Source of the DNA: a virus
Lineage: Duplodnaviria; Caudoviricetes
Virus record (IMG/VR): IMGVR_UViG_3300029156_000008
Coordinates: 1-39,683 of that record
DNA: 39,683 nt
Direction: 5' to 3' (one strand)
Shown here: positions 1 to 39,683 of the stretch, piece after piece
Layout of the letters: each line of letters starts with the position of its first letter
Numbering within the stretch: position 1 is the first letter of the stretch
The notes under the pieces: model-generated
Told to the model about the DNA's origin: nothing
Database searches by the model: none
Seen by the model: only the letters and a program-made list of their open reading frames with translations
Program-made: the position numbers and the translations under genes

Positions 1-208
1 TGGCAAGTGGATACGGCGTTCCCTCTTCGGTCTTGCGGAAGCCGTCCTGGAATACACCTTCCTGTTGCGCTGCTTCGAGGGGATTCACATCCCCCAACCT
101 CTCCACCTTCACTGACCCGATCTCCAGATGGGAGAAGGCATCGACCCACAGGGGGTCTTGTTCGGAGGCGACCAGATCTTTTGCCTCTCCGCCGTTAGGA
201 GCGGTCAG

Positions 209-448
209 TCATTCGTTTGCCTCTAGCTTTCGCACCCTCGCTCTGACTTTCCCGATCCGGCCTCGGAGATCAGCTTGCAACTTCTCAATCCTCTCCTGCC
301 AATCAACGCGGTCACGCTTTATCCAGTCTTCCTGGAGAGAAAGCCGTTCGCTCAATCTGTCGCGGTCAATCACCACCATGGTCAAGATAAAGCAACAGGC
401 TGCGCACACTGAGCAGCAGACCACCGCCGCAATCGCCGCCCACGTCAC
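209..448 (-). CDS. Small membrane-anchored coiled-coil hypothetical protein
   Basis: Hydrophobic N-terminus then charged helix; 4-nt overlap with upstream gene. Confidence 0.65.
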   Translation of the reverse strand: MTWAAIAAVVCCSVCAACCFILTMVVIDRDRLSERLSLQEDWIKRDRVDWQERIEKLQADLRGRIGKVRARVRKLEANE

Positions 449-669
449 TCCTCCACCTCCACCACACGTACAGGGACGACGGTGTAGCCATCAAGGTCCG
501 CCTGTAGCCGGAAGTCCTCGAAGCTCGCTTCGTCGTACCTGCCAGCGAGGCGTTCCTGAGCGTTGCGCCACGCGCCCCAAGACGGGTCAGTTCCGATCGT
601 GCAGGGATCGAAGGTCCAGAGGTCCCACCTCCCATCCGGCCCCTTGAGGCAGTACCCGTCAGGCTTCAT
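445..669 (-). CDS. Hypothetical phage protein
   Basis: Part of an ATGA/GTGA-coupled leftward gene chain. Confidence 0.7.
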   Translation of the reverse strand: MKPDGYCLKGPDGRWDLWTFDPCTIGTDPSWGAWRNAQERLAGRYDEASFEDFRLQADLDGYTVVPVRVVEVEE

Positions 670-902
670 CGGCTGTATCCGTACTGCTTCATGGTTTCGA
701 GCGCTGCTTCTGTTCGCCTGAGGTGGTCTCGCTTGTCGTATTCACGTCGGCAGTCTGCGCACCAGATGATGAGTCCATGCTCACTCATCTCCTCCCAGTT
801 GTAGGGGCGTGCAGAGACGCAGGGAATCAGGTGTGCTCGTCCGTCGCCTTGAGGTTGCTCCGGGCAACATGCAAGGAGGATGAATAGGCATAGGTGCTTC
901 AT
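666..902 (-). CDS. Hypothetical protein with hydrophobic N-terminus and CxxC
   Basis: MKHLCLFILLACC start; coupled overlaps on both sides. Confidence 0.65.
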   Translation of the reverse strand: MKHLCLFILLACCPEQPQGDGRAHLIPCVSARPYNWEEMSEHGLIIWCADCRREYDKRDHLRRTEAALETMKQYGYSR

Positions 903-1255
903 TCTGTTTCCTCCATGGCTGCCCTGATCGAGCGGCGTTCGAGAAGCGACTCCTTGGCTTTCGAGAACCTTGCGATGTCCGCCATGCTCGAAGGATCCCA
1001 GTAAGCAGCCGTCTCCATCAGCGTTGCCAGATCCCGCACATCCCGACGGGCTTGGGTGAGCAAGCCTTCTCGATGTCGAACCGTGGACTCGCTCAGATCC
1101 AACAGCGCAGCTTTGGTCTCAAAGTTTCGCACCAGCCGTGCGTTCTCGGCTTCCAGTTCCTTCCTGGCGTACTCCCAATCGTCTAGCGCGGAGTTTGGTC
1201 CGCTTCTTCGTTGGCCGCATTCAGAGCAGGTCTTCGGATAGTTCTTGTCCATCAC
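899..1255 (-). CDS. Hypothetical coiled-coil protein with CxxC
   Basis: CSECG then heptad-like helix; coupled overlaps. Confidence 0.7.
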   Translation of the reverse strand: MMDKNYPKTCSECGQRRSGPNSALDDWEYARKELEAENARLVRNFETKAALLDLSESTVRHREGLLTQARRDVRDLATLMETAAYWDPSSMADIARFSKAKESLLERRSIRAAMEETE

Positions 1256-1788
1256 TCCTCCAGGTCTCGCAGGGCGGCTTCGAGGTCCTCTGCCTGTTTC
1301 TCGATCATCCGCTGGGTCATCGCGTGCGCATTGTTGTCAAGGTCCATCCGCTTGAGCATCCACTCCGCATATCCTCGAAGGTGCTTCGGTTTGGGCACCG
1401 CCTCCACCACCCGTACGAGCTTCGTCTCGTAGGCCACCCGCATCTCTTCCTCTTCCTTGAAGGCCGCGTTGCACTTCTCCAGATGGGCGATGCGGGCGCG
1501 AAGGCTTTCAGTTGGTCTGTGCGTTGAGCGCGAGCAAAGGAAGGCGTGGAGCTCTGGCCATTGAACATTCAGCCGCCTTCCGGGCGCGTAGCCCCATGCC
1601 TCGTCCATTTGGTCGGCAAGGTCTTGGTAGTTCTCGGCCCCGAGCTTCTCCCGCTCATCCAGGAGGTCGAGGTAGGCGCGGCAGAGGGACGCGATCACTT
1701 GGGGATCCGGGAGAAGAAGCCTCTCCTCGGCGTCTCGCTTGATCTCCCAGGCATGCTCCCGCGTGATCTTCGGTGTTAGGTCAGTCAT
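1252..1788 (-). CDS. Hypothetical coiled-coil phage protein
   Basis: Start re-called at ATG 1788 (MTDLTPKITR), which overlaps the stop of 1781..2071. Confidence 0.65.
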   Translation of the reverse strand: MTDLTPKITREHAWEIKRDAEERLLLPDPQVIASLCRAYLDLLDEREKLGAENYQDLADQMDEAWGYAPGRRLNVQWPELHAFLCSRSTHRPTESLRARIAHLEKCNAAFKEEEEMRVAYETKLVRVVEAVPKPKHLRGYAEWMLKRMDLDNNAHAMTQRMIEKQAEDLEAALRDLEE

Positions 1789-2071
1789 GGCCCCAGACAT
1801 TTCCATTCTCGTCAACGTGGTAGCCGAGCGTCGTGATGCCCAGCTCAAGGGCGTTGGCTCTTGCGTGGTAGCCCTCGCACATCAAAAGCGTTTCGTGATG
1901 CTCCTCCTCTAGGTCGCTGCGCTCCTCCCTCAGCCTCCGCACCTCTGCGATGAGGCGGAGATTGATGCGAGCAGCAGCCCCCCATGCAGACTCGCTGGTC
2001 TCCAGCGTCTTCGACGATCTCTCCCATCGCTCCAGCTCTTCGTCTGTCGGGGGTGTTAGGTCAGCTTCCAT
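1781..2071 (-). CDS. Hypothetical phage protein (LIAEVRRLR coiled-coil type)
   Basis: TDEELERW...LRLIAEVRRLREE pattern common in small phage accessory proteins. Confidence 0.7.
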   Translation of the reverse strand: MEADLTPPTDEELERWERSSKTLETSESAWGAAARINLRLIAEVRRLREERSDLEEEHHETLLMCEGYHARANALELGITTLGYHVDENGNVWGHD

Positions 2072-2567
2072 GCAACATCCTCATTCCGTGAGAGGCGACG
2101 AGCAACGCATCCGCCTTCCCGTCCTCTGACTTCTTGATCTCGATATCGGGGAACAGGGCTTGAGCCTTCTCGACGTGTGCGTGCTTCTTCATCCGAGCTC
2201 GCTTCGCATCTCGAGCCCGCTTCGCCTTCTCTGTCGCAGGCTTCGAATCCTTGAGAAACGATGTGCGTGTGGGCAGGGCGAAGGTCTTCTGCCAGGCGGT
2301 TGACTCGATTTCTTCAACAGGCACGTCCATCATCATCAACGCTCCGAGGAGGATGCCATAGTTCGTCATCGACGTTGTCGTGGTCTTCGCCGCCCATCCC
2401 TTCACGGCCTTCTGCTTCTCGATGAAGACGTGATCTATTTGGGGGCGAAGCCTCTTCAGCAGATCACACACACCGCGTCGGGTGTCGGGCATGGCGTACA
2501 CCATCGCGTTGTCCTTGGATACGAGAGCGAGGGCTCCCTGGCGGCCAGGATCCACACCAAGTATCAC
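2061..2567 (-). CDS. ruvC: RuvC-like Holliday junction resolvase
   Basis: ILGVDPG, VFIEKQ, NYG, WQK and DGKADALL motifs give the RuvC acidic catalytic residues. Confidence 0.85.
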   Translation of the reverse strand: MILGVDPGRQGALALVSKDNAMVYAMPDTRRGVCDLLKRLRPQIDHVFIEKQKAVKGWAAKTTTTSMTNYGILLGALMMMDVPVEEIESTAWQKTFALPTRTSFLKDSKPATEKAKRARDAKRARMKKHAHVEKAQALFPDIEIKKSEDGKADALLVASHGMRMLHGS

Positions 2568-2821
2568 TCCCCCATCTCCCTGTTGATCACGTAGCGTTCC
2601 TCAAGGTATGCGATGACTCTTCGGGCCTCGTACTTGGAGAGGTTCTCGAAGTAGCGCTTGCAGCCTTCCATCGAGACGAACTCCTGGTTCTTCTTCCTGC
2701 GCTCCTGCGCTGACTCGCGTGTGCAGTCCTTGCAGTAGGAGGTGCGCCCATCCCTCGCCTTGACGCTGACGTGGAACTGGTCTTCCTCCTTGTCCATTCG
2801 GCATCTCGAACACCGTTTCAT
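2564..2821 (-). CDS. Zinc-finger protein (CxxC...CxxC)
   Basis: KRCSRC..K...F......DG..SYCKDC, the Zn module usually found N-terminal of phage HNH/EndoVII nucleases; no nuclease domain follows. Confidence 0.75.
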   Translation of the reverse strand: MKRCSRCRMDKEEDQFHVSVKARDGRTSYCKDCTRESAQERRKKNQEFVSMEGCKRYFENLSKYEARRVIAYLEERYVINREMGE

Positions 2822-2943
2822 GCGTATGCCTTCCTTGCCAGCTCCAATAGATCGAGAGCGATCCGGACGAGCTGGGCTTTGGTTGTCTTCGGGTTCTCGA
2901 TCTCGATAGCGAGCTGGTCCATCTGCTTCGCTGTGCTGATCAC
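2818..2943 (-). CDS. 41-aa hypothetical protein (not in ORF track)
   Basis: GTG start, MISTAKQMDQLAIEIENPKTTKAQLVRIALDLLELARKAYA; fills the gap exactly with 4-nt overlaps on both sides. Confidence 0.65.
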   Translation of the reverse strand: MISTAKQMDQLAIEIENPKTTKAQLVRIALDLLELARKAYA

Positions 2944-3224
2944 TCCACCACCTCAGCTTCCACTGTCTCCTCCGTGGGGATGGGGAGCGTGGCTTCGATG
3001 AAGTGCGTGTGCCATTGCACAGATTCTCCAGGGCCGCAGTCGATAGCCGTGCCCGATGAAATTTCGTCGGTTGAGTCCGAGTATCCAGCAGCAGCCCAAT
3101 TGCCCTCTCTGTCCATCGCTACGGCCACTCGTACACGGACTGTCTTCGGTTGGGGGGTGTAGGCTTCCCTGACAACCTCAACGACTGCGTTCAGCTCTTC
3201 TTCAGTCTTTCGTTCGTTTGTCAT
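2940..3224 (-). CDS. Hypothetical phage protein
   Basis: Coupled overlaps; globular-looking sequence. Confidence 0.7.
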   Translation of the reverse strand: MTNERKTEEELNAVVEVVREAYTPQPKTVRVRVAVAMDREGNWAAAGYSDSTDEISSGTAIDCGPGESVQWHTHFIEATLPIPTEETVEAEVVE

Positions 3225-3382
3225 TGGTTCTCGTAGTGGCGGATGAGCTCGATCAACGCTCCAGCCATCGCATCACGCTCATCCTGTGAGGCGCGGGCGT
3301 AGGACTGGGCTACGTGGTCGAGGTGGACGAACGTGTCCGGCTGAGGGGGGAGGAACAGGACAAGGGCGAGCAGGTGTCTCAT
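3221..3382 (-). CDS. 53-aa protein with hydrophobic N-terminus (not in ORF track)
   Basis: MRHLLALVLFLPPQPDTFVHLDH...YENQ; ATGA overlaps at both ends. Confidence 0.65.
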   Translation of the reverse strand: MRHLLALVLFLPPQPDTFVHLDHVAQSYARASQDERDAMAGALIELIRHYENQ

Positions 3383-3651
3383 TGGGGTTTCGGTTCATGG
3401 TTTCGCTGAGCAACGGCTTTGCATTCGCTCTCGATGCGCTTGCGCCAGTCCGAATACTTCTCGAGGGGAGGAGAGCCTTTGGGGATTGAGGGGCCGTCCC
3501 AGGCAACCTCGATCGCGTCCTCTAGGGCTTTTTCTAGTTCACTGACTCTGCGGCAGAGGGCGAGCATGTATCCGTCCTCGTCCTTGGGCCAAGGCGTCTC
3601 GCCCGAGATCATCCCCTCTGCCCATGTTCGTGTGATCTTCGGTTCGTTCAT
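3379..3651 (-). CDS. Hypothetical phage protein, probable first gene of a leftward operon
   Basis: Preceded by the shared promoter motif; PKITR...LCR similarity to 1252..1788. Confidence 0.7.
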   Translation of the reverse strand: MNEPKITRTWAEGMISGETPWPKDEDGYMLALCRRVSELEKALEDAIEVAWDGPSIPKGSPPLEKYSDWRKRIESECKAVAQRNHEPKPQ

Positions 3652-3697
3652 CCCTCCGAAGCTACCGACCTATCAGAATCCGTGTTGTGGATTCCGG
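3652..3697 (-). promoter_or_regulatory. Leftward promoter/operator, copy 1
   Basis: Plus strand ATCCGTGTTGTGGATTCC at 3678-3695, identical to 6262-6279. CACGGAT starts 33 nt upstream of the ATG; TAGCTT at -13..-8. Confidence 0.65.
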
Positions 3698-3700
3698 GGA

Positions 3701-4174
3701 TTACTGGTCGCTGTAGACCTTCGCTGTTCGCCGTTCCTGCTCGCGCTCTATCTTCTCGAGAATCGCTCCCCTGCGCCTGAGCTCCGCCTCAGCCTCCCGG
3801 AGCCTGACCTGGAGATCCCTGATGTCGGGAATCAGGAGGGTCTCCATCGCCTTCAGGCGTTCGTTCTGGGTCGCATTGAGCGCCGAGACAATTCGGTCGT
3901 GCTCCGCGATCCAGGAGGCGTGTCCCCCGCTCTTGTTCTGGAGGCGTTCGATGTTCTCCCTGAAAGGCTGGGAGCCGAGGGAGACGACCGAGAGGATCAG
4001 GCCAGCGAACATGCCGAGGGTCTTCCAGTCGGTGGACCCGAGCTGGTCCATCTTTCGCTCCAGCCCACGCAGAGCGTCCGTGACGGACTGGAAGGACCGA
4101 TCGACGTTCTTCTCGAAGACTTCGAACTCGTCCCGAGAGATGTAGCTCCGGTCCCTGCGGGGCTGATCTGTCAT
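3701..4174 (-). CDS. Single-pass membrane coiled-coil protein (possibly lysis-related)
   Basis: Coiled coil, hydrophobic WKTLGMFAGLILSVVSLG, coiled coil. Start re-called at 4174 with CATACT at -13..-8. Confidence 0.65.
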   Translation of the reverse strand: MTDQPRRDRSYISRDEFEVFEKNVDRSFQSVTDALRGLERKMDQLGSTDWKTLGMFAGLILSVVSLGSQPFRENIERLQNKSGGHASWIAEHDRIVSALNATQNERLKAMETLLIPDIRDLQVRLREAEAELRRRGAILEKIEREQERRTAKVYSDQ

Positions 4175-4233
4175 AGATACCAGTATGGGAAAGATCTTCC
4201 CGGTCCAGTAGCCTCGCCCGTGGGAGAGAAACC

Positions 4234-4503
4234 ATGACACCTCAAGAGCGTCTTGCCTGGGCTTGCCTCACAGACATCAATAACCAGCGCCTCATCGGGC
4301 ATTCGGAGGCCTTTGCCAGGGCGGTCAAGTGCCTCGAGGCTTACGAGGAAGAGGAGGTGTCTAACGCTGAGAACGTGATCTATGTGGCGGGGAAGTCCGC
4401 CACGAAGACCGCTGCCCAGGCAGCCTGCCAGGCAGCCAAGACCGGGCTCCCTGCGGTGGACCTAGCCCTCGACATCGCCATCACAGCCATCATCGCCCTC
4501 TGA
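4234..4503 (+). CDS. Hypothetical protein
   Basis: Helical, Ala-rich ORF with purine-rich upstream; 3' end overlaps the convergent gene. Confidence 0.5.
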   Translation: MTPQERLAWACLTDINNQRLIGHSEAFARAVKCLEAYEEEEVSNAENVIYVAGKSATKTAAQAACQAAKTGLPAVDLALDIAITAIIAL

Positions 4504-4740
4504 GGCGCTCTGTGCTGCGCTCTCCGGGGACTTCGGCTTCTTTGTGGCCTCAGGCTCGATCAGACGCTTGATCGCCCCGTAGAGCCCCCCAGCCATCGCC
4601 TTGAGCGTGACCATGTTGTCGATGGGGATCTCCACGGTGTCCGTCGTCCCGCAGGAGCATTGGCGCTTGCGGAAGCACACTCCCGGCAAGCTGTCTGACT
4701 CCCCGTAGAGGGACAGCTCCTTGCAGGTAGGGCAGATCAT
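4462..4740 (-). CDS. NrdR-N-like zinc-ribbon protein
   Basis: MICPTC...DS...FRKRQCSCGTTDTVE matches the NrdR N-terminal Zn ribbon pattern; no ATP cone. Confidence 0.65.
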   Translation of the reverse strand: MICPTCKELSLYGESDSLPGVCFRKRQCSCGTTDTVEIPIDNMVTLKAMAGGLYGAIKRLIEPEATKKPKSPESAAQSASEGDDGCDGDVEG

Positions 4741-4755
4741 CTAGGATGGGTCTCC

Positions 4756-4863
4756 ATGAAGGTCAGACATCAGACACGCCCGAAGCACAACAAGCCCCGG
4801 CTCAGAGCATCGACCAAGATCAAGAAGCTGGTGAAGCTCCCGAGGCCGAAGGTGGGGAAGTGA
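4756..4863 (+). CDS. 35-aa very basic peptide (not in ORF track)
   Basis: MKVRHQTRPKHNKPRLRASTKIKKLVKLPRPKVGK; TAGGAT at 4742-4747 upstream; ends where the periodic tract begins. Confidence 0.4.
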   Translation: MKVRHQTRPKHNKPRLRASTKIKKLVKLPRPKVGK

Positions 4864-5065
4864 TGGGACGCTGGGAAATGTGCAGATCGGGTGAGGCACG
4901 TCATGCGCCGATGTGACTTGAGCCGTGCCGAGATGGGTTGGCTTGTGTCGAGGCGATGCGGTACGACGTGGGTTGGCTTGATGAGGGGCGGTCTGGAACG
5001 AGATGAGTGGATCGGTTCCGATCTGACTTAGGCAGGTGTGATGTGCTGTGAGTCGAGAAGGCCAG
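4855..5065 (-). repeat. Degenerate 5-nt-period array 2 (candidate guide-like ncRNA)
   Basis: Plus-strand G at 4855, 4860 ... 5065 in 42 of 43 units, with the only miss at 5030; other positions variable. Strand assigned from the adjacent genes. Confidence 0.9.
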
Positions 5066-5498
5066 GACGCTTGTCCTGGTGTGGCTGAAGCAGCGCCTTG
5101 CGCTCCTTCTTGATTGCTAGAATCTGACGGGCTTGCGCCATGCTCAGGTCCGAATGCTCTTGCTTGCGGCCTTCCGAGAGCTGCTTCGTGTCCACGGACA
5201 TCATCCGCCGATGGGCTCGGAGCAAACGTCGGATGCCGCGCTCGAAGGACGCATCGTTGTAGATCGAAGCCTCCTCATCGGTGAGGACGTGGATGGCCCC
5301 TTGGCGGACGCACACCGTCACAGCCTCTCCTCGCGCAGCTAGCTCGACTTCGATCTGCTGCGCGAGGGCCAGGGCCTTCAGTGCGAAGTTCTTGTCGAGT
5401 ACGTCCATCTCGATCGCTTCGGAGACATCCCCCGGAGGGATGATGGACCCCTTCTTCAGCGAATCGAAGTCAAGCGGATACGGGCTGGAGTGGGGCAT
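5028..5498 (-). CDS. 156-aa accessory protein located between the two pentamer arrays
   Basis: Clean ORF with alpha/beta N-half and basic helical C-half; ATG immediately follows array 1. Confidence 0.8.
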   Translation of the reverse strand: MPHSSPYPLDFDSLKKGSIIPPGDVSEAIEMDVLDKNFALKALALAQQIEVELAARGEAVTVCVRQGAIHVLTDEEASIYNDASFERGIRRLLRAHRRMMSVDTKQLSEGRKQEHSDLSMAQARQILAIKKERKALLQPHQDKRPGLLDSQHITPA

Positions 5499-5640
5499 GA
5501 AGTGATGAGTGGAGTAGAGCGGAGACGAAGAGTGCGAATCCGTGATGTTCGGATACGGGTGGGTGGGGGATGGTGTGTGTTGCTAGGGGTCGTGTAGCGT
5601 GGATGCGAACTGTGTAGGCGTGTGTTGCTTCGAGGCGAAT
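5499..5640 (-). repeat. Degenerate 5-nt-period array 1 (candidate guide-like ncRNA)
   Basis: Plus-strand G at 5502, 5507 ... 5637 in 27 of 28 units (miss at 5537); fills the intergenic gap downstream of the RAMP-like gene. Confidence 0.9.
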
Positions 5641-5650
5641 GACAACCTAC

Positions 5651-6235
5651 TCACTTCACGGCGAAAGACTCGACCATGAAGCGACCGTGACGCGGGCGTA
5701 GCGTCCCTAGCCCGCAGTTCTCCCCAGCGTACTCAAGCATCTGCTGGAGAATGTCTGGATCGACGGCCTCCGACTGGAACTTCAGCTCGAAGCTCAGGGA
5801 CCAGTTTGGGAACATCGGCATACAACGAAGGATCTTCGACCCCCGAAGCCCCATCATCCCACTCCACCGGAAACGAGGATCCGCCTGAAGCTCCTTCAGG
5901 TCATCCGGGCCGTCATGCTTGATGACGTGCAGTCCGTCGATAAAGACAGACGCCTTGAAGGTCTTCCCTAGGCGGCGGGACTTCGCGGCATCAACAAGGC
6001 AGGCCTCGATGTTGAGCCCGGGGATGCAGGGCTTCATGTCTTCCGTCAGGTAGAGGCCGCCCTGCCACTCAAGCTCCGCTAGGTCCATCAGGTCTTGATC
6101 GACCTTCTTGCGTCGGGATGTGATCTTCTTGATCTCCTTCACGAGCGGGTCCAGGGGGTTGCTGCATCGGATGTTGTGGGAGACCAGGGGTGAGACGCCC
6201 GTGATCTTCGCTCTGGCTGTTTTGTAGGTGGTCAT
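5651..6235 (-). CDS. Stand-alone RAMP/Cas7-like RNA-binding protein (Vipr-like), 194 aa
   Basis: N-terminal strand KITGVSPLVSH, PCIPGLNIEACLVDAA (RAMP IPGxxxK-type motif), MPMFPNWSLSFEL, and C-terminal Gly-rich loop GLGTLRPRHGRF. Start re-called at ATG 6235. Confidence 0.8.
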   Translation of the reverse strand: MTTYKTARAKITGVSPLVSHNIRCSNPLDPLVKEIKKITSRRKKVDQDLMDLAELEWQGGLYLTEDMKPCIPGLNIEACLVDAAKSRRLGKTFKASVFIDGLHVIKHDGPDDLKELQADPRFRWSGMMGLRGSKILRCMPMFPNWSLSFELKFQSEAVDPDILQQMLEYAGENCGLGTLRPRHGRFMVESFAVK

Positions 6236-6322
6236 CCACCCGTTGATATCAGCCGCCTGAGATCCGTGTTGTGGATTCCCGGAAATCTTGATCGCTGCCA
6301 TCTACAGCTACAAGCTGTAGGG
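6236..6322. promoter_or_regulatory. Divergent promoter region between RAMP-like gene and terL
   Basis: Contains copy 2 of ATCCGTGTTGTGGATTCC (6262-6279), TATCAA at -13..-8 of the RAMP ATG, and hairpin CTACAGC-TACAA-GCTGTAG (6302-6320) before the terL ATG. Confidence 0.6.
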
Positions 6323-7927
6323 ATGAGCGAAGAGGAGCCGAAAGAATACGTCTACCAGCCCAGAGGGGCGGTGTGGGACTTGTACTGGGAGAACCGGGAT
6401 CCGGAGGTCCTGCTGGAGGGACCTGCTGGAACTGGAAAGAGCCGTGGCGCTCTCGAGTACGCCTACATGTGCGCGACGAACTATCCGGGTTGCAGGATCT
6501 TGTTCTTGCGCAACGTCAAGTCAACGCTTGCAGAGTCGATCCTTCCCGAATGGGAAAGCTCTGTTCTGTGGCCTGGCCATCCTGTCTTGGCTGGGTCAGA
6601 GCAGATGATGGAGAACCGCCGCTCCTACACCTTCCCACACGCAAAGGTGATCGGAGACGGGACGTTCCACCCAGACGACAAAGGCAAGGTCTACGAAGGT
6701 GAGACCCACATCGTCCTTGGAGGCCTGGATAAGAACCAGGTCGATAAAACTTATTCGTCGCAATATGATCTCATCATCGTCTTCGAGGCTTTCGAGATCA
6801 CCGAGGACGCCTGGCAGAAGCTGTTCCGAGCCAACCGAAACTGGCATATGCCCTGGCAGCAGATGGTGGCGGACACCAACCCGAACATCGCCAACCACTG
6901 GCTGCACCTCCGAGCGGACAAGCCATATGAGGTCCCGCCTGAGCTCAAGGATCAGCTCGATGTGAGACCCGGTCAGACGATGATGACCAGGCTCGTCTCG
7001 AAGCATAAGGACAACCCCAAGTTCTGGGACCACAAGGAGAAGAAGTGGACCCATGCGGGGGCGAACTACATCGCCAAGCTCCACCGTCTCTCAGGGGCTC
7101 GTAAGGACAACCTCCTTCACGGCAAGTGGACCTCAGTTGAGGGTCTGATCTTCGAGGACTGGAACCGTGGCACGCACGTCATCCATGCGGAGCTGAAGAC
7201 GGAGCATGGTGTTCACAAGCTCTACGTCGAGGACTGGGACGATCCGATCATTCTCACGTGGTTCATCGCTTCGGTGGACTGGGGCTACCACCCGAACCCT
7301 GGGACGGTGCAGGTGTGGGGGATGGACCAGGAGGACCGTCGCTTCCTGGTGGCCGAGATCTACCAGACGAAGAGGCAGTTGGACTGGTGGGCTGACAAGA
7401 TCGCTGATCTCCATGCCCGCTTCGACTTCAAGGCTGTCGTGTGTGATGGCTCGGAGCCCCACAACATCGACGCCCTGAACATGCGGCTGGGGACGTTCCG
7501 GGGTCGAGAGGTCCCGAGCCTGGCTCAGAAGCAGTCCAGGAAGCACAGTTCCCGCACCAGCGGCTGGCAGGCAGGTATCGACCAGATCCGGTTTGGGCTG
7601 AAGTCTCCGGAGGATGGTGTGCCGAGGCTGTTCGTTCTCTCGGATGCTCTGAAGGAGGGTGCGGATCCCGAGCTCCGTGAGTCGGGCAGACCTACGAGCT
7701 TCGCCCAGGAGATGGATCTGTACCGCTACATGCCCAACGAGGACGGGAAGCCGAGGAAGGAGCAGGAGGACCCGAGATGTGATGCTCACGGGATCGACGC
7801 TGCCCGGTATGCCTGGACGTGGGGGTGGAGGAAGGATCTATCACCGAAAGAGCAGAATCAGGCTTACGCTCCCGGCACGTTCGGGGCAGTCTTGGGCCAT
7901 GGAAAGAAACGTCGGGGTGGCAGATAG
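6323..7927 (+). CDS. terL: Terminase large subunit
   Basis: Walker A GPAGTGKS, Walker B-like LIIVFEA, motif C DTNP, nuclease SVDWGY and DAHGIDAARYA; start re-called at ATG 6323. Confidence 0.93.
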   Translation: MSEEEPKEYVYQPRGAVWDLYWENRDPEVLLEGPAGTGKSRGALEYAYMCATNYPGCRILFLRNVKSTLAESILPEWESSVLWPGHPVLAGSEQMMENRRSYTFPHAKVIGDGTFHPDDKGKVYEGETHIVLGGLDKNQVDKTYSSQYDLIIVFEAFEITEDAWQKLFRANRNWHMPWQQMVADTNPNIANHWLHLRADKPYEVPPELKDQLDVRPGQTMMTRLVSKHKDNPKFWDHKEKKWTHAGANYIAKLHRLSGARKDNLLHGKWTSVEGLIFEDWNRGTHVIHAELKTEHGVHKLYVEDWDDPIILTWFIASVDWGYHPNPGTVQVWGMDQEDRRFLVAEIYQTKRQLDWWADKIADLHARFDFKAVVCDGSEPHNIDALNMRLGTFRGREVPSLAQKQSRKHSSRTSGWQAGIDQIRFGLKSPEDGVPRLFVLSDALKEGADPELRESGRPTSFAQEMDLYRYMPNEDGKPRKEQEDPRCDAHGIDAARYAWTWGWRKDLSPKEQNQAYAPGTFGAVLGHGKKRRGGR

Positions 7928-8444
7928 GGTTATCGAGAGCCTGTCTGATCCGAGCCAGTGGATCCTGTGGCTTGTGGGGGCGTGCGTGGCAACCGTCTTC
8001 GGATGGGGGTTGCGTGCGCTCTTGAAGAAGCCCGAGCCGAAGCGGTTCGAGGGGGTGAAGAAGAACGACCGGGCAACGCTGGAAAAGCGGCGGTCTGAAT
8101 CTGATCTGTTCATCTACAAGGACTTCGACAAGAACCGGCACATGGTGGGGAGTCTGGCAGATGTGAAGCCGGGCCAGGTTGTTGCTCTCCCTTCCAATGG
8201 CCACGTTGAGATCAAGAACGTGACCTTCGAGGGATTCAGTAAAGGCGATCTGGCGTACCTCGACATCGCTCGGGAACGGGCTGCTGGGGGTAAGCGCCCA
8301 GAGCCGTTTCCGTTCGCCAACCTCTGGGCTAGATCGCAGGCTCGCCAAGGGATCATCTACCCCAACCCCAACCTGACTGACGACGAGATCAAGGAAGCAT
8401 CCCTGACACCGGAGGACATCTTTGGAAGAGACGAAGAATCCTAA
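7899..8444 (+). CDS. Membrane-anchored hypothetical protein
   Basis: TM-like WILWLVGACVATVFGWGLRALL followed by KK; start at ATG 7899 or GTG 7917. Confidence 0.6.
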   Translation: MERNVGVADRVIESLSDPSQWILWLVGACVATVFGWGLRALLKKPEPKRFEGVKKNDRATLEKRRSESDLFIYKDFDKNRHMVGSLADVKPGQVVALPSNGHVEIKNVTFEGFSKGDLAYLDIARERAAGGKRPEPFPFANLWARSQARQGIIYPNPNLTDDEIKEASLTPEDIFGRDEES

Positions 8445-8613
8445 GGCCTGCGACTGCTGCCTGAAGCCGATGCACCGTCACCTGGACAGGAGGGCCAGAT
8501 ACTTGTGTCCCCACTGTGGGCAGACACTCTGCGACCTGATGGTGACGGAAGATGACGAGGGGTTCACCGTCCACGCGGATGGGTTCTGCCCCGGAGCTGT
8601 GAACAAGCTATGA
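8422..8613 (+). CDS. Small Cys-rich (zinc-finger-like) protein
   Basis: CDCC, CPHC and further Cys; stop overlaps next ATG. Confidence 0.55.
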   Translation: MEETKNPKACDCCLKPMHRHLDRRARYLCPHCGQTLCDLMVTEDDEGFTVHADGFCPGAVNKL

Positions 8614-8858
8614 AGGAATCGAAGCACGCATACCCGTTGCCTGGTGTCTACCGTGGGAACGGCTACACTCCGTCCGAGCCTGGCATGAGCACACGGCTCT
8701 ACATCGCCACCGAGGTCTTGAAGGCCCTTCTCGTTGGTGATGTGTTTATCGCCAGAATCCAATCTCAGTCAGAGAGTCCGGACGAGGCTGTGCGCCTCGC
8801 ATCCAAGGCTGCCTTGGGCCATGCTCTCATCCTCATGGAGGAAGATGCCAAGCTATGA
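8610..8858 (+). CDS. Conserved small phage protein (AFP...GMTLRDYFA-like)
   Basis: HAYP...PGMSTRLYIATEVLKALL resembles this widespread phage family. Confidence 0.7.
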   Translation: MKESKHAYPLPGVYRGNGYTPSEPGMSTRLYIATEVLKALLVGDVFIARIQSQSESPDEAVRLASKAALGHALILMEEDAKL

Positions 8859-9040
8859 AAGAGAACCATCGAACGAAGTACGTCGCGGAGCTCCAGGAGA
8901 TGATGACCAGGAAGCTCTCTCAGTCCTCTGGCACGGAGCTTCGGGTGTTGTGCGAGACGATGCCTGCGAGCTTGCGTGACGCCTTCATCCAGGCGCTCAA
9001 GGACACGAACGAGGACTTCCCGGAGAAGCTCCGGATCTAA
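8855..9040 (+). CDS. Hypothetical protein
   Basis: ATGA-coupled; last gene of the terL run. Confidence 0.6.
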   Translation: MKENHRTKYVAELQEMMTRKLSQSSGTELRVLCETMPASLRDAFIQALKDTNEDFPEKLRI

Positions 9041-9273
9041 CGGTTGATCGGGATCGGAGAGGGCCCATCTCTCTCGCTGGTCCTGATGAAGGCTGAGTCC
9101 CCCTCCGTGGCTCGGTCTGCACGGCATCCAGCTTTTTGTCCAGGCTGGGTGCCGTGCCTTTTTCTGTGAGGGGGGACTGTGGTGAGAAGCACAGGAAGCC
9201 CCACAGACCTCCGAGGAGGAAGAGGGTGACGCCGATCCACATCCCGTAGGTGAGGGTGGCGACGAAGTCCCGG

Positions 9274-9531
9274 TCAGTGGCTTTGCTCTGGAGCACGGGA
9301 GAGGACTCGGTAGAGGTAGGAGGCGGCGGCTTCTTCGTGTCCCTTGTCCTTGCCGCCGATCTCGAGGAAGAAGCGATCGGTCTCCAGGTCGTAGACGGCG
9401 ACCGGGACGATGGTCTGCTTCGCTCCCCAGCTCTCGACGGGGACACGGATGGACTTGACGTTGGTTTCCTCGCAGGCGATGCGTGCGAGGTCCTTACCCC
9501 TCTGGGCTTCTTCGGTTGAGCCGTAGTCCAT
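9274..9531 (-). CDS. Hypothetical protein
   Basis: Start re-called at ATG 9531 (TGATG overlap with upstream peptide gene). Confidence 0.6.
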   Translation of the reverse strand: MDYGSTEEAQRGKDLARIACEETNVKSIRVPVESWGAKQTIVPVAVYDLETDRFFLEIGGKDKGHEEAAASYLYRVLSRAPEQSH

Positions 9532-9617
9532 CAGAACAGCCACCAAGCGAGGATGGCCCAGAGGAGGAAGGAGATGACTGCGGTGGCGAGGTAGTACCGC
9601 AGTGGGGTTGACGTCAC
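9531..9617 (-). CDS. 28-aa single-TM peptide (not in ORF track)
   Basis: MTSTPLRYYLATAVISFLLWAILAWWLF; GTGA and TGATG couplings. Confidence 0.55.
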   Translation of the reverse strand: MTSTPLRYYLATAVISFLLWAILAWWLF

Positions 9618-9772
9618 TTTCCTAGCCTCAGCCATCTCTTTGCTTTCCATACAAGCTCTGGGTTGGGTTGTTGTCGGTAGAGGAAGGGGACGTAGCTGTG
9701 AGACGTGTATGGGATCCCAAGCCTCTGGAGCCTCCGTGCGTGGAGATAGGCCGCGATCTCTCTCCAGGTCAG
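9614..9772 (-). CDS. 52-aa hypothetical protein, probable CTG start
   Basis: (M)TWREIAAYLHARR...; CTGA overlap with the stop at 9769. Confidence 0.45.
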   Translation of the reverse strand: MTWREIAAYLHARRLQRLGIPYTSHSYVPFLYRQQPNPELVWKAKRWLRLGK

Positions 9773-11238
9773 CGAAGCGGCTTGCGGTGTTCGCTCCACA
9801 TCTCGAGGACCCATGGGTAGATGCCTTTCGTTTGTTGGAGGGCGTTCTTGTCCCCGATCACCTGCTTCTCCCAGTACCTGTCGAGGTAGCCGAAGAGGGG
9901 TTCGTGGGAGACGAGGTGCTCTGCCCCCATGAGCTGGGCCGCCAACGTCCATCCCCACCATGTTCGAGCCGTGTCTGAGGTTCGGTAACGAAGGTTCTTC
10001 CAGTTGGGGTCTGATTGGGGGGCGGCCCAACGTACATCGTCCATTCCTCGTCCGATGCGCGTGCCTTTGGGGCCGGCGGGCTTGGCGTGTTGGTTGCCCC
10101 ACTCGTACATGCCGATGTGTTCCTGGGTGTAGTTCCCATAGCCGAGGCTCACGTCCTCCTGGGTTACCTGGAAGGTCTGGTCGATCTCGTTGAAGGCAAC
10201 GCTGGGTTGGCGGAACCGGACGTTCATCATGTCCTCGTCGTCGAGGAGGATGCCTGCGAAGAGGATGGGCCAGAGCCTGCCGGAGTGATGCTGACCACCG
10301 GCTGGGAAGTTGTTGTGTCCTCCGTCCTTGACGATCCCCATGAGGTCGATGCCGTACTGGATGAGGCCGTAGATCAGGGGCTTGTGGTCGTCTGGGTCTG
10401 TGAGGGCTAGGAGGGATGCGATGCCGACAGCGTCACAGATGTCCTTGCCATCCATGGGCATGTTGTTGACCGGGTGGAGCTCCCTCCCAGGCCAGTCAGG
10501 CATGTGGTCGATCCAGGGTCCGGAGGCGAACATCTGGTCTACGGGGATCCATGCCTTGTTCGATCCACCACCTCGAAGGACCTCCTTGGTTGGAGTGCCG
10601 ACGGACTTCACTCTGGGCAGCCGGTCCCACTGGATCATGTCTGTGGTGAACCGGATCCCATCCCTGCCGGAGATGGGGGGACGGAAGAAGCCCTTGGGAG
10701 GCTGTGTACTCACGCAGGAGAGGACCTGGGCCTCCCTGAGCCTCGGACGCTCCACGGAGTCCGGAAGGCTCACAGCGGTCAGCAGAGAGTCTCCTGGGGC
10801 AAGCTCTGAGTTCCTGGGGTTGAGACCGGGGTTGTAGGTGGTCTCTTTGTCGACCTTGACCAGGCCTGTGAACCAAGTGTTGGTCTTGCGGTTGGTCTCT
10901 TTGGGGGAGGGGTTGATCTGGGAGAGGGTCGTTTTGGGGTCTGCTGAGGCGTTGGTGGGGCCTACGAGGACCGGGTCTCCGAGGACGGACATGTAGACAT
11001 CCTGGATTTCAGCTAGGCCCCATTCGATCACGCCGGGGGACTCAGCTATATCGCCTCTGCCAATCGGCGGATCCGGATCAACAGGGGGATCGGGGTCTAC
11101 CGGGTCATCGGGTTCGGTGGGGTGGCCCTGGATGGCCTCGATGGCCCAGCGCTCCATCTGTTGTTGTTCTTCTCGGGTGGCCTCCCGGTAGACGGAGATG
11201 AGCTTGAAGACGTGTTCACGTGTTTGTTCGGGGATCAC
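9769..11238 (-). CDS. 489-aa enzyme-like protein of unknown function with Pro/Asp linker
   Basis: Short helical N-terminus, DDPVDPDPPVDPDPP linker, then a large Trp/His-rich domain (QYGIDLMG...GGQHHSGRLWPILFAGILL). Confidence 0.8.
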   Translation of the reverse strand: MIPEQTREHVFKLISVYREATREEQQQMERWAIEAIQGHPTEPDDPVDPDPPVDPDPPIGRGDIAESPGVIEWGLAEIQDVYMSVLGDPVLVGPTNASADPKTTLSQINPSPKETNRKTNTWFTGLVKVDKETTYNPGLNPRNSELAPGDSLLTAVSLPDSVERPRLREAQVLSCVSTQPPKGFFRPPISGRDGIRFTTDMIQWDRLPRVKSVGTPTKEVLRGGGSNKAWIPVDQMFASGPWIDHMPDWPGRELHPVNNMPMDGKDICDAVGIASLLALTDPDDHKPLIYGLIQYGIDLMGIVKDGGHNNFPAGGQHHSGRLWPILFAGILLDDEDMMNVRFRQPSVAFNEIDQTFQVTQEDVSLGYGNYTQEHIGMYEWGNQHAKPAGPKGTRIGRGMDDVRWAAPQSDPNWKNLRYRTSDTARTWWGWTLAAQLMGAEHLVSHEPLFGYLDRYWEKQVIGDKNALQQTKGIYPWVLEMWSEHRKPLR

Positions 11239-11432
11239 TTGGAGAATTCTTCCTTGAGAGCCTGGATGGCTCCGCGTGTGAGGTTCTTGCCTGCCGCTTG
11301 GGTGGTCTCTGCCGCTGCTTTGTCGATGTCGATGACCTTCCCTTCCTTAGGGGGGTCTGTCCACCGAGCCCACGCATACAGCCCACCGATAACGACAGTC
11401 ATCACGAAGACGATGACCTGTTGCCTCTTCAC
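11235..11432 (-). CDS. Small membrane protein
   Basis: N-terminal TM helix; coupled overlaps. Confidence 0.65.
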   Translation of the reverse strand: MKRQQVIVFVMTVVIGGLYAWARWTDPPKEGKVIDIDKAAAETTQAAGKNLTRGAIQALKEEFSK

Positions 11433-11695
11433 TTGAGCTTCCAGCGGTTGAGGTAGCCGTCTACCAGTGTGAGTTCGTTGTGTTCGTCGAGGTTCTCGAA
11501 GGAGGCGTCAGGGATGGGGAGGCAGATGTACTCATCGTCCCCGGATCCGAACTCACCGGCCCGGATGAGCTGGTAGCCCCCGGCGTGCGCCTTGCTCGTG
11601 TTCCTGGTGAGTGACTTGGTGACGTAGGCCGTGGGCCACACGCGCAGGAGACGCACCACGTCTGCGGGATGCTTGATGTCTAGCTGGTCACTCAC
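11429..11695 (-). CDS. Hypothetical protein
   Basis: Start re-called at GTG 11695 (GTGA overlap). Confidence 0.6.
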   Translation of the reverse strand: MSDQLDIKHPADVVRLLRVWPTAYVTKSLTRNTSKAHAGGYQLIRAGEFGSGDDEYICLPIPDASFENLDEHNELTLVDGYLNRWKLK

Positions 11696-11895
11696 TTCTT
11701 CCTGTTCCTCTCGTCTGCCTTGGAGACGGCGATGGTGTCTTTCCTGCCTGTGCGGTCCACGAAGTAGCGACACCCATCACCTCGATCAGGTGAGTTCTCG
11801 AAGTAGCTCTGCGCCCATCTGGGAAGGCGGGTGTAGCGGTAGCAGTTCTTCCGCACCTCGCACTTCCAGTCCCGACACATGGCGTCAGTCACCAC
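11692..11895 (-). CDS. Conserved Cys-rich small phage protein
   Basis: MC....C..R.NCYRY...P...QSYF...P....C.YF pattern common in environmental phages. Confidence 0.75.
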   Translation of the reverse strand: MVTDAMCRDWKCEVRKNCYRYTRLPRWAQSYFENSPDRGDGCRYFVDRTGRKDTIAVSKADERNRKK

Positions 11896-12073
11896 GTCGC
11901 TCCACCTTCAGTTCGTTCTCGAGATTTTGGATCTCAGCGTCCTTGAGGAGCCAGTCATCCAGCAGCCGGAGCTCCCACTTGAGCCCCTTGGCTTCCCGTG
12001 CCTGTGCGTGACGGAGCAAAACCTCGATGACGGCCTTGCGTGCCTTCACCTCCTCGCGGGTGGGTTTACTCAA
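11885..12073 (-). CDS. Hypothetical helical protein
   Basis: TTG start overlapping upstream stop. Confidence 0.55.
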   Translation of the reverse strand: MSKPTREEVKARKAVIEVLLRHAQAREAKGLKWELRLLDDWLLKDAEIQNLENELKVERRGD

Positions 12074-12200
12074 GACCTAGCTTCTTTCGGATCCAGGCGG
12101 AGGTCTCCCCTCGTTTCACCTTGGCTTCCTTGAGGAGCTTCCGAAGGAGACGCTCCTGCTTCGGGGTGAGAGAGAAGGATCTGTATCGCGTGTCAGTCAT
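12066..12200 (-). CDS. 44-aa ribbon-helix-helix-like DNA-binding protein (not in ORF track)
   Basis: MTDTRYRSFSLTPKQERLLRKLLKEAKVKRGETSAWIRKKLGLE: alternating strand, helix, G turn, SxWIR helix. Confidence 0.6.
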   Translation of the reverse strand: MTDTRYRSFSLTPKQERLLRKLLKEAKVKRGETSAWIRKKLGLE

Positions 12201-12233
12201 CCACGCGGTTCTATCAACTCCCCAGGATCCGTG
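12201..12233 (-). promoter_or_regulatory. Leftward promoter, copy 3 of CACGGAT motif
   Basis: CACGGATC starts 33 nt upstream of ATG 12200; TGATAGAAC in the same register as TGATATCAA of the RAMP promoter. Confidence 0.6.
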
Positions 12234-12245
12234 GGGCTCTATCTG

Positions 12246-12497
12246 TCAGAAACCCTTGCGGTGCTCCAGGCCTCCGAAGGTGGCACCTTTCAGCATCTGC
12301 CCTGACTTGTGGACGGCATGCCGCTTCTTGATGTAGAGGAGGCGGATCTCTTCCGGGCTTTTCCTCGTGACCGCCTTCTCGATGCCTTGAAGGTCTTGGG
12401 ACTTCCGCTTCGAAGCAGCCTTCCGGTCAAGCTGCCGAAGCTCCTCTTCCTCCAGCCTCCGACCTGGCTTGTGCCTTCTCCTGGATGTTCTGTACAT
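12246..12497 (-). CDS. Highly basic hypothetical protein
   Basis: Lys/Arg-rich ORF; TAGGTT at -13..-8 of its ATG. Confidence 0.6.
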   Translation of the reverse strand: MYRTSRRRHKPGRRLEEEELRQLDRKAASKRKSQDLQGIEKAVTRKSPEEIRLLYIKKRHAVHKSGQMLKGATFGGLEHRKGF

Positions 12498-12888
12498 CCC
12501 ACCAACCTAATAGGTTTCGGTCGGATTGGGGACCTCGGGTCTTCACCTAGGGTTCAGCCCCTACCCCAACCTCCCTCCACAGACTGAAGGAATGCTCGAT
12601 GTTGTTGTCTCGATAGATATCTCAACAACAAATCTCACCCCTTTTAAGCCTCCTCGGGTGCCCCCTCGTCGGGGAAGGCTCGGCTACGCCTCGCTCCCCA
12701 AATCCAAATCTAAGAATCTCCTTCGACTTCGCTCAGGAGGAGATACTGAAGGATTCGCCTCGTTCCTTCGTCACTCGGCTGCATTTTTGGGATTCCGAGA
12801 GGCTAGGCAGACTCCAAGCCCTTTCCAGGATTTTATCGTGAAGTAGCCGGAGTATGTTGTGAACGGGCCATCCCTACTGGCGGTAGGG

Positions 12889-14850
12889 ATGCTTTCTCCG
12901 CTTGATCCCCAGGGTCCTCAGATCCAGACTCCCTTCCATGAAGACCAAGAGACCTCCGAAGTCGAAGACAGCTCCGGGCAAGCCCAAGGGATCGAAGGGC
13001 AAGAAGAAGGGGTACTGATCTTGGACGACTCCAAGCGGATCCTGGAGCTCCAGGCGGGCCTGAAAGAGCGGGACAAGCGTCTCTCCAGCCTCGACGGCCA
13101 GCTCGAGGGCTACACCGGTCCGTTCTGGAAGTCGAAGATCGAGGGTTCCACCCCCGGCGGGTACAACCCCGAGAACCACGTCTACGAGTACATCTCGTAC
13201 GTCGTCCCCCAGCTCGCCTACTCCAACCCCCGTGTGGCCATCAAGAGCCGGGTCTACGGGGCCGAGGAAGAGATGACGCTGATGCGCTATCTCATGAATT
13301 CCTGGGTGGCAGACAACGGCTACGGGGAGTTCCTGGACGCCCCAGCCCACGACGTCTGCTTCTCCTGGGCTGTCCTGCTGACCACCCTCGAAGACCACCC
13401 CTATCTCGAGACCGAGGAAGGGTCCGGGGAGTGGGCGAAGGTCGTGAAGGCCCACCGCCTCTCCCAGAGGGACTATGTCCGTGACCCCGACTCCTACACT
13501 AAGGAGGAGGCCCGTTGGGAGGGTCATGCCTGGGAGATGGACCGGGAAGACCTGATCCGCCTCGCCAAGGAGTCCCCCGAGGAAGGCTGGGATCTGGCTG
13601 TGATCAAGGACCTCGGGAACACCGAGGAGACGAACACGGAGAAGAAGAAGGTCACGGACCGTGACGTCATCCGCTGCTACGACATGTGGTGGAAGAACGA
13701 GGTCCTGGAGGCCGAGGAAGGGGAGGAGCCCCTGACCCAGGAAAACGGCTTCCATGGGGTGATCCACACCTATGCCGCCTGCGACAGTGATGACGGGGTG
13801 ACGATGGTGGAGGTTCGTAACCCCAGAGCCTTCTACGGCCCTCCCTGGGGGATGTACTCCTTCGGGTCGATCCACTACGTCCCCGACGACACCTGGGGCC
13901 TCAGCCCCCTGATCGCGGTCGAGGGTCAGATCCGTGACCTGAACATGCACGCTCGGAACACCTCCAAGCGTGCAGCCCGGCGTAAGCGTCCGGTCTTCGT
14001 GGACGAGAGCATGGAGGGGGCTCTTGCCGAGAAGCTCCAGGACGCCCGGGATGATGAGGTGATCGGGATCGCAGGCTTCGATTCTTCGAAGATCTACGGG
14101 ACCGAGATCGGTGGCATCACAGACCAGGACCTGACCTATGGCGAGCTCGCAAGGAACCGGCTGGAGCGGGTCTCAGGCCTCACGGAGCAGCAGAGAGGCC
14201 AGGCTGGCGCGGCTGATTCGGCAACGGAAGCGGCAATTGCGAAGGAAGGCGGGGATATCCGCCTCGAGTACACGAAGCTCCAGTTCCAGCGTTTGGTCAG
14301 GAAGCAGCTCAAGACGGTCGCCTGGTACTACCACCACGACGAGGACACCCGGCACGTGGTCTCTCCGGAGGCTGCTGAGGAGCTTGGTATCCCGCTTCTC
14401 CCCGGACAGTCGCTGACGATCGAGGGTGGCAACCCCAGGATCCCCTTCGATCTTCTCGGGATCGAGATCGAGCCGCTGTCGATGGAGCGGACGACGACGG
14501 CCTCCCAGCAGCGCAAGGGTCAGGAGTTGGTCCAGACGGTGATCAGCATTGGTCAGGCGATGTTGCAGATGCCCTACATCCAGTGGGGCGATCTCTTGGA
14601 CATCGTCGGGGAATCTCATAACGTCCCGCGCATGGGGGAGTTGTTCAACATGGAGACCCTGTCGCAGTTCGTGCAGATCCAGCAGGAGCTTGGTCAGGCG
14701 AACCCTCAGGCGCAGATCTCCCAGAACGCTCAACCAAAGTCGAGCCAGGGGCTCAACCAGAGCCCGGCCAACCAGGTCATCAGCCAGAGCCCCTTCAACG
14801 GGTTCTCTGAGGGCCAGACCAACAAGCAACAGACGATCGGGGCAAAATGA
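12889..14850 (+). CDS. Portal (head-tail connector) protein
   Basis: About 650 aa; RLERVSGLTEQQRG...SATEA motif typical of podoviral portals; Gln-rich C-terminus; precedes scaffold and capsid. Start at 12889 or GTG 12859. Confidence 0.85.
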   Translation: MLSPLDPQGPQIQTPFHEDQETSEVEDSSGQAQGIEGQEEGVLILDDSKRILELQAGLKERDKRLSSLDGQLEGYTGPFWKSKIEGSTPGGYNPENHVYEYISYVVPQLAYSNPRVAIKSRVYGAEEEMTLMRYLMNSWVADNGYGEFLDAPAHDVCFSWAVLLTTLEDHPYLETEEGSGEWAKVVKAHRLSQRDYVRDPDSYTKEEARWEGHAWEMDREDLIRLAKESPEEGWDLAVIKDLGNTEETNTEKKKVTDRDVIRCYDMWWKNEVLEAEEGEEPLTQENGFHGVIHTYAACDSDDGVTMVEVRNPRAFYGPPWGMYSFGSIHYVPDDTWGLSPLIAVEGQIRDLNMHARNTSKRAARRKRPVFVDESMEGALAEKLQDARDDEVIGIAGFDSSKIYGTEIGGITDQDLTYGELARNRLERVSGLTEQQRGQAGAADSATEAAIAKEGGDIRLEYTKLQFQRLVRKQLKTVAWYYHHDEDTRHVVSPEAAEELGIPLLPGQSLTIEGGNPRIPFDLLGIEIEPLSMERTTTASQQRKGQELVQTVISIGQAMLQMPYIQWGDLLDIVGESHNVPRMGELFNMETLSQFVQIQQELGQANPQAQISQNAQPKSSQGLNQSPANQVISQSPFNGFSEGQTNKQQTIGAK

Positions 14851-15218
14851 AATTCCGACCCAGGGACAACAACGTCCTCCTGCGCATCAAGGACTCGGAC
14901 CAGAACCAGACCACGAAGCTGGTGCTCCCCTACGGGGTGTCCACCATCGGGGGTACGATCGCCACGGTGGTCGAGACAGGTCCTGGATCGGTCTACGAGG
15001 ACGGTGAGCGCTCGGACCACTGTGTTTCGGACCTGAAGCCGGGGATGAAGGTCCTGATCCCCCAGCCTCCGGACTCGATCGTCTTCACAGGCCGCAAGGA
15101 AGACAAGCTGACCTGGATCGGGGCTGAAGAGATCGTTGCTGAGGTCTTCCTGGACCAGCGTTACACCTGGGAGGACGCGGAAGTCCCCCTCCCCGAGCCC
15201 CGACTGATCGAAGCATGA
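14847..15218 (+). CDS. groES: GroES-like co-chaperonin
   Basis: MKFRPRDNNVLLRI, mobile-loop-like TTKLVLP, ATVVETGPG and LKPGMKVLI match the Cpn10 pattern. Confidence 0.8.
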   Translation: MKFRPRDNNVLLRIKDSDQNQTTKLVLPYGVSTIGGTIATVVETGPGSVYEDGERSDHCVSDLKPGMKVLIPQPPDSIVFTGRKEDKLTWIGAEEIVAEVFLDQRYTWEDAEVPLPEPRLIEA

Positions 15219-15388
15219 AAGACAAGCTCCTGACCATCAAGCTCACCGCTCCCCGAGACTGCTCCCAGGAGCCCGCTGCTGCCTACATGCAGGGCGCCGA
15301 GGCGATGCGTCGTGCCTGTGTGGCTGCGATCGGCACCCAGAAGCCGGACAAGCCGAAGAAGACTTTCCTCGGCAAGCCGTCTGACTGA
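15215..15388 (+). CDS. 57-aa hypothetical protein (not in ORF track)
   Basis: MKDKLLTIKLTAPRDC...; ATGA and TGATG couplings. Confidence 0.6.
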   Translation: MKDKLLTIKLTAPRDCSQEPAAAYMQGAEAMRRACVAAIGTQKPDKPKKTFLGKPSD

Positions 15389-15729
15389 TGCCTCTCTACG
15401 ATTTCGTGGATGCTGATGGTGAGCCGTTGGAGCTCTATCTGCCAATGGCTGAGGCTCCCGAGCTCGGCTCCACGACAGAGATCGACGGTCGGGAGGTCAC
15501 CCGTGTGGTTACTCCTCCCCGGACAGCCGTGCGGCCCGACCGTCACTTCGTCGCTTGGTCTCAGCCCACCCTCAACGCGGACGGGACCCTGCCTCCGGAT
15601 GTGGTCCCGGCCCCCCGCTACGACCGAGACCCGAGCTCGGTGAGTTACGGCCATGCCCAGTTCAGCTCCAGGCGTGAGGTGGACGAGTACGTAGCCCGCT
15701 GTGAGGGTCGGGTGATCCTGGACCGATGA
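15388..15729 (+). CDS. FmdB-like protein lacking the Zn cysteines
   Basis: MPLYDF...ELYLPMAEAP...VTRVV; typical position between portal and scaffold. Confidence 0.65.
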   Translation: MPLYDFVDADGEPLELYLPMAEAPELGSTTEIDGREVTRVVTPPRTAVRPDRHFVAWSQPTLNADGTLPPDVVPAPRYDRDPSSVSYGHAQFSSRREVDEYVARCEGRVILDR

Positions 15730-16163
15730 CCTGGAGCGTCCTCTGCTCTGACCATCGCCTTGACAGCGCCCCAGATGGCTCTGTGGTCGTCTGTGACGGG
15801 GGTATCCGCCCCAACCTGCCCTTCGACGCCTTCTGCACCATCCTGGCCCCCAGCGCGCTCTCAGAGAGCCTGGACGACATCCGGGCCTTCACCTCCCGCC
15901 TGTGGTCTCCCCTGTACCTTGGTGACGCTTGGTCCAAGACCCTCTCCCTGGTCCCGGAACCCTGGCCCTGGCCACCTGAGATCCCCTGGGTGCCCCGCCT
16001 TCCCCGCCGTTCGTACTTCTACGCAGTCTCCTGCTGCCTCCACCTGGGGGCCACGAAGATCGACATCTACGGCTGGGATGGGGATGAACGGGAGCGGATC
16101 CGGATGGAGGACCTGATCCGCCTCGCAGGGGAGAATCAGGTCAGGATTACGCTCCGAGGGTAG
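15726..16163 (+). CDS. Hypothetical protein, possibly degenerate Rossmann-like transferase
   Basis: LGATKIDIYGWD resembles the G-x-x-x-I-x-L-x-G-x-D motif of DUF115/sialyltransferase-like folds. Confidence 0.5.
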   Translation: MTWSVLCSDHRLDSAPDGSVVVCDGGIRPNLPFDAFCTILAPSALSESLDDIRAFTSRLWSPLYLGDAWSKTLSLVPEPWPWPPEIPWVPRLPRRSYFYAVSCCLHLGATKIDIYGWDGDERERIRMEDLIRLAGENQVRITLRG

Positions 16164-16219
16164 GTTTTTCCCACCCCCATCCCTTGTATCCCTACCGGAG
16201 GTAGGTACATGATCCAGGG

Positions 16220-17173
16220 ATGGAAGACGACGTTCTCGAAGACGACCTCCCCGAGGGGGAAGAGTCCGTAGACGAATCCCTGGCTCGCATCGTCTCTGAC
16301 GAGCCAGAGGAAGAATCTTCCGATGAACCGGAGGCCGAGGAAGCCCCTCAGGCCTCTGAGGAGACCGACGAGCCCTCGGAGGAGGACTACGACGACGAGG
16401 AGATGGCCAAGGCCCATGCGGCCTTCCTGCGGGACGGCCTCTCCCCGAAAGAGATCGCCTTGAAGCTCCAGCGGGACGGGAACTCGAAGTTCCTCTCTCG
16501 AGGGCTCAAGCGAGCGAAGAAGCACGAAACTGACGATGCCGCCTATTCGGAGCTGAAGCAGCTCAAGAATCAGACGAAGGAACCGGATCCTGGGAATGAG
16601 GGGGAGGCGCGCAACGCTGGCCCCACGCTGAGTCCCAGGGACCTGGCAGCACCTTTGGCTGAACGCCTCGGCTTGGACGAGGACGGCATCAACGAGCTGG
16701 TCGCCTTTACAGAAGCCCAGTCCAAGACCAAGGACGCTGAGATCGCTGCCCTCAAAGAGCAGTCGAATCACATCGGCGCTGCGGTCATGGACATGCTTCT
16801 CGAGGGAGCTCGTGAAGGAGCAGGTCTCGGCCAGGCCAGCTCAGAAGACTGGGAGAAGGTGCAGCAGCACTACGACTCCTTGGTGTCCACGGACCTTCAC
16901 GGAGACCTCAGCGGCAAAGCCCGCATGACGGCCCTCCTGAAGTCCGCAGCCAAGCTCGCAGATGTCGCATCCGATCTCGCCACTCAGCGTAAGCCAGCGT
17001 TGCGACAAGCGAAGCGTAAGGGGGCCACCATGGTCTCCAACAAGCGGACCACGCCACCCAAGGGTGCCTCCCCGGAAGAACTCCAGGACGACCTTCTCGC
17101 GAAGATCACATCTGGTGCCTTCAACTCGGACGAGGAAGCCCGAAGGTACGCGAACTCCGCTCGCTCCGACTAA
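16220..17173 (+). CDS. Capsid scaffolding protein
   Basis: Very acidic N-terminus, helical body, basic C-terminal part; immediately upstream of MCP. Confidence 0.8.
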   Translation: MEDDVLEDDLPEGEESVDESLARIVSDEPEEESSDEPEAEEAPQASEETDEPSEEDYDDEEMAKAHAAFLRDGLSPKEIALKLQRDGNSKFLSRGLKRAKKHETDDAAYSELKQLKNQTKEPDPGNEGEARNAGPTLSPRDLAAPLAERLGLDEDGINELVAFTEAQSKTKDAEIAALKEQSNHIGAAVMDMLLEGAREGAGLGQASSEDWEKVQQHYDSLVSTDLHGDLSGKARMTALLKSAAKLADVASDLATQRKPALRQAKRKGATMVSNKRTTPPKGASPEELQDDLLAKITSGAFNSDEEARRYANSARSD

Positions 17174-17211
17174 AGCCTCTGCTGGCTCTCAACCAAAGGA
17201 AATAGAGAGCC

Positions 17212-18468
17212 ATGGCTGGAACAGCCCTCGAGGAGTTCACACAACTCCTCGCCGCTCAGGGACCCGCGTGGAGAACCGGGCCTGAGAAGATCATCAACGA
17301 AGGTGTCAAGCGCACCTATACGTGGCCTCGCCTCGTCAAGGGCAAGGACATGGAAGAGATGATTGATGGCGGTGATGTGATCACCGACACGATCTTCTTC
17401 GACGTCAAGTCGTCCTTCCAGCGCTACAGCCCGAACGCTTCGTTCGACTACGACAACTTCCAAGTCGGTACGACCTGGACGGTGCCGTGGGCGTTCGCGA
17501 CCGCGAACATCTCGATCACGAAGCACGAGCTTGGTCTGAACAAGTCCAAGCACACGGGCAAGTACCGCACGCAGCGCTACAAGAAGGTCCTTCGGCAGAA
17601 GCACCAGAACCTCTGGACCGATGTCTGCAACAGCATCGACTCCGAATTCTGGGCCGCCCCGAATGCGAACCTCATGGAGGTCTCCGCGCCGACCGGAAGT
17701 CGAATCCCGTATTCGATCCCGGTCTTCGTCAACGAGAACTCTGACGCTTCCAACCCGACTGCTACCGGCGTCAACGGCCTTCCGAGCCCTGTCGCTGCCG
17801 AGTGGTCCACGAACGCCGCTACTGTCATGGGGATCAACCCCGCGACGAAGACGAAGTGGCAGAACCAGCGTGAGTCCTACAACTTCGCGGCAACCTCAGC
17901 GGTTCTGGCAGCCGGGATCTTCCCGGCGATGACGAAGCTGAAGTTCAAGTGCTCTTTCGATCGCCTTCCGAAGCGTGAGGAGTACTCGGACAAGACGACT
18001 TCGCCTCACGTCATCCTGACGAACCTGGAAGGCATCTCGAACTACGAGGTTGCTCTGCGTCTCAACCAGGACGAGTTCCGTGGCGTCGGCAAGATGTCGG
18101 GTCAAGACCCGAACTACGACAAGCCGACGTTCGGTGGTATCCCGCTCGACTACATCAGCGAGCTCGACACCGCCGCGATCTACCCGACGGGTTCCACGGC
18201 GGGTGGCTTCGGCACCTACGACGACGGCACTAACACCACGAACACTGGTGGGGTTGGATTCGTCGGGCCTCGCTACACCTGGATCAACGGTGAGTACATG
18301 AAGCTCGTCATGCACGACGAGAACTACATGGAGCTCGGTGATCCGTTCACTCCCTCGGCCCAGCCGTTCACCCGTGTCCAGGTCATGGACATGTGGAACA
18401 ACTTCCTGGCCACCTCCCGTATGCGTCACGGGCAACTGTACCCCGCCGCAAACATCACCAGCGCCTGA
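17212..18468 (+). CDS. Major capsid protein
   Basis: 418 aa, strong codon bias, AAGGA upstream; DGGDVI and FGGIPLDY motifs; scaffold-MCP-cement context. Confidence 0.88.
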   Translation: MAGTALEEFTQLLAAQGPAWRTGPEKIINEGVKRTYTWPRLVKGKDMEEMIDGGDVITDTIFFDVKSSFQRYSPNASFDYDNFQVGTTWTVPWAFATANISITKHELGLNKSKHTGKYRTQRYKKVLRQKHQNLWTDVCNSIDSEFWAAPNANLMEVSAPTGSRIPYSIPVFVNENSDASNPTATGVNGLPSPVAAEWSTNAATVMGINPATKTKWQNQRESYNFAATSAVLAAGIFPAMTKLKFKCSFDRLPKREEYSDKTTSPHVILTNLEGISNYEVALRLNQDEFRGVGKMSGQDPNYDKPTFGGIPLDYISELDTAAIYPTGSTAGGFGTYDDGTNTTNTGGVGFVGPRYTWINGEYMKLVMHDENYMELGDPFTPSAQPFTRVQVMDMWNNFLATSRMRHGQLYPAANITSA

Positions 18469-18483
18469 TAGGAGGCAATTCCA

Positions 18484-18981
18484 ATGAGCACTACATGGCC
18501 CCGGGCCCTTGGAAGCGGCCCCCTGGGACTTCAACCGTCCGACCGCATGACTGCCCGTGTCGTCAACAACACTGGATCCGCGACTCTCGTCGGGGAACTC
18601 GTGATGTTCGACATGGCTCTCGCGGGGGACGCGACGAACTTCCGCGACGGTGACGCTCTGTCGGCCTACACCTCCGTCAGAACCCCGGCAACAGCCGGTC
18701 TTCTCGGCTTCTGGTTTGGCATCTGTCTCGAAGCGGTGGCTGATGGCGCAGAGATGGAGGTGGTCCTCAAGGGCCGCGTTCCGGCTCTCGTCAAGGGCAC
18801 GAACGCCGCTGCCTTGGGGGACGCTTTGTCGGCTCTCAACGGTGACGAAGAGCTGGATAGCGACGTGATTGCCGCTGGCGAGAAGATCCTCGGTTTCCCC
18901 GAGGAGACGAGCGCCGCTGGTACCGCAGAGCTGATCGACATCATCTTCAACGGGATCGAGGGTTTCGGTAACGGAGCCTGA
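18484..18981 (+). CDS. Capsid cement/decoration protein
   Basis: GGAGG RBS; Ala/Gly-rich, GICLEAVADGA...VVLKG pattern directly after MCP. Confidence 0.7.
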   Translation: MSTTWPRALGSGPLGLQPSDRMTARVVNNTGSATLVGELVMFDMALAGDATNFRDGDALSAYTSVRTPATAGLLGFWFGICLEAVADGAEMEVVLKGRVPALVKGTNAAALGDALSALNGDEELDSDVIAAGEKILGFPEETSAAGTAELIDIIFNGIEGFGNGA

Positions 18982-18999
18982 ACCACCCCGCCAAGGAAA

Positions 19000-19032
19000 C
19001 CCCGGAGGCGGAGACGTCTTCGGGGCTATTTC
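19000..19032 (+). terminator. Probable intrinsic terminator after capsid genes
   Basis: CCCCGGAGGCG-GAGA-CGTCTTCGGGG 11-bp stem with GNRA loop and weak T tail; second hairpin at about 19045-19085. Confidence 0.55.
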
Positions 19033-19092
19033 GCTGCTTCTCGTAGGCCCCGCCAACTATCCGCCCCGACTTGTTGGTGGGGCCGCTTTCTC

Positions 19093-19809
19093 ATGACGAT
19101 CACAGCCAAGCAAGCGATCCGACACATCCGCTCCTCTCTCTCGGGAGACCCGGACATCGACGGGATCGAGCTTGTGAACACGGCTGGGAAGCTCATGTAC
19201 GGACTGCGGTCCTGGAACTTCCGGCAGCGCGGTCCCGTCACCGCAGGCTTCACGGCTTCTCAAGCCTTCGTGGAGCTCCCTGCCAACTTCGGAGAGATGA
19301 CCTCGATCCGGATGACCAACGGTCTGACCACGAACATCCACCAAGCCACGATGGACGAGCTCGTTGGATACCGCGTGGAGTCGATCGGCAACCCCCGAGA
19401 CTTCTGGTACGCGGTCTCTTTCGAGAACCTAGCGGTTGGTGGAACGCGCATCGTCCCACGGCTCGAGCTGTACCCCACCCCCTCGACGACGGACGCCACG
19501 GCCCTGACCTATGCCTACCGTGCTCGCTGGGTGGAGGCGACCTCAGACGACGAGATCCTGGCTGGTGTCCCGGAACTCGCGGAGCCGCTCTACATCCGCA
19601 TGTGCCGCCAGCTCGCCCGCTCCTACGATGACGAGGACGTGGTGGCCTACACCGAATCACTGGGTTCGATCCGTGCCTCTGAGGAGTTCCGTTCCGCCAT
19701 CCAGCAGGACGTGAACCTCCGCAAGTCCTACGGGACTCTGCTCAACGGCATCGCTCAGGTCGATGTGGACGCTGGCTTCTGGGACCGTCAGGTGGGGGCG
19801 CCTAGCTGA
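19093..19809 (+). CDS. Head-tail adaptor (tail tubular protein A-like)
   Basis: W-x-F motif, ELPANF, GNPR, LELYPTP motifs; position before the nozzle. Confidence 0.75.
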   Translation: MTITAKQAIRHIRSSLSGDPDIDGIELVNTAGKLMYGLRSWNFRQRGPVTAGFTASQAFVELPANFGEMTSIRMTNGLTTNIHQATMDELVGYRVESIGNPRDFWYAVSFENLAVGGTRIVPRLELYPTPSTTDATALTYAYRARWVEATSDDEILAGVPELAEPLYIRMCRQLARSYDDEDVVAYTESLGSIRASEEFRSAIQQDVNLRKSYGTLLNGIAQVDVDAGFWDRQVGAPS

Positions 19810-22800
19810 TGGATCGCCGCATCCCCATCCCCCAGCCGACTCGTGGGTTGAACACCGACGCTCCCTTCGGAGACCAACCCCAGGGGACGCTCAAGGATGG
19901 CTCGAAGAACGTCCGCTTGGTGGACTCGAAGACGGGACGCTCACGTCTCTCCCAGCGCTCAGGCACGACGAAGTACAACCTGAACGCTCTCAACGGCAGC
20001 AACAAGGTCGCGGACCTCTGCCACGTCGTCTACGACAACAAGCGGATCACGTACTCGACGTTGGCTTCCGGTTCGCACACGGTCGAGTGGGACACGCCTA
20101 CCCCCTCGGGTAACCAGTGTCGGAACATCGTCACTGACGATGCCTCGAACGTGTATGCGCTGAACGGCCTGAACGGGATCGTGAAGTACAACCCGGAGGA
20201 GACGGAGCGTTTCAAGATCGCCCCTCCGGTGGAGGACCCGTCCCACGCTCTTGTGGCTTTGTTCGTGGATGACCTGTACTGCATCTACACGGGTGTTGGA
20301 TCAGGTGGTGATCAGCGAACGGCCAAGGCCTGGAAGTACGCTCAGGGTCCTGATCCTGACGAGTTCTTCCTTGCCTGGGAGATCACTCCTGGCGGGTACG
20401 TGGAAGACATCGTTGTCGTCGATGACCAGGCGTATCTTGCGGTGAACTTCACCGACGAAGCTCGCTCGGAGATCCAGATCTACGACACGTTGGACGGTCC
20501 TCCCAGGTTGATCAAGACGATCGACGCCCCGCACCCGATCAACGGGATGGACGTGAACAGCTCCGGCGAGCCTTTCACGGCCCATCCTTTCAACCCAGAC
20601 GCTTTGACTATCCGTCCCAGCAACCCCAAGGCTCCGGACTTCTCCAACGTCGTGGAGGACTGGACGCCGAAGGATCTCACGAACGCAGATCAGCGGATCT
20701 ACCGTTGGCACGATGCGGAGAAGATTACGGACAAGGACACGGGGGATCCGATCCTCAGGTGGGATGACCTCTCGGGCAACGACCGTCACTTGTACGCGAA
20801 CTTCGGGACCGCTCTTCCTCCGACCTACAGCTCAACGGGAATCGCAGGCAAGCCTACGGTCCGTTTTGAGGTGCCGGACTACACCCAGGCGATCAGCAGC
20901 ACGAGCCAGCAGGGCCTGGAGACGCTTCGCAACCCTGGGATCGCTCTCAACTACCGAGACCAGCAACAGACCTTCGTTCCCGCCCACACGGGCGCGGCCT
21001 TCACGGTCTACATGGTCGTTCGATGCGTGGCGGATGGGACGAACATCCATACGATCTGGTATCAGGCTGACGACACCACGAGCTACCGGGGGATCTTCGC
21101 CAACCGTGACGAGGGGGACAACGCAGGGTCAAACAGCTCCGGAGCGATCAGTGTCTATGACGATGCCGATGCTGGTGACCCAGGGGGGGGGACGAACGGA
21201 CACCCTCTCTCAAGCACCTTCACGGCTGACTCCACTGATACGGTCCTGATCACCTACCAGTGTGACGGTGGGGTGAACGGCGGCACGTCAGGAACGGGAG
21301 CTACGCGATCTGTTCTGCGGATCAATGGTGAGCCGATCGACCGCTGGGAGTCGGAGCCCTGTACGACATCCGGTGCCAGCTTCCTTGGGACGTGCGGCAC
21401 ACCAGGCTCTCCTCCGTTCTCGACGTGGGAGGGCTTCACCGGCAACATCGCGGAGATCATCGTCCTCCAGCGCGACGACGTAACGGATAGCACCCAGCCC
21501 ACGGTTCAGACTGAGGATCGGCTCCCTGATGCGGGGGCTGGGGATCAGACCGAGAACGAGATGACGGAGATCGAGGGGTACCTGATGCACAAGTGGGGCA
21601 TCTCCTCACAGGCTCCCGCAGACGGCGACACCTACCCCCACCCGTACGGTCCGGACTCGCTCGGTTTCTCGGGTCCTCCGACCGATGGGTCAGATGGTGT
21701 GTACGGAGCAACGCTTCGAGGTGGCGCGCAGCTCATCAAGTGGTCTCCTTCTGGCGACATCACATGGATGGTGGAGACGCAGAGAGACCGTATCGGCGGC
21801 ATCGGTGTGGACGTGAAGCTGGGGCGAGGAGATGAGACGAACGTCTACTCGCTCGGGGACTACTCGATGAACATCGCCCCTGCGAACAGCGTCAACATCC
21901 GTCGAATCATCGACAACGGAGCCACGGCCACCTTCAAGACCGGATCTGATTACTGGACTGCCGTGGCTGGAGGGACGACGCTCAACGATCAGCACATCAA
22001 GATCGACACGGACAAGTTCGACAACGTCTACGTCCCTCTCTCGGAGTCCTCCCAGTCCAACTCCCTTGCCGTCTATGACAAGGACGGCTCCAGCAACGCT
22101 GGAGTCCAGGTCGCCCTTGTGGATCTCTCGACCGACCAGCGTGGCCGGTGTGTCGCAGTGGACCGCAGCGTCCCTGAGTACGACGATGACGCGGTGACGG
22201 TGGGCGAGTTCTTCTACATCGGCTCCGAGAACAACGGGAACAACACCGAGAACACCGTCCACAAGATCGGGCTCGTCGGGAAGGCGGGTTCCACCGGCAG
22301 CCATCGAAGCTCGACCTTGTTGGGCGTGTCCGGGGGGAACATCTACAAGATCCCCAGCTCAGGCACCCCCTCCATCCCCACAGGTGGCACCGCAGCCATC
22401 AGCACGAACTCCAACTACGTGGAGTCCATCGCCCTTCGGGGGGTGGCGTACTTCGTGGATGGCGAGAGCTACAAGAAGTACGTAGGCAAGGATGATGAGG
22501 TGGTGGACTGGAAGTCCACGTCGTCCGGGAAGATCCCGCCTCGCTGCCGCCTGATCACGTCCTGGCGTGGGCGTATCGTTCTCGCTGGAGATCCGGACAA
22601 CCAGTCCCTCTGGCACATGAGCGCCAAGGGGGATGCGGATGATTGGGACCGCAACCCTCCTGTCCCCCTGGCTACGCAGGCGATCTCGGCCAATAGCAAC
22701 ACGCAGACCGCCGGGTTGATGCCTGACATCATCAACACGATGATCCCCTACGATGACGACACTCTCATCTTCGGTGGCGATCACACGATCTACCGGCTCA

Positions 22801-23621
22801 CAGGTGATCCGATGGCGGGGGGTGAGCTGGACCTGGTATCCGACATCACGGGGATGGCGTTTGGCCGTTCCTGGACGAAGGACCCCGATGGGGTGATCTA
22901 CTTTGTCGGGTCTCGAGGTGGGTTGTACCGGATGGCTCCGGGTGGGAAGCCGGTGCGGATCTCCAGGGACACGATCGAGCGCAAGCTCCAGGACAGCTTC
23001 GACTTCTCGACCCACCATGTCCGCCTCATCTACAACTGGCGAGACGAGGGTCAGCATGTCTTCCAGTTCCCCTTCGGGACGGTGACGCAGGAAGAGCACT
23101 TCTTCTGGGACTCGAAGCATGAGGCTCCTCTCGAGGACGAGTTCGCTCTGACGTCAGCGGGTGCGATGGACAATCAGCCCACGGCTGCGGTGATTCTGGA
23201 TGGTGATGAGCCGGGAGACCGCGTCATGCTTCTCGGCTTCAACGACGGGTATGTCCGGAAGTGGGACAAGGATGCCCGTGACGACGACGATGTCCGCGTG
23301 GTGTCCAAGGCGATCATCGGCCCGATCGCTGACTCCAGGTCTCCCGGAGAGACGAAGTTCTCCCGGTTGGAGTTGGTTCTGGCCGATGATCAGGAGGGGT
23401 TGACGTACAAGCTCTTCTCCTCCCACGAGGCGGACGACATGGGTGTGGCGGTCTACACGGAGGTCATCGGACCTGGCCGGAACGCTTATTCGAACGGTCG
23501 GATGCGTGGCTCGTACTGTTGGCTCTCGCTGGAGAACGCAGCTCCTGGGGAGAAGTGGTCGATGGAGTCGGCTTCTATCCGTGTGGTCCCTGCGGGCAGG
23601 AAGCGGGTGCGAAGTGGCTAG
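19809..23621 (+). CDS. Tail nozzle/stabilisation protein with inserted LamG-like domain
   Basis: GLNTD...KNVR start, propeller-like repeats, WRGRIVLAG...LWHMS..GD..DW; internal WHDA...WDDLSGNDRH...FTGNIAEIIV...IEGYLMHKWG. Confidence 0.75.
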   Translation: MDRRIPIPQPTRGLNTDAPFGDQPQGTLKDGSKNVRLVDSKTGRSRLSQRSGTTKYNLNALNGSNKVADLCHVVYDNKRITYSTLASGSHTVEWDTPTPSGNQCRNIVTDDASNVYALNGLNGIVKYNPEETERFKIAPPVEDPSHALVALFVDDLYCIYTGVGSGGDQRTAKAWKYAQGPDPDEFFLAWEITPGGYVEDIVVVDDQAYLAVNFTDEARSEIQIYDTLDGPPRLIKTIDAPHPINGMDVNSSGEPFTAHPFNPDALTIRPSNPKAPDFSNVVEDWTPKDLTNADQRIYRWHDAEKITDKDTGDPILRWDDLSGNDRHLYANFGTALPPTYSSTGIAGKPTVRFEVPDYTQAISSTSQQGLETLRNPGIALNYRDQQQTFVPAHTGAAFTVYMVVRCVADGTNIHTIWYQADDTTSYRGIFANRDEGDNAGSNSSGAISVYDDADAGDPGGGTNGHPLSSTFTADSTDTVLITYQCDGGVNGGTSGTGATRSVLRINGEPIDRWESEPCTTSGASFLGTCGTPGSPPFSTWEGFTGNIAEIIVLQRDDVTDSTQPTVQTEDRLPDAGAGDQTENEMTEIEGYLMHKWGISSQAPADGDTYPHPYGPDSLGFSGPPTDGSDGVYGATLRGGAQLIKWSPSGDITWMVETQRDRIGGIGVDVKLGRGDETNVYSLGDYSMNIAPANSVNIRRIIDNGATATFKTGSDYWTAVAGGTTLNDQHIKIDTDKFDNVYVPLSESSQSNSLAVYDKDGSSNAGVQVALVDLSTDQRGRCVAVDRSVPEYDDDAVTVGEFFYIGSENNGNNTENTVHKIGLVGKAGSTGSHRSSTLLGVSGGNIYKIPSSGTPSIPTGGTAAISTNSNYVESIALRGVAYFVDGESYKKYVGKDDEVVDWKSTSSGKIPPRCRLITSWRGRIVLAGDPDNQSLWHMSAKGDADDWDRNPPVPLATQAISANSNTQTAGLMPDIINTMIPYDDDTLIFGGDHTIYRLTGDPMAGGELDLVSDITGMAFGRSWTKDPDGVIYFVGSRGGLYRMAPGGKPVRISRDTIERKLQDSFDFSTHHVRLIYNWRDEGQHVFQFPFGTVTQEEHFFWDSKHEAPLEDEFALTSAGAMDNQPTAAVILDGDEPGDRVMLLGFNDGYVRKWDKDARDDDDVRVVSKAIIGPIADSRSPGETKFSRLELVLADDQEGLTYKLFSSHEADDMGVAVYTEVIGPGRNAYSNGRMRGSYCWLSLENAAPGEKWSMESASIRVVPAGRKRVRSG

Positions 23622-24006
23622 ACGAACATCGAAGATCAGAGCGTCCAGGGCGGGCTTGGCCCGTGGGTTGGACGATGTACGTACGAGACGTAACGCAGGG
23701 AACCTGGCCCTCTCCCGTAGGGAGCTTGGAGCGGGGATTGAAGTAGATACGGACGGTAGGCTGGAGGTCACAGCGACCTCTGGCTCGTCCGTGGAGCTAC
23801 CGGACTTCTCGGATCTGGTGAAGCTGGACGATCAGCTCAAGACGGTCCCGAGTGACTTCGCGGTTGTGGCGGTGGAGGCCCTGACAGCCACGGCTACCCC
23901 GACAGCGGTCAGGGATGACGTGGAGGAGAGGCTTGAGGAGATCAGGGTGAACTTGGCTACGCTTACGAGGCGTGTGAACACGTTCCTGGAGAGATTCAAT
24001 GGTTAG
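23614..24006 (+). CDS. Hypothetical virion-associated protein
   Basis: GTG start overlapping the nozzle stop; C-terminal coiled coil. Confidence 0.6.
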   Translation: MARRTSKIRASRAGLARGLDDVRTRRNAGNLALSRRELGAGIEVDTDGRLEVTATSGSSVELPDFSDLVKLDDQLKTVPSDFAVVAVEALTATATPTAVRDDVEERLEEIRVNLATLTRRVNTFLERFNG

Positions 24007-24700
24007 TCCCCTTGGTATGGGCCTTGGAGCCCTGTCGTTCGGTGCCGGTATCGCTGGCAAGCGGAACGAAACGAAGTACCGGCGTCTTGCTCGCAAGCGC
24101 GGTCAGTACGTCCTGGACCAGCTCATCCGTCCTCAGGAGGCGGCTTTGTATGGGCAGCAAGAAGACTTCCTCCGTCAGGGGATCGCTGCGCAGACAGGTG
24201 CGTACGACTCGGCGCTGGCTGACCTCTCGCGCACGGGCCGAGCCTCGCGGAGACAGGCCGCTGATCAATCCAACCAGGCGCTGGCTTCAGGTATGCAGGG
24301 CCTTGCGAGTTCTGGGTTGGGGAGCTCTACGCTTGCTCAGAACTACCGCACGGGAGCCGCTTCGAGTCTGTCACGAGATCTGGCAGGAATTGACGAGAGG
24401 CTCGCGGGGTTGAGGAGCAACCTGACGATCGGGCGTGGACAGGCCCAGGCTCAGGGGTATGGGGGTCTGGCTTCGCTGTACGGGCAGCGCAGAGCTGGTG
24501 AGCGTGATCTGGAGATGCAACGCTTCGGGCTGTTCACCGGCTACCAACCCCAGGCTCAGACGGTGGACTTCTCGGGCCTCGCGGGTCTGTTCGGTGGGGG
24601 TCAGAAGGGCATGGGGGGTGGTGGTTTTGCTGGCGGCGCTGCCACCCCGCAAGGTGGAGCCGCCTACAACCGCTTGATGGATAGAGACGCCCAGCGATGA
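23999..24700 (+). CDS. Internal virion/DNA ejection protein (small)
   Basis: Gly/Ala/Gln-rich with a Gly-rich hydrophobic N-terminus; podoviral position. Confidence 0.7.
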   Translation: MVSPLGMGLGALSFGAGIAGKRNETKYRRLARKRGQYVLDQLIRPQEAALYGQQEDFLRQGIAAQTGAYDSALADLSRTGRASRRQAADQSNQALASGMQGLASSGLGSSTLAQNYRTGAASSLSRDLAGIDERLAGLRSNLTIGRGQAQAQGYGGLASLYGQRRAGERDLEMQRFGLFTGYQPQAQTVDFSGLAGLFGGGQKGMGGGGFAGGAATPQGGAAYNRLMDRDAQR

Positions 24701-25743
24701 GAGCTGTACCTTCGAGTCTTCCTGGATGGGCGATTGGAGCCCAGTCCGCTGCGAACACGGGGGAGGGCTTGCAGAAGCAAGCTCTCCGTGAGCAGGCGTT
24801 GGCCCAGCGTGGCCAGGAGGAGCAGCGCCGCCAGCAGCAGTATCAGTTTGCTGTCCAGCAGGCCCAGCAGAAGTTCCAGGCTGAGGAAGCGGAGCGCCAA
24901 GCCCAGCTCGGCCAGGCTCAGGATGCTCTAGGCCAGCAGCGTGACCAGCTCTTCGCAGAGATGCAGGGTGGTCCTGCGACGGTGCAGCAGGACGAGAAGC
25001 TCCGTCAGCTCGAAGGGATCGCCAAGAACCTGACCCCGGAGAACGCGGAGCAGCTCATCGGTGAGTTCGAGAAGATGGAGCTTAGGGACAAGACGACTCA
25101 GGCTTTCCAGTCTGTTGGGCAGGAGGTGATGAGTCAGGTCGAGGGTGGTGCGATCGAGGATCCCAAGACCCAGCAGGAGCTTCAGGCTCTCCAGCAGCAG
25201 GCTGATCAGTTTGCTCAGATGACTGGGGCTGGGGCTTTCGATAGGACCCCCCAGCAGGCAGCCCGGATGATCGAGGGGGTGATGGAGAAGAAGGACCAGA
25301 TCCTCAACGAGCATGTGGATCGCAAGAGCAAGCAGATGGACATCGAGAAGTCTGTTCAGACCTTCGACGCTCGCCTGGCTCAGGTCGCTCCGGGCAGTCC
25401 CAAGTTCCAGCGACTTTCAAGGATCCGGGAAGAGGTGGTCCTGGGCAGGATGACTCCGAAGGAGGCTGGGAAAATGCTGGTAGCGTCTGAGTTCGACCTG
25501 ACGGACAAGGACATGGAGGAGGCGAAGGAGATGGCCTTCAGGCAAGCTCTCGAGGAAGGCGGCTTCCTGGGTCCGATCCAGGCGGCAGCGAAGCAGGCGA
25601 TGGGGTCAGCTCCGCAGGGTCCGGACACCTCGGGCCTCCAGCAGGTCTTGGCGAGCGGTGATCGTGACGGATTTATCCGTATGTCCGAGGAGATGGGTCT
25701 GAGTGTCGAGGAGATCCGGGAGCTGATCAGTGGTGCAAGGTGA
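24697..25743 (+). CDS. Internal virion/DNA ejection protein (medium)
   Basis: Gln-rich coiled coil; second of three. Confidence 0.7.
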   Translation: MRAVPSSLPGWAIGAQSAANTGEGLQKQALREQALAQRGQEEQRRQQQYQFAVQQAQQKFQAEEAERQAQLGQAQDALGQQRDQLFAEMQGGPATVQQDEKLRQLEGIAKNLTPENAEQLIGEFEKMELRDKTTQAFQSVGQEVMSQVEGGAIEDPKTQQELQALQQQADQFAQMTGAGAFDRTPQQAARMIEGVMEKKDQILNEHVDRKSKQMDIEKSVQTFDARLAQVAPGSPKFQRLSRIREEVVLGRMTPKEAGKMLVASEFDLTDKDMEEAKEMAFRQALEEGGFLGPIQAAAKQAMGSAPQGPDTSGLQQVLASGDRDGFIRMSEEMGLSVEEIRELISGAR

Positions 25744-28700
25744 CTATGGAGCCCTGTTTGACGAGCTGAGGGGGAAGCCGAAGGTTGGCAACGACTATGG
25801 AGCCCTGTTTGACGAGCTGAGGGGGAAGCCGAAGGTTGGCAACGACTACGGGGCTTTGTTCGATGAGCTGGCCGGGAAGGCCCAGCCTCAGCAATTCGCT
25901 GAGGGCCCTTATGAAGAGGGTTTCAACGTCGAGTTCGCCCCCCAGGCAGACCAGTACGGCCTCGGCTTCGATCAGGCGACGGAGCTCGGACGCGCCCAGG
26001 CGGGCCAGGAGAGGGCAGACCTGGTCAATCAGGCCACAGGCGCGGCCCTCACAGCCCTCCGTCCTGCCGGGCTGATGAACAGGGGCCTCGCACTCGGCAC
26101 AGGATTGGCTCTAGGAGGGTTTGAGACCGCTACGGGGGCTGAACGCGGGTTCCTGACAGATGAGCGTCTGGAGAAGTACAGGGCGTCTCAGGGGCCTGCT
26201 CCGAGAAACAAGCTGGAGCAGACAATCGAGACGATCGGAGCCCAGCTCCCGAAGATGGCCCTCGGCACAGTCTCCTTACCTGCAACGGGCGTCCTGGGGA
26301 TGCTGGAGCTGGGCCAAGCGAACTATCTCGACACGCTTGAGGCCACGGGAGACAAGGATCAGGCCGAGAAGGTCTTCTGGGCCTCGTCTCCCCTGGGTCT
26401 CTCGGAGATGCTCCTTCCCGGTCTCTCGAGGCTCCCTGCCATGAAGCCCATCCTGGGTCGGCTGGGGCAGATCATGGCGAGGGCTCAGTCCAGCGGGAAG
26501 CTGGGTCGCGCCGGGCTCGGAGCCTTGACGGAGGGGCTCCAGGAGGGTGGGGAGACCTTCGCCTCCAACGTCATCGCGGATCACATGACCACCGAGGACC
26601 GGGACTGGCTCCAGGGGGTGGTGGAGAACACGGAGATGGGCGGCTATGTCGGAGGGGTCCTGAATCTGATCTTCCCGGCCCTGACGAAGCGGGTAAAGGG
26701 CGGGACCCAGCCTCCGGGCCCGTTAGGTACGGAGACCGATGCCCCGCCCCCGTCCAGCCCCACCGTGGGGTCGGACATCCAGTCCGGACAGGCTACCACG
26801 GAGCTGGAAGCCTCACTGGAGAACACCGCCATCCAGCGTGAGCGGAAACTAAAAGGATCTGAGGACGCTTATAATTCCACTTTTGAAAAGACGGAGGACC
26901 CCGTCTACGAAGCTGCCGTAGAGCGGGAGATGGCTAAGGGCATCGGCTTCAAGGCTGCTGACAAGATCGCCAGGGAGGAGTCCTCCGAGGCCTTCAGGCA
27001 GGCGGACATCGAGCGTGCCCGTAAGGAGGGAGCTCTGTTCCCCGAGGAGCTGACATCCATCCCGGAGATCCAGGCTCCGAAGGAGAAGGGTGGTGGAGCC
27101 AAGGCCATCCTCCCCGAGACTCCCCAGACCGCCCCGGTCTTCGATGATCCTGAGTTCACGGCCATCTACGAGACCGAGCTCGCGAAAGGTGATGGGCACA
27201 AGGCCGCCCTCGACCGTGCGCTTGCTCAGGCGGACGAAACGCTCGTTCCGAAGAGGGTCCGCGAAGACCTCCTGAAGCGAGGCTCTCTGTATCCGGAAAT
27301 CGAGGCTCAGGACACGATTGCGGATCAGGCAGAGAACCCGGTCAAGGCTCCGGACAAGCTCACCAACACCTTCGAGGTGCTGGACGAGGACGGGAACCCG
27401 ACAGGGGAGACGCGAACCGAGCGGGTGCTGGCTGATTCCCCGATCGCTCGGGTGCAACGAGCCGCACCCATCGTCGATCCCAAGGCCCCCTTCGCCGCTT
27501 ACCGAGTGAGCAAGGTCGGCAAGAAGAAGTCCATGTCGGCCTTCCTGGACTCCACGATCACCCCCGAGGATGTGGGTGCGGAGTCGGTCCAGGCCTTCCC
27601 CCCGCCTCTCAAGACGCTCCTGGGTCACTTCAAGAACCCCAAGGAAGCGAAGCTCCCGCCCAAGACCAAGGTCCCTTCGGTCAAGTCGAAGCATCCCACG
27701 ATGGAACTCCTGGATGGGTGGCTGGGGGATCGCCAGCTAGCTGACCAGGCCTACGAGATCGACGCCTCGAACAAGGAGAAGACGCTCTCGAACTTGCTCT
27801 CATCGGACGGCTTCAAGGGCAAGAAGGCGGTGCAGCAGGAGATCGCCGCCGCGATGCACCTCTACATCGACACCAAGGACAACTTCGATGCGGAGTACGC
27901 GAAGTTTGGCGAGAAGCTCACCCCAAGGCAGCAGCGCATCGTCAAGCGGATGCAGTCACTCTCCCCGGAGCTGAAGGCTTTCGCGGACCAGATTGCAGAG
28001 GAGAACAAGGCCTTCGGTGAGTTCTCGAAGGACAAGGGTGTGATCGAGAACGTGCGGGAGAACTACACCGCCCGCCTTTGGAAGCCCGACGCGAAGGGTC
28101 CGAAGGCTGCGAAGCACGGATCCTTCACCCAGAGCACGGGTCGTGCCCGCAGGCGAACCCTCTCCTCGATCCTGGAGGGGTGGGCTGAAGGGAAGGAGCT
28201 TGCAGTCGAGAGCGTGATCAATGCCCAGCTTCTCGCTCGCCAGCAAGTGGCTCAGGTCATCCACGACCGCAACCTGATTGAGGTGGGCAAGAAGTCTGGC
28301 ATGTTCACGGACAAGCCAGAGGAGGGCTATGCCCAGGTGGAGCACCCGAACTTCCAGCACTGGAAGTATTCAGGCAAGGGAGAGAATCTCGATACGTTCG
28401 GTAAGGGTGTGTTCGGAACGGAGGACGGAGCGATCCTGGAGCGTGTCCCGCTCTATGCCCCGGAGAAGCTGGCTGAGAGGCTCAACAACATCCTCGGCAA
28501 GAGTCGCCTCAAGGCCGAGACGATCACGAAGTACAACGCTCTGGCGAAGCAGACGTTGCTCTTCACGTCCCTGTTCCACCACCAGGCCTTCATCCGCTCC
28601 TTCACGGGCGGCACGCCGGGGTTCTTCTCGAACAAGACTTACAACATCCCCAAGCACTACAAGCAGGGGATGAAGGCGATCGAGGAGTTCACACCTGAGC

Positions 28701-29779
28701 TCCAAGGTCTCGTCCACGCCGGTCTGACCCTCGGCAAGATCCAGGACTTCGATGAGATGGCTGTCCAGCAGGACAACATCATCAACGACACGATCAACAA
28801 GGTCCCGATGGCGAAGGGCATCAAGGATAAGATCGTCGCGTTCCGTGATCAGCAGACCGACTTCCTCTTCAAGAAGATGGGCCCTGCCCTGAAGGCCCAA
28901 GCTGCGCTCCTCGAGTACCAGCACCTCGTCGAGAAGAACAAGGGAGCCTTGGCCGAAGGGAAGATCACCAGTTCAGATATCGCAGAGACGGTGGCGAGCA
29001 TCGTCAATGATGACTTTGGTGGGTTGAACCTCCAGAAGATGGGGCGGGACCCGACGAGGCAGCATATCTTCCGCCTTTTGGCTCTCGCTCCCGACTGGAC
29101 GGAGTCGAACGTCCGCTCGATGGTCAAGGCCTTCAAGGGAGGGTTCGAGGGCAAGGTCTACCGGAACATGTGGGCCCGTGTATTCGCGCGCTTCGGTGCC
29201 GCCACGGTGCTGTTCAACATGATGATGGCTAACTGGCCCGGAAGCGACGACGAAGAGCGCATGTCTCCGACAGAGCGGTTTGTCAGTCGCTACAAGAAGG
29301 CCTGGGATACCGGAAAGCTACGCTGGCTCGCGGTCGACATCAGCCCGATCTATCGAGCCACGGGCGGTGAAGACGGCACTCGGAAGTACTTCTCGGTGCT
29401 TGGCCACTTCAAGGACCCGATCAAGTTCGCCTTCAACCCGATCCGCTCTGCCAAGCACAAGTCCAGCCCCCTAGCCTCAATGGTCGCTGAAGCCGCTTTT
29501 GGTACCGACTGGGCGGGTCGCAGGTTCACGACCTTCGCGGAGTTACTGGGGATGGATGAGAAGGGTGACAAGAAGGGCGAGACGGTCACTTGGGACTTTG
29601 GGTCCGAACCGTTGAAGCCCAGTCAGTTCCCTTCGTACGTTATCTCCCAGGCCAAAGGGGTCATGCCGATCCAAGCACAGAATGCCGCAGCTCTCCTTGC
29701 TGGAGAGATGGATTGGTTCAGCGCCATCACCACAGGCTTGGGCCTGATGGTGAGCACCGAGAAAGAGAAAGACCAATGA
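25730..29779 (+). CDS. Large internal virion/DNA ejection protein
   Basis: 1349 aa helical protein; EGLQEGGE motif in a Gly/Ala-rich N-region; LALAPDWT helical C-domain. Confidence 0.75.
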   Translation: MVQGDYGALFDELRGKPKVGNDYGALFDELRGKPKVGNDYGALFDELAGKAQPQQFAEGPYEEGFNVEFAPQADQYGLGFDQATELGRAQAGQERADLVNQATGAALTALRPAGLMNRGLALGTGLALGGFETATGAERGFLTDERLEKYRASQGPAPRNKLEQTIETIGAQLPKMALGTVSLPATGVLGMLELGQANYLDTLEATGDKDQAEKVFWASSPLGLSEMLLPGLSRLPAMKPILGRLGQIMARAQSSGKLGRAGLGALTEGLQEGGETFASNVIADHMTTEDRDWLQGVVENTEMGGYVGGVLNLIFPALTKRVKGGTQPPGPLGTETDAPPPSSPTVGSDIQSGQATTELEASLENTAIQRERKLKGSEDAYNSTFEKTEDPVYEAAVEREMAKGIGFKAADKIAREESSEAFRQADIERARKEGALFPEELTSIPEIQAPKEKGGGAKAILPETPQTAPVFDDPEFTAIYETELAKGDGHKAALDRALAQADETLVPKRVREDLLKRGSLYPEIEAQDTIADQAENPVKAPDKLTNTFEVLDEDGNPTGETRTERVLADSPIARVQRAAPIVDPKAPFAAYRVSKVGKKKSMSAFLDSTITPEDVGAESVQAFPPPLKTLLGHFKNPKEAKLPPKTKVPSVKSKHPTMELLDGWLGDRQLADQAYEIDASNKEKTLSNLLSSDGFKGKKAVQQEIAAAMHLYIDTKDNFDAEYAKFGEKLTPRQQRIVKRMQSLSPELKAFADQIAEENKAFGEFSKDKGVIENVRENYTARLWKPDAKGPKAAKHGSFTQSTGRARRRTLSSILEGWAEGKELAVESVINAQLLARQQVAQVIHDRNLIEVGKKSGMFTDKPEEGYAQVEHPNFQHWKYSGKGENLDTFGKGVFGTEDGAILERVPLYAPEKLAERLNNILGKSRLKAETITKYNALAKQTLLFTSLFHHQAFIRSFTGGTPGFFSNKTYNIPKHYKQGMKAIEEFTPELQGLVHAGLTLGKIQDFDEMAVQQDNIINDTINKVPMAKGIKDKIVAFRDQQTDFLFKKMGPALKAQAALLEYQHLVEKNKGALAEGKITSSDIAETVASIVNDDFGGLNLQKMGRDPTRQHIFRLLALAPDWTESNVRSMVKAFKGGFEGKVYRNMWARVFARFGAATVLFNMMMANWPGSDDEERMSPTERFVSRYKKAWDTGKLRWLAVDISPIYRATGGEDGTRKYFSVLGHFKDPIKFAFNPIRSAKHKSSPLASMVAEAAFGTDWAGRRFTTFAELLGMDEKGDKKGETVTWDFGSEPLKPSQFPSYVISQAKGVMPIQAQNAAALLAGEMDWFSAITTGLGLMVSTEKEKDQ
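25742..25879 (+). repeat. 51-nt in-frame tandem repeat (two identical copies plus a diverged partial copy)
   Basis: Units start at 25742, 25793 and 25844 and encode DYGALFDELRGKPKVGN. Confidence 0.95.
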
Positions 29780-30162
29780 AGTATCTGATCTGCGCCGCCC
29801 TGGCGCTTACCACGACCTCGTGTCTCGTCACATCTGAAGACCTTCGAACCTTCGAGGAGGAGACCGCTGCAATCCTCGCGGACCAGGCTCTGACCTCGGA
29901 GCAGAAGCTTGAGCAGCTCGGCGAGGAGTCGGAGATCCTGGCCGAGAAGGTCGAGGAGCGAGGCAAGGCCCTGACGCTCCCGATCACCACGGGGAACGGG
30001 ATGGCGGATCTCGCGGTCCTGGCCCTCTCCCTGATCACCGGTTCTGTCGCAACCACGAACAAGATGCGGAACAAGAACCGGATGCAGCGTGGTGAGCCGG
30101 TTGCTACCGACCCTGTGGCGGTGAGAGCCGTGAACGGCGGCAACCCGCTACGACATAGCTAG
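29776..30162 (+). CDS. Lipoprotein with C-terminal TM helix (u-spanin-like)
   Basis: MKYLICAALALTTTSC lipobox-like signal, acidic helical spacer, hydrophobic LAVLALSLITGSVA, then basic tail. Confidence 0.6.
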   Translation: MKYLICAALALTTTSCLVTSEDLRTFEEETAAILADQALTSEQKLEQLGEESEILAEKVEERGKALTLPITTGNGMADLAVLALSLITGSVATTNKMRNKNRMQRGEPVATDPVAVRAVNGGNPLRHS

Positions 30163-30431
30163 CCGACCCAGTCCCGCCAGTCATCTATCAGATGGCTGTG
30201 GACGAGATCGTGGCATCCCCCGGGTCCTCCACAGAGGCAGGCCCCGTTGGACCAGTGGTTGGTGCCTCCCCTGGACTTGGGGATGATGTGGTGCGCGTGG
30301 AGGTTTGATCTTCCACCGCACCGCTCGCATTCATGCCCCGCCCTTCGGAGTACCTCTTCACGGAAGACCCGTAGCTCTGCCAGCTCCCTTTGCTTCCTGG
30401 CTCCGATACGGCGTAATCTCTTCCGTCTCAT
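30159..30431 (-). CDS. HNH endonuclease (small)
   Basis: CERCG, HAHHIIPKSRGGTN, NGACLC...CHDLVH. Confidence 0.85.
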   Translation of the reverse strand: MRRKRLRRIGARKQRELAELRVFREEVLRRAGHECERCGGRSNLHAHHIIPKSRGGTNHWSNGACLCGGPGGCHDLVHSHLIDDWRDWVG

Positions 30432-30481
30432 GGAAGTTTTTACCACATCGGGGGTTACGAGATCCCCAGAGAGCGGATGAC

Positions 30482-30811
30482 ATGGGCGTATGGAAGGGAC
30501 ACGAGAACTTCAAGGTCTTCCTCAGGAAGGCGGGGTATGGAACGGGGAAGAAGGACCTGGAGCGCTTCTGCGCGGACCTGGATCTTCCCAAGCCCCCTAC
30601 TCCGGGTTCGGTGAAGATCACCTGCTTGAAGTCGAAGAGTCAGGGGTACAAGCGTCCGGGAACGAAGGCTGCGATCTTCAAGGCCCTCAACTGCGAGGAG
30701 TCGGACCTGTATGAAGAGCCACGAAAAGCGGATCCACCGCCCCGTGATTCGACATGGGCTCGGGTTAGTTCAGGATGCGACCTGGAGACTCGTCGCTCGT
30801 GGCCAGTCTGA
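30482..30811 (+). CDS. Putative Cro/XRE-like DNA-binding protein
   Basis: RPGTKAAIFKALNCEESDLY resembles the XRE C-terminal helices; divergent from the HNH gene. Confidence 0.5.
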   Translation: MGVWKGHENFKVFLRKAGYGTGKKDLERFCADLDLPKPPTPGSVKITCLKSKSQGYKRPGTKAAIFKALNCEESDLYEEPRKADPPPRDSTWARVSSGCDLETRRSWPV

Positions 30812-31037
30812 TCGGACGGAGATCAACTTCATCGGGCACGGCCCGCATGAGGATGGAACGAGCTGGTCTGCTGATTGGAACTCCAACGGGACGAGTTCTG
30901 TTGGGTCCAGGGATGGAGGCGGCTTCGAGATTGTCTACGACCCGTGGGAAGTCATGGATCACTTGGCTGACTACCTTGGAATCAAGCAAGAGGATCGAAC
31001 GTGGAGCAAGCAGATAGAGAGACCGGATTTGGGGTAA
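30711..31037 (+). CDS. Hypothetical protein
   Basis: Globular-looking ORF filling the gap; true start uncertain because of a 100-nt overlap. Confidence 0.45.
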   Translation: MKSHEKRIHRPVIRHGLGLVQDATWRLVARGQSDRTEINFIGHGPHEDGTSWSADWNSNGTSSVGSRDGGGFEIVYDPWEVMDHLADYLGIKQEDRTWSKQIERPDLG

Positions 31038-31798
31038 GCGATGTGGCTTCCATCGAGAGTGCGGTAAAGCAGCTCGACCTAGCTTGGGAGCCGGATGACT
31101 GGCGGTTCCACTACCGGGGCATCGGAGCGGATGGAAAGTTCATCTGTTCGATCGAGAGGGTGGTGGCCAAGCGGGAGAAGGACGGGGTCTTCTGGGTGAA
31201 GCGAGAAGGCATTGCCCCTTCTTGGCAACAGGCCTTCCTTCGGGCTTTCGCCTACTGGGGTGGGAGGGTGCCTGAGAAGCTCCTGGCGGACCCGATCCCC
31301 GAGAAGCGCTCTGCACCTCAGGGGGCTCCGAAGCCGTACCAGCGCAGCACAGCGCCTCGTGCGTCAGCCTTCCTGCCCTCGACCTACGCAGGTCCTGTGC
31401 CTTGGAAGGCAGACATCCACCCCAGCCATCCACCCATCTTTGCTCCGGAGCCTCCTGAGGAGCCTGACTGGTTTGGAACTCCGATCAAGGGGAAGATGAA
31501 GTCCAAGTTCGGGGAGATCCTGACCTGGGGTGAAGTGGCTAGGGACGAGGTGAACAACCCCAACGCCTACGATGCACCTTATGGCTACATGGTCTGGTGC
31601 GTGGAGAAGCAGGTTGAGAAGTACGACACGGAGGAAGATCGCATGAAGTACGGAAAGCACTTCCACACATGGATGGGGAAGGCCAAGGCCACGATGATCT
31701 GGGTCGAGCAGGCCAAGAAGCAGGAGAGGGTGCCTGCTGGTGGCTTCGTGGGGGATGTTCCTGTCCCGGATGTGGGAGAGGACGAGACCCCATTTTGA
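31001..31798 (+). CDS. Rad52/Sak-like single-strand annealing protein
   Basis: WRFHY...FICSI...WVKREG...AFLRAFAYWG pattern; Pro-rich linker; acidic EDETPF C-terminus. Confidence 0.6.
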   Translation: MEQADRETGFGVSDVASIESAVKQLDLAWEPDDWRFHYRGIGADGKFICSIERVVAKREKDGVFWVKREGIAPSWQQAFLRAFAYWGGRVPEKLLADPIPEKRSAPQGAPKPYQRSTAPRASAFLPSTYAGPVPWKADIHPSHPPIFAPEPPEEPDWFGTPIKGKMKSKFGEILTWGEVARDEVNNPNAYDAPYGYMVWCVEKQVEKYDTEEDRMKYGKHFHTWMGKAKATMIWVEQAKKQERVPAGGFVGDVPVPDVGEDETPF

Positions 31799-31959
31799 TA
31801 CCCACTATCGGATTCCTGGGTCTTGGGTGATACTCAAGGTCCGGTCGGGGGGCGGGTCAGCTTCGAAACGTCCCGCCCCCCGACGAACTACACAGAAACC
31901 GGCGAGGCAAGATAGGTTGGTCCCTGGTTCCTCGCCACAACCGCATGGAGTTTCATTCG

Positions 31960-32775
31960 ATGAGACGACTTCTTCTTGCCGCCTTCGCGGTATCGCTGCT
32001 GTCACTGGAAGTTTCTTCGCAGAACGGCGGACAGGACTGGGATGTTTTCTCCGGTCAGATCTCGCACCCCGGAACTTCGCCATTGGGGGTTCAGGGAGAC
32101 AACTACGGTTCGATCACGCTTCGAACACTTCCTTCTCGAACCCTCCGGTGGACCGGCCTGCCCCAAGCCGGTGGACAGGGTTGGAAGTGGAAGGCGCAAG
32201 CCGACCTTCCCGACTGGACCTTCGGCATCAACGGGAACCTCCCGAACATGCAGGGTGGATTGCACCCTGAGCTATGGGAGGACAACAACAGCACCCCCGG
32301 CCCGTTGGTCAGCCCCGAGAACGATTTGGGGACTCTCCCCCATCACGGACCGGGCTCCGGCGGTGGGATCCTTGGAGCGAACACATCTGGTGGCGCAGGC
32401 CCGAAGAAAAGCTCGGACGACGAGGACATCATCCCCCCGACGTATCGGCTCAAGCCGGGCGAGACGCACACTACGCCGAACGGTTCGGTAGTGACGAACA
32501 CTCAGAGCTCTGAGGGCAAGGTCCTCGTTTCGGGCAATCACATCATCGCGAAGGACGGAGCGCGCGTGACAGTGTCGGGAACATCCCCGACGACCCGCGT
32601 CAGCATTGGCGATGGGTCTGCTGCATCCGTGGTCGGTGACGGTGGGCGTCACTCGATGGGGCACAACAGCGTGTTTATCATGGGCAACACCGGGCAGACT
32701 GCTGCCTACATCCACTCGCCGGGAGGCACGACGACTGTCGTTCAGCCTGGCGACACTGGGACCGTGAACTCATGA
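31960..32775 (+). CDS. Secreted Gly/Ser/Thr-rich protein
   Basis: Signal peptide MRRLLLAAFAVSLLSLEVSS; beta-rich C-terminal part. Confidence 0.7.
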   Translation: MRRLLLAAFAVSLLSLEVSSQNGGQDWDVFSGQISHPGTSPLGVQGDNYGSITLRTLPSRTLRWTGLPQAGGQGWKWKAQADLPDWTFGINGNLPNMQGGLHPELWEDNNSTPGPLVSPENDLGTLPHHGPGSGGGILGANTSGGAGPKKSSDDEDIIPPTYRLKPGETHTTPNGSVVTNTQSSEGKVLVSGNHIIAKDGARVTVSGTSPTTRVSIGDGSAASVVGDGGRHSMGHNSVFIMGNTGQTAAYIHSPGGTTTVVQPGDTGTVNS

Positions 32776-33314
32776 AGTGGATCATCGCAAGCGCCCTGGC
32801 GCTGGTGGTCGTTCTGGGCTTGATTGCTTCGCTGGAGCGAAAGCCTGCGGAGACAGCCCTGCCCGCAGTCCTTGTTCCTCAGGAGACCGTCGTTGAGCTC
32901 CTCGAGGCAGAGCCCCTGCCTCTCGACCTACCGTGTCGGGTAGCGACCGAGCCGAGGGTGAGATCTTCACCCATCATCGAAGGTGAGCCAGTGATCCTTC
33001 GGCCTTTCGCTCCAAACCCTAAGCCGACGGTGAAGTCTCCGATGTCCTCCGGGCCTCCCAGGAGCATGGAGTACATCGCAGCTCGAACCGCCCTCCTCGC
33101 AAGACAGGAGGAGGAGCGCTGGGAGGCGTTGAAGGCAGAGCCTGACTTCCGAGAGAAGCAGGTAGACGAGCTGGTCAAGCGCTGGGAGTTCCGTACCGGC
33201 AAGAGGATCAGCGATGAGGCCCGTCACGAACTCCTGGCTGCCGCCCACAGAGGGTGGGATGGCGATCAGGAGGGAGTCTTTGCAGAGATCGTTTCGGCGT
33301 TCCCTGCGGAGTGA
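32772..33314 (+). CDS. Membrane-anchored Pro-rich protein
   Basis: N-terminal TM helix, Pro-rich linker, helical C-domain; ATGA coupled. Confidence 0.7.
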   Translation: MKWIIASALALVVVLGLIASLERKPAETALPAVLVPQETVVELLEAEPLPLDLPCRVATEPRVRSSPIIEGEPVILRPFAPNPKPTVKSPMSSGPPRSMEYIAARTALLARQEEERWEALKAEPDFREKQVDELVKRWEFRTGKRISDEARHELLAAAHRGWDGDQEGVFAEIVSAFPAE

Positions 33315-33322
33315 GGGAGAGG

Positions 33323-33378
33323 GGGCCTGGCGCTGAGGAACCTGAAGGGGGGGCTTTGGCGTCAGGCCCATTTTCTTG
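33323..33378 (+). terminator. Possible terminator/inverted repeat
   Basis: GGGCCTGGCGC ... GCGTCAGGCCC followed by ATTTTCTT; the loop is long. Confidence 0.35.
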
Positions 33379-33391
33379 CTAGACCGTGGGG

Positions 33392-34663
33392 ATGAAGCTC
33401 ACGGACGTAGCAGAAGCAAAGGCACCCAGTATTCCGACGGACCGCGTTCTCCCTGGGACGAAGGTCATCAAGCTCCCCCCGAAGGACCTGAACGGTCTCC
33501 AGGTCAACTGGCCGAAGACGAACACGGGTCACAAGAACCGCTTCGCCTGCGATCCGGAGGAGTACCCGAACGGGATCCTCTTCACGCGGGAGGACACCAG
33601 CCAGCCGATCAACGTCACGAACGACGGGAGCTTCCACAGCACGCTCTTGGTCGGTGAGGGGAAGGTGACGTTCGACGAGGGCTTCAACTTCTTCTCCAGT
33701 CCTACGACCGGGGGGACGGTGGTGTGGACGTCGCTCTACAAGAAGCACGGTGGGAAGGACGTCTTCCTTGGTGCGATCGGCTGTGAGTTCCACGTCCTCG
33801 AGCCCCTAAACCCTGATGGTCGAGCGAAGTGGGGGCTTCAGCTCCACAACACCCAGGACGTCTTCATTGGCTGCCAGGTGTGGGCTGGTCATGCCGGGGA
33901 GCACGCTCGCTACGGCCACGGTCAGTCGAGCTATGGAGCTCCGTACTGGTCGGACTGCATCATCTGGGATGCGGGGGCTGAGTGCTGGAAGCAGGCCAAC
34001 CGTCCGGAGGAGGGGGCTGAGTTCTTTCCGGACCAGGTGATCACCATCGACCAATGCACCTTCCAGGACTGGTTCCGTCGTGGTGCGATGGGGGGCGGGA
34101 TTGTGCTCCAGGGGACGGGGTCGCACCTGAAGCTCACGAACACCCGATTGAGGTCGGGTCCTGTGGCGGGGCGTCCTGCTGCCCTGATGGTGGATGACGG
34201 GTACGGAGCGAAGGACCACCATGGAGCTCGAGCTCACGACATCCACACGGGCAGAGAGATCCCGAAGTTCAACGAGGACCCGAGCCTCTGCGCCAACGGC
34301 TACATCATCATTGAGGACACGGCTGTCGAGGTCGGAGGGGACCGCCAGAGCCACCAACCTCTGGTTCGGGTAGGCCCGATGGAGTCCCAGGTCCCCCACA
34401 AGACTGCTCAGGGGGTCTCCATGGTCCGCTGCGGGGTTTACGGGCGGAACACGAAGGTGGAGTTGTCGAAGATCGAAACGACGCCCAGGGGCTTCCCAGG
34501 GATCGCCATCGCCCAATGCAACACGCCTGAGGTCCGGGCGTACATGGAGGCTACTGGGTTCGCGTGTGACGGTGAGCCGATGCTGGCCCAGAAGGAGACT
34601 GGGGTGTGGCGTCCATTCGAGCGTGGATTTCACCCCATGGATTTCGATCCGGTGGTAGGTTGA
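33392..34663 (+). CDS. Right-handed beta-helix (pectin-lyase-like) protein
   Basis: Repeating stack motifs FIGCQV, WSDCII, IDQCTF, LTNTRL, IEDTAV, MVRCGV. Confidence 0.65.
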   Translation: MKLTDVAEAKAPSIPTDRVLPGTKVIKLPPKDLNGLQVNWPKTNTGHKNRFACDPEEYPNGILFTREDTSQPINVTNDGSFHSTLLVGEGKVTFDEGFNFFSSPTTGGTVVWTSLYKKHGGKDVFLGAIGCEFHVLEPLNPDGRAKWGLQLHNTQDVFIGCQVWAGHAGEHARYGHGQSSYGAPYWSDCIIWDAGAECWKQANRPEEGAEFFPDQVITIDQCTFQDWFRRGAMGGGIVLQGTGSHLKLTNTRLRSGPVAGRPAALMVDDGYGAKDHHGARAHDIHTGREIPKFNEDPSLCANGYIIIEDTAVEVGGDRQSHQPLVRVGPMESQVPHKTAQGVSMVRCGVYGRNTKVELSKIETTPRGFPGIAIAQCNTPEVRAYMEATGFACDGEPMLAQKETGVWRPFERGFHPMDFDPVVG

Positions 34664-34779
34664 GCCTTGAGGAGGGTCTGGCCCCGCATCGTTGAGGCTT
34701 TGAGCGTGGGGCCAGCATCTGAACCCCGGGGTGGTGCGCCATCCTGGCAAAACCGTATCGAAGCCAGCGCACACACCCC

Positions 34780-35016
34780 ATGAGACTGATCCTTGGATCC
34801 TTGGTTCTTTTCTTTCTGGCGGAGGATAGGTATCCGCCGCACTTCCCGAGACGGGAGGAGTGGAGCGTCTCGCGTCTTGACCGCAAGGCGAAGGAGACGG
34901 CGTTCTTCCTGGTCTACGGCCTTCCGGACGAGGACATGGTCTTCTTTCTGGACCGGTTGGTTTACCACTACGGCATCCACCAGCAGCGTGAGAAGGATCA
35001 CGCCTGGCCCCCCTGA
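34780..35016 (+). CDS. Small protein with hydrophobic N-terminus
   Basis: MRLILGSLVLFFLA start; phage-like codon use. Confidence 0.55.
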   Translation: MRLILGSLVLFFLAEDRYPPHFPRREEWSVSRLDRKAKETAFFLVYGLPDEDMVFFLDRLVYHYGIHQQREKDHAWPP

Positions 35017-35308
35017 CATGGCGAACTGGAGCAAGTCAGACAGGGATCAGCAGGTCAGCGAGTGGCTTCGGGATGAGTTCGCCATCGAGCTTCCCAAGGG
35101 GTCTCTCGAGTTGAAGTATCGAGAAGAACCGCCGTGAGGTGGTGATCGAGCGCTACATCAAGGCGAACGGGGACTATCGGACGGAGTTCGGGGTGCGCTA
35201 CGGACCGTTTTTCACGTACGGGAAGGCCCTTGAGGCTTTGAGGCTGGACAAGAAGGAAAACCCCCACCTCTACCTGTAGTATCTCCCCCAGTCGGGGCTG
35301 TTGGATCC

Positions 35309-35878
35309 ATGATCGACAGCACACTGGGGTTGCGCGGCCAGGTCTGCGCTGTTTTGGACGAGGTCGACCGGCCTCACTTTTCGTACTGCGCAACCTTCCG
35401 GGATGAGGGTGAGGCGTGTGACTGCGGGAAGATCGTCACGGGCATCTGGAAGAACATCATCCAGGACACCGGGGACATCTACTACGCCCAGCTCGGAGCT
35501 GGCGAGACCCCGACGGACACCTACACCCAGATCACCGTGGCGACGGCTGGGACCTTTGGGACGCTGAAGACCCGAGACGCTGGGGATGTCACCACGGTCC
35601 CCTCGGGCGGTTCTCAGAACTTCGACAGCGGCTACCCCACCACCGCTGACGCTGACACCAACAACCCAGGCACGACGGGCGCGGACATCGTCACGTTCCG
35701 CACGACCTACGCGATCGGGGACGCGAACGGCTCCATTACTGGCGTGGTGATCAACGAGACAGGCGCGACGTTCGGCTCAGGGTCCGATCCGCTCCTGATG
35801 TCGGCTGCCGTGACGATCACGAAGTCCGCCAGCCAGACACTCGCAATTTATGTGAATCACACGTTTACTGGGTCATAG
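35309..35878 (+). CDS. Virion structural protein (tail-fibre-anchor-like)
   Basis: KNIIQDTG...VTFRTTYAIGDANGSITGV...ITKSASQTLAIYVNHTF; Thr/Gly-rich beta protein. Confidence 0.7.
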   Translation: MIDSTLGLRGQVCAVLDEVDRPHFSYCATFRDEGEACDCGKIVTGIWKNIIQDTGDIYYAQLGAGETPTDTYTQITVATAGTFGTLKTRDAGDVTTVPSGGSQNFDSGYPTTADADTNNPGTTGADIVTFRTTYAIGDANGSITGVVINETGATFGSGSDPLLMSAAVTITKSASQTLAIYVNHTFTGS

Positions 35879-35886
35879 GGAAGAGT

Positions 35887-35922
35887 TTGACTATGGTTGC
35901 CTTCCCCTGTAGCCTGCCGAGC
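35887..35922 (+). promoter_or_regulatory. Sigma70-type promoter, leaderless, for the HNH gene
   Basis: TTGACT (35887-35892), 17 nt spacer, TAGCCT (35910-35915), 7 nt, then ATG 35923. Confidence 0.7.
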
Positions 35923-36396
35923 ATGGCTAGACCTAGAAATGAGTGGCGTGACGCCGAGGAGTACCTCCTTGAGCGTTGTGAAGAAGACGAGAAAACCGGC
36001 TGCTGGGAGTGGATCGCTGGTCGATCCGGCTGTGGCTATGGAGCTGTGATCTTCCCAGGAGAGAATCGAGCCCACCGGGCGGCTTACAAGGCCTGGAGGG
36101 GGCCTATCCCGAAGGGGATGCAGGTTCGGCACGCCTGCGATAACAAGATCTGCATCAATCCAGATCATCTGCTCGTGGGGTCGTGTGCCGACAACGTGAG
36201 GGATGCCCAGGACCGTGGGCTAAACCCATCCGGAGAGAAGCATGGGATGGCGAAGCTGAACGCTCATGCCGTCTCCATGATCCGAAAGCACTATTCCGAG
36301 GGTCGATTCAACCAACGTGAGCTTGGGGAGATCTTTGGGGTCTCTCAGCTCAATGTGAGCCGAATCGTCCGCAACAAGACTTGGACCGATGCCTGA
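35923..36396 (+). CDS. HNH homing endonuclease with C-terminal HTH
   Basis: GCWEW, GYG, AHRAAY, VRHACDNKICINPDHL, DN, GEKHGMAKL and QRELGEIFGVSQ. Confidence 0.9.
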   Translation: MARPRNEWRDAEEYLLERCEEDEKTGCWEWIAGRSGCGYGAVIFPGENRAHRAAYKAWRGPIPKGMQVRHACDNKICINPDHLLVGSCADNVRDAQDRGLNPSGEKHGMAKLNAHAVSMIRKHYSEGRFNQRELGEIFGVSQLNVSRIVRNKTWTDA

Positions 36397-37631
36397 TGCT
36401 GATCGCCCTGCTGCTCGCCGCTCTCCTGGCCAAGCCTGACGTCCTGATCATCGTTCTGGATGATGTGGGATGGACGGACTTCCAGGCTGTTGATACCCCC
36501 AACCTCGATGAGCTCGCTGACGAGGGAGTCCTCTTCCACCGAGCTTACGCTCACCCCTGGTGTCGTCCGACGCGGGCAGCCTTGCTCTTCTCTGTCTGGG
36601 ATGGGGCGAGCTACGGGAACCTCTGCAAGCTCCCGACGGCCTTCGCTCTCCCTGAGATCGACAGCCTCCCTTCGATTCTCTCGGGCTATTCCACGGGCCT
36701 CTTTGGGAAGTGGCACCTGGGGAACAACAACAACATCGCGTTCACGGCCTGGGAGACGCCCCAGCTCCATGGGTTCGACACTTGGAGGGCGGGGACGCCG
36801 GACAACATCTTCTCCCAGGCCTGCAACTCGCTGGACTACACGGACTGGAAGCGGGTCGATGACGGTGTCGTGACTCCCGGCGTCTCGACCTACAACACGA
36901 TCGCTGTCCGTGATGCGTGGTGTGATTGGTGGACGAACACTCCTGGGGAGAAGATGGCTGTGGTTGCCTACCAGGCGGCTCACGAGCCCTTCCACATCCC
37001 CCCCTCCAGCATCCTCCCTTCGTCCTACACCCCTCCCGCTCAGGTCGGTCCTCGAGAGCAGTACGAGGCGATGGTCCAGAGTTTGGACTTCGTCTTGGGT
37101 GAGATGTTGGAGGTTGTGGACAACGACACCTGGGTCTTTGTTTTTGGGGATAACGGCACGCCCTACAACGCCCTGGCCTCACCTTCCCAGGACCCCTTGA
37201 AGGTGAAGCACACGACCTTTGAACAGGGAGTCCACGTCCCCTTGGTAGTTCGAGGTCCTGGTGCAATCCCTGGGGACTACTTCGGGCCGGTGAACGTGGC
37301 AGACATCATGCCCACGGTCTCGGGCCTGACGATGTCCCTGATGCCTGCCGACAGGGACGGGATCTCCTTCTATGGGGCTCTGATCGGGATGGACTCCCCC
37401 AGGGACTGGACCTACGTCCACACGAAGCGAGGCAATCCCAAGGGTGGGCTTCCTGGGTCTGACGAGGCGGTGATCGAGGAGCGTTGGAAGCTCCGTGAGT
37501 TCGATGGCACTCAGACGCTCTACGATCTCCTGTACGACCCTTTGGAGGAGACTCCCCTGGATCCCGATGACCCGGTCTATGCCGTCCATGTGACGCGGCT
37601 CAGAGCGCTCCTGGCGCAGGCTAGGTCATGA
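36396..37631 (+). CDS. Formylglycine-dependent (S1) sulfatase with signal peptide
   Basis: PDVLIIVLDDVG, TPNLD, CRPTR (CxPxR), GKWHLG, HEPFH, GDNG, K-x-T-x-FEQGVHVP; start at ATG 36396 via TGATG. Confidence 0.92.
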   Translation: MLIALLLAALLAKPDVLIIVLDDVGWTDFQAVDTPNLDELADEGVLFHRAYAHPWCRPTRAALLFSVWDGASYGNLCKLPTAFALPEIDSLPSILSGYSTGLFGKWHLGNNNNIAFTAWETPQLHGFDTWRAGTPDNIFSQACNSLDYTDWKRVDDGVVTPGVSTYNTIAVRDAWCDWWTNTPGEKMAVVAYQAAHEPFHIPPSSILPSSYTPPAQVGPREQYEAMVQSLDFVLGEMLEVVDNDTWVFVFGDNGTPYNALASPSQDPLKVKHTTFEQGVHVPLVVRGPGAIPGDYFGPVNVADIMPTVSGLTMSLMPADRDGISFYGALIGMDSPRDWTYVHTKRGNPKGGLPGSDEAVIEERWKLREFDGTQTLYDLLYDPLEETPLDPDDPVYAVHVTRLRALLAQARS

Positions 37632-39062
37632 GTGGGGGTCCCGTACCGGGTAGTTCGCTTCACGACCTCGACAGCAAGCGCAGGGAACACCCAGGACATC
37701 ACTGTTGCGGGTGAGACCAGGACCGCGAAGCTCGTCCTGTTCCACATCTGCAATGCAACGGCAGACGCTACATCCACCAACGACCATGAGCAGGGTTGGG
37801 GAGCGTATGACGGGACGAGCGAATGGTCAGGGGCTATCTGTTCGGAGGATGCGCAGGCCAACTCGACGGTCTTCCAGCGCTACCACACGGATAGCTGTCT
37901 CTCCCTGATCCATTCAGCAGCGGGGACATCCTCGGAGGCGTTGCGTTTCTCGGGGAACTCTCTGATCTCGGGTGGGGTGCGTCTCGACATCGACGTGGCT
38001 GCTGGGTCTGCCTACAAGGGCCAGGCGTTCATCTTCTTCGAGGGTGACTTCGAGGTGGGGACGCACTCGAGCTCGGGGACGGTGGACACGCAGACGACGC
38101 AGACGGGGATGGGGTTCGATCCTTCGTTCGTGCTGTTGTGGGACTTCGACACGATGGCGTTCTCGACGACCATCCAGACGGGCATCCACATCTCCCAGGG
38201 GTACGTAGCGAACAACGCGACGTCAGGGACGCTCCAGTGCAGTACGACCTGGTACGACCGTGAGAGCGCTTCGACCTCTGACGTCCACCTCTACACCAGT
38301 ACAGCCACCTATGGATCAGGCTGGATTGGTGTGTCCTCTGGTTTGACGTCGATGGTGGAGTACGGATTCACGTCTGGTGGATTCACGGCGACCACCAGGC
38401 TCGTGGGGCAGTCTCACCGCATCGGCTATGTGGCAGGGGACATCCCCGGCAACGATGTGTGGGCTGGGGATCTCGAGTTCCCCACCTCGACAGGGGATCA
38501 CGACTTCACGGAGCCCAACGTGGAAGCTGTTGGTGGGTTCATCACGATCTCTGGAGCTCGTCCGGCGGACATCGACTCGTGGGTCAATGGTGGGTCGGCC
38601 AACCCGTTTGGTCAGGGAATGTGGACGTACGCCGATGAGTCCTGCATTGCAGGTATCTCGGAGCACAACCGAACCACGATGGACACGGGGGTCTACACCG
38701 ACGACACCCTCCTGGCTTATGAGTTTGCCACGGGGACGCTGACTCACGAGTCGAGCCATGTGGGGTCGATTGCAGGTGGGTTCAGGATCAATGCGCCGAC
38801 GACGGTGAACGGTTTCGTCCGTCACATGCCCTGCTTGGCCTTTGGTCCGAAGGCTGACTACGAGTCGATCGACGAGACGATGGGGATCACTGAGGTGGTC
38901 CTTGGTCTAGCCAGGCAGGCGATTGACGAGACGATGGGCATCACGGAGGAGGTAGGAAGCCTTCTTCGTCAGCGCATGTCAGGCAGGAACGGGCAGGGTG
39001 CTTTTGCGCGTGTAGAGGCCGGTCAGGGTGGCTACAACGGGGTTCGGGGCATGGGAGCTTGA
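37632..39062 (+). CDS. Virion structural/fibre-like beta protein
   Basis: Thr/Ser/Gly-rich; GFDPSFVLLW motif; C-terminal IDETMGITE repeat twice, 18 aa apart. Confidence 0.7.
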   Translation: MGVPYRVVRFTTSTASAGNTQDITVAGETRTAKLVLFHICNATADATSTNDHEQGWGAYDGTSEWSGAICSEDAQANSTVFQRYHTDSCLSLIHSAAGTSSEALRFSGNSLISGGVRLDIDVAAGSAYKGQAFIFFEGDFEVGTHSSSGTVDTQTTQTGMGFDPSFVLLWDFDTMAFSTTIQTGIHISQGYVANNATSGTLQCSTTWYDRESASTSDVHLYTSTATYGSGWIGVSSGLTSMVEYGFTSGGFTATTRLVGQSHRIGYVAGDIPGNDVWAGDLEFPTSTGDHDFTEPNVEAVGGFITISGARPADIDSWVNGGSANPFGQGMWTYADESCIAGISEHNRTTMDTGVYTDDTLLAYEFATGTLTHESSHVGSIAGGFRINAPTTVNGFVRHMPCLAFGPKADYESIDETMGITEVVLGLARQAIDETMGITEEVGSLLRQRMSGRNGQGAFARVEAGQGGYNGVRGMGA

Positions 39063-39065
39063 TCT

Positions 39066-39683
39066 ATGGCAGATGACATCACGGTTGACACGATCTCAGG
39101 GAATCCGACGGTAGCCACGGACGAGGTCTCGTCTCGCCACTACCAGATCTTCAAGCAGGCCTTTGGCGGTGAGGGGGTGGCGACGGAGATCGACGCGGAC
39201 AACCCCCTGCCGATAAACCCCTCGAGCATGGAGAGCGGTCAGAACACGACCACCACGCCTCTGGGGTCTGGTGCGACGTTCACGGGGACCTATGAGCAGA
39301 ACGAGTTCCCCGACGTCATGGTGTGGATGGAGTGCGACACCGCAGGGACGCTCTTCTTCGACTTCTCCCCGGACAACGGGACGAACGTGGGTGCGTTCCC
39401 GACGGCTGGCTTTGCCGTCTCAGCCAACATCCCGGCGTTCCACGTGGCGGTGAAGGGCCAGCGCTACTTTCGGGTGCGGTTCGTCAATTCCGCCTCGGTG
39501 CAGTCATCTATGGCTCTGTACACGTACTACGGGACGTTCCGGCAGGGCAATGCCCCCATCGACTCGGGGGTGAGTGCTGGGTCTGACGCGATCATCACCA
39601 AGTCTGTCCTGTTCGGTCAGGACCCTGACGCTGCCTACGTCGAGGTCAAGTCGGACGCTGGTGGTGGGTACAACGCGGTCCGT
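39066..39683 (+). CDS. Virion structural protein, 3' truncated by the window (not in ORF track)
   Basis: Open from ATG 39066 to the end: MADDITVDTISGNPTVATDEV...HYQ...DNPLP...TTTPLGSGATFTG...RYFRVRFVN. Confidence 0.75.
   Translation, partial: MADDITVDTISGNPTVATDEVSSRHYQIFKQAFGGEGVATEIDADNPLPINPSSMESGQNTTTTPLGSGATFTGTYEQNEFPDVMVWMECDTAGTLFFDFSPDNGTNVGAFPTAGFAVSANIPAFHVAVKGQRYFRVRFVNSASVQSSMALYTYYGTFRQGNAPIDSGVSAGSDAIITKSVLFGQDPDAAYVEVKSDAGGGYNAVR

Follow-up and report, generated by a model that had tools for sequence, protein, structure and literature searches.

The closest described relatives of the locus analyzed here are the type II VIPR of Escherichia phage SUSP1 and that of a P. fulva prophage (10.64898/2026.04.26.720920, 10.64898/2026.04.26.720927, 10.64898/2026.10.15.759431), which carry arrays of pentamers with a GGY scaffold and two read bases (NN). 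Natural targets of such guides are called at an 80% match threshold (10.64898/2026.04.26.720920), and according to the accessible part of a further report the published guides score lower on self than on non-self (10.64898/2026.10.15.759431). The available text on SUSP1 Vipr states that the changes R138A and D177A abolish silencing (10.64898/2026.04.26.720927). VIPR types I to VII and the alternative vrRNA classes NNNGG, YNNNG and NNNNG have been set out (10.64898/2026.04.26.720920), and the accessible passages on COMPASS give 21 clusters with non-canonical motifs, for example GAC/NN, CAC/NN, WGT/NN and TGH/NN (10.64898/2026.10.21.760802).

The present locus lies in IMG/VR virus record IMGVR_UViG_3300029156_000008 (G000), whose 39,683 nucleotides were analyzed as a whole and are called the window below. 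The carrier is an aquatic tailed phage, with matches to terminase, major head protein and adaptor in the window, which holds only part of the phage; the same 194-amino-acid protein is also found on a 49.6-kb contig. On the minus strand vipr is followed by a periodic tract, a 156-amino-acid ORF and a second periodic tract, and the earlier note on this DNA had both this order and its coordinates right. The features are as follows:

3678-3713, second copy of the 36-nucleotide element, 27 nucleotides upstream of the minus-strand ATG of a gene starting at 3651
4756-4863, plus strand, K/R-rich ORF of 35 amino acids, whose codon usage is gene-like and which stops where array 2 has its edge
4861-5025, minus strand, predicted guide array 2, 33 pentamers, the C phase running over 5065-4841
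4861-4905, minus strand, end of predicted guide 2, units 32-40, whose opposite-strand reading MTGIHRDTI fits IS1-like transposases
5028-5498, minus strand, vap, Vap1-family accessory protein of 156 amino acids, DNA binding predicted by family
5503-5637, minus strand, predicted guide array 1, 27 pentamers C-NN-M-H, the C phase continuing to 5473 inside the start of vap
5503-5572, minus strand, predicted guide 1b, units 13-26, whose NN pairs fit HTH_17/excisionase genes (IPHVRIGRSVRY.I) in L262, L051 and L050
5583-5632, minus strand, predicted guide 1a, units 1-10, whose NN pairs correspond to codon positions 1-2 of the relatives' terminase motif DKTYSAQYDL
5651-6235, minus strand, vipr, RAMP protein of 194 amino acids, by homology and fold
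6262-6297, minus strand, 36-nucleotide element with an exact core of 18 nucleotides, 27 nucleotides upstream of the vipr ATG
6266-7927, plus strand, the phage's own terminase large subunit ORF (terL), likely start 6326
6743-6772, plus strand, near-match of guide 1a in that gene, 17 of 20 read bases

The terL gene is divergent from vipr and starts 91 nucleotides from it. The promoter that had been placed ahead of vipr in the earlier note has no sigma-70 consensus; what stands there is the duplicated 36-nucleotide element, likely a phage promoter or operator. No CRISPR-like spaced repeat was found in the window and, as had been claimed, no match to cas families, with 27 ORFs compared with each of Pfam, PHROGs and PADLOC (the ORF sets overlap and are not identical); no match to tRNAs or Rfam was found. 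The window is present in two aquatic DNA runs, possibly its source, and in the contigs of these runs the arrays are without variants.

Judged by its sequence, the 194-amino-acid protein is a Vipr. It matches SUSP1 Vipr (PDB 36pp_D) with E 3.7e-29 and 34% identity, which bears out the likeness to VIPR systems that had been proposed for the locus; its AlphaFold model (pLDDT 97.7) has the RRM-thumb-G-loop fold, and the top structural matches are Csm3/Cas7 (best E 5e-7), as the earlier description of a RAMP/Cas7-like gene implied. At E <= 0.001, 2,579 cluster representatives are related to it. Mapped onto the SUSP1 residues named in the accessible text of 10.64898/2026.04.26.720927, the protein keeps the DNA clamps K33, R39, K82, G87 and K88, the pyrimidine pocket C173 and R179, and H17, and it has M139, T178 and L179 in place of the G-reading residues R138, D177 and W178. 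Arginine at position 138 is present in 154 of 161 homologues, and among these 161 all three G-readers are changed only in this Vipr and in P0013 (M/A/L), which is 58% identical to it and its sister (support 100) in a quick tree that leaves the deep forks open. The residue arguments are not tight, because L023 combines D177T with YNNGG arrays and L201 has a GGA/NN scaffold with a similar Y3 pocket; a distant Vipr clade without R138 still has the last G (CNNCG arrays). A search of IMG/VR with this protein, its G-loop motif, P0013 and the terminase clade found no sister-clade locus, only the distant L201. Ten distant Vipr-like matches are present in 401 Planctomycetota genomes, this scaffold type being established in none, and a generic scan for a C phase in 2 of the 64 parts of IMG/VR gave 123 loci, of which the Vipr-bearing ones are CNNCG, CNNTG/GCA or antisense canonical; four G-poor candidate loci have no vipr in their records.

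The accessory gene between the tracts is a Vap1 homologue by profile comparison. It matches a profile of 35 vipr-downstream genes that includes SUSP1 Vap1 (E 7e-9, as a single target), and it also matches the Vaps of L011 and L007 (E about 1e-18), that of L011 being the closest; pairwise BLAST to SUSP1 Vap1 gave no match, and the single-sequence fold of the protein is poor (pLDDT 55).

In a 140-nucleotide sliding scan of the whole window, only the two tracts give period-5 peaks that exceed z 3 (6.5 and 5.5), the best score outside them being z 2.5, in agreement with the earlier remark that no comparable tract was seen in the other intergenic regions checked. With local C content allowed for, C is the first base in 26 of 27 pentamers of tract 1 (5637-5503; binomial p 2e-8) and in all 32 of tract 2 (5025-4866; p 1e-12), that is, in 58 of 59 pentamers of the two non-coding cores. 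The phase extends into both ends of vap (runs 5637-5473 and 5065-4841), and all 78 units of these full runs begin with a pyrimidine, 74 with C and 4 with T; the four exceptions thus have the other base found at canonical Y3, although only one of them is a clean internal case. Pentamer positions 1 to 5 carry 1.71, 0.07, 0.00, 0.35 and 0.15 bits of information. Since positions 2-3 have the least information and a base composition like that of 1,672 canonical NN pairs, the unit is read as Y-NN-M-H. The commonest of its 57 core scaffold triplets are CTC (10), CAC (9), ATC (8), CCC (6) and ACC (5), and G is scarce at positions 4-5 (12/118). The degenerate, C-anchored repeat of the earlier note is thus confirmed, with no GG units. 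In 49 comparison loci, from 5 GenBank phages and 44 IMG/VR records, R138 is always kept, and in 48 of them YNNGG runs occur on the same strand as vipr; the locus studied here has none on either strand. The arrays are unbroken runs of 27 and 33 units, with back-to-back guides and no evident counterpart of the conserved structured 3' tail that canonical guides carry (no fold beats shuffles, z -1.2 to 0.9, and no Rfam match). The guide scaffold is likely one fixed pyrimidine per five bases, C where the SUSP1 type has GG.

The arrays were decoded by the published rule of a one-nucleotide skip (10.64898/2026.04.26.720920), applied to positions 2-3. That the variable bases specify a non-contiguous target, as had been suggested, holds in so far as gapped matches are found, with the correction that positions 2-3 are read with a one-base skip; at the level of sequence, bases so read match conserved codons of terminase and excisionase genes. 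The best match of guide 1a within the window is in the phage's own terminase gene, in frame and skipping the wobble base, and its three mismatches all fall in two adjacent central codons. Taken alone this match is weak evidence (18 of 150 DNA shuffles and 13 of 400 at the protein level equal it). Among 119 terminase homologues, P0166 (DKTYSAQYDL) fits guide 1a at 10 of 10 positions at the codon-family level; none of 1,000 unit shuffles reaches 10 against the same 119 proteins and one reaches 9, and the other 11 combinations of array, register and orientation attain only 6-7. Where guide 1a reads Ala, all seven close relatives have Ala and the phage's own terminase has Ser. Such private changes are present in 16 of 217 otherwise conserved terminase columns, so it is only suggested that the phage avoids silencing its own terminase through changed codons. 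The terminase pattern has no match in IMG/VR, so that the kin target is not seen at the DNA level; a metagenome scan gave only terminase relatives of about 40%, the best with 12-15 of 20 bases matching guide 1a.

Guide 1b has a reading that resembles an excisionase motif. The gapped-match genome search with the variable positions that the earlier note had proposed gave two matches to its 20-base pattern in GTDB (596 Gb of genomes), each of them from a Planctomycetota MAG, and one in IMG/VR. About one match is expected by chance if matches are simply counted, and each of the three falls in an HTH_17 gene, in frame, the skipped base being the wobble position. The L262 gene scores above the TIGR01764 cut-off and has an AAA_24 gene as a neighbor; next to the L051 gene is a primase-polymerase. 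Over 14 units the L262/L051/L050 set matches at 27/28, 26/28 and 25/28 bases, to which the four units outside the search pattern contribute 7/8, 6/8 and 5/8 (18 of 24 bases); the four units that precede the pattern match L262 at 0/8. As a set, 30 generic HTH_17 loci are not enriched in matches to guide 1b (14.27 vs 14.22), and a 16-unit pattern with up to three mismatches is found in none of 401 Planctomycetota genomes. The end of array 2 reads MTGIHRDTI on the opposite strand, a motif of IS1-like transposases. Three of 30 fetched loci carry it, matching at 17/18, 16/18 and 15/18, and 6 of 400 shuffles attain the observed 18/20 anywhere, giving moderate support to these transposases as targets of the array 2 end. 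Compared with either strand of 259 fetched loci (2.0 Mb), the 24 units 8-31 of array 2 match at best 16/20, within the null. All these p-values are tempered by the fact that the target families were chosen after the decoded peptides were read. Registers with NN at 3-4 (YCR/NN) or 4-5 give no signal beyond shuffles, nor does a skip of 0 or 2 bases. A reading of array 2 against the phage's own terminase (WNRGTHV) was equaled by 72 of 400 shuffles, is not improved by the relatives and is rejected, and a terminase reading 'AE.N.GG' of the same array reaches 7/10 at best and is unsupported.

We put at about 70% the probability that this is a phage VIPR with a reduced scaffold, predicted to silence sister-phage terminase and rival-element excisionase genes. 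By analogy with the SUSP1 structures, the arrays would be transcribed together with vipr from the upstream element, the transcript would be processed to guides some 9-14 units long, and Vipr would polymerise on these, one subunit per pentamer, with the C held in the unchanged Y3 pocket and the two now unspecific scaffold bases flipped out. As in SUSP1, the NN pairs would then engage double-stranded DNA in a gapped R-loop triplex, and this binding, aided by Vap, would stop transcription without cutting. With its excisionase blocked, a resident prophage or satellite would stay integrated, and with a kin terminase blocked, a co-infecting relative could not package and would be excluded; the phage's own gene is likely spared by its two mismatched codons. 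The gapped code appears to point at rival elements, as the earlier idea of inter-phage competition would have it. That the system is active without any guanine recognition, works with tail-less guides and targets the kin terminase after recoding of two codons of its own is a more tentative proposition, to which we give somewhat less than even odds. On that view Vipr, reading one pyrimidine per pentamer, could use almost any C-phased RNA as a guide, even RNA that overlaps vap.

The code is symmetric, and the decoded targets therefore cannot tell which strand is transcribed. The guide RNA is probably the C-anchored vipr strand; otherwise it is the G-anchored one, 'NNNNG-like'. With the same system and targets, guides drawn from the plus strand would have a scaffold G-D-K/NN, near the published NNNNG class, and here one fixed G per pentamer (74 of 78) falls at G1 rather than G2; the first G would be kept and read by H20, and only the second would have been lost with R138M/W178L. 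A precedent for this exists in L011, which has the closest Vap and an equal layout and carries only antisense YNNGG arrays, but it is the one locus of the 49 with solely antisense arrays; 163 of 175 array runs in these loci are on the vipr strand, and 46 of the 49 loci are sense. The plus-strand ORF at 4756-4863 (codon usage 0.38 bits per codon, p 0.0002 vs shuffles) counts for the plus strand, as it terminates at array 2, whereas expression of vap requires a minus-strand transcript across array 1, which favors the vipr strand, and no copy of the duplicated upstream element is directed to the plus strand. Base composition can also be set on both sides. The G2 position would be 70% purine, D177T in L023 is compatible with G1, and L201 has a purine at Y3; on the other hand Y3 would be 58% purine, the exceptions at the C anchor are all T, and the NN purine fraction, 0.60 on the C strand, is 0.40 on the other, no higher than the minimum among 33 de-duplicated loci of 25 or more units each (0.56 +/- 0.07; likelihood ratio about 14). 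We consider guides from the plus strand unlikely.

The other explanations start from the guides or the arrays themselves. If the terminase guide were autoregulatory, it would damp the divergent terL, for example delaying packaging, and would have no part in the exclusion of kin. The match to the phage's own gene is indeed 85%, above the 80% threshold for natural targets, and the gene begins close to vipr. Guide 1a nevertheless fits the relatives' consensus, with its Ala, better than it fits self, the mismatches being in two adjacent central units, and the scores that the accessible text reports for published guides are lower on self; such a role is very improbable. It is hardly more probable that the VIPR is decaying and its arrays are drifting relics. 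Residues essential in SUSP1 have been lost, among them two whose replacement by alanine kills silencing there according to the available text, the scaffold is degenerate, and a large part of array 2 has yielded no target. But the anchor base varies less than in canonical arrays (58/59), G is depleted at positions 4-5, not merely eroded, guides still fit at 27/28, the residue changes are common to the sister protein P0013, and the vipr and vap ORFs are intact with gene-like codon usage. Chance or simple-sequence DNA unconnected with the protein is refuted as the source of the tracts; they are C-rich (42-46% C), but the p-values hold with composition allowed for, the periodicity is unique in the window, and targets can be decoded.

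Under the reduced-scaffold reading, the gapped code of two bases read and one skipped persists here although the GG scaffold is gone, as are residues that silencing in SUSP1 requires; what looks invariant is then the geometry, not the GGY motif. The M/T/L protein with its C-only arrays and the R/D/W protein with GGY arrays are a natural pair for swaps that address how a RAMP protein selects its RNA. That question in turn matters for the route that has been proposed from Vipr to CRISPR Cas7, whose RNA binding has no base specificity. Guide searches built on YNNGG would overlook such loci, and there may be orthogonal guides on which GGY decoys have no effect. From its decoded targets, the phage may live in a Planctomycetota host and exclude its kin via the terminase. 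If guanine recognition has truly been abandoned, no other of these systems would have so minimal an RNA scaffold, and the locus would be a direct example of co-evolution between protein and RNA code.

How far the locus departs from what has been described depends on the system with which it is compared. It shares the RRM-thumb-G-loop fold with Cas7/Csm3 of Class 1 CRISPR-Cas; unlike those systems it has no repeat-spacer array, cas1/2/5/6 or nuclease, and its predicted pairing is gapped, not contiguous. The earlier proposal of an undescribed type does not stand as worded, since non-canonical motifs, including the G-free CAC/NN, are already known (10.64898/2026.10.21.760802, accessible passages), and the opposite strand is G-anchored and could fall under the NNNNG class (10.64898/2026.04.26.720920). 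Like the COMPASS clusters in those passages, the locus has G-free, C-ending scaffolds, and CAC is its second commonest triplet, but the named COMPASS examples fix three bases or relax one, and two of the three are relaxed here; the same passages contain no link to residues and no decoding of targets for the variants. Relaxed scaffold positions are also shared with the NNNGG, YNNNG and NNNNG classes, which retain the last G as written, whereas here the unit is YNNNN on the vipr strand or keeps the first G only on the other. The accessible text of the VIPR literature has no pyrimidine-only scaffold, no link between residues and motif and no terminase target; a single-base anchor with decoded targets, as distinct from G-free motifs as such, was not found in that text. 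In common with the SUSP1 type, as far as its accessible descriptions go, the locus has the Vipr homologue, the Vap1-family partner and the pentamer arrays, the NN pairs read with a one-nucleotide skip on the wobble base, the clamps K33/R39/K82/K88, and predicted targets in rival mobile elements, an excision function included. It differs from that type in having no GGY among 57 core triplets, in the replacement of R138/D177/W178 with only the H kept among the G-readers, in its long unbroken arrays without evident tails that overlap both ends of vap, and in aiming one predicted guide at a kin terminase. The locus is a VIPR variant in the broad sense, outside the canonical SUSP1 type and not a new class.

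The gene vipr (5651-6235, minus strand) shares an upstream sequence with a second gene group, and a short plus-strand reading frame lies beside the second pentamer array:
3678-3713 and 6262-6297, upstream of minus-strand genes: two copies of a 36-nt element
4756-4863, plus strand: unannotated 35-aa ORF, K/R-rich, with gene-like codon usage

A minus-strand ATG lies exactly 27 nt downstream of either copy of the 36-nt element, which is likely a phage promoter or operator common to vipr and the small-gene cluster that starts at 3651. The 35-aa ORF, for which Pfam gave no match, is divergent from a 92-aa Cys-rich ORF (4462-4740), their starts being only 15 nt apart.

A low-depth 657-nt contig from an aquatic DNA run (X1, record 3) has 30 nt in common with the vipr 5' region (window 6177-6206), beyond which its sequence is not present in the window. 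The 30 visible letters past the match are again C-phased pentamers (5/6). The contig may be chimeric, its other part coming from a further array of this phage, or it may represent a second VIPR locus.

Three other plus-strand genes of the window deserve mention:
25730-29779: 1,349-aa protein, weak match to a virion RNA polymerase family (E 7e-5)
35887-36396: homing-endonuclease-like ORF (PADLOC HEase, E 5e-7)
36381-37631: phage-encoded sulfatase (Pfam, E 2e-27)

The first begins with three 51-nt in-frame repeats (25742-25894). Sulfatases are associated with Planctomycetota-type hosts, and the phage sulfatase is compatible with such a host.

Among the comparison loci, L011 (3068-3347) has the order vipr-array-vap with both YNNGG arrays antisense, one of them overlapping the vap start. 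A G-free CNNAA pentamer tract (L198, 301-370, minus strand) lies in a 20.7-kb viral record in which vipr was not found. Other Vipr loci have other scaffolds. Arrays are GCA/NN on the vipr strand in L084 and L125 (CNNTG on the opposite strand), and L201 (3001-3612) has GGA/NN arrays on the strand of its Vipr gene, with a purine at the Y3 position. L078, L107/L108, L152/L153, L156 and L166 form a distinct Vipr clade, with a GR[FY]R G-loop and a thumb aromatic replacing R138 (the G-reading thumb residue of SUSP1 Vipr); they carry long, sense-strand CNNCG arrays (at most 11 pattern matches per locus).

Follow-up and report, generated by a model that had tools for sequence, protein, structure and literature searches.

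Within the window, by which we mean the whole stretch of 39,683 nucleotides analysed here, there is a tract of 43 pentamers on the minus strand (array 2, 4855-5067) that is likely, judged from its sequence and setting, to be a vrRNA guide array of a phage VIPR locus. The locus belongs to the VIPR class and is not of the canonical GGY kind. We put at about 70% the reading that the tract is a guide-RNA array read on the same strand as the vipr gene, its repeat having a fixed portion reduced from GGY to a single pyrimidine, giving XXC/NN. VIPR, first described in 2026, silences genes by means of guide RNAs and is related to CRISPR. According to the preprint text each of its GGY/NN pentamers specifies two bases of a DNA target and the next base is skipped, in alignment with the codon wobble position (bioRxiv 10.64898/2026.04.26.720920). 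The same text gives the noncanonical repeats NNNGG, YNNNG and NNNNG, and that of a later preprint gives GAC/NN, CAC/NN, WGT/NN and TGH/NN (bioRxiv 10.64898/2026.10.21.760802). The window is a phage record, with a terminase large-subunit gene (6323-7927, plus strand) and a major capsid gene (17212-18468).

Scanning the window for periods of 2 to 12 revealed two long period-5 runs, both of plus-strand G. The longest occupies every multiple of 5 from 4855 to 5025, a total of 35 consecutive units, and the second runs from 5542 to 5637 with 20 units. With an off-register G frequency of 0.29 the probability of a 35-unit run is ~1e-19, and the longest run anywhere in 200 trinucleotide-block shuffles of the window was 16 (mean 9.3). 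Our recount and the shuffles thus confirm the 35-unit run of a preliminary description of this DNA. That description had also placed a single miss at 5030 in a stop codon, with the register then resuming, and this too is what we find: position 5030 is A on the plus strand, corresponding to the T of the TAA that ends the gene at 5028-5498, and G returns at 5035-5065. These seven further units fall in codons 145-155 of the 156-amino-acid gene (P ~2.6e-4 from the gene's own G frequency, uncorrected for four possible array ends). On the minus strand C occupies 42 of the 43 anchors of array 2, which run from 5065 down to 4855, and the one exception is the T at 5030. Array 1 (5475-5639, 33 pentamers) has C at 31 of 33 from 5637 down to 5477, the exceptions being T at 5537 and at 5497, the latter lying in the ATG of the accessory gene. 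All three misses in the 76 units are therefore T, and position 3 of the scaffold on the gene strand is a pyrimidine in 76/76 units, with G at position 1 in just 9/76 and at position 2 in 6/76. Array 2 had been thought different from array 1. The two share the same C-anchored scaffold, but array 1 is the richer in CAC, which is among the commonest triplets of the arrays (11/80 units).

No ORF of at least 45 amino acids spans the whole tract, and a pentapeptide-repeat protein was therefore dropped as the source of the periodicity. There are no Rfam matches in the window. The sequence of the stretch containing the arrays is unchanged in contigs of two sequencing runs, which are possibly the window's own source. 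Arrays of 33 and 43 units are of unusual length, though not unique; among 175 arrays ten have at least 30 units, with a maximum of 47. Array 1 contains internal duplications that are in register, 5475-5494 with 5550-5569 (75-nt spacing) and 5572-5584 with 5617-5629 (45-nt spacing), and these may be a record of array growth.

The order of the locus is vipr, array 1, the 156-amino-acid accessory gene and array 2. The vipr gene (5651-6235, minus strand) encodes a protein of 194 amino acids with a RAMP/Cas7-like fold by homology and model. The product matches the Vipr of Escherichia phage SUSP1 (PDB 36pp) with E = 3.7e-29 by phmmer, and its model (pLDDT 92.6) has its best Foldseek matches with Csm3/Cas7 (E 1e-6, TM ~0.5). 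It is a minimal RAMP with a thumb and a G-loop. Together with the tandem pentamer arrays flanking the genes (33 + 43 units) and an accessory gene adjoining vipr, it provides the elements of a VIPR locus, and 82 of 83 related loci likewise have period-5 arrays near vipr. The fold is that of the backbone RAMPs of class 1 CRISPR, from which VIPR differs, according to the preprint text, in its five-base rather than six-base step and its non-contiguous pairing. Neither Vipr nor the accessory protein has a match in Pfam or NCBIfam, peptide patterns found no close relatives of the window Vipr in IMG/VR or the JGI metagenomes, and there is no CRISPR array or cas gene in the window among the proteins scanned. 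At 6177-6206 a low-depth contig of 657 nt joins vipr to a period-5-looking loose end absent from the window; this may represent a chimeric or variant sequence, or else a third array at another place.

In the SUSP1 structures, as given in the preprint text, G1 is read by H17 and D177, G2 by R138 and W178, and Y3 lies in a pocket with R179 from which purines are excluded (10.64898/2026.04.26.720927). The window Vipr has M139, T178 and L179 in the positions of R138, D177 and W178 respectively, so that these canonical guanine-reading residues are absent just as the GGY/NN repeat is absent from its arrays. It retains the equivalents of H17, K33 and R179, including the pyrimidine pocket. Among 161 Vipr homologues R138 is present in 154, D or E at 177 in 144, an aromatic residue at 178 in 127 and R179 in 150, and only the closest homologue (P0014, 58%) shares the absence of all three guanine readers. 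Peptide patterns for loss of R138 gave no matches in IMG/VR and 36 in metagenomes, of which eight are Vipr-like and five have arrays. It is likely that both guanines of the usual repeat disappeared in the window along with their three reader residues.

We have compared residues and repeats across 105 loci with arrays, the window included, reduced to 58 by dereplication at 70%. We left out the window itself, L075 (whose G-loop could not be aligned) and, for L105 and L112, the upstream arrays, which are antisense; L083 and L086 fall in neither group. With intact readers (n = 34) the median frequencies of G1 and G2 are both 0.91. Where D177 is lost (n = 10) the median of G1 falls to 0.65 (P 9e-5) and that of G2, at 0.93, is not lower; where R138 or W178 is lost (n = 10) G1 is 0.84 (P 0.03) and G2 0.54 (P 5e-4), all P values being calculated without regard to kinship. 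In R138F loci G2 is found in 3/49, 5/52 and 0/17 units. A quick tree places the R138F loci (L094, L097, L105 and L112) in a single clade and leaves most T177 loci unresolved, and the covariation has few independent origins. There are counter-examples, since L083 (T177, A178) keeps GGC and L069 (R179T) keeps Y3. Relatives with T177 still have 45-95% G1, and the low 12% in the window therefore goes further than D177T alone would account for. In SUSP1, according to the preprint text, D177A and R138A each abolish silencing, and the window Vipr would thus need compensating changes; none were discerned in its sequence.

Automatic phasing misframed the arrays of three loci in this comparison, and on recounting these are GCC (L110), GCC/GHC (L031) and TGA (L054). 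L054 (IMGVR_UViG_3300032893_000277) has a Vipr with H17Q, D177V and R179T beside TGA/NN arrays at 1675-1947 and 3079-3322, and in front of both arrays there is a T-run that ends in AA. The GCC/NN arrays of L110 (2193-2507) and L031 (2568-2807, both on the vipr strand) lie with Viprs that lack W178, and in L110 R138 also; these arrays could be sense GCC or antisense GGC.

The register of the guide comes from array 1, which has one well-supported natural target. We took each of the five pairs of adjacent bases of the pentamer as a codon prefix, in both arrays and both orientations, and compared these 20 registers with the 22 genes of the window (8874 residues). In array 1 the sense reading of the two bases after C scored 29.6, against a null of 16.4 ± 1.7, and none of 400 shuffles reached it. 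The lowest counts for the other 19 tests were 1, 3 and 4 of 150 shuffles, and these arise from low-complexity or fixed positions, bar one. A test of codon-likeness did not single out this register, an antisense one that takes in the fixed base scoring higher. Under a one-base skip the NN pairs of units 2-11 (5585-5634, minus strand) specify a DNA target encoding D-K-T-Y-S-A-Q-Y-D-L. The terminase gene of the phage itself contains DKTYSSQYDL (6743-6772, plus strand), matching the guide in 17 of 20 bases and 8 of 10 NN pairs. The mismatches lie at TCG TCG, where the first Ser is TCG and the guide has AG, and the second is Ser where the guide has Ala. The predicted Ala is present in 6/6 close terminase relatives (63-70% identity, compared as proteins) and in 0/2 distant ones, and terminase P0166 fits the guide at 10/10 positions at the protein level. 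Of 50 related records, two have terminase matches, and these are weak. The likely target, on this comparison of sequences, is the DNA-packaging (terminase) gene of related phages, and the mismatches would protect the phage from its own guide. There is no perfect self-target in the NN register, in which the terminase site is the best self match; at 80% by NN it stands at the threshold for calling targets used in 10.64898/2026.04.26.720920.

Seven of the ten codons of the phage's own site end in A or T (P 8e-4 adjusted for amino acids), a signal that ranks sixth among non-overlapping windows, five others being as low or lower. The strongest A/T-ending codon patch of the genome lies at 26846-26881 (codons 373-384 of the gene at 25730-29779; P 4e-5 per window). 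It has no match to array 1 or array 2, and might correspond to some guide that lies beyond the window and has its self site here.

The NN register of array 2 would be that of array 1, carried over through the common scaffold. Our searches found no target, either for array 2 or for the remaining units of array 1, in the window (all registers, skips of 0-3), in 1.08 Mb from ~130 loci on both strands, in the protein sets of terminase and Vipr homologues, or in nine stretches of four related phage records. Three exact 8-NN scans of IMG/VR gave 42, 5 and 11 matches, none with more than two extra NN in eight flanking units; two of these scans belong to array 2, with 47 matches in all and none extending. 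A likeness of array 2 to a W-N-R-G stretch in the phage's own terminase was set aside as chance (27/400 shuffles), as were an antisense likeness to a 1349-amino-acid gene (11/400) and a resemblance to Vipr at R-C-M-P.

Both ends of the accessory gene (5028-5498, minus strand) overlap the arrays. This gene is of the vap type and has homologues beside vipr elsewhere, 19 homologous ORFs being found at E ≤ 2e-5 in 83 Vipr loci. Its resemblance to Vap1 is weak (hhalign E 0.02 and 0.094), a word-indexed search returned only the protein itself, there is no fold match in the PDB, and look-alikes in the Atlas are unnamed viral clusters. The register of array 2 overlaps the end of the gene by eight units or 40 nt, and array 1 enters the 5' end by ~20 nt. 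No Shine-Dalgarno-like sequence precedes the ATG at 5498, a region occupied by array 1. At 19 junctions in relatives, each with an array just after the stop codon of vipr or vap, the register enters the gene by at most 10 nt, in a comparison that is generous to the window because relatives were scored on two of three positions and the window on one. The dual coding first proposed is thus real as an overlap of register and coding over these eight units. We find no support for the other suggestion, a protein tail extended into the array. Following the conserved Pro145 there are 11 residues, G-L-L-D-S-Q-H-I-T-P-A, which are unconserved and modelled with low confidence (pLDDT ~50), and the eight of nine aligned homologues that reach the proline continue for ~5-26 residues, mostly 5-10. 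In length the tail falls within their range. Five of the seven anchor Cs in the coding tail are at first or second codon positions, and thus the array likely dictates the sequence of the tail. Nor need the stop codon be seen as a break in the array, as it had been described. The change is from C to T, which is still a pyrimidine and would be accepted by the pocket of Vipr, and TAA probably does not interrupt array 2. Such overlap is cheap, since GGY fixes three of five bases and a C-only scaffold just one.

The terminase match is silent on which strand is transcribed, because both strands give the same double-stranded target. We consider the gene strand likely on sequence grounds, at ~70% or about three to one. 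Of the 116 downstream arrays in 57 loci, 106 share the strand of vipr, and the seven scored antisense belong to the TGA or GCC type or are probably a run by chance; array 1, moreover, lies between two genes on that strand. The composition of the NN pairs also favours the gene strand (LLR 5.4, in a test whose sign was right in 42 of 56 leave-one-out cases).

A less probable reading, yet one to be taken seriously, is that the same VIPR, with the same NN code and targets, uses the plus strand, so that the RNA is antisense to vipr and vap and the repeat is G-R-K/NN. This would fit the published NNNNG repeats, and both NNNNG and YNNNG are in print in the text of 10.64898/2026.04.26.720920. G would then occupy position 1 in 73/76 units, similar to L094 (G1 49/49, G2 lost), and H17, one of the G1 readers, is retained, while on the gene strand the G1 of 12% is below that of any relative with T177. 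Antisense VIPR arrays do exist. The upstream arrays of L112 (1064-1276) and L105 (1438-1513, both in vipr-strand coordinates) are antisense, with GTT/GCT on the other strand. Following array 2 on the plus strand there is a perfect 7-bp hairpin with a 4-nt loop (5062-5079, at the array edge inside the accessory gene) and a terminator-like hairpin (5092-5104, plus strand, a match to consensus only), and a codon-like 35-amino-acid ORF (4756-4863, plus strand) points into the array. The gene strand has a terminator-like hairpin of its own ~45 nt past array 2 (4794-4808), again a match to consensus only. Against the plus strand is the third position, which would be a purine in 44/76 units although R179 and the pocket are kept, a pocket reported in the text of 10.64898/2026.04.26.720927 to exclude purines. 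In relatives with an aligned R179 the share of purine at this position is at most 0.32, and L075 (0.66) has a changed G-loop. An invariant G1 is also unexpected with T177, and the location of the arrays favours the gene strand as above.

No significant 3' tail structure was found on either strand (z from -0.15 to -1.42), with no shared tail, and there is no sigma-70-like promoter in 4200-6500. No RNA run is listed among the sequencing runs as holding the window sequence. The ORF at 4756-4863 encodes a very basic peptide with phage-like codon usage (5/34 A/T-ending codons), is divergent from the gene at 4462-4740 (minus strand) with 15 nt between the starts, and reaches with its stop into the end of array 2. 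In L112 the downstream array is sense, and there are thus divergent guide arrays in the R138F clade.

It is improbable that the system has decayed, with its RNA-reading residues lost and the arrays left as drifting remnants. All three guanine readers are replaced where single alanine changes at two of them are fatal to SUSP1 VIPR, and array 2 has no target that we could find. Against this, the anchor is kept in 73/76 units with changes only from C to T, neither gene is disrupted, the closest homologue shows the same residue losses, and a guide of ten NN pairs still fits the terminase of relatives, the phage's own gene alone being different. The unit Y-C-R-N-N of the preliminary description, with Y-C-R fixed, NN two bases on and a protein tail grown into the array, is the least credible; the register does enter the coding tail and the flanking bias is genuine (on the plus strand, pyrimidine before the G in 26/35 and purine after it in 27/35, where 26/33 and 26/34 had been counted), but canonical guides too have an excess of purine after the fixed bases, at N4 (65% of 1720 units), the length of the tail is in the range of homologues, the YCR/NN register gave a weaker match that 4/150 and 65/150 shuffles reached, and the terminase match, which uses the two bases after C, contradicts this unit and requires XXC/NN with a one-base skip.

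We therefore return to a C-anchored guide array on the vipr strand as the likely reading. By analogy with SUSP1, one Vipr subunit would bind each pentamer, its Y3 pocket would take the anchor C, the next two bases would pair with two of every three bases of the target, and silencing would result from binding. The system would repress related rival phages, with one guide aimed at their terminase gene just before Walker B, and the phage would spare itself by the mismatch of two central NN pairs to the site in its own terminase. Array 2 would begin 40 nt inside the unconserved accessory tail and cross the TAA with no functional break, as a scaffold with a single fixed base in five that tolerates T would allow. 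A more elaborate scheme is speculative. In this the triple loss of residues gave rise to the single-pyrimidine scaffold under a pocket code in which D177 specifies G1, R138 and W178 specify G2, and R179 specifies Y3, guides become cheap within coding sequence, and a Vipr filament lies over the start codon and tail of vap. If that were so, a filament on vap mRNA could couple translation of vap to occupancy by Vipr.

In comparison with type II VIPR of SUSP1 as given in the preprint text, the window has the same kind of phage locus, with a homologous Vipr, one accessory gene and pentamer arrays, and the same NN code with a one-base skip aligned to wobble, a likely target in competing phages and an imperfect self match. 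It differs in the XXC scaffold and the replacement of R138, D177 and W178, in having 33 and 43 uninterrupted repeats with no recognisable tail where SUSP1 has 9-16 repeats and a conserved structured 3' tail, in the overlap of arrays with both ends of the accessory gene, and in the weak resemblance of the accessory protein to Vap1. Like the noncanonical repeats in the preprint texts, these arrays have period 5 beside a protein of Vipr fold, a fixed part other than GGY, and CAC as a common triplet; unlike them, two of three scaffold positions are degenerate and poor in G. We did not find a C-only scaffold or arrays overlapping the ends of vap in the text of the VIPR preprints, whose figures and supplements may hold cases, nor did we find there a connection of variant repeats with Vipr residues or a natural target for them.

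The natural triple substitution beside a repeat free of G, to which relatives add counterparts at single positions, provides a testable rule for scaffold recognition by Vipr. If a Vipr takes no notice of GGY guides, canonical systems could be orthogonal to it, as could GGY-type decoy guides as described in the text of 10.64898/2026.10.15.759431. Searches with YNNGG miss C-anchored arrays. The terminase site offers a natural pair of target and self with which to measure the mismatches that protect a phage from its own guide.

A stretch resembling these arrays is present in the Pseudomonas phage vB_Pae_LESphi2 (L003, 1460-1535), with 16 C-anchored units at period 5 in an intergenic position ~1 kb upstream of a canonical vipr, and may be chance. 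Elsewhere in the window there are period-9 runs at 10306-10441 and 15770-15896 (16 G and 15 C) and a period-6 run at 9249-9315 (12 G), which are probably repeat peptides. The phage also encodes a sulfatase at 36381-37631 on the plus strand (PF00884, E 1.8e-27).

Follow-up and report, generated by a model that had tools for sequence, protein, structure and literature searches.

A phage VIPR locus with a C-anchored pentamer array, predicted to guide silencing of a satellite excisionase and a sibling terminase

INTRODUCTION

The closest described relatives of the locus analysed here are the VIPR type II systems of SUSP1 and a P. fulva prophage, in which phage-borne vipr and vap genes accompany period-5 arrays of 9-16 repeats that end in an invariant structured 3′ tail. 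The canonical SUSP1-like repeat is GGY/NN. According to the available text of three reports, the NN dinucleotides are read with a skip of one base that falls on the wobble position of the target (10.64898/2026.04.26.720920, 10.64898/2026.04.26.720927, 10.64898/2026.10.15.759431). SUSP1 VIPR blocks satellite excision, and the accessible part of that report gives an excision recombinase as its target (10.64898/2026.10.15.759431). In the cryo-EM structure of SUSP1 Vipr, as set out in the available text, G1 is read by H17 and D177 and G2 by R138 and W178, while R179 and C173 form a Y3 pocket that excludes purines; the substitutions D177A and R138A each abolish silencing (10.64898/2026.04.26.720927).

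Other repeat motifs are in print. They comprise NNNGG, YNNNG and NNNNG (10.64898/2026.04.26.720920), with GAC/NN, CAC/NN, WGT/NN and TGH/NN in the accessible portion of a further report (10.64898/2026.10.21.760802). The available text of the VIPR literature ties no motif of these non-canonical classes to protein residues or to targets. The Cas7/Csm3 backbone of class 1 CRISPR systems, with its crRNA, is alike in the RAMP fold and, presumably, in forming a filament on guide RNA.

We have analysed a viral DNA of 39,683 nucleotides (the window), a tailed-phage contig with terminase, major head protein and resolvase matches. A first-pass annotation had drawn attention to a run of pentamers behind a RAMP-like gene and suggested a non-coding RNA partner. 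Here we describe this run as array 1 of a phage VIPR locus. Homology of the vipr and vap genes, the period-5 scaffold and target matches with a one-base wobble skip together lead us to read it as probably a guide RNA, transcribed from the same strand as vipr, that would direct silencing of a satellite excisionase and of the terminase of sibling phages. The VIPR system is known; what looks new is a scaffold in which only a C is fixed, paired with the loss of protein contacts. The available text of the VIPR literature has no C-only scaffold, no tie to R138 loss and no terminase or excisionase targets, although published figures and supplements may bear on this.

RESULTS

The locus and its protein

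The minus-strand gene order is vipr, array 1, a 156-aa ORF and array 2, and terL (6323-7927) starts divergently from vipr, at 6323. The elements of the locus are as follows.

5651-6235, minus strand: vipr, encoding a 194-aa RAMP protein in which (SUSP1 numbering) R138 is replaced by Met, D177 by Thr and W178 by Leu
5500-5639, minus strand: array 1, 28 in-phase pentamers of the form (C/A)(U/C/A)C-NN, predicted vrRNA(s)
5028-5498, minus strand: vap-like accessory gene, 156 aa
4853-5062, minus strand: array 2, 42 pentamers on the same scaffold as array 1, with C at position 3 in 41/42
6262-6297, no strand assigned: 36-bp element upstream of vipr, with a second copy at 3678-3713 upstream of a minus-strand ORF (3379-3651)

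The RAMP-like gene is a Vipr RAMP by both sequence and fold matches. Its product carries no Pfam name, and aligns with SUSP1 Vipr (PDB 36pp) with an E value of 3.8e-29 over residues 8-191, so that the homology covers nearly the full length. The best fold matches of the predicted model are RAMPs of the Csm3/Cmr/Cas7 type, and the RRM, thumb and G-loop of a Vipr are present. The 156-aa ORF resembles the gene behind vipr in a related locus (phmmer E 2.9e-6) and a profile of genes downstream of vipr in related viral loci (E 1.3e-5, Z=1000). By sequence homology, then, the minimal locus includes an adjacent vap, as in VIPR type II, though here the array sits between vipr and vap. Sequence searches of Pfam, PHROG, NCBIfam and PDB gave no match for this ORF; it matches unnamed viral clusters only, and a fold search returned generic helical matches. 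None of 29 ORFs has a cas Pfam match, and there is no CRISPR-like array among the 20 largest direct-repeat families of a general (not CRISPR-specific) repeat search. In this, and in pairing that is gapped rather than contiguous, the locus differs from class 1 CRISPR.

The two copies of the 36-bp element have 18 bp identical and 83% identity over 36 bp. From its sequence and placement the element is a likely candidate for a shared promoter or operator. A sigma-70 promoter consensus was not found, and an Rfam search gave two sub-threshold matches that we take as chance. Within vipr, toward its 5′ end, a low-depth contig of one public run (X1; depth ∼10 versus 800-900) joins at 6177-6206 with differing sequence, and is taken to represent either a minor variant or another, related phage.

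Aligned with SUSP1 Vipr, the window protein carries H, T, M, L, R and C at the positions of H17, D177, R138, W178, R179 and C173, respectively, and it retains K33, R39 and K82 of the DNA clamp. The thumb residue R138 is present in 186/193 Vipr homologs and lost in the window Vipr. Five of eight R138-less Viprs form a group (support 0.795 in a FastTree of a subset of the sequences) amid R138-bearing neighbours, and the loss looks derived because the group is nested in this way. One member of the lineage, P0009, is 58% identical to the window Vipr and has the same Met and Leu.

The period-5 arrays

The first-pass description of array 1 proved exact. Plus-strand G occupies 27/28 period-5 positions between 5502 and 5637, the sole miss being at 5537, with 20 consecutive in-phase G from 5542, and in 24/28 units a G or T stands two bases further on; the tract fills the gap from the vipr stop (5651) to the next ATG (5498). 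Over 20,000 dinucleotide-preserving shuffles the best phase never exceeded 23/28. When the window was scanned at periods 4, 5, 7, 8, 10 and 11, array 1 and a second tract alone stood out. Tandem Repeats Finder calls neither tract, in keeping with the annotated view that this is not a microsatellite, and codon structure cannot yield a period of 5, as had also been pointed out. Contigs of two public runs cover array 1 with zero differences, these runs being possibly not independent of the window DNA.

The second tract, array 2, has plus-strand G at 38/39 positions in 4857-5051 and gives a signal at period 10 as well. Its first seven units (5028-5062) double as the last vap codons. On the gene strand both arrays finish in an identical 9 nt at the 3′ end. 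A structured 3′ tail was not found on either, the flanks folding no better than shuffles; VIPR type II has 9-16 repeats and an invariant tail, whereas the window has 28 and 42 in-phase units. One 10-mer occurs in array 1 both at units 3-4 and at units 12-13, and may be a processing site; units 3-4 also match the terminase target described below.

Position 3 is the fixed element of the scaffold. Over the 70 units, the gene strand has C 68 and T 2 at this position (pyrimidine in 70/70), compared with C 34, A 22, G 9 and T 5 at position 1 and T 29, C 21, A 14 and G 6 at position 2. G lies below the genome background at both position 1 (p 9e-4) and position 2 (p 2e-5), and GG at positions 1-2 occurs in none of the 70. 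In array 1 itself G is found at position 1 in 1/28 and at position 2 in 3/28, with C at position 3 in 27/28. The annotated register, (C/A)-N-C-N-N, is right, and both N positions decode to real targets. The locus has the intergenic pentamers of VIPR, with a constrained trinucleotide and a variable NN, but it departs from canonical SUSP1-like systems in lacking both the GGY scaffold and R138, D177 and W178. It is closer to the non-canonical arrays in having a non-GGY trinucleotide beside a Vipr-like fold, and CAC is the commonest triplet of array 1 (7/28). It differs from these in that only position 3 is fixed, with positions 1-2 degenerate and G-poor.

How do related loci compare? A GGY-based caller found 119 arrays in 36/39 related viral loci, with 115/119 on the vipr strand; among those located downstream, 54/55 are on this strand. 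In their pooled units position 1 is G in 85%, position 2 is G in 83% and position 3 is C in 82%, both G figures being inflated by the GGY-based caller. One locus, L011, has a 39-unit GGY array (2552-2746 of that locus) opposite the vipr strand and upstream of vipr. On this comparative basis the RNA of the window arrays is likely made from the vipr strand, and the gene-sense reading of the first-pass annotation stands as likely. The idea of a non-coding RNA partner is supported too, while the system (VIPR), the skip code and the targets had been left unnamed.

The change of scaffold from GGY to (C/A)(U/C/A)C may be linked to the loss of the G1 and G2 contacts by R138M, D177T and W178L, and on sequence comparison we regard this as suggestive. 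A distant Vipr, L119 (G299:C35), has lost H17 and D177, with N at both G1 contacts, and kept R138; its arrays are CGC-NN, with G2 kept in 35/36 units and G1 mostly lost. This would be an independent residue-base change. L034 is a counter-example, with Q17 and T177 yet G1 in 83% of units. The R138-G2 link is suggestive rather than established because it comes from one locus, no other R138-less locus with DNA having been found. Viral contigs gave none (four distant loci, and 0 from a TerL search), and neither did metagenome contigs. In 401 Planctomycetota genomes there are only four distant Viprs, again with no second R138-less locus, and the five phage/plasmid Vipr loci examined among 137 records all keep R138.

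Targets

The segments of the arrays for which targets are predicted, and the near-match in the phage itself, are as follows.

5515-5574, minus strand: units 14-25 of array 1, predicted guide to an excisionase-like HTH_17 gene of Planctomycetota integrase/Prim-Pol elements
5585-5634, minus strand: units 2-11 of array 1, with the terminase large subunit gene of sibling phages as predicted target
6743-6772, plus strand: site in the phage's own terL that nearly matches units 2-11 (17/20 NN bases), with three mismatches, all central
4863-4907, minus strand: nine array 2 units that may guide to the HTH of an IS1-like transposase (antisense, wobble skip), a weaker case

When the NN dinucleotides of array 1 are joined with one skipped base, an open, codon-like string results. 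Its 3′ half, which we took to be excisionase-like, was then tested, using a segment chosen by eye from the decoded string. As an exact 10-unit pattern (20 bases, gapped) it has two matches among 185,579 GTDB genomes; since about one is expected by chance on our estimate, the evidence does not lie in the count by itself. In both cases the matched gene, read in frame, is an HTH_17/excisionase gene of a Planctomycetota MAG with Prim-Pol next to it, and in one case an integrase as well. Over units 14-25 one of the matches reaches 24/24, the skipped base being the wobble base. With up to three mismatches allowed, six of 401 Planctomycetota genomes matched, including the seed genome, against 0/401 for a reversed control. 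An excisionase-like gene is the site in five of the six places and the other is chance; inspection by eye showed integrase-like neighbours at two more of the matched places. The length of the skip is clear in a set of 54 non-seed loci (the top 60 of 100 places minus six seeds, chosen by a profile from the first matches). Here 18 loci reach at least 18/24 with a skip of 1, compared with 2, 0 and 2 for skips of 0, 2 and 3, and in 150 unit shuffles on the same loci at most four do so. The excisionase pattern had no match in viral contigs. The NN positions of array 1 decode to mobile-element targets with the one-base wobble skip, and as in VIPR type II the target lies in a satellite excision function.

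Units 2-11 lead to the terminase. In codon register, 18/22 bases of units 1-11 fit the phage's own terL, a score that 10/400 shuffles also reach, and by itself this match is modest. The guide reads Ala where the own terL has Ser, and AG where it uses TCG. At the protein level, to which the comparison with terminase relatives is confined, Ala is present at the guide residue in 7/8 relatives fetched afterwards, and in one (P0161) 10/10 codons are compatible with units 2-11. As DNA, the guide pattern gave a single unrelated match in viral contigs, with no exact terminase target, and 0 in metagenomes; two distant Planctomycetota TerL loci score no higher than 14/22. At 17/20 (85%) the own site exceeds the 80% natural-target threshold of the VIPR paper (10.64898/2026.04.26.720920), a further departure from the canonical pattern, in which there is no self-target at 80% or more of NN bases. 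Apart from terL there are no self-targets in the window above background with a skip of 1, 0 or 2. With a skip of 3 the apparent matches are the arrays themselves and were rejected. We predict from these comparisons that units 2-11 would act against sibling phages, with escape of the phage itself. Of the 28 units of array 1, all but units 1, 12-13 and 26-28 thus fall within one of the two predicted guides.

For array 2 the case for an IS1-like transposase HTH as target is weak to moderate on sequence matching; five of six viral matches fall in one family, without extension beyond the query. These nine units are the only ones in array 2 for which a candidate target was found. The 5′ pattern of array 2 gave 0 matches. 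Its middle pattern gave 69, mostly in redundant families and none extending, and was rejected as a guide to a target; this indicates that short patterns match multi-member families by chance. Compared with 60 satellite-like loci, array 2 gave nothing above 16/20, and none of these loci has a C-only solo array. A GGY-like period-5 run of 16 units was seen in one Planctomycetota region (L095, 11820-11895) near an HTH_17 gene, and is a possible solo vrRNA.

DISCUSSION

Could these features be explained otherwise? That array 1 is chance, a microsatellite or a hidden peptide is scarcely credible. One minus-strand frame across the array is stop-free after the vipr stop codon, but no ORF of at least 60 aa spanning it was found; the shuffles already refute this explanation, and it is also at odds with the presence of a second array, the neighbouring vipr and the targets that array 1 decodes to. 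A VIPR guide read from the plus strand, as G-(A/G/U)-(G/U/C)-NN (G-D-K-NN), is an unlikely alternative, possibly of the NNNNG class listed in the VIPR paper (10.64898/2026.04.26.720920). Position 1 would then be G in 68/70 units and exact GGY would occur in 11/70; H17 is kept, L011 has an inverted array, and the plus strand has a hairpin 3′ of array 2 (z -1.86). Yet a purine would then fall at position 3 in 39/70 units although the residues of the Y pocket look normal, the G1 contact D177 is lost, and the downstream arrays of relatives, all but one, lie on the strand of vipr. By eye, moreover, the 3′ flanks of the two arrays on the plus strand have no sequence in common, and both flanks lie within coding sequence. 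The NN positions and the targets are identical on either reading; only the strand and the scaffold differ.

We judge it improbable that units 2-11 are directed at the phage's own terminase gene, to time packaging, and not at sibling phages. The own site is in codon register and only ∼1.1 kb away, and neither viral contigs nor metagenomes yielded an exact DNA target elsewhere. Against this, all three mismatches fall centrally, the guide agrees with the residue of the relatives and not with the own one, and the VIPR paper reports no self-targets (10.64898/2026.04.26.720920). The chance that the system is decayed, with the G contacts lost, the protein nonfunctional and the arrays drifting, seems slimmer still. 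It would accord with the silencing defects of SUSP1 D177A and R138A in the available structural report (10.64898/2026.04.26.720927) and with the lack of a 3′ tail. But every unit is in phase with a pyrimidine at position 3, G at positions 1-2 is depleted below background rather than randomised, the vipr and vap ORFs are both intact, the Met and Leu are shared by P0009 at 58% identity, and the 24/24 target match persists.

The reading of array 1 as a vipr-strand guide suggests a mechanism modelled on SUSP1 VIPR. The array would be transcribed with vipr, from the same strand, and one Vipr protomer would bind each pentamer, burying bases 1-3 and presenting bases 4-5. The retained pyrimidine pocket (R179 and C173) would fix C at position 3. 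The filament would pair with two of every three target bases to form an R-loop triplex and so block transcription. The own terL would be spared by its three central mismatches, which comprise the Ala-to-Ser change and TCG in place of an AGY serine codon; wobble skipping cannot absorb them.

A broader scenario is possible, though we hold it to be doubtful. The lineage of the window Vipr with P0009, P0113, P0096 and P0012 may have rewritten its RNA-binding code by two to three substitutions, giving C-anchored, G-free guides that are orthogonal to GGY and immune to satellite decoys. Tail-less guides placed back to back in one 28-unit RNA might then act against both satellite and kin, with a switch of serine codon family marking self.

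The residues said to read G1 and G2 have been lost in just the locus whose units lack these G bases, and this allows the structural model of VIPR to be tested directly. If the link between residue and base holds, residue swaps should switch the guide preference, and an orthogonal pair of Vipr and guide would be useful for multiplexed silencing. The terminase guide suggests how a wobble-skipping guide might attack close kin and spare self. With an excisionase and a sibling-phage terminase as its predicted targets, the window differs from VIPR type II, and through it VIPR conflict now includes probable phages of Planctomycetota along with their satellites. Few genes of this phage carry names, and the targets also provide a clue to its host; together with a 43%-identical TerL in 2/391 genomes they make Planctomycetota the likely host phylum.

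Elsewhere in the window, a 51-nt tandem repeat (25742-25894), with two identical copies and one diverged, lies at the start of a 1349-aa ORF that has a weak virion RNA polymerase PHROG match. The phage also encodes a Cpn10-like protein (14847-15218) and a sulfatase (36381-37631; E 1.8e-27).
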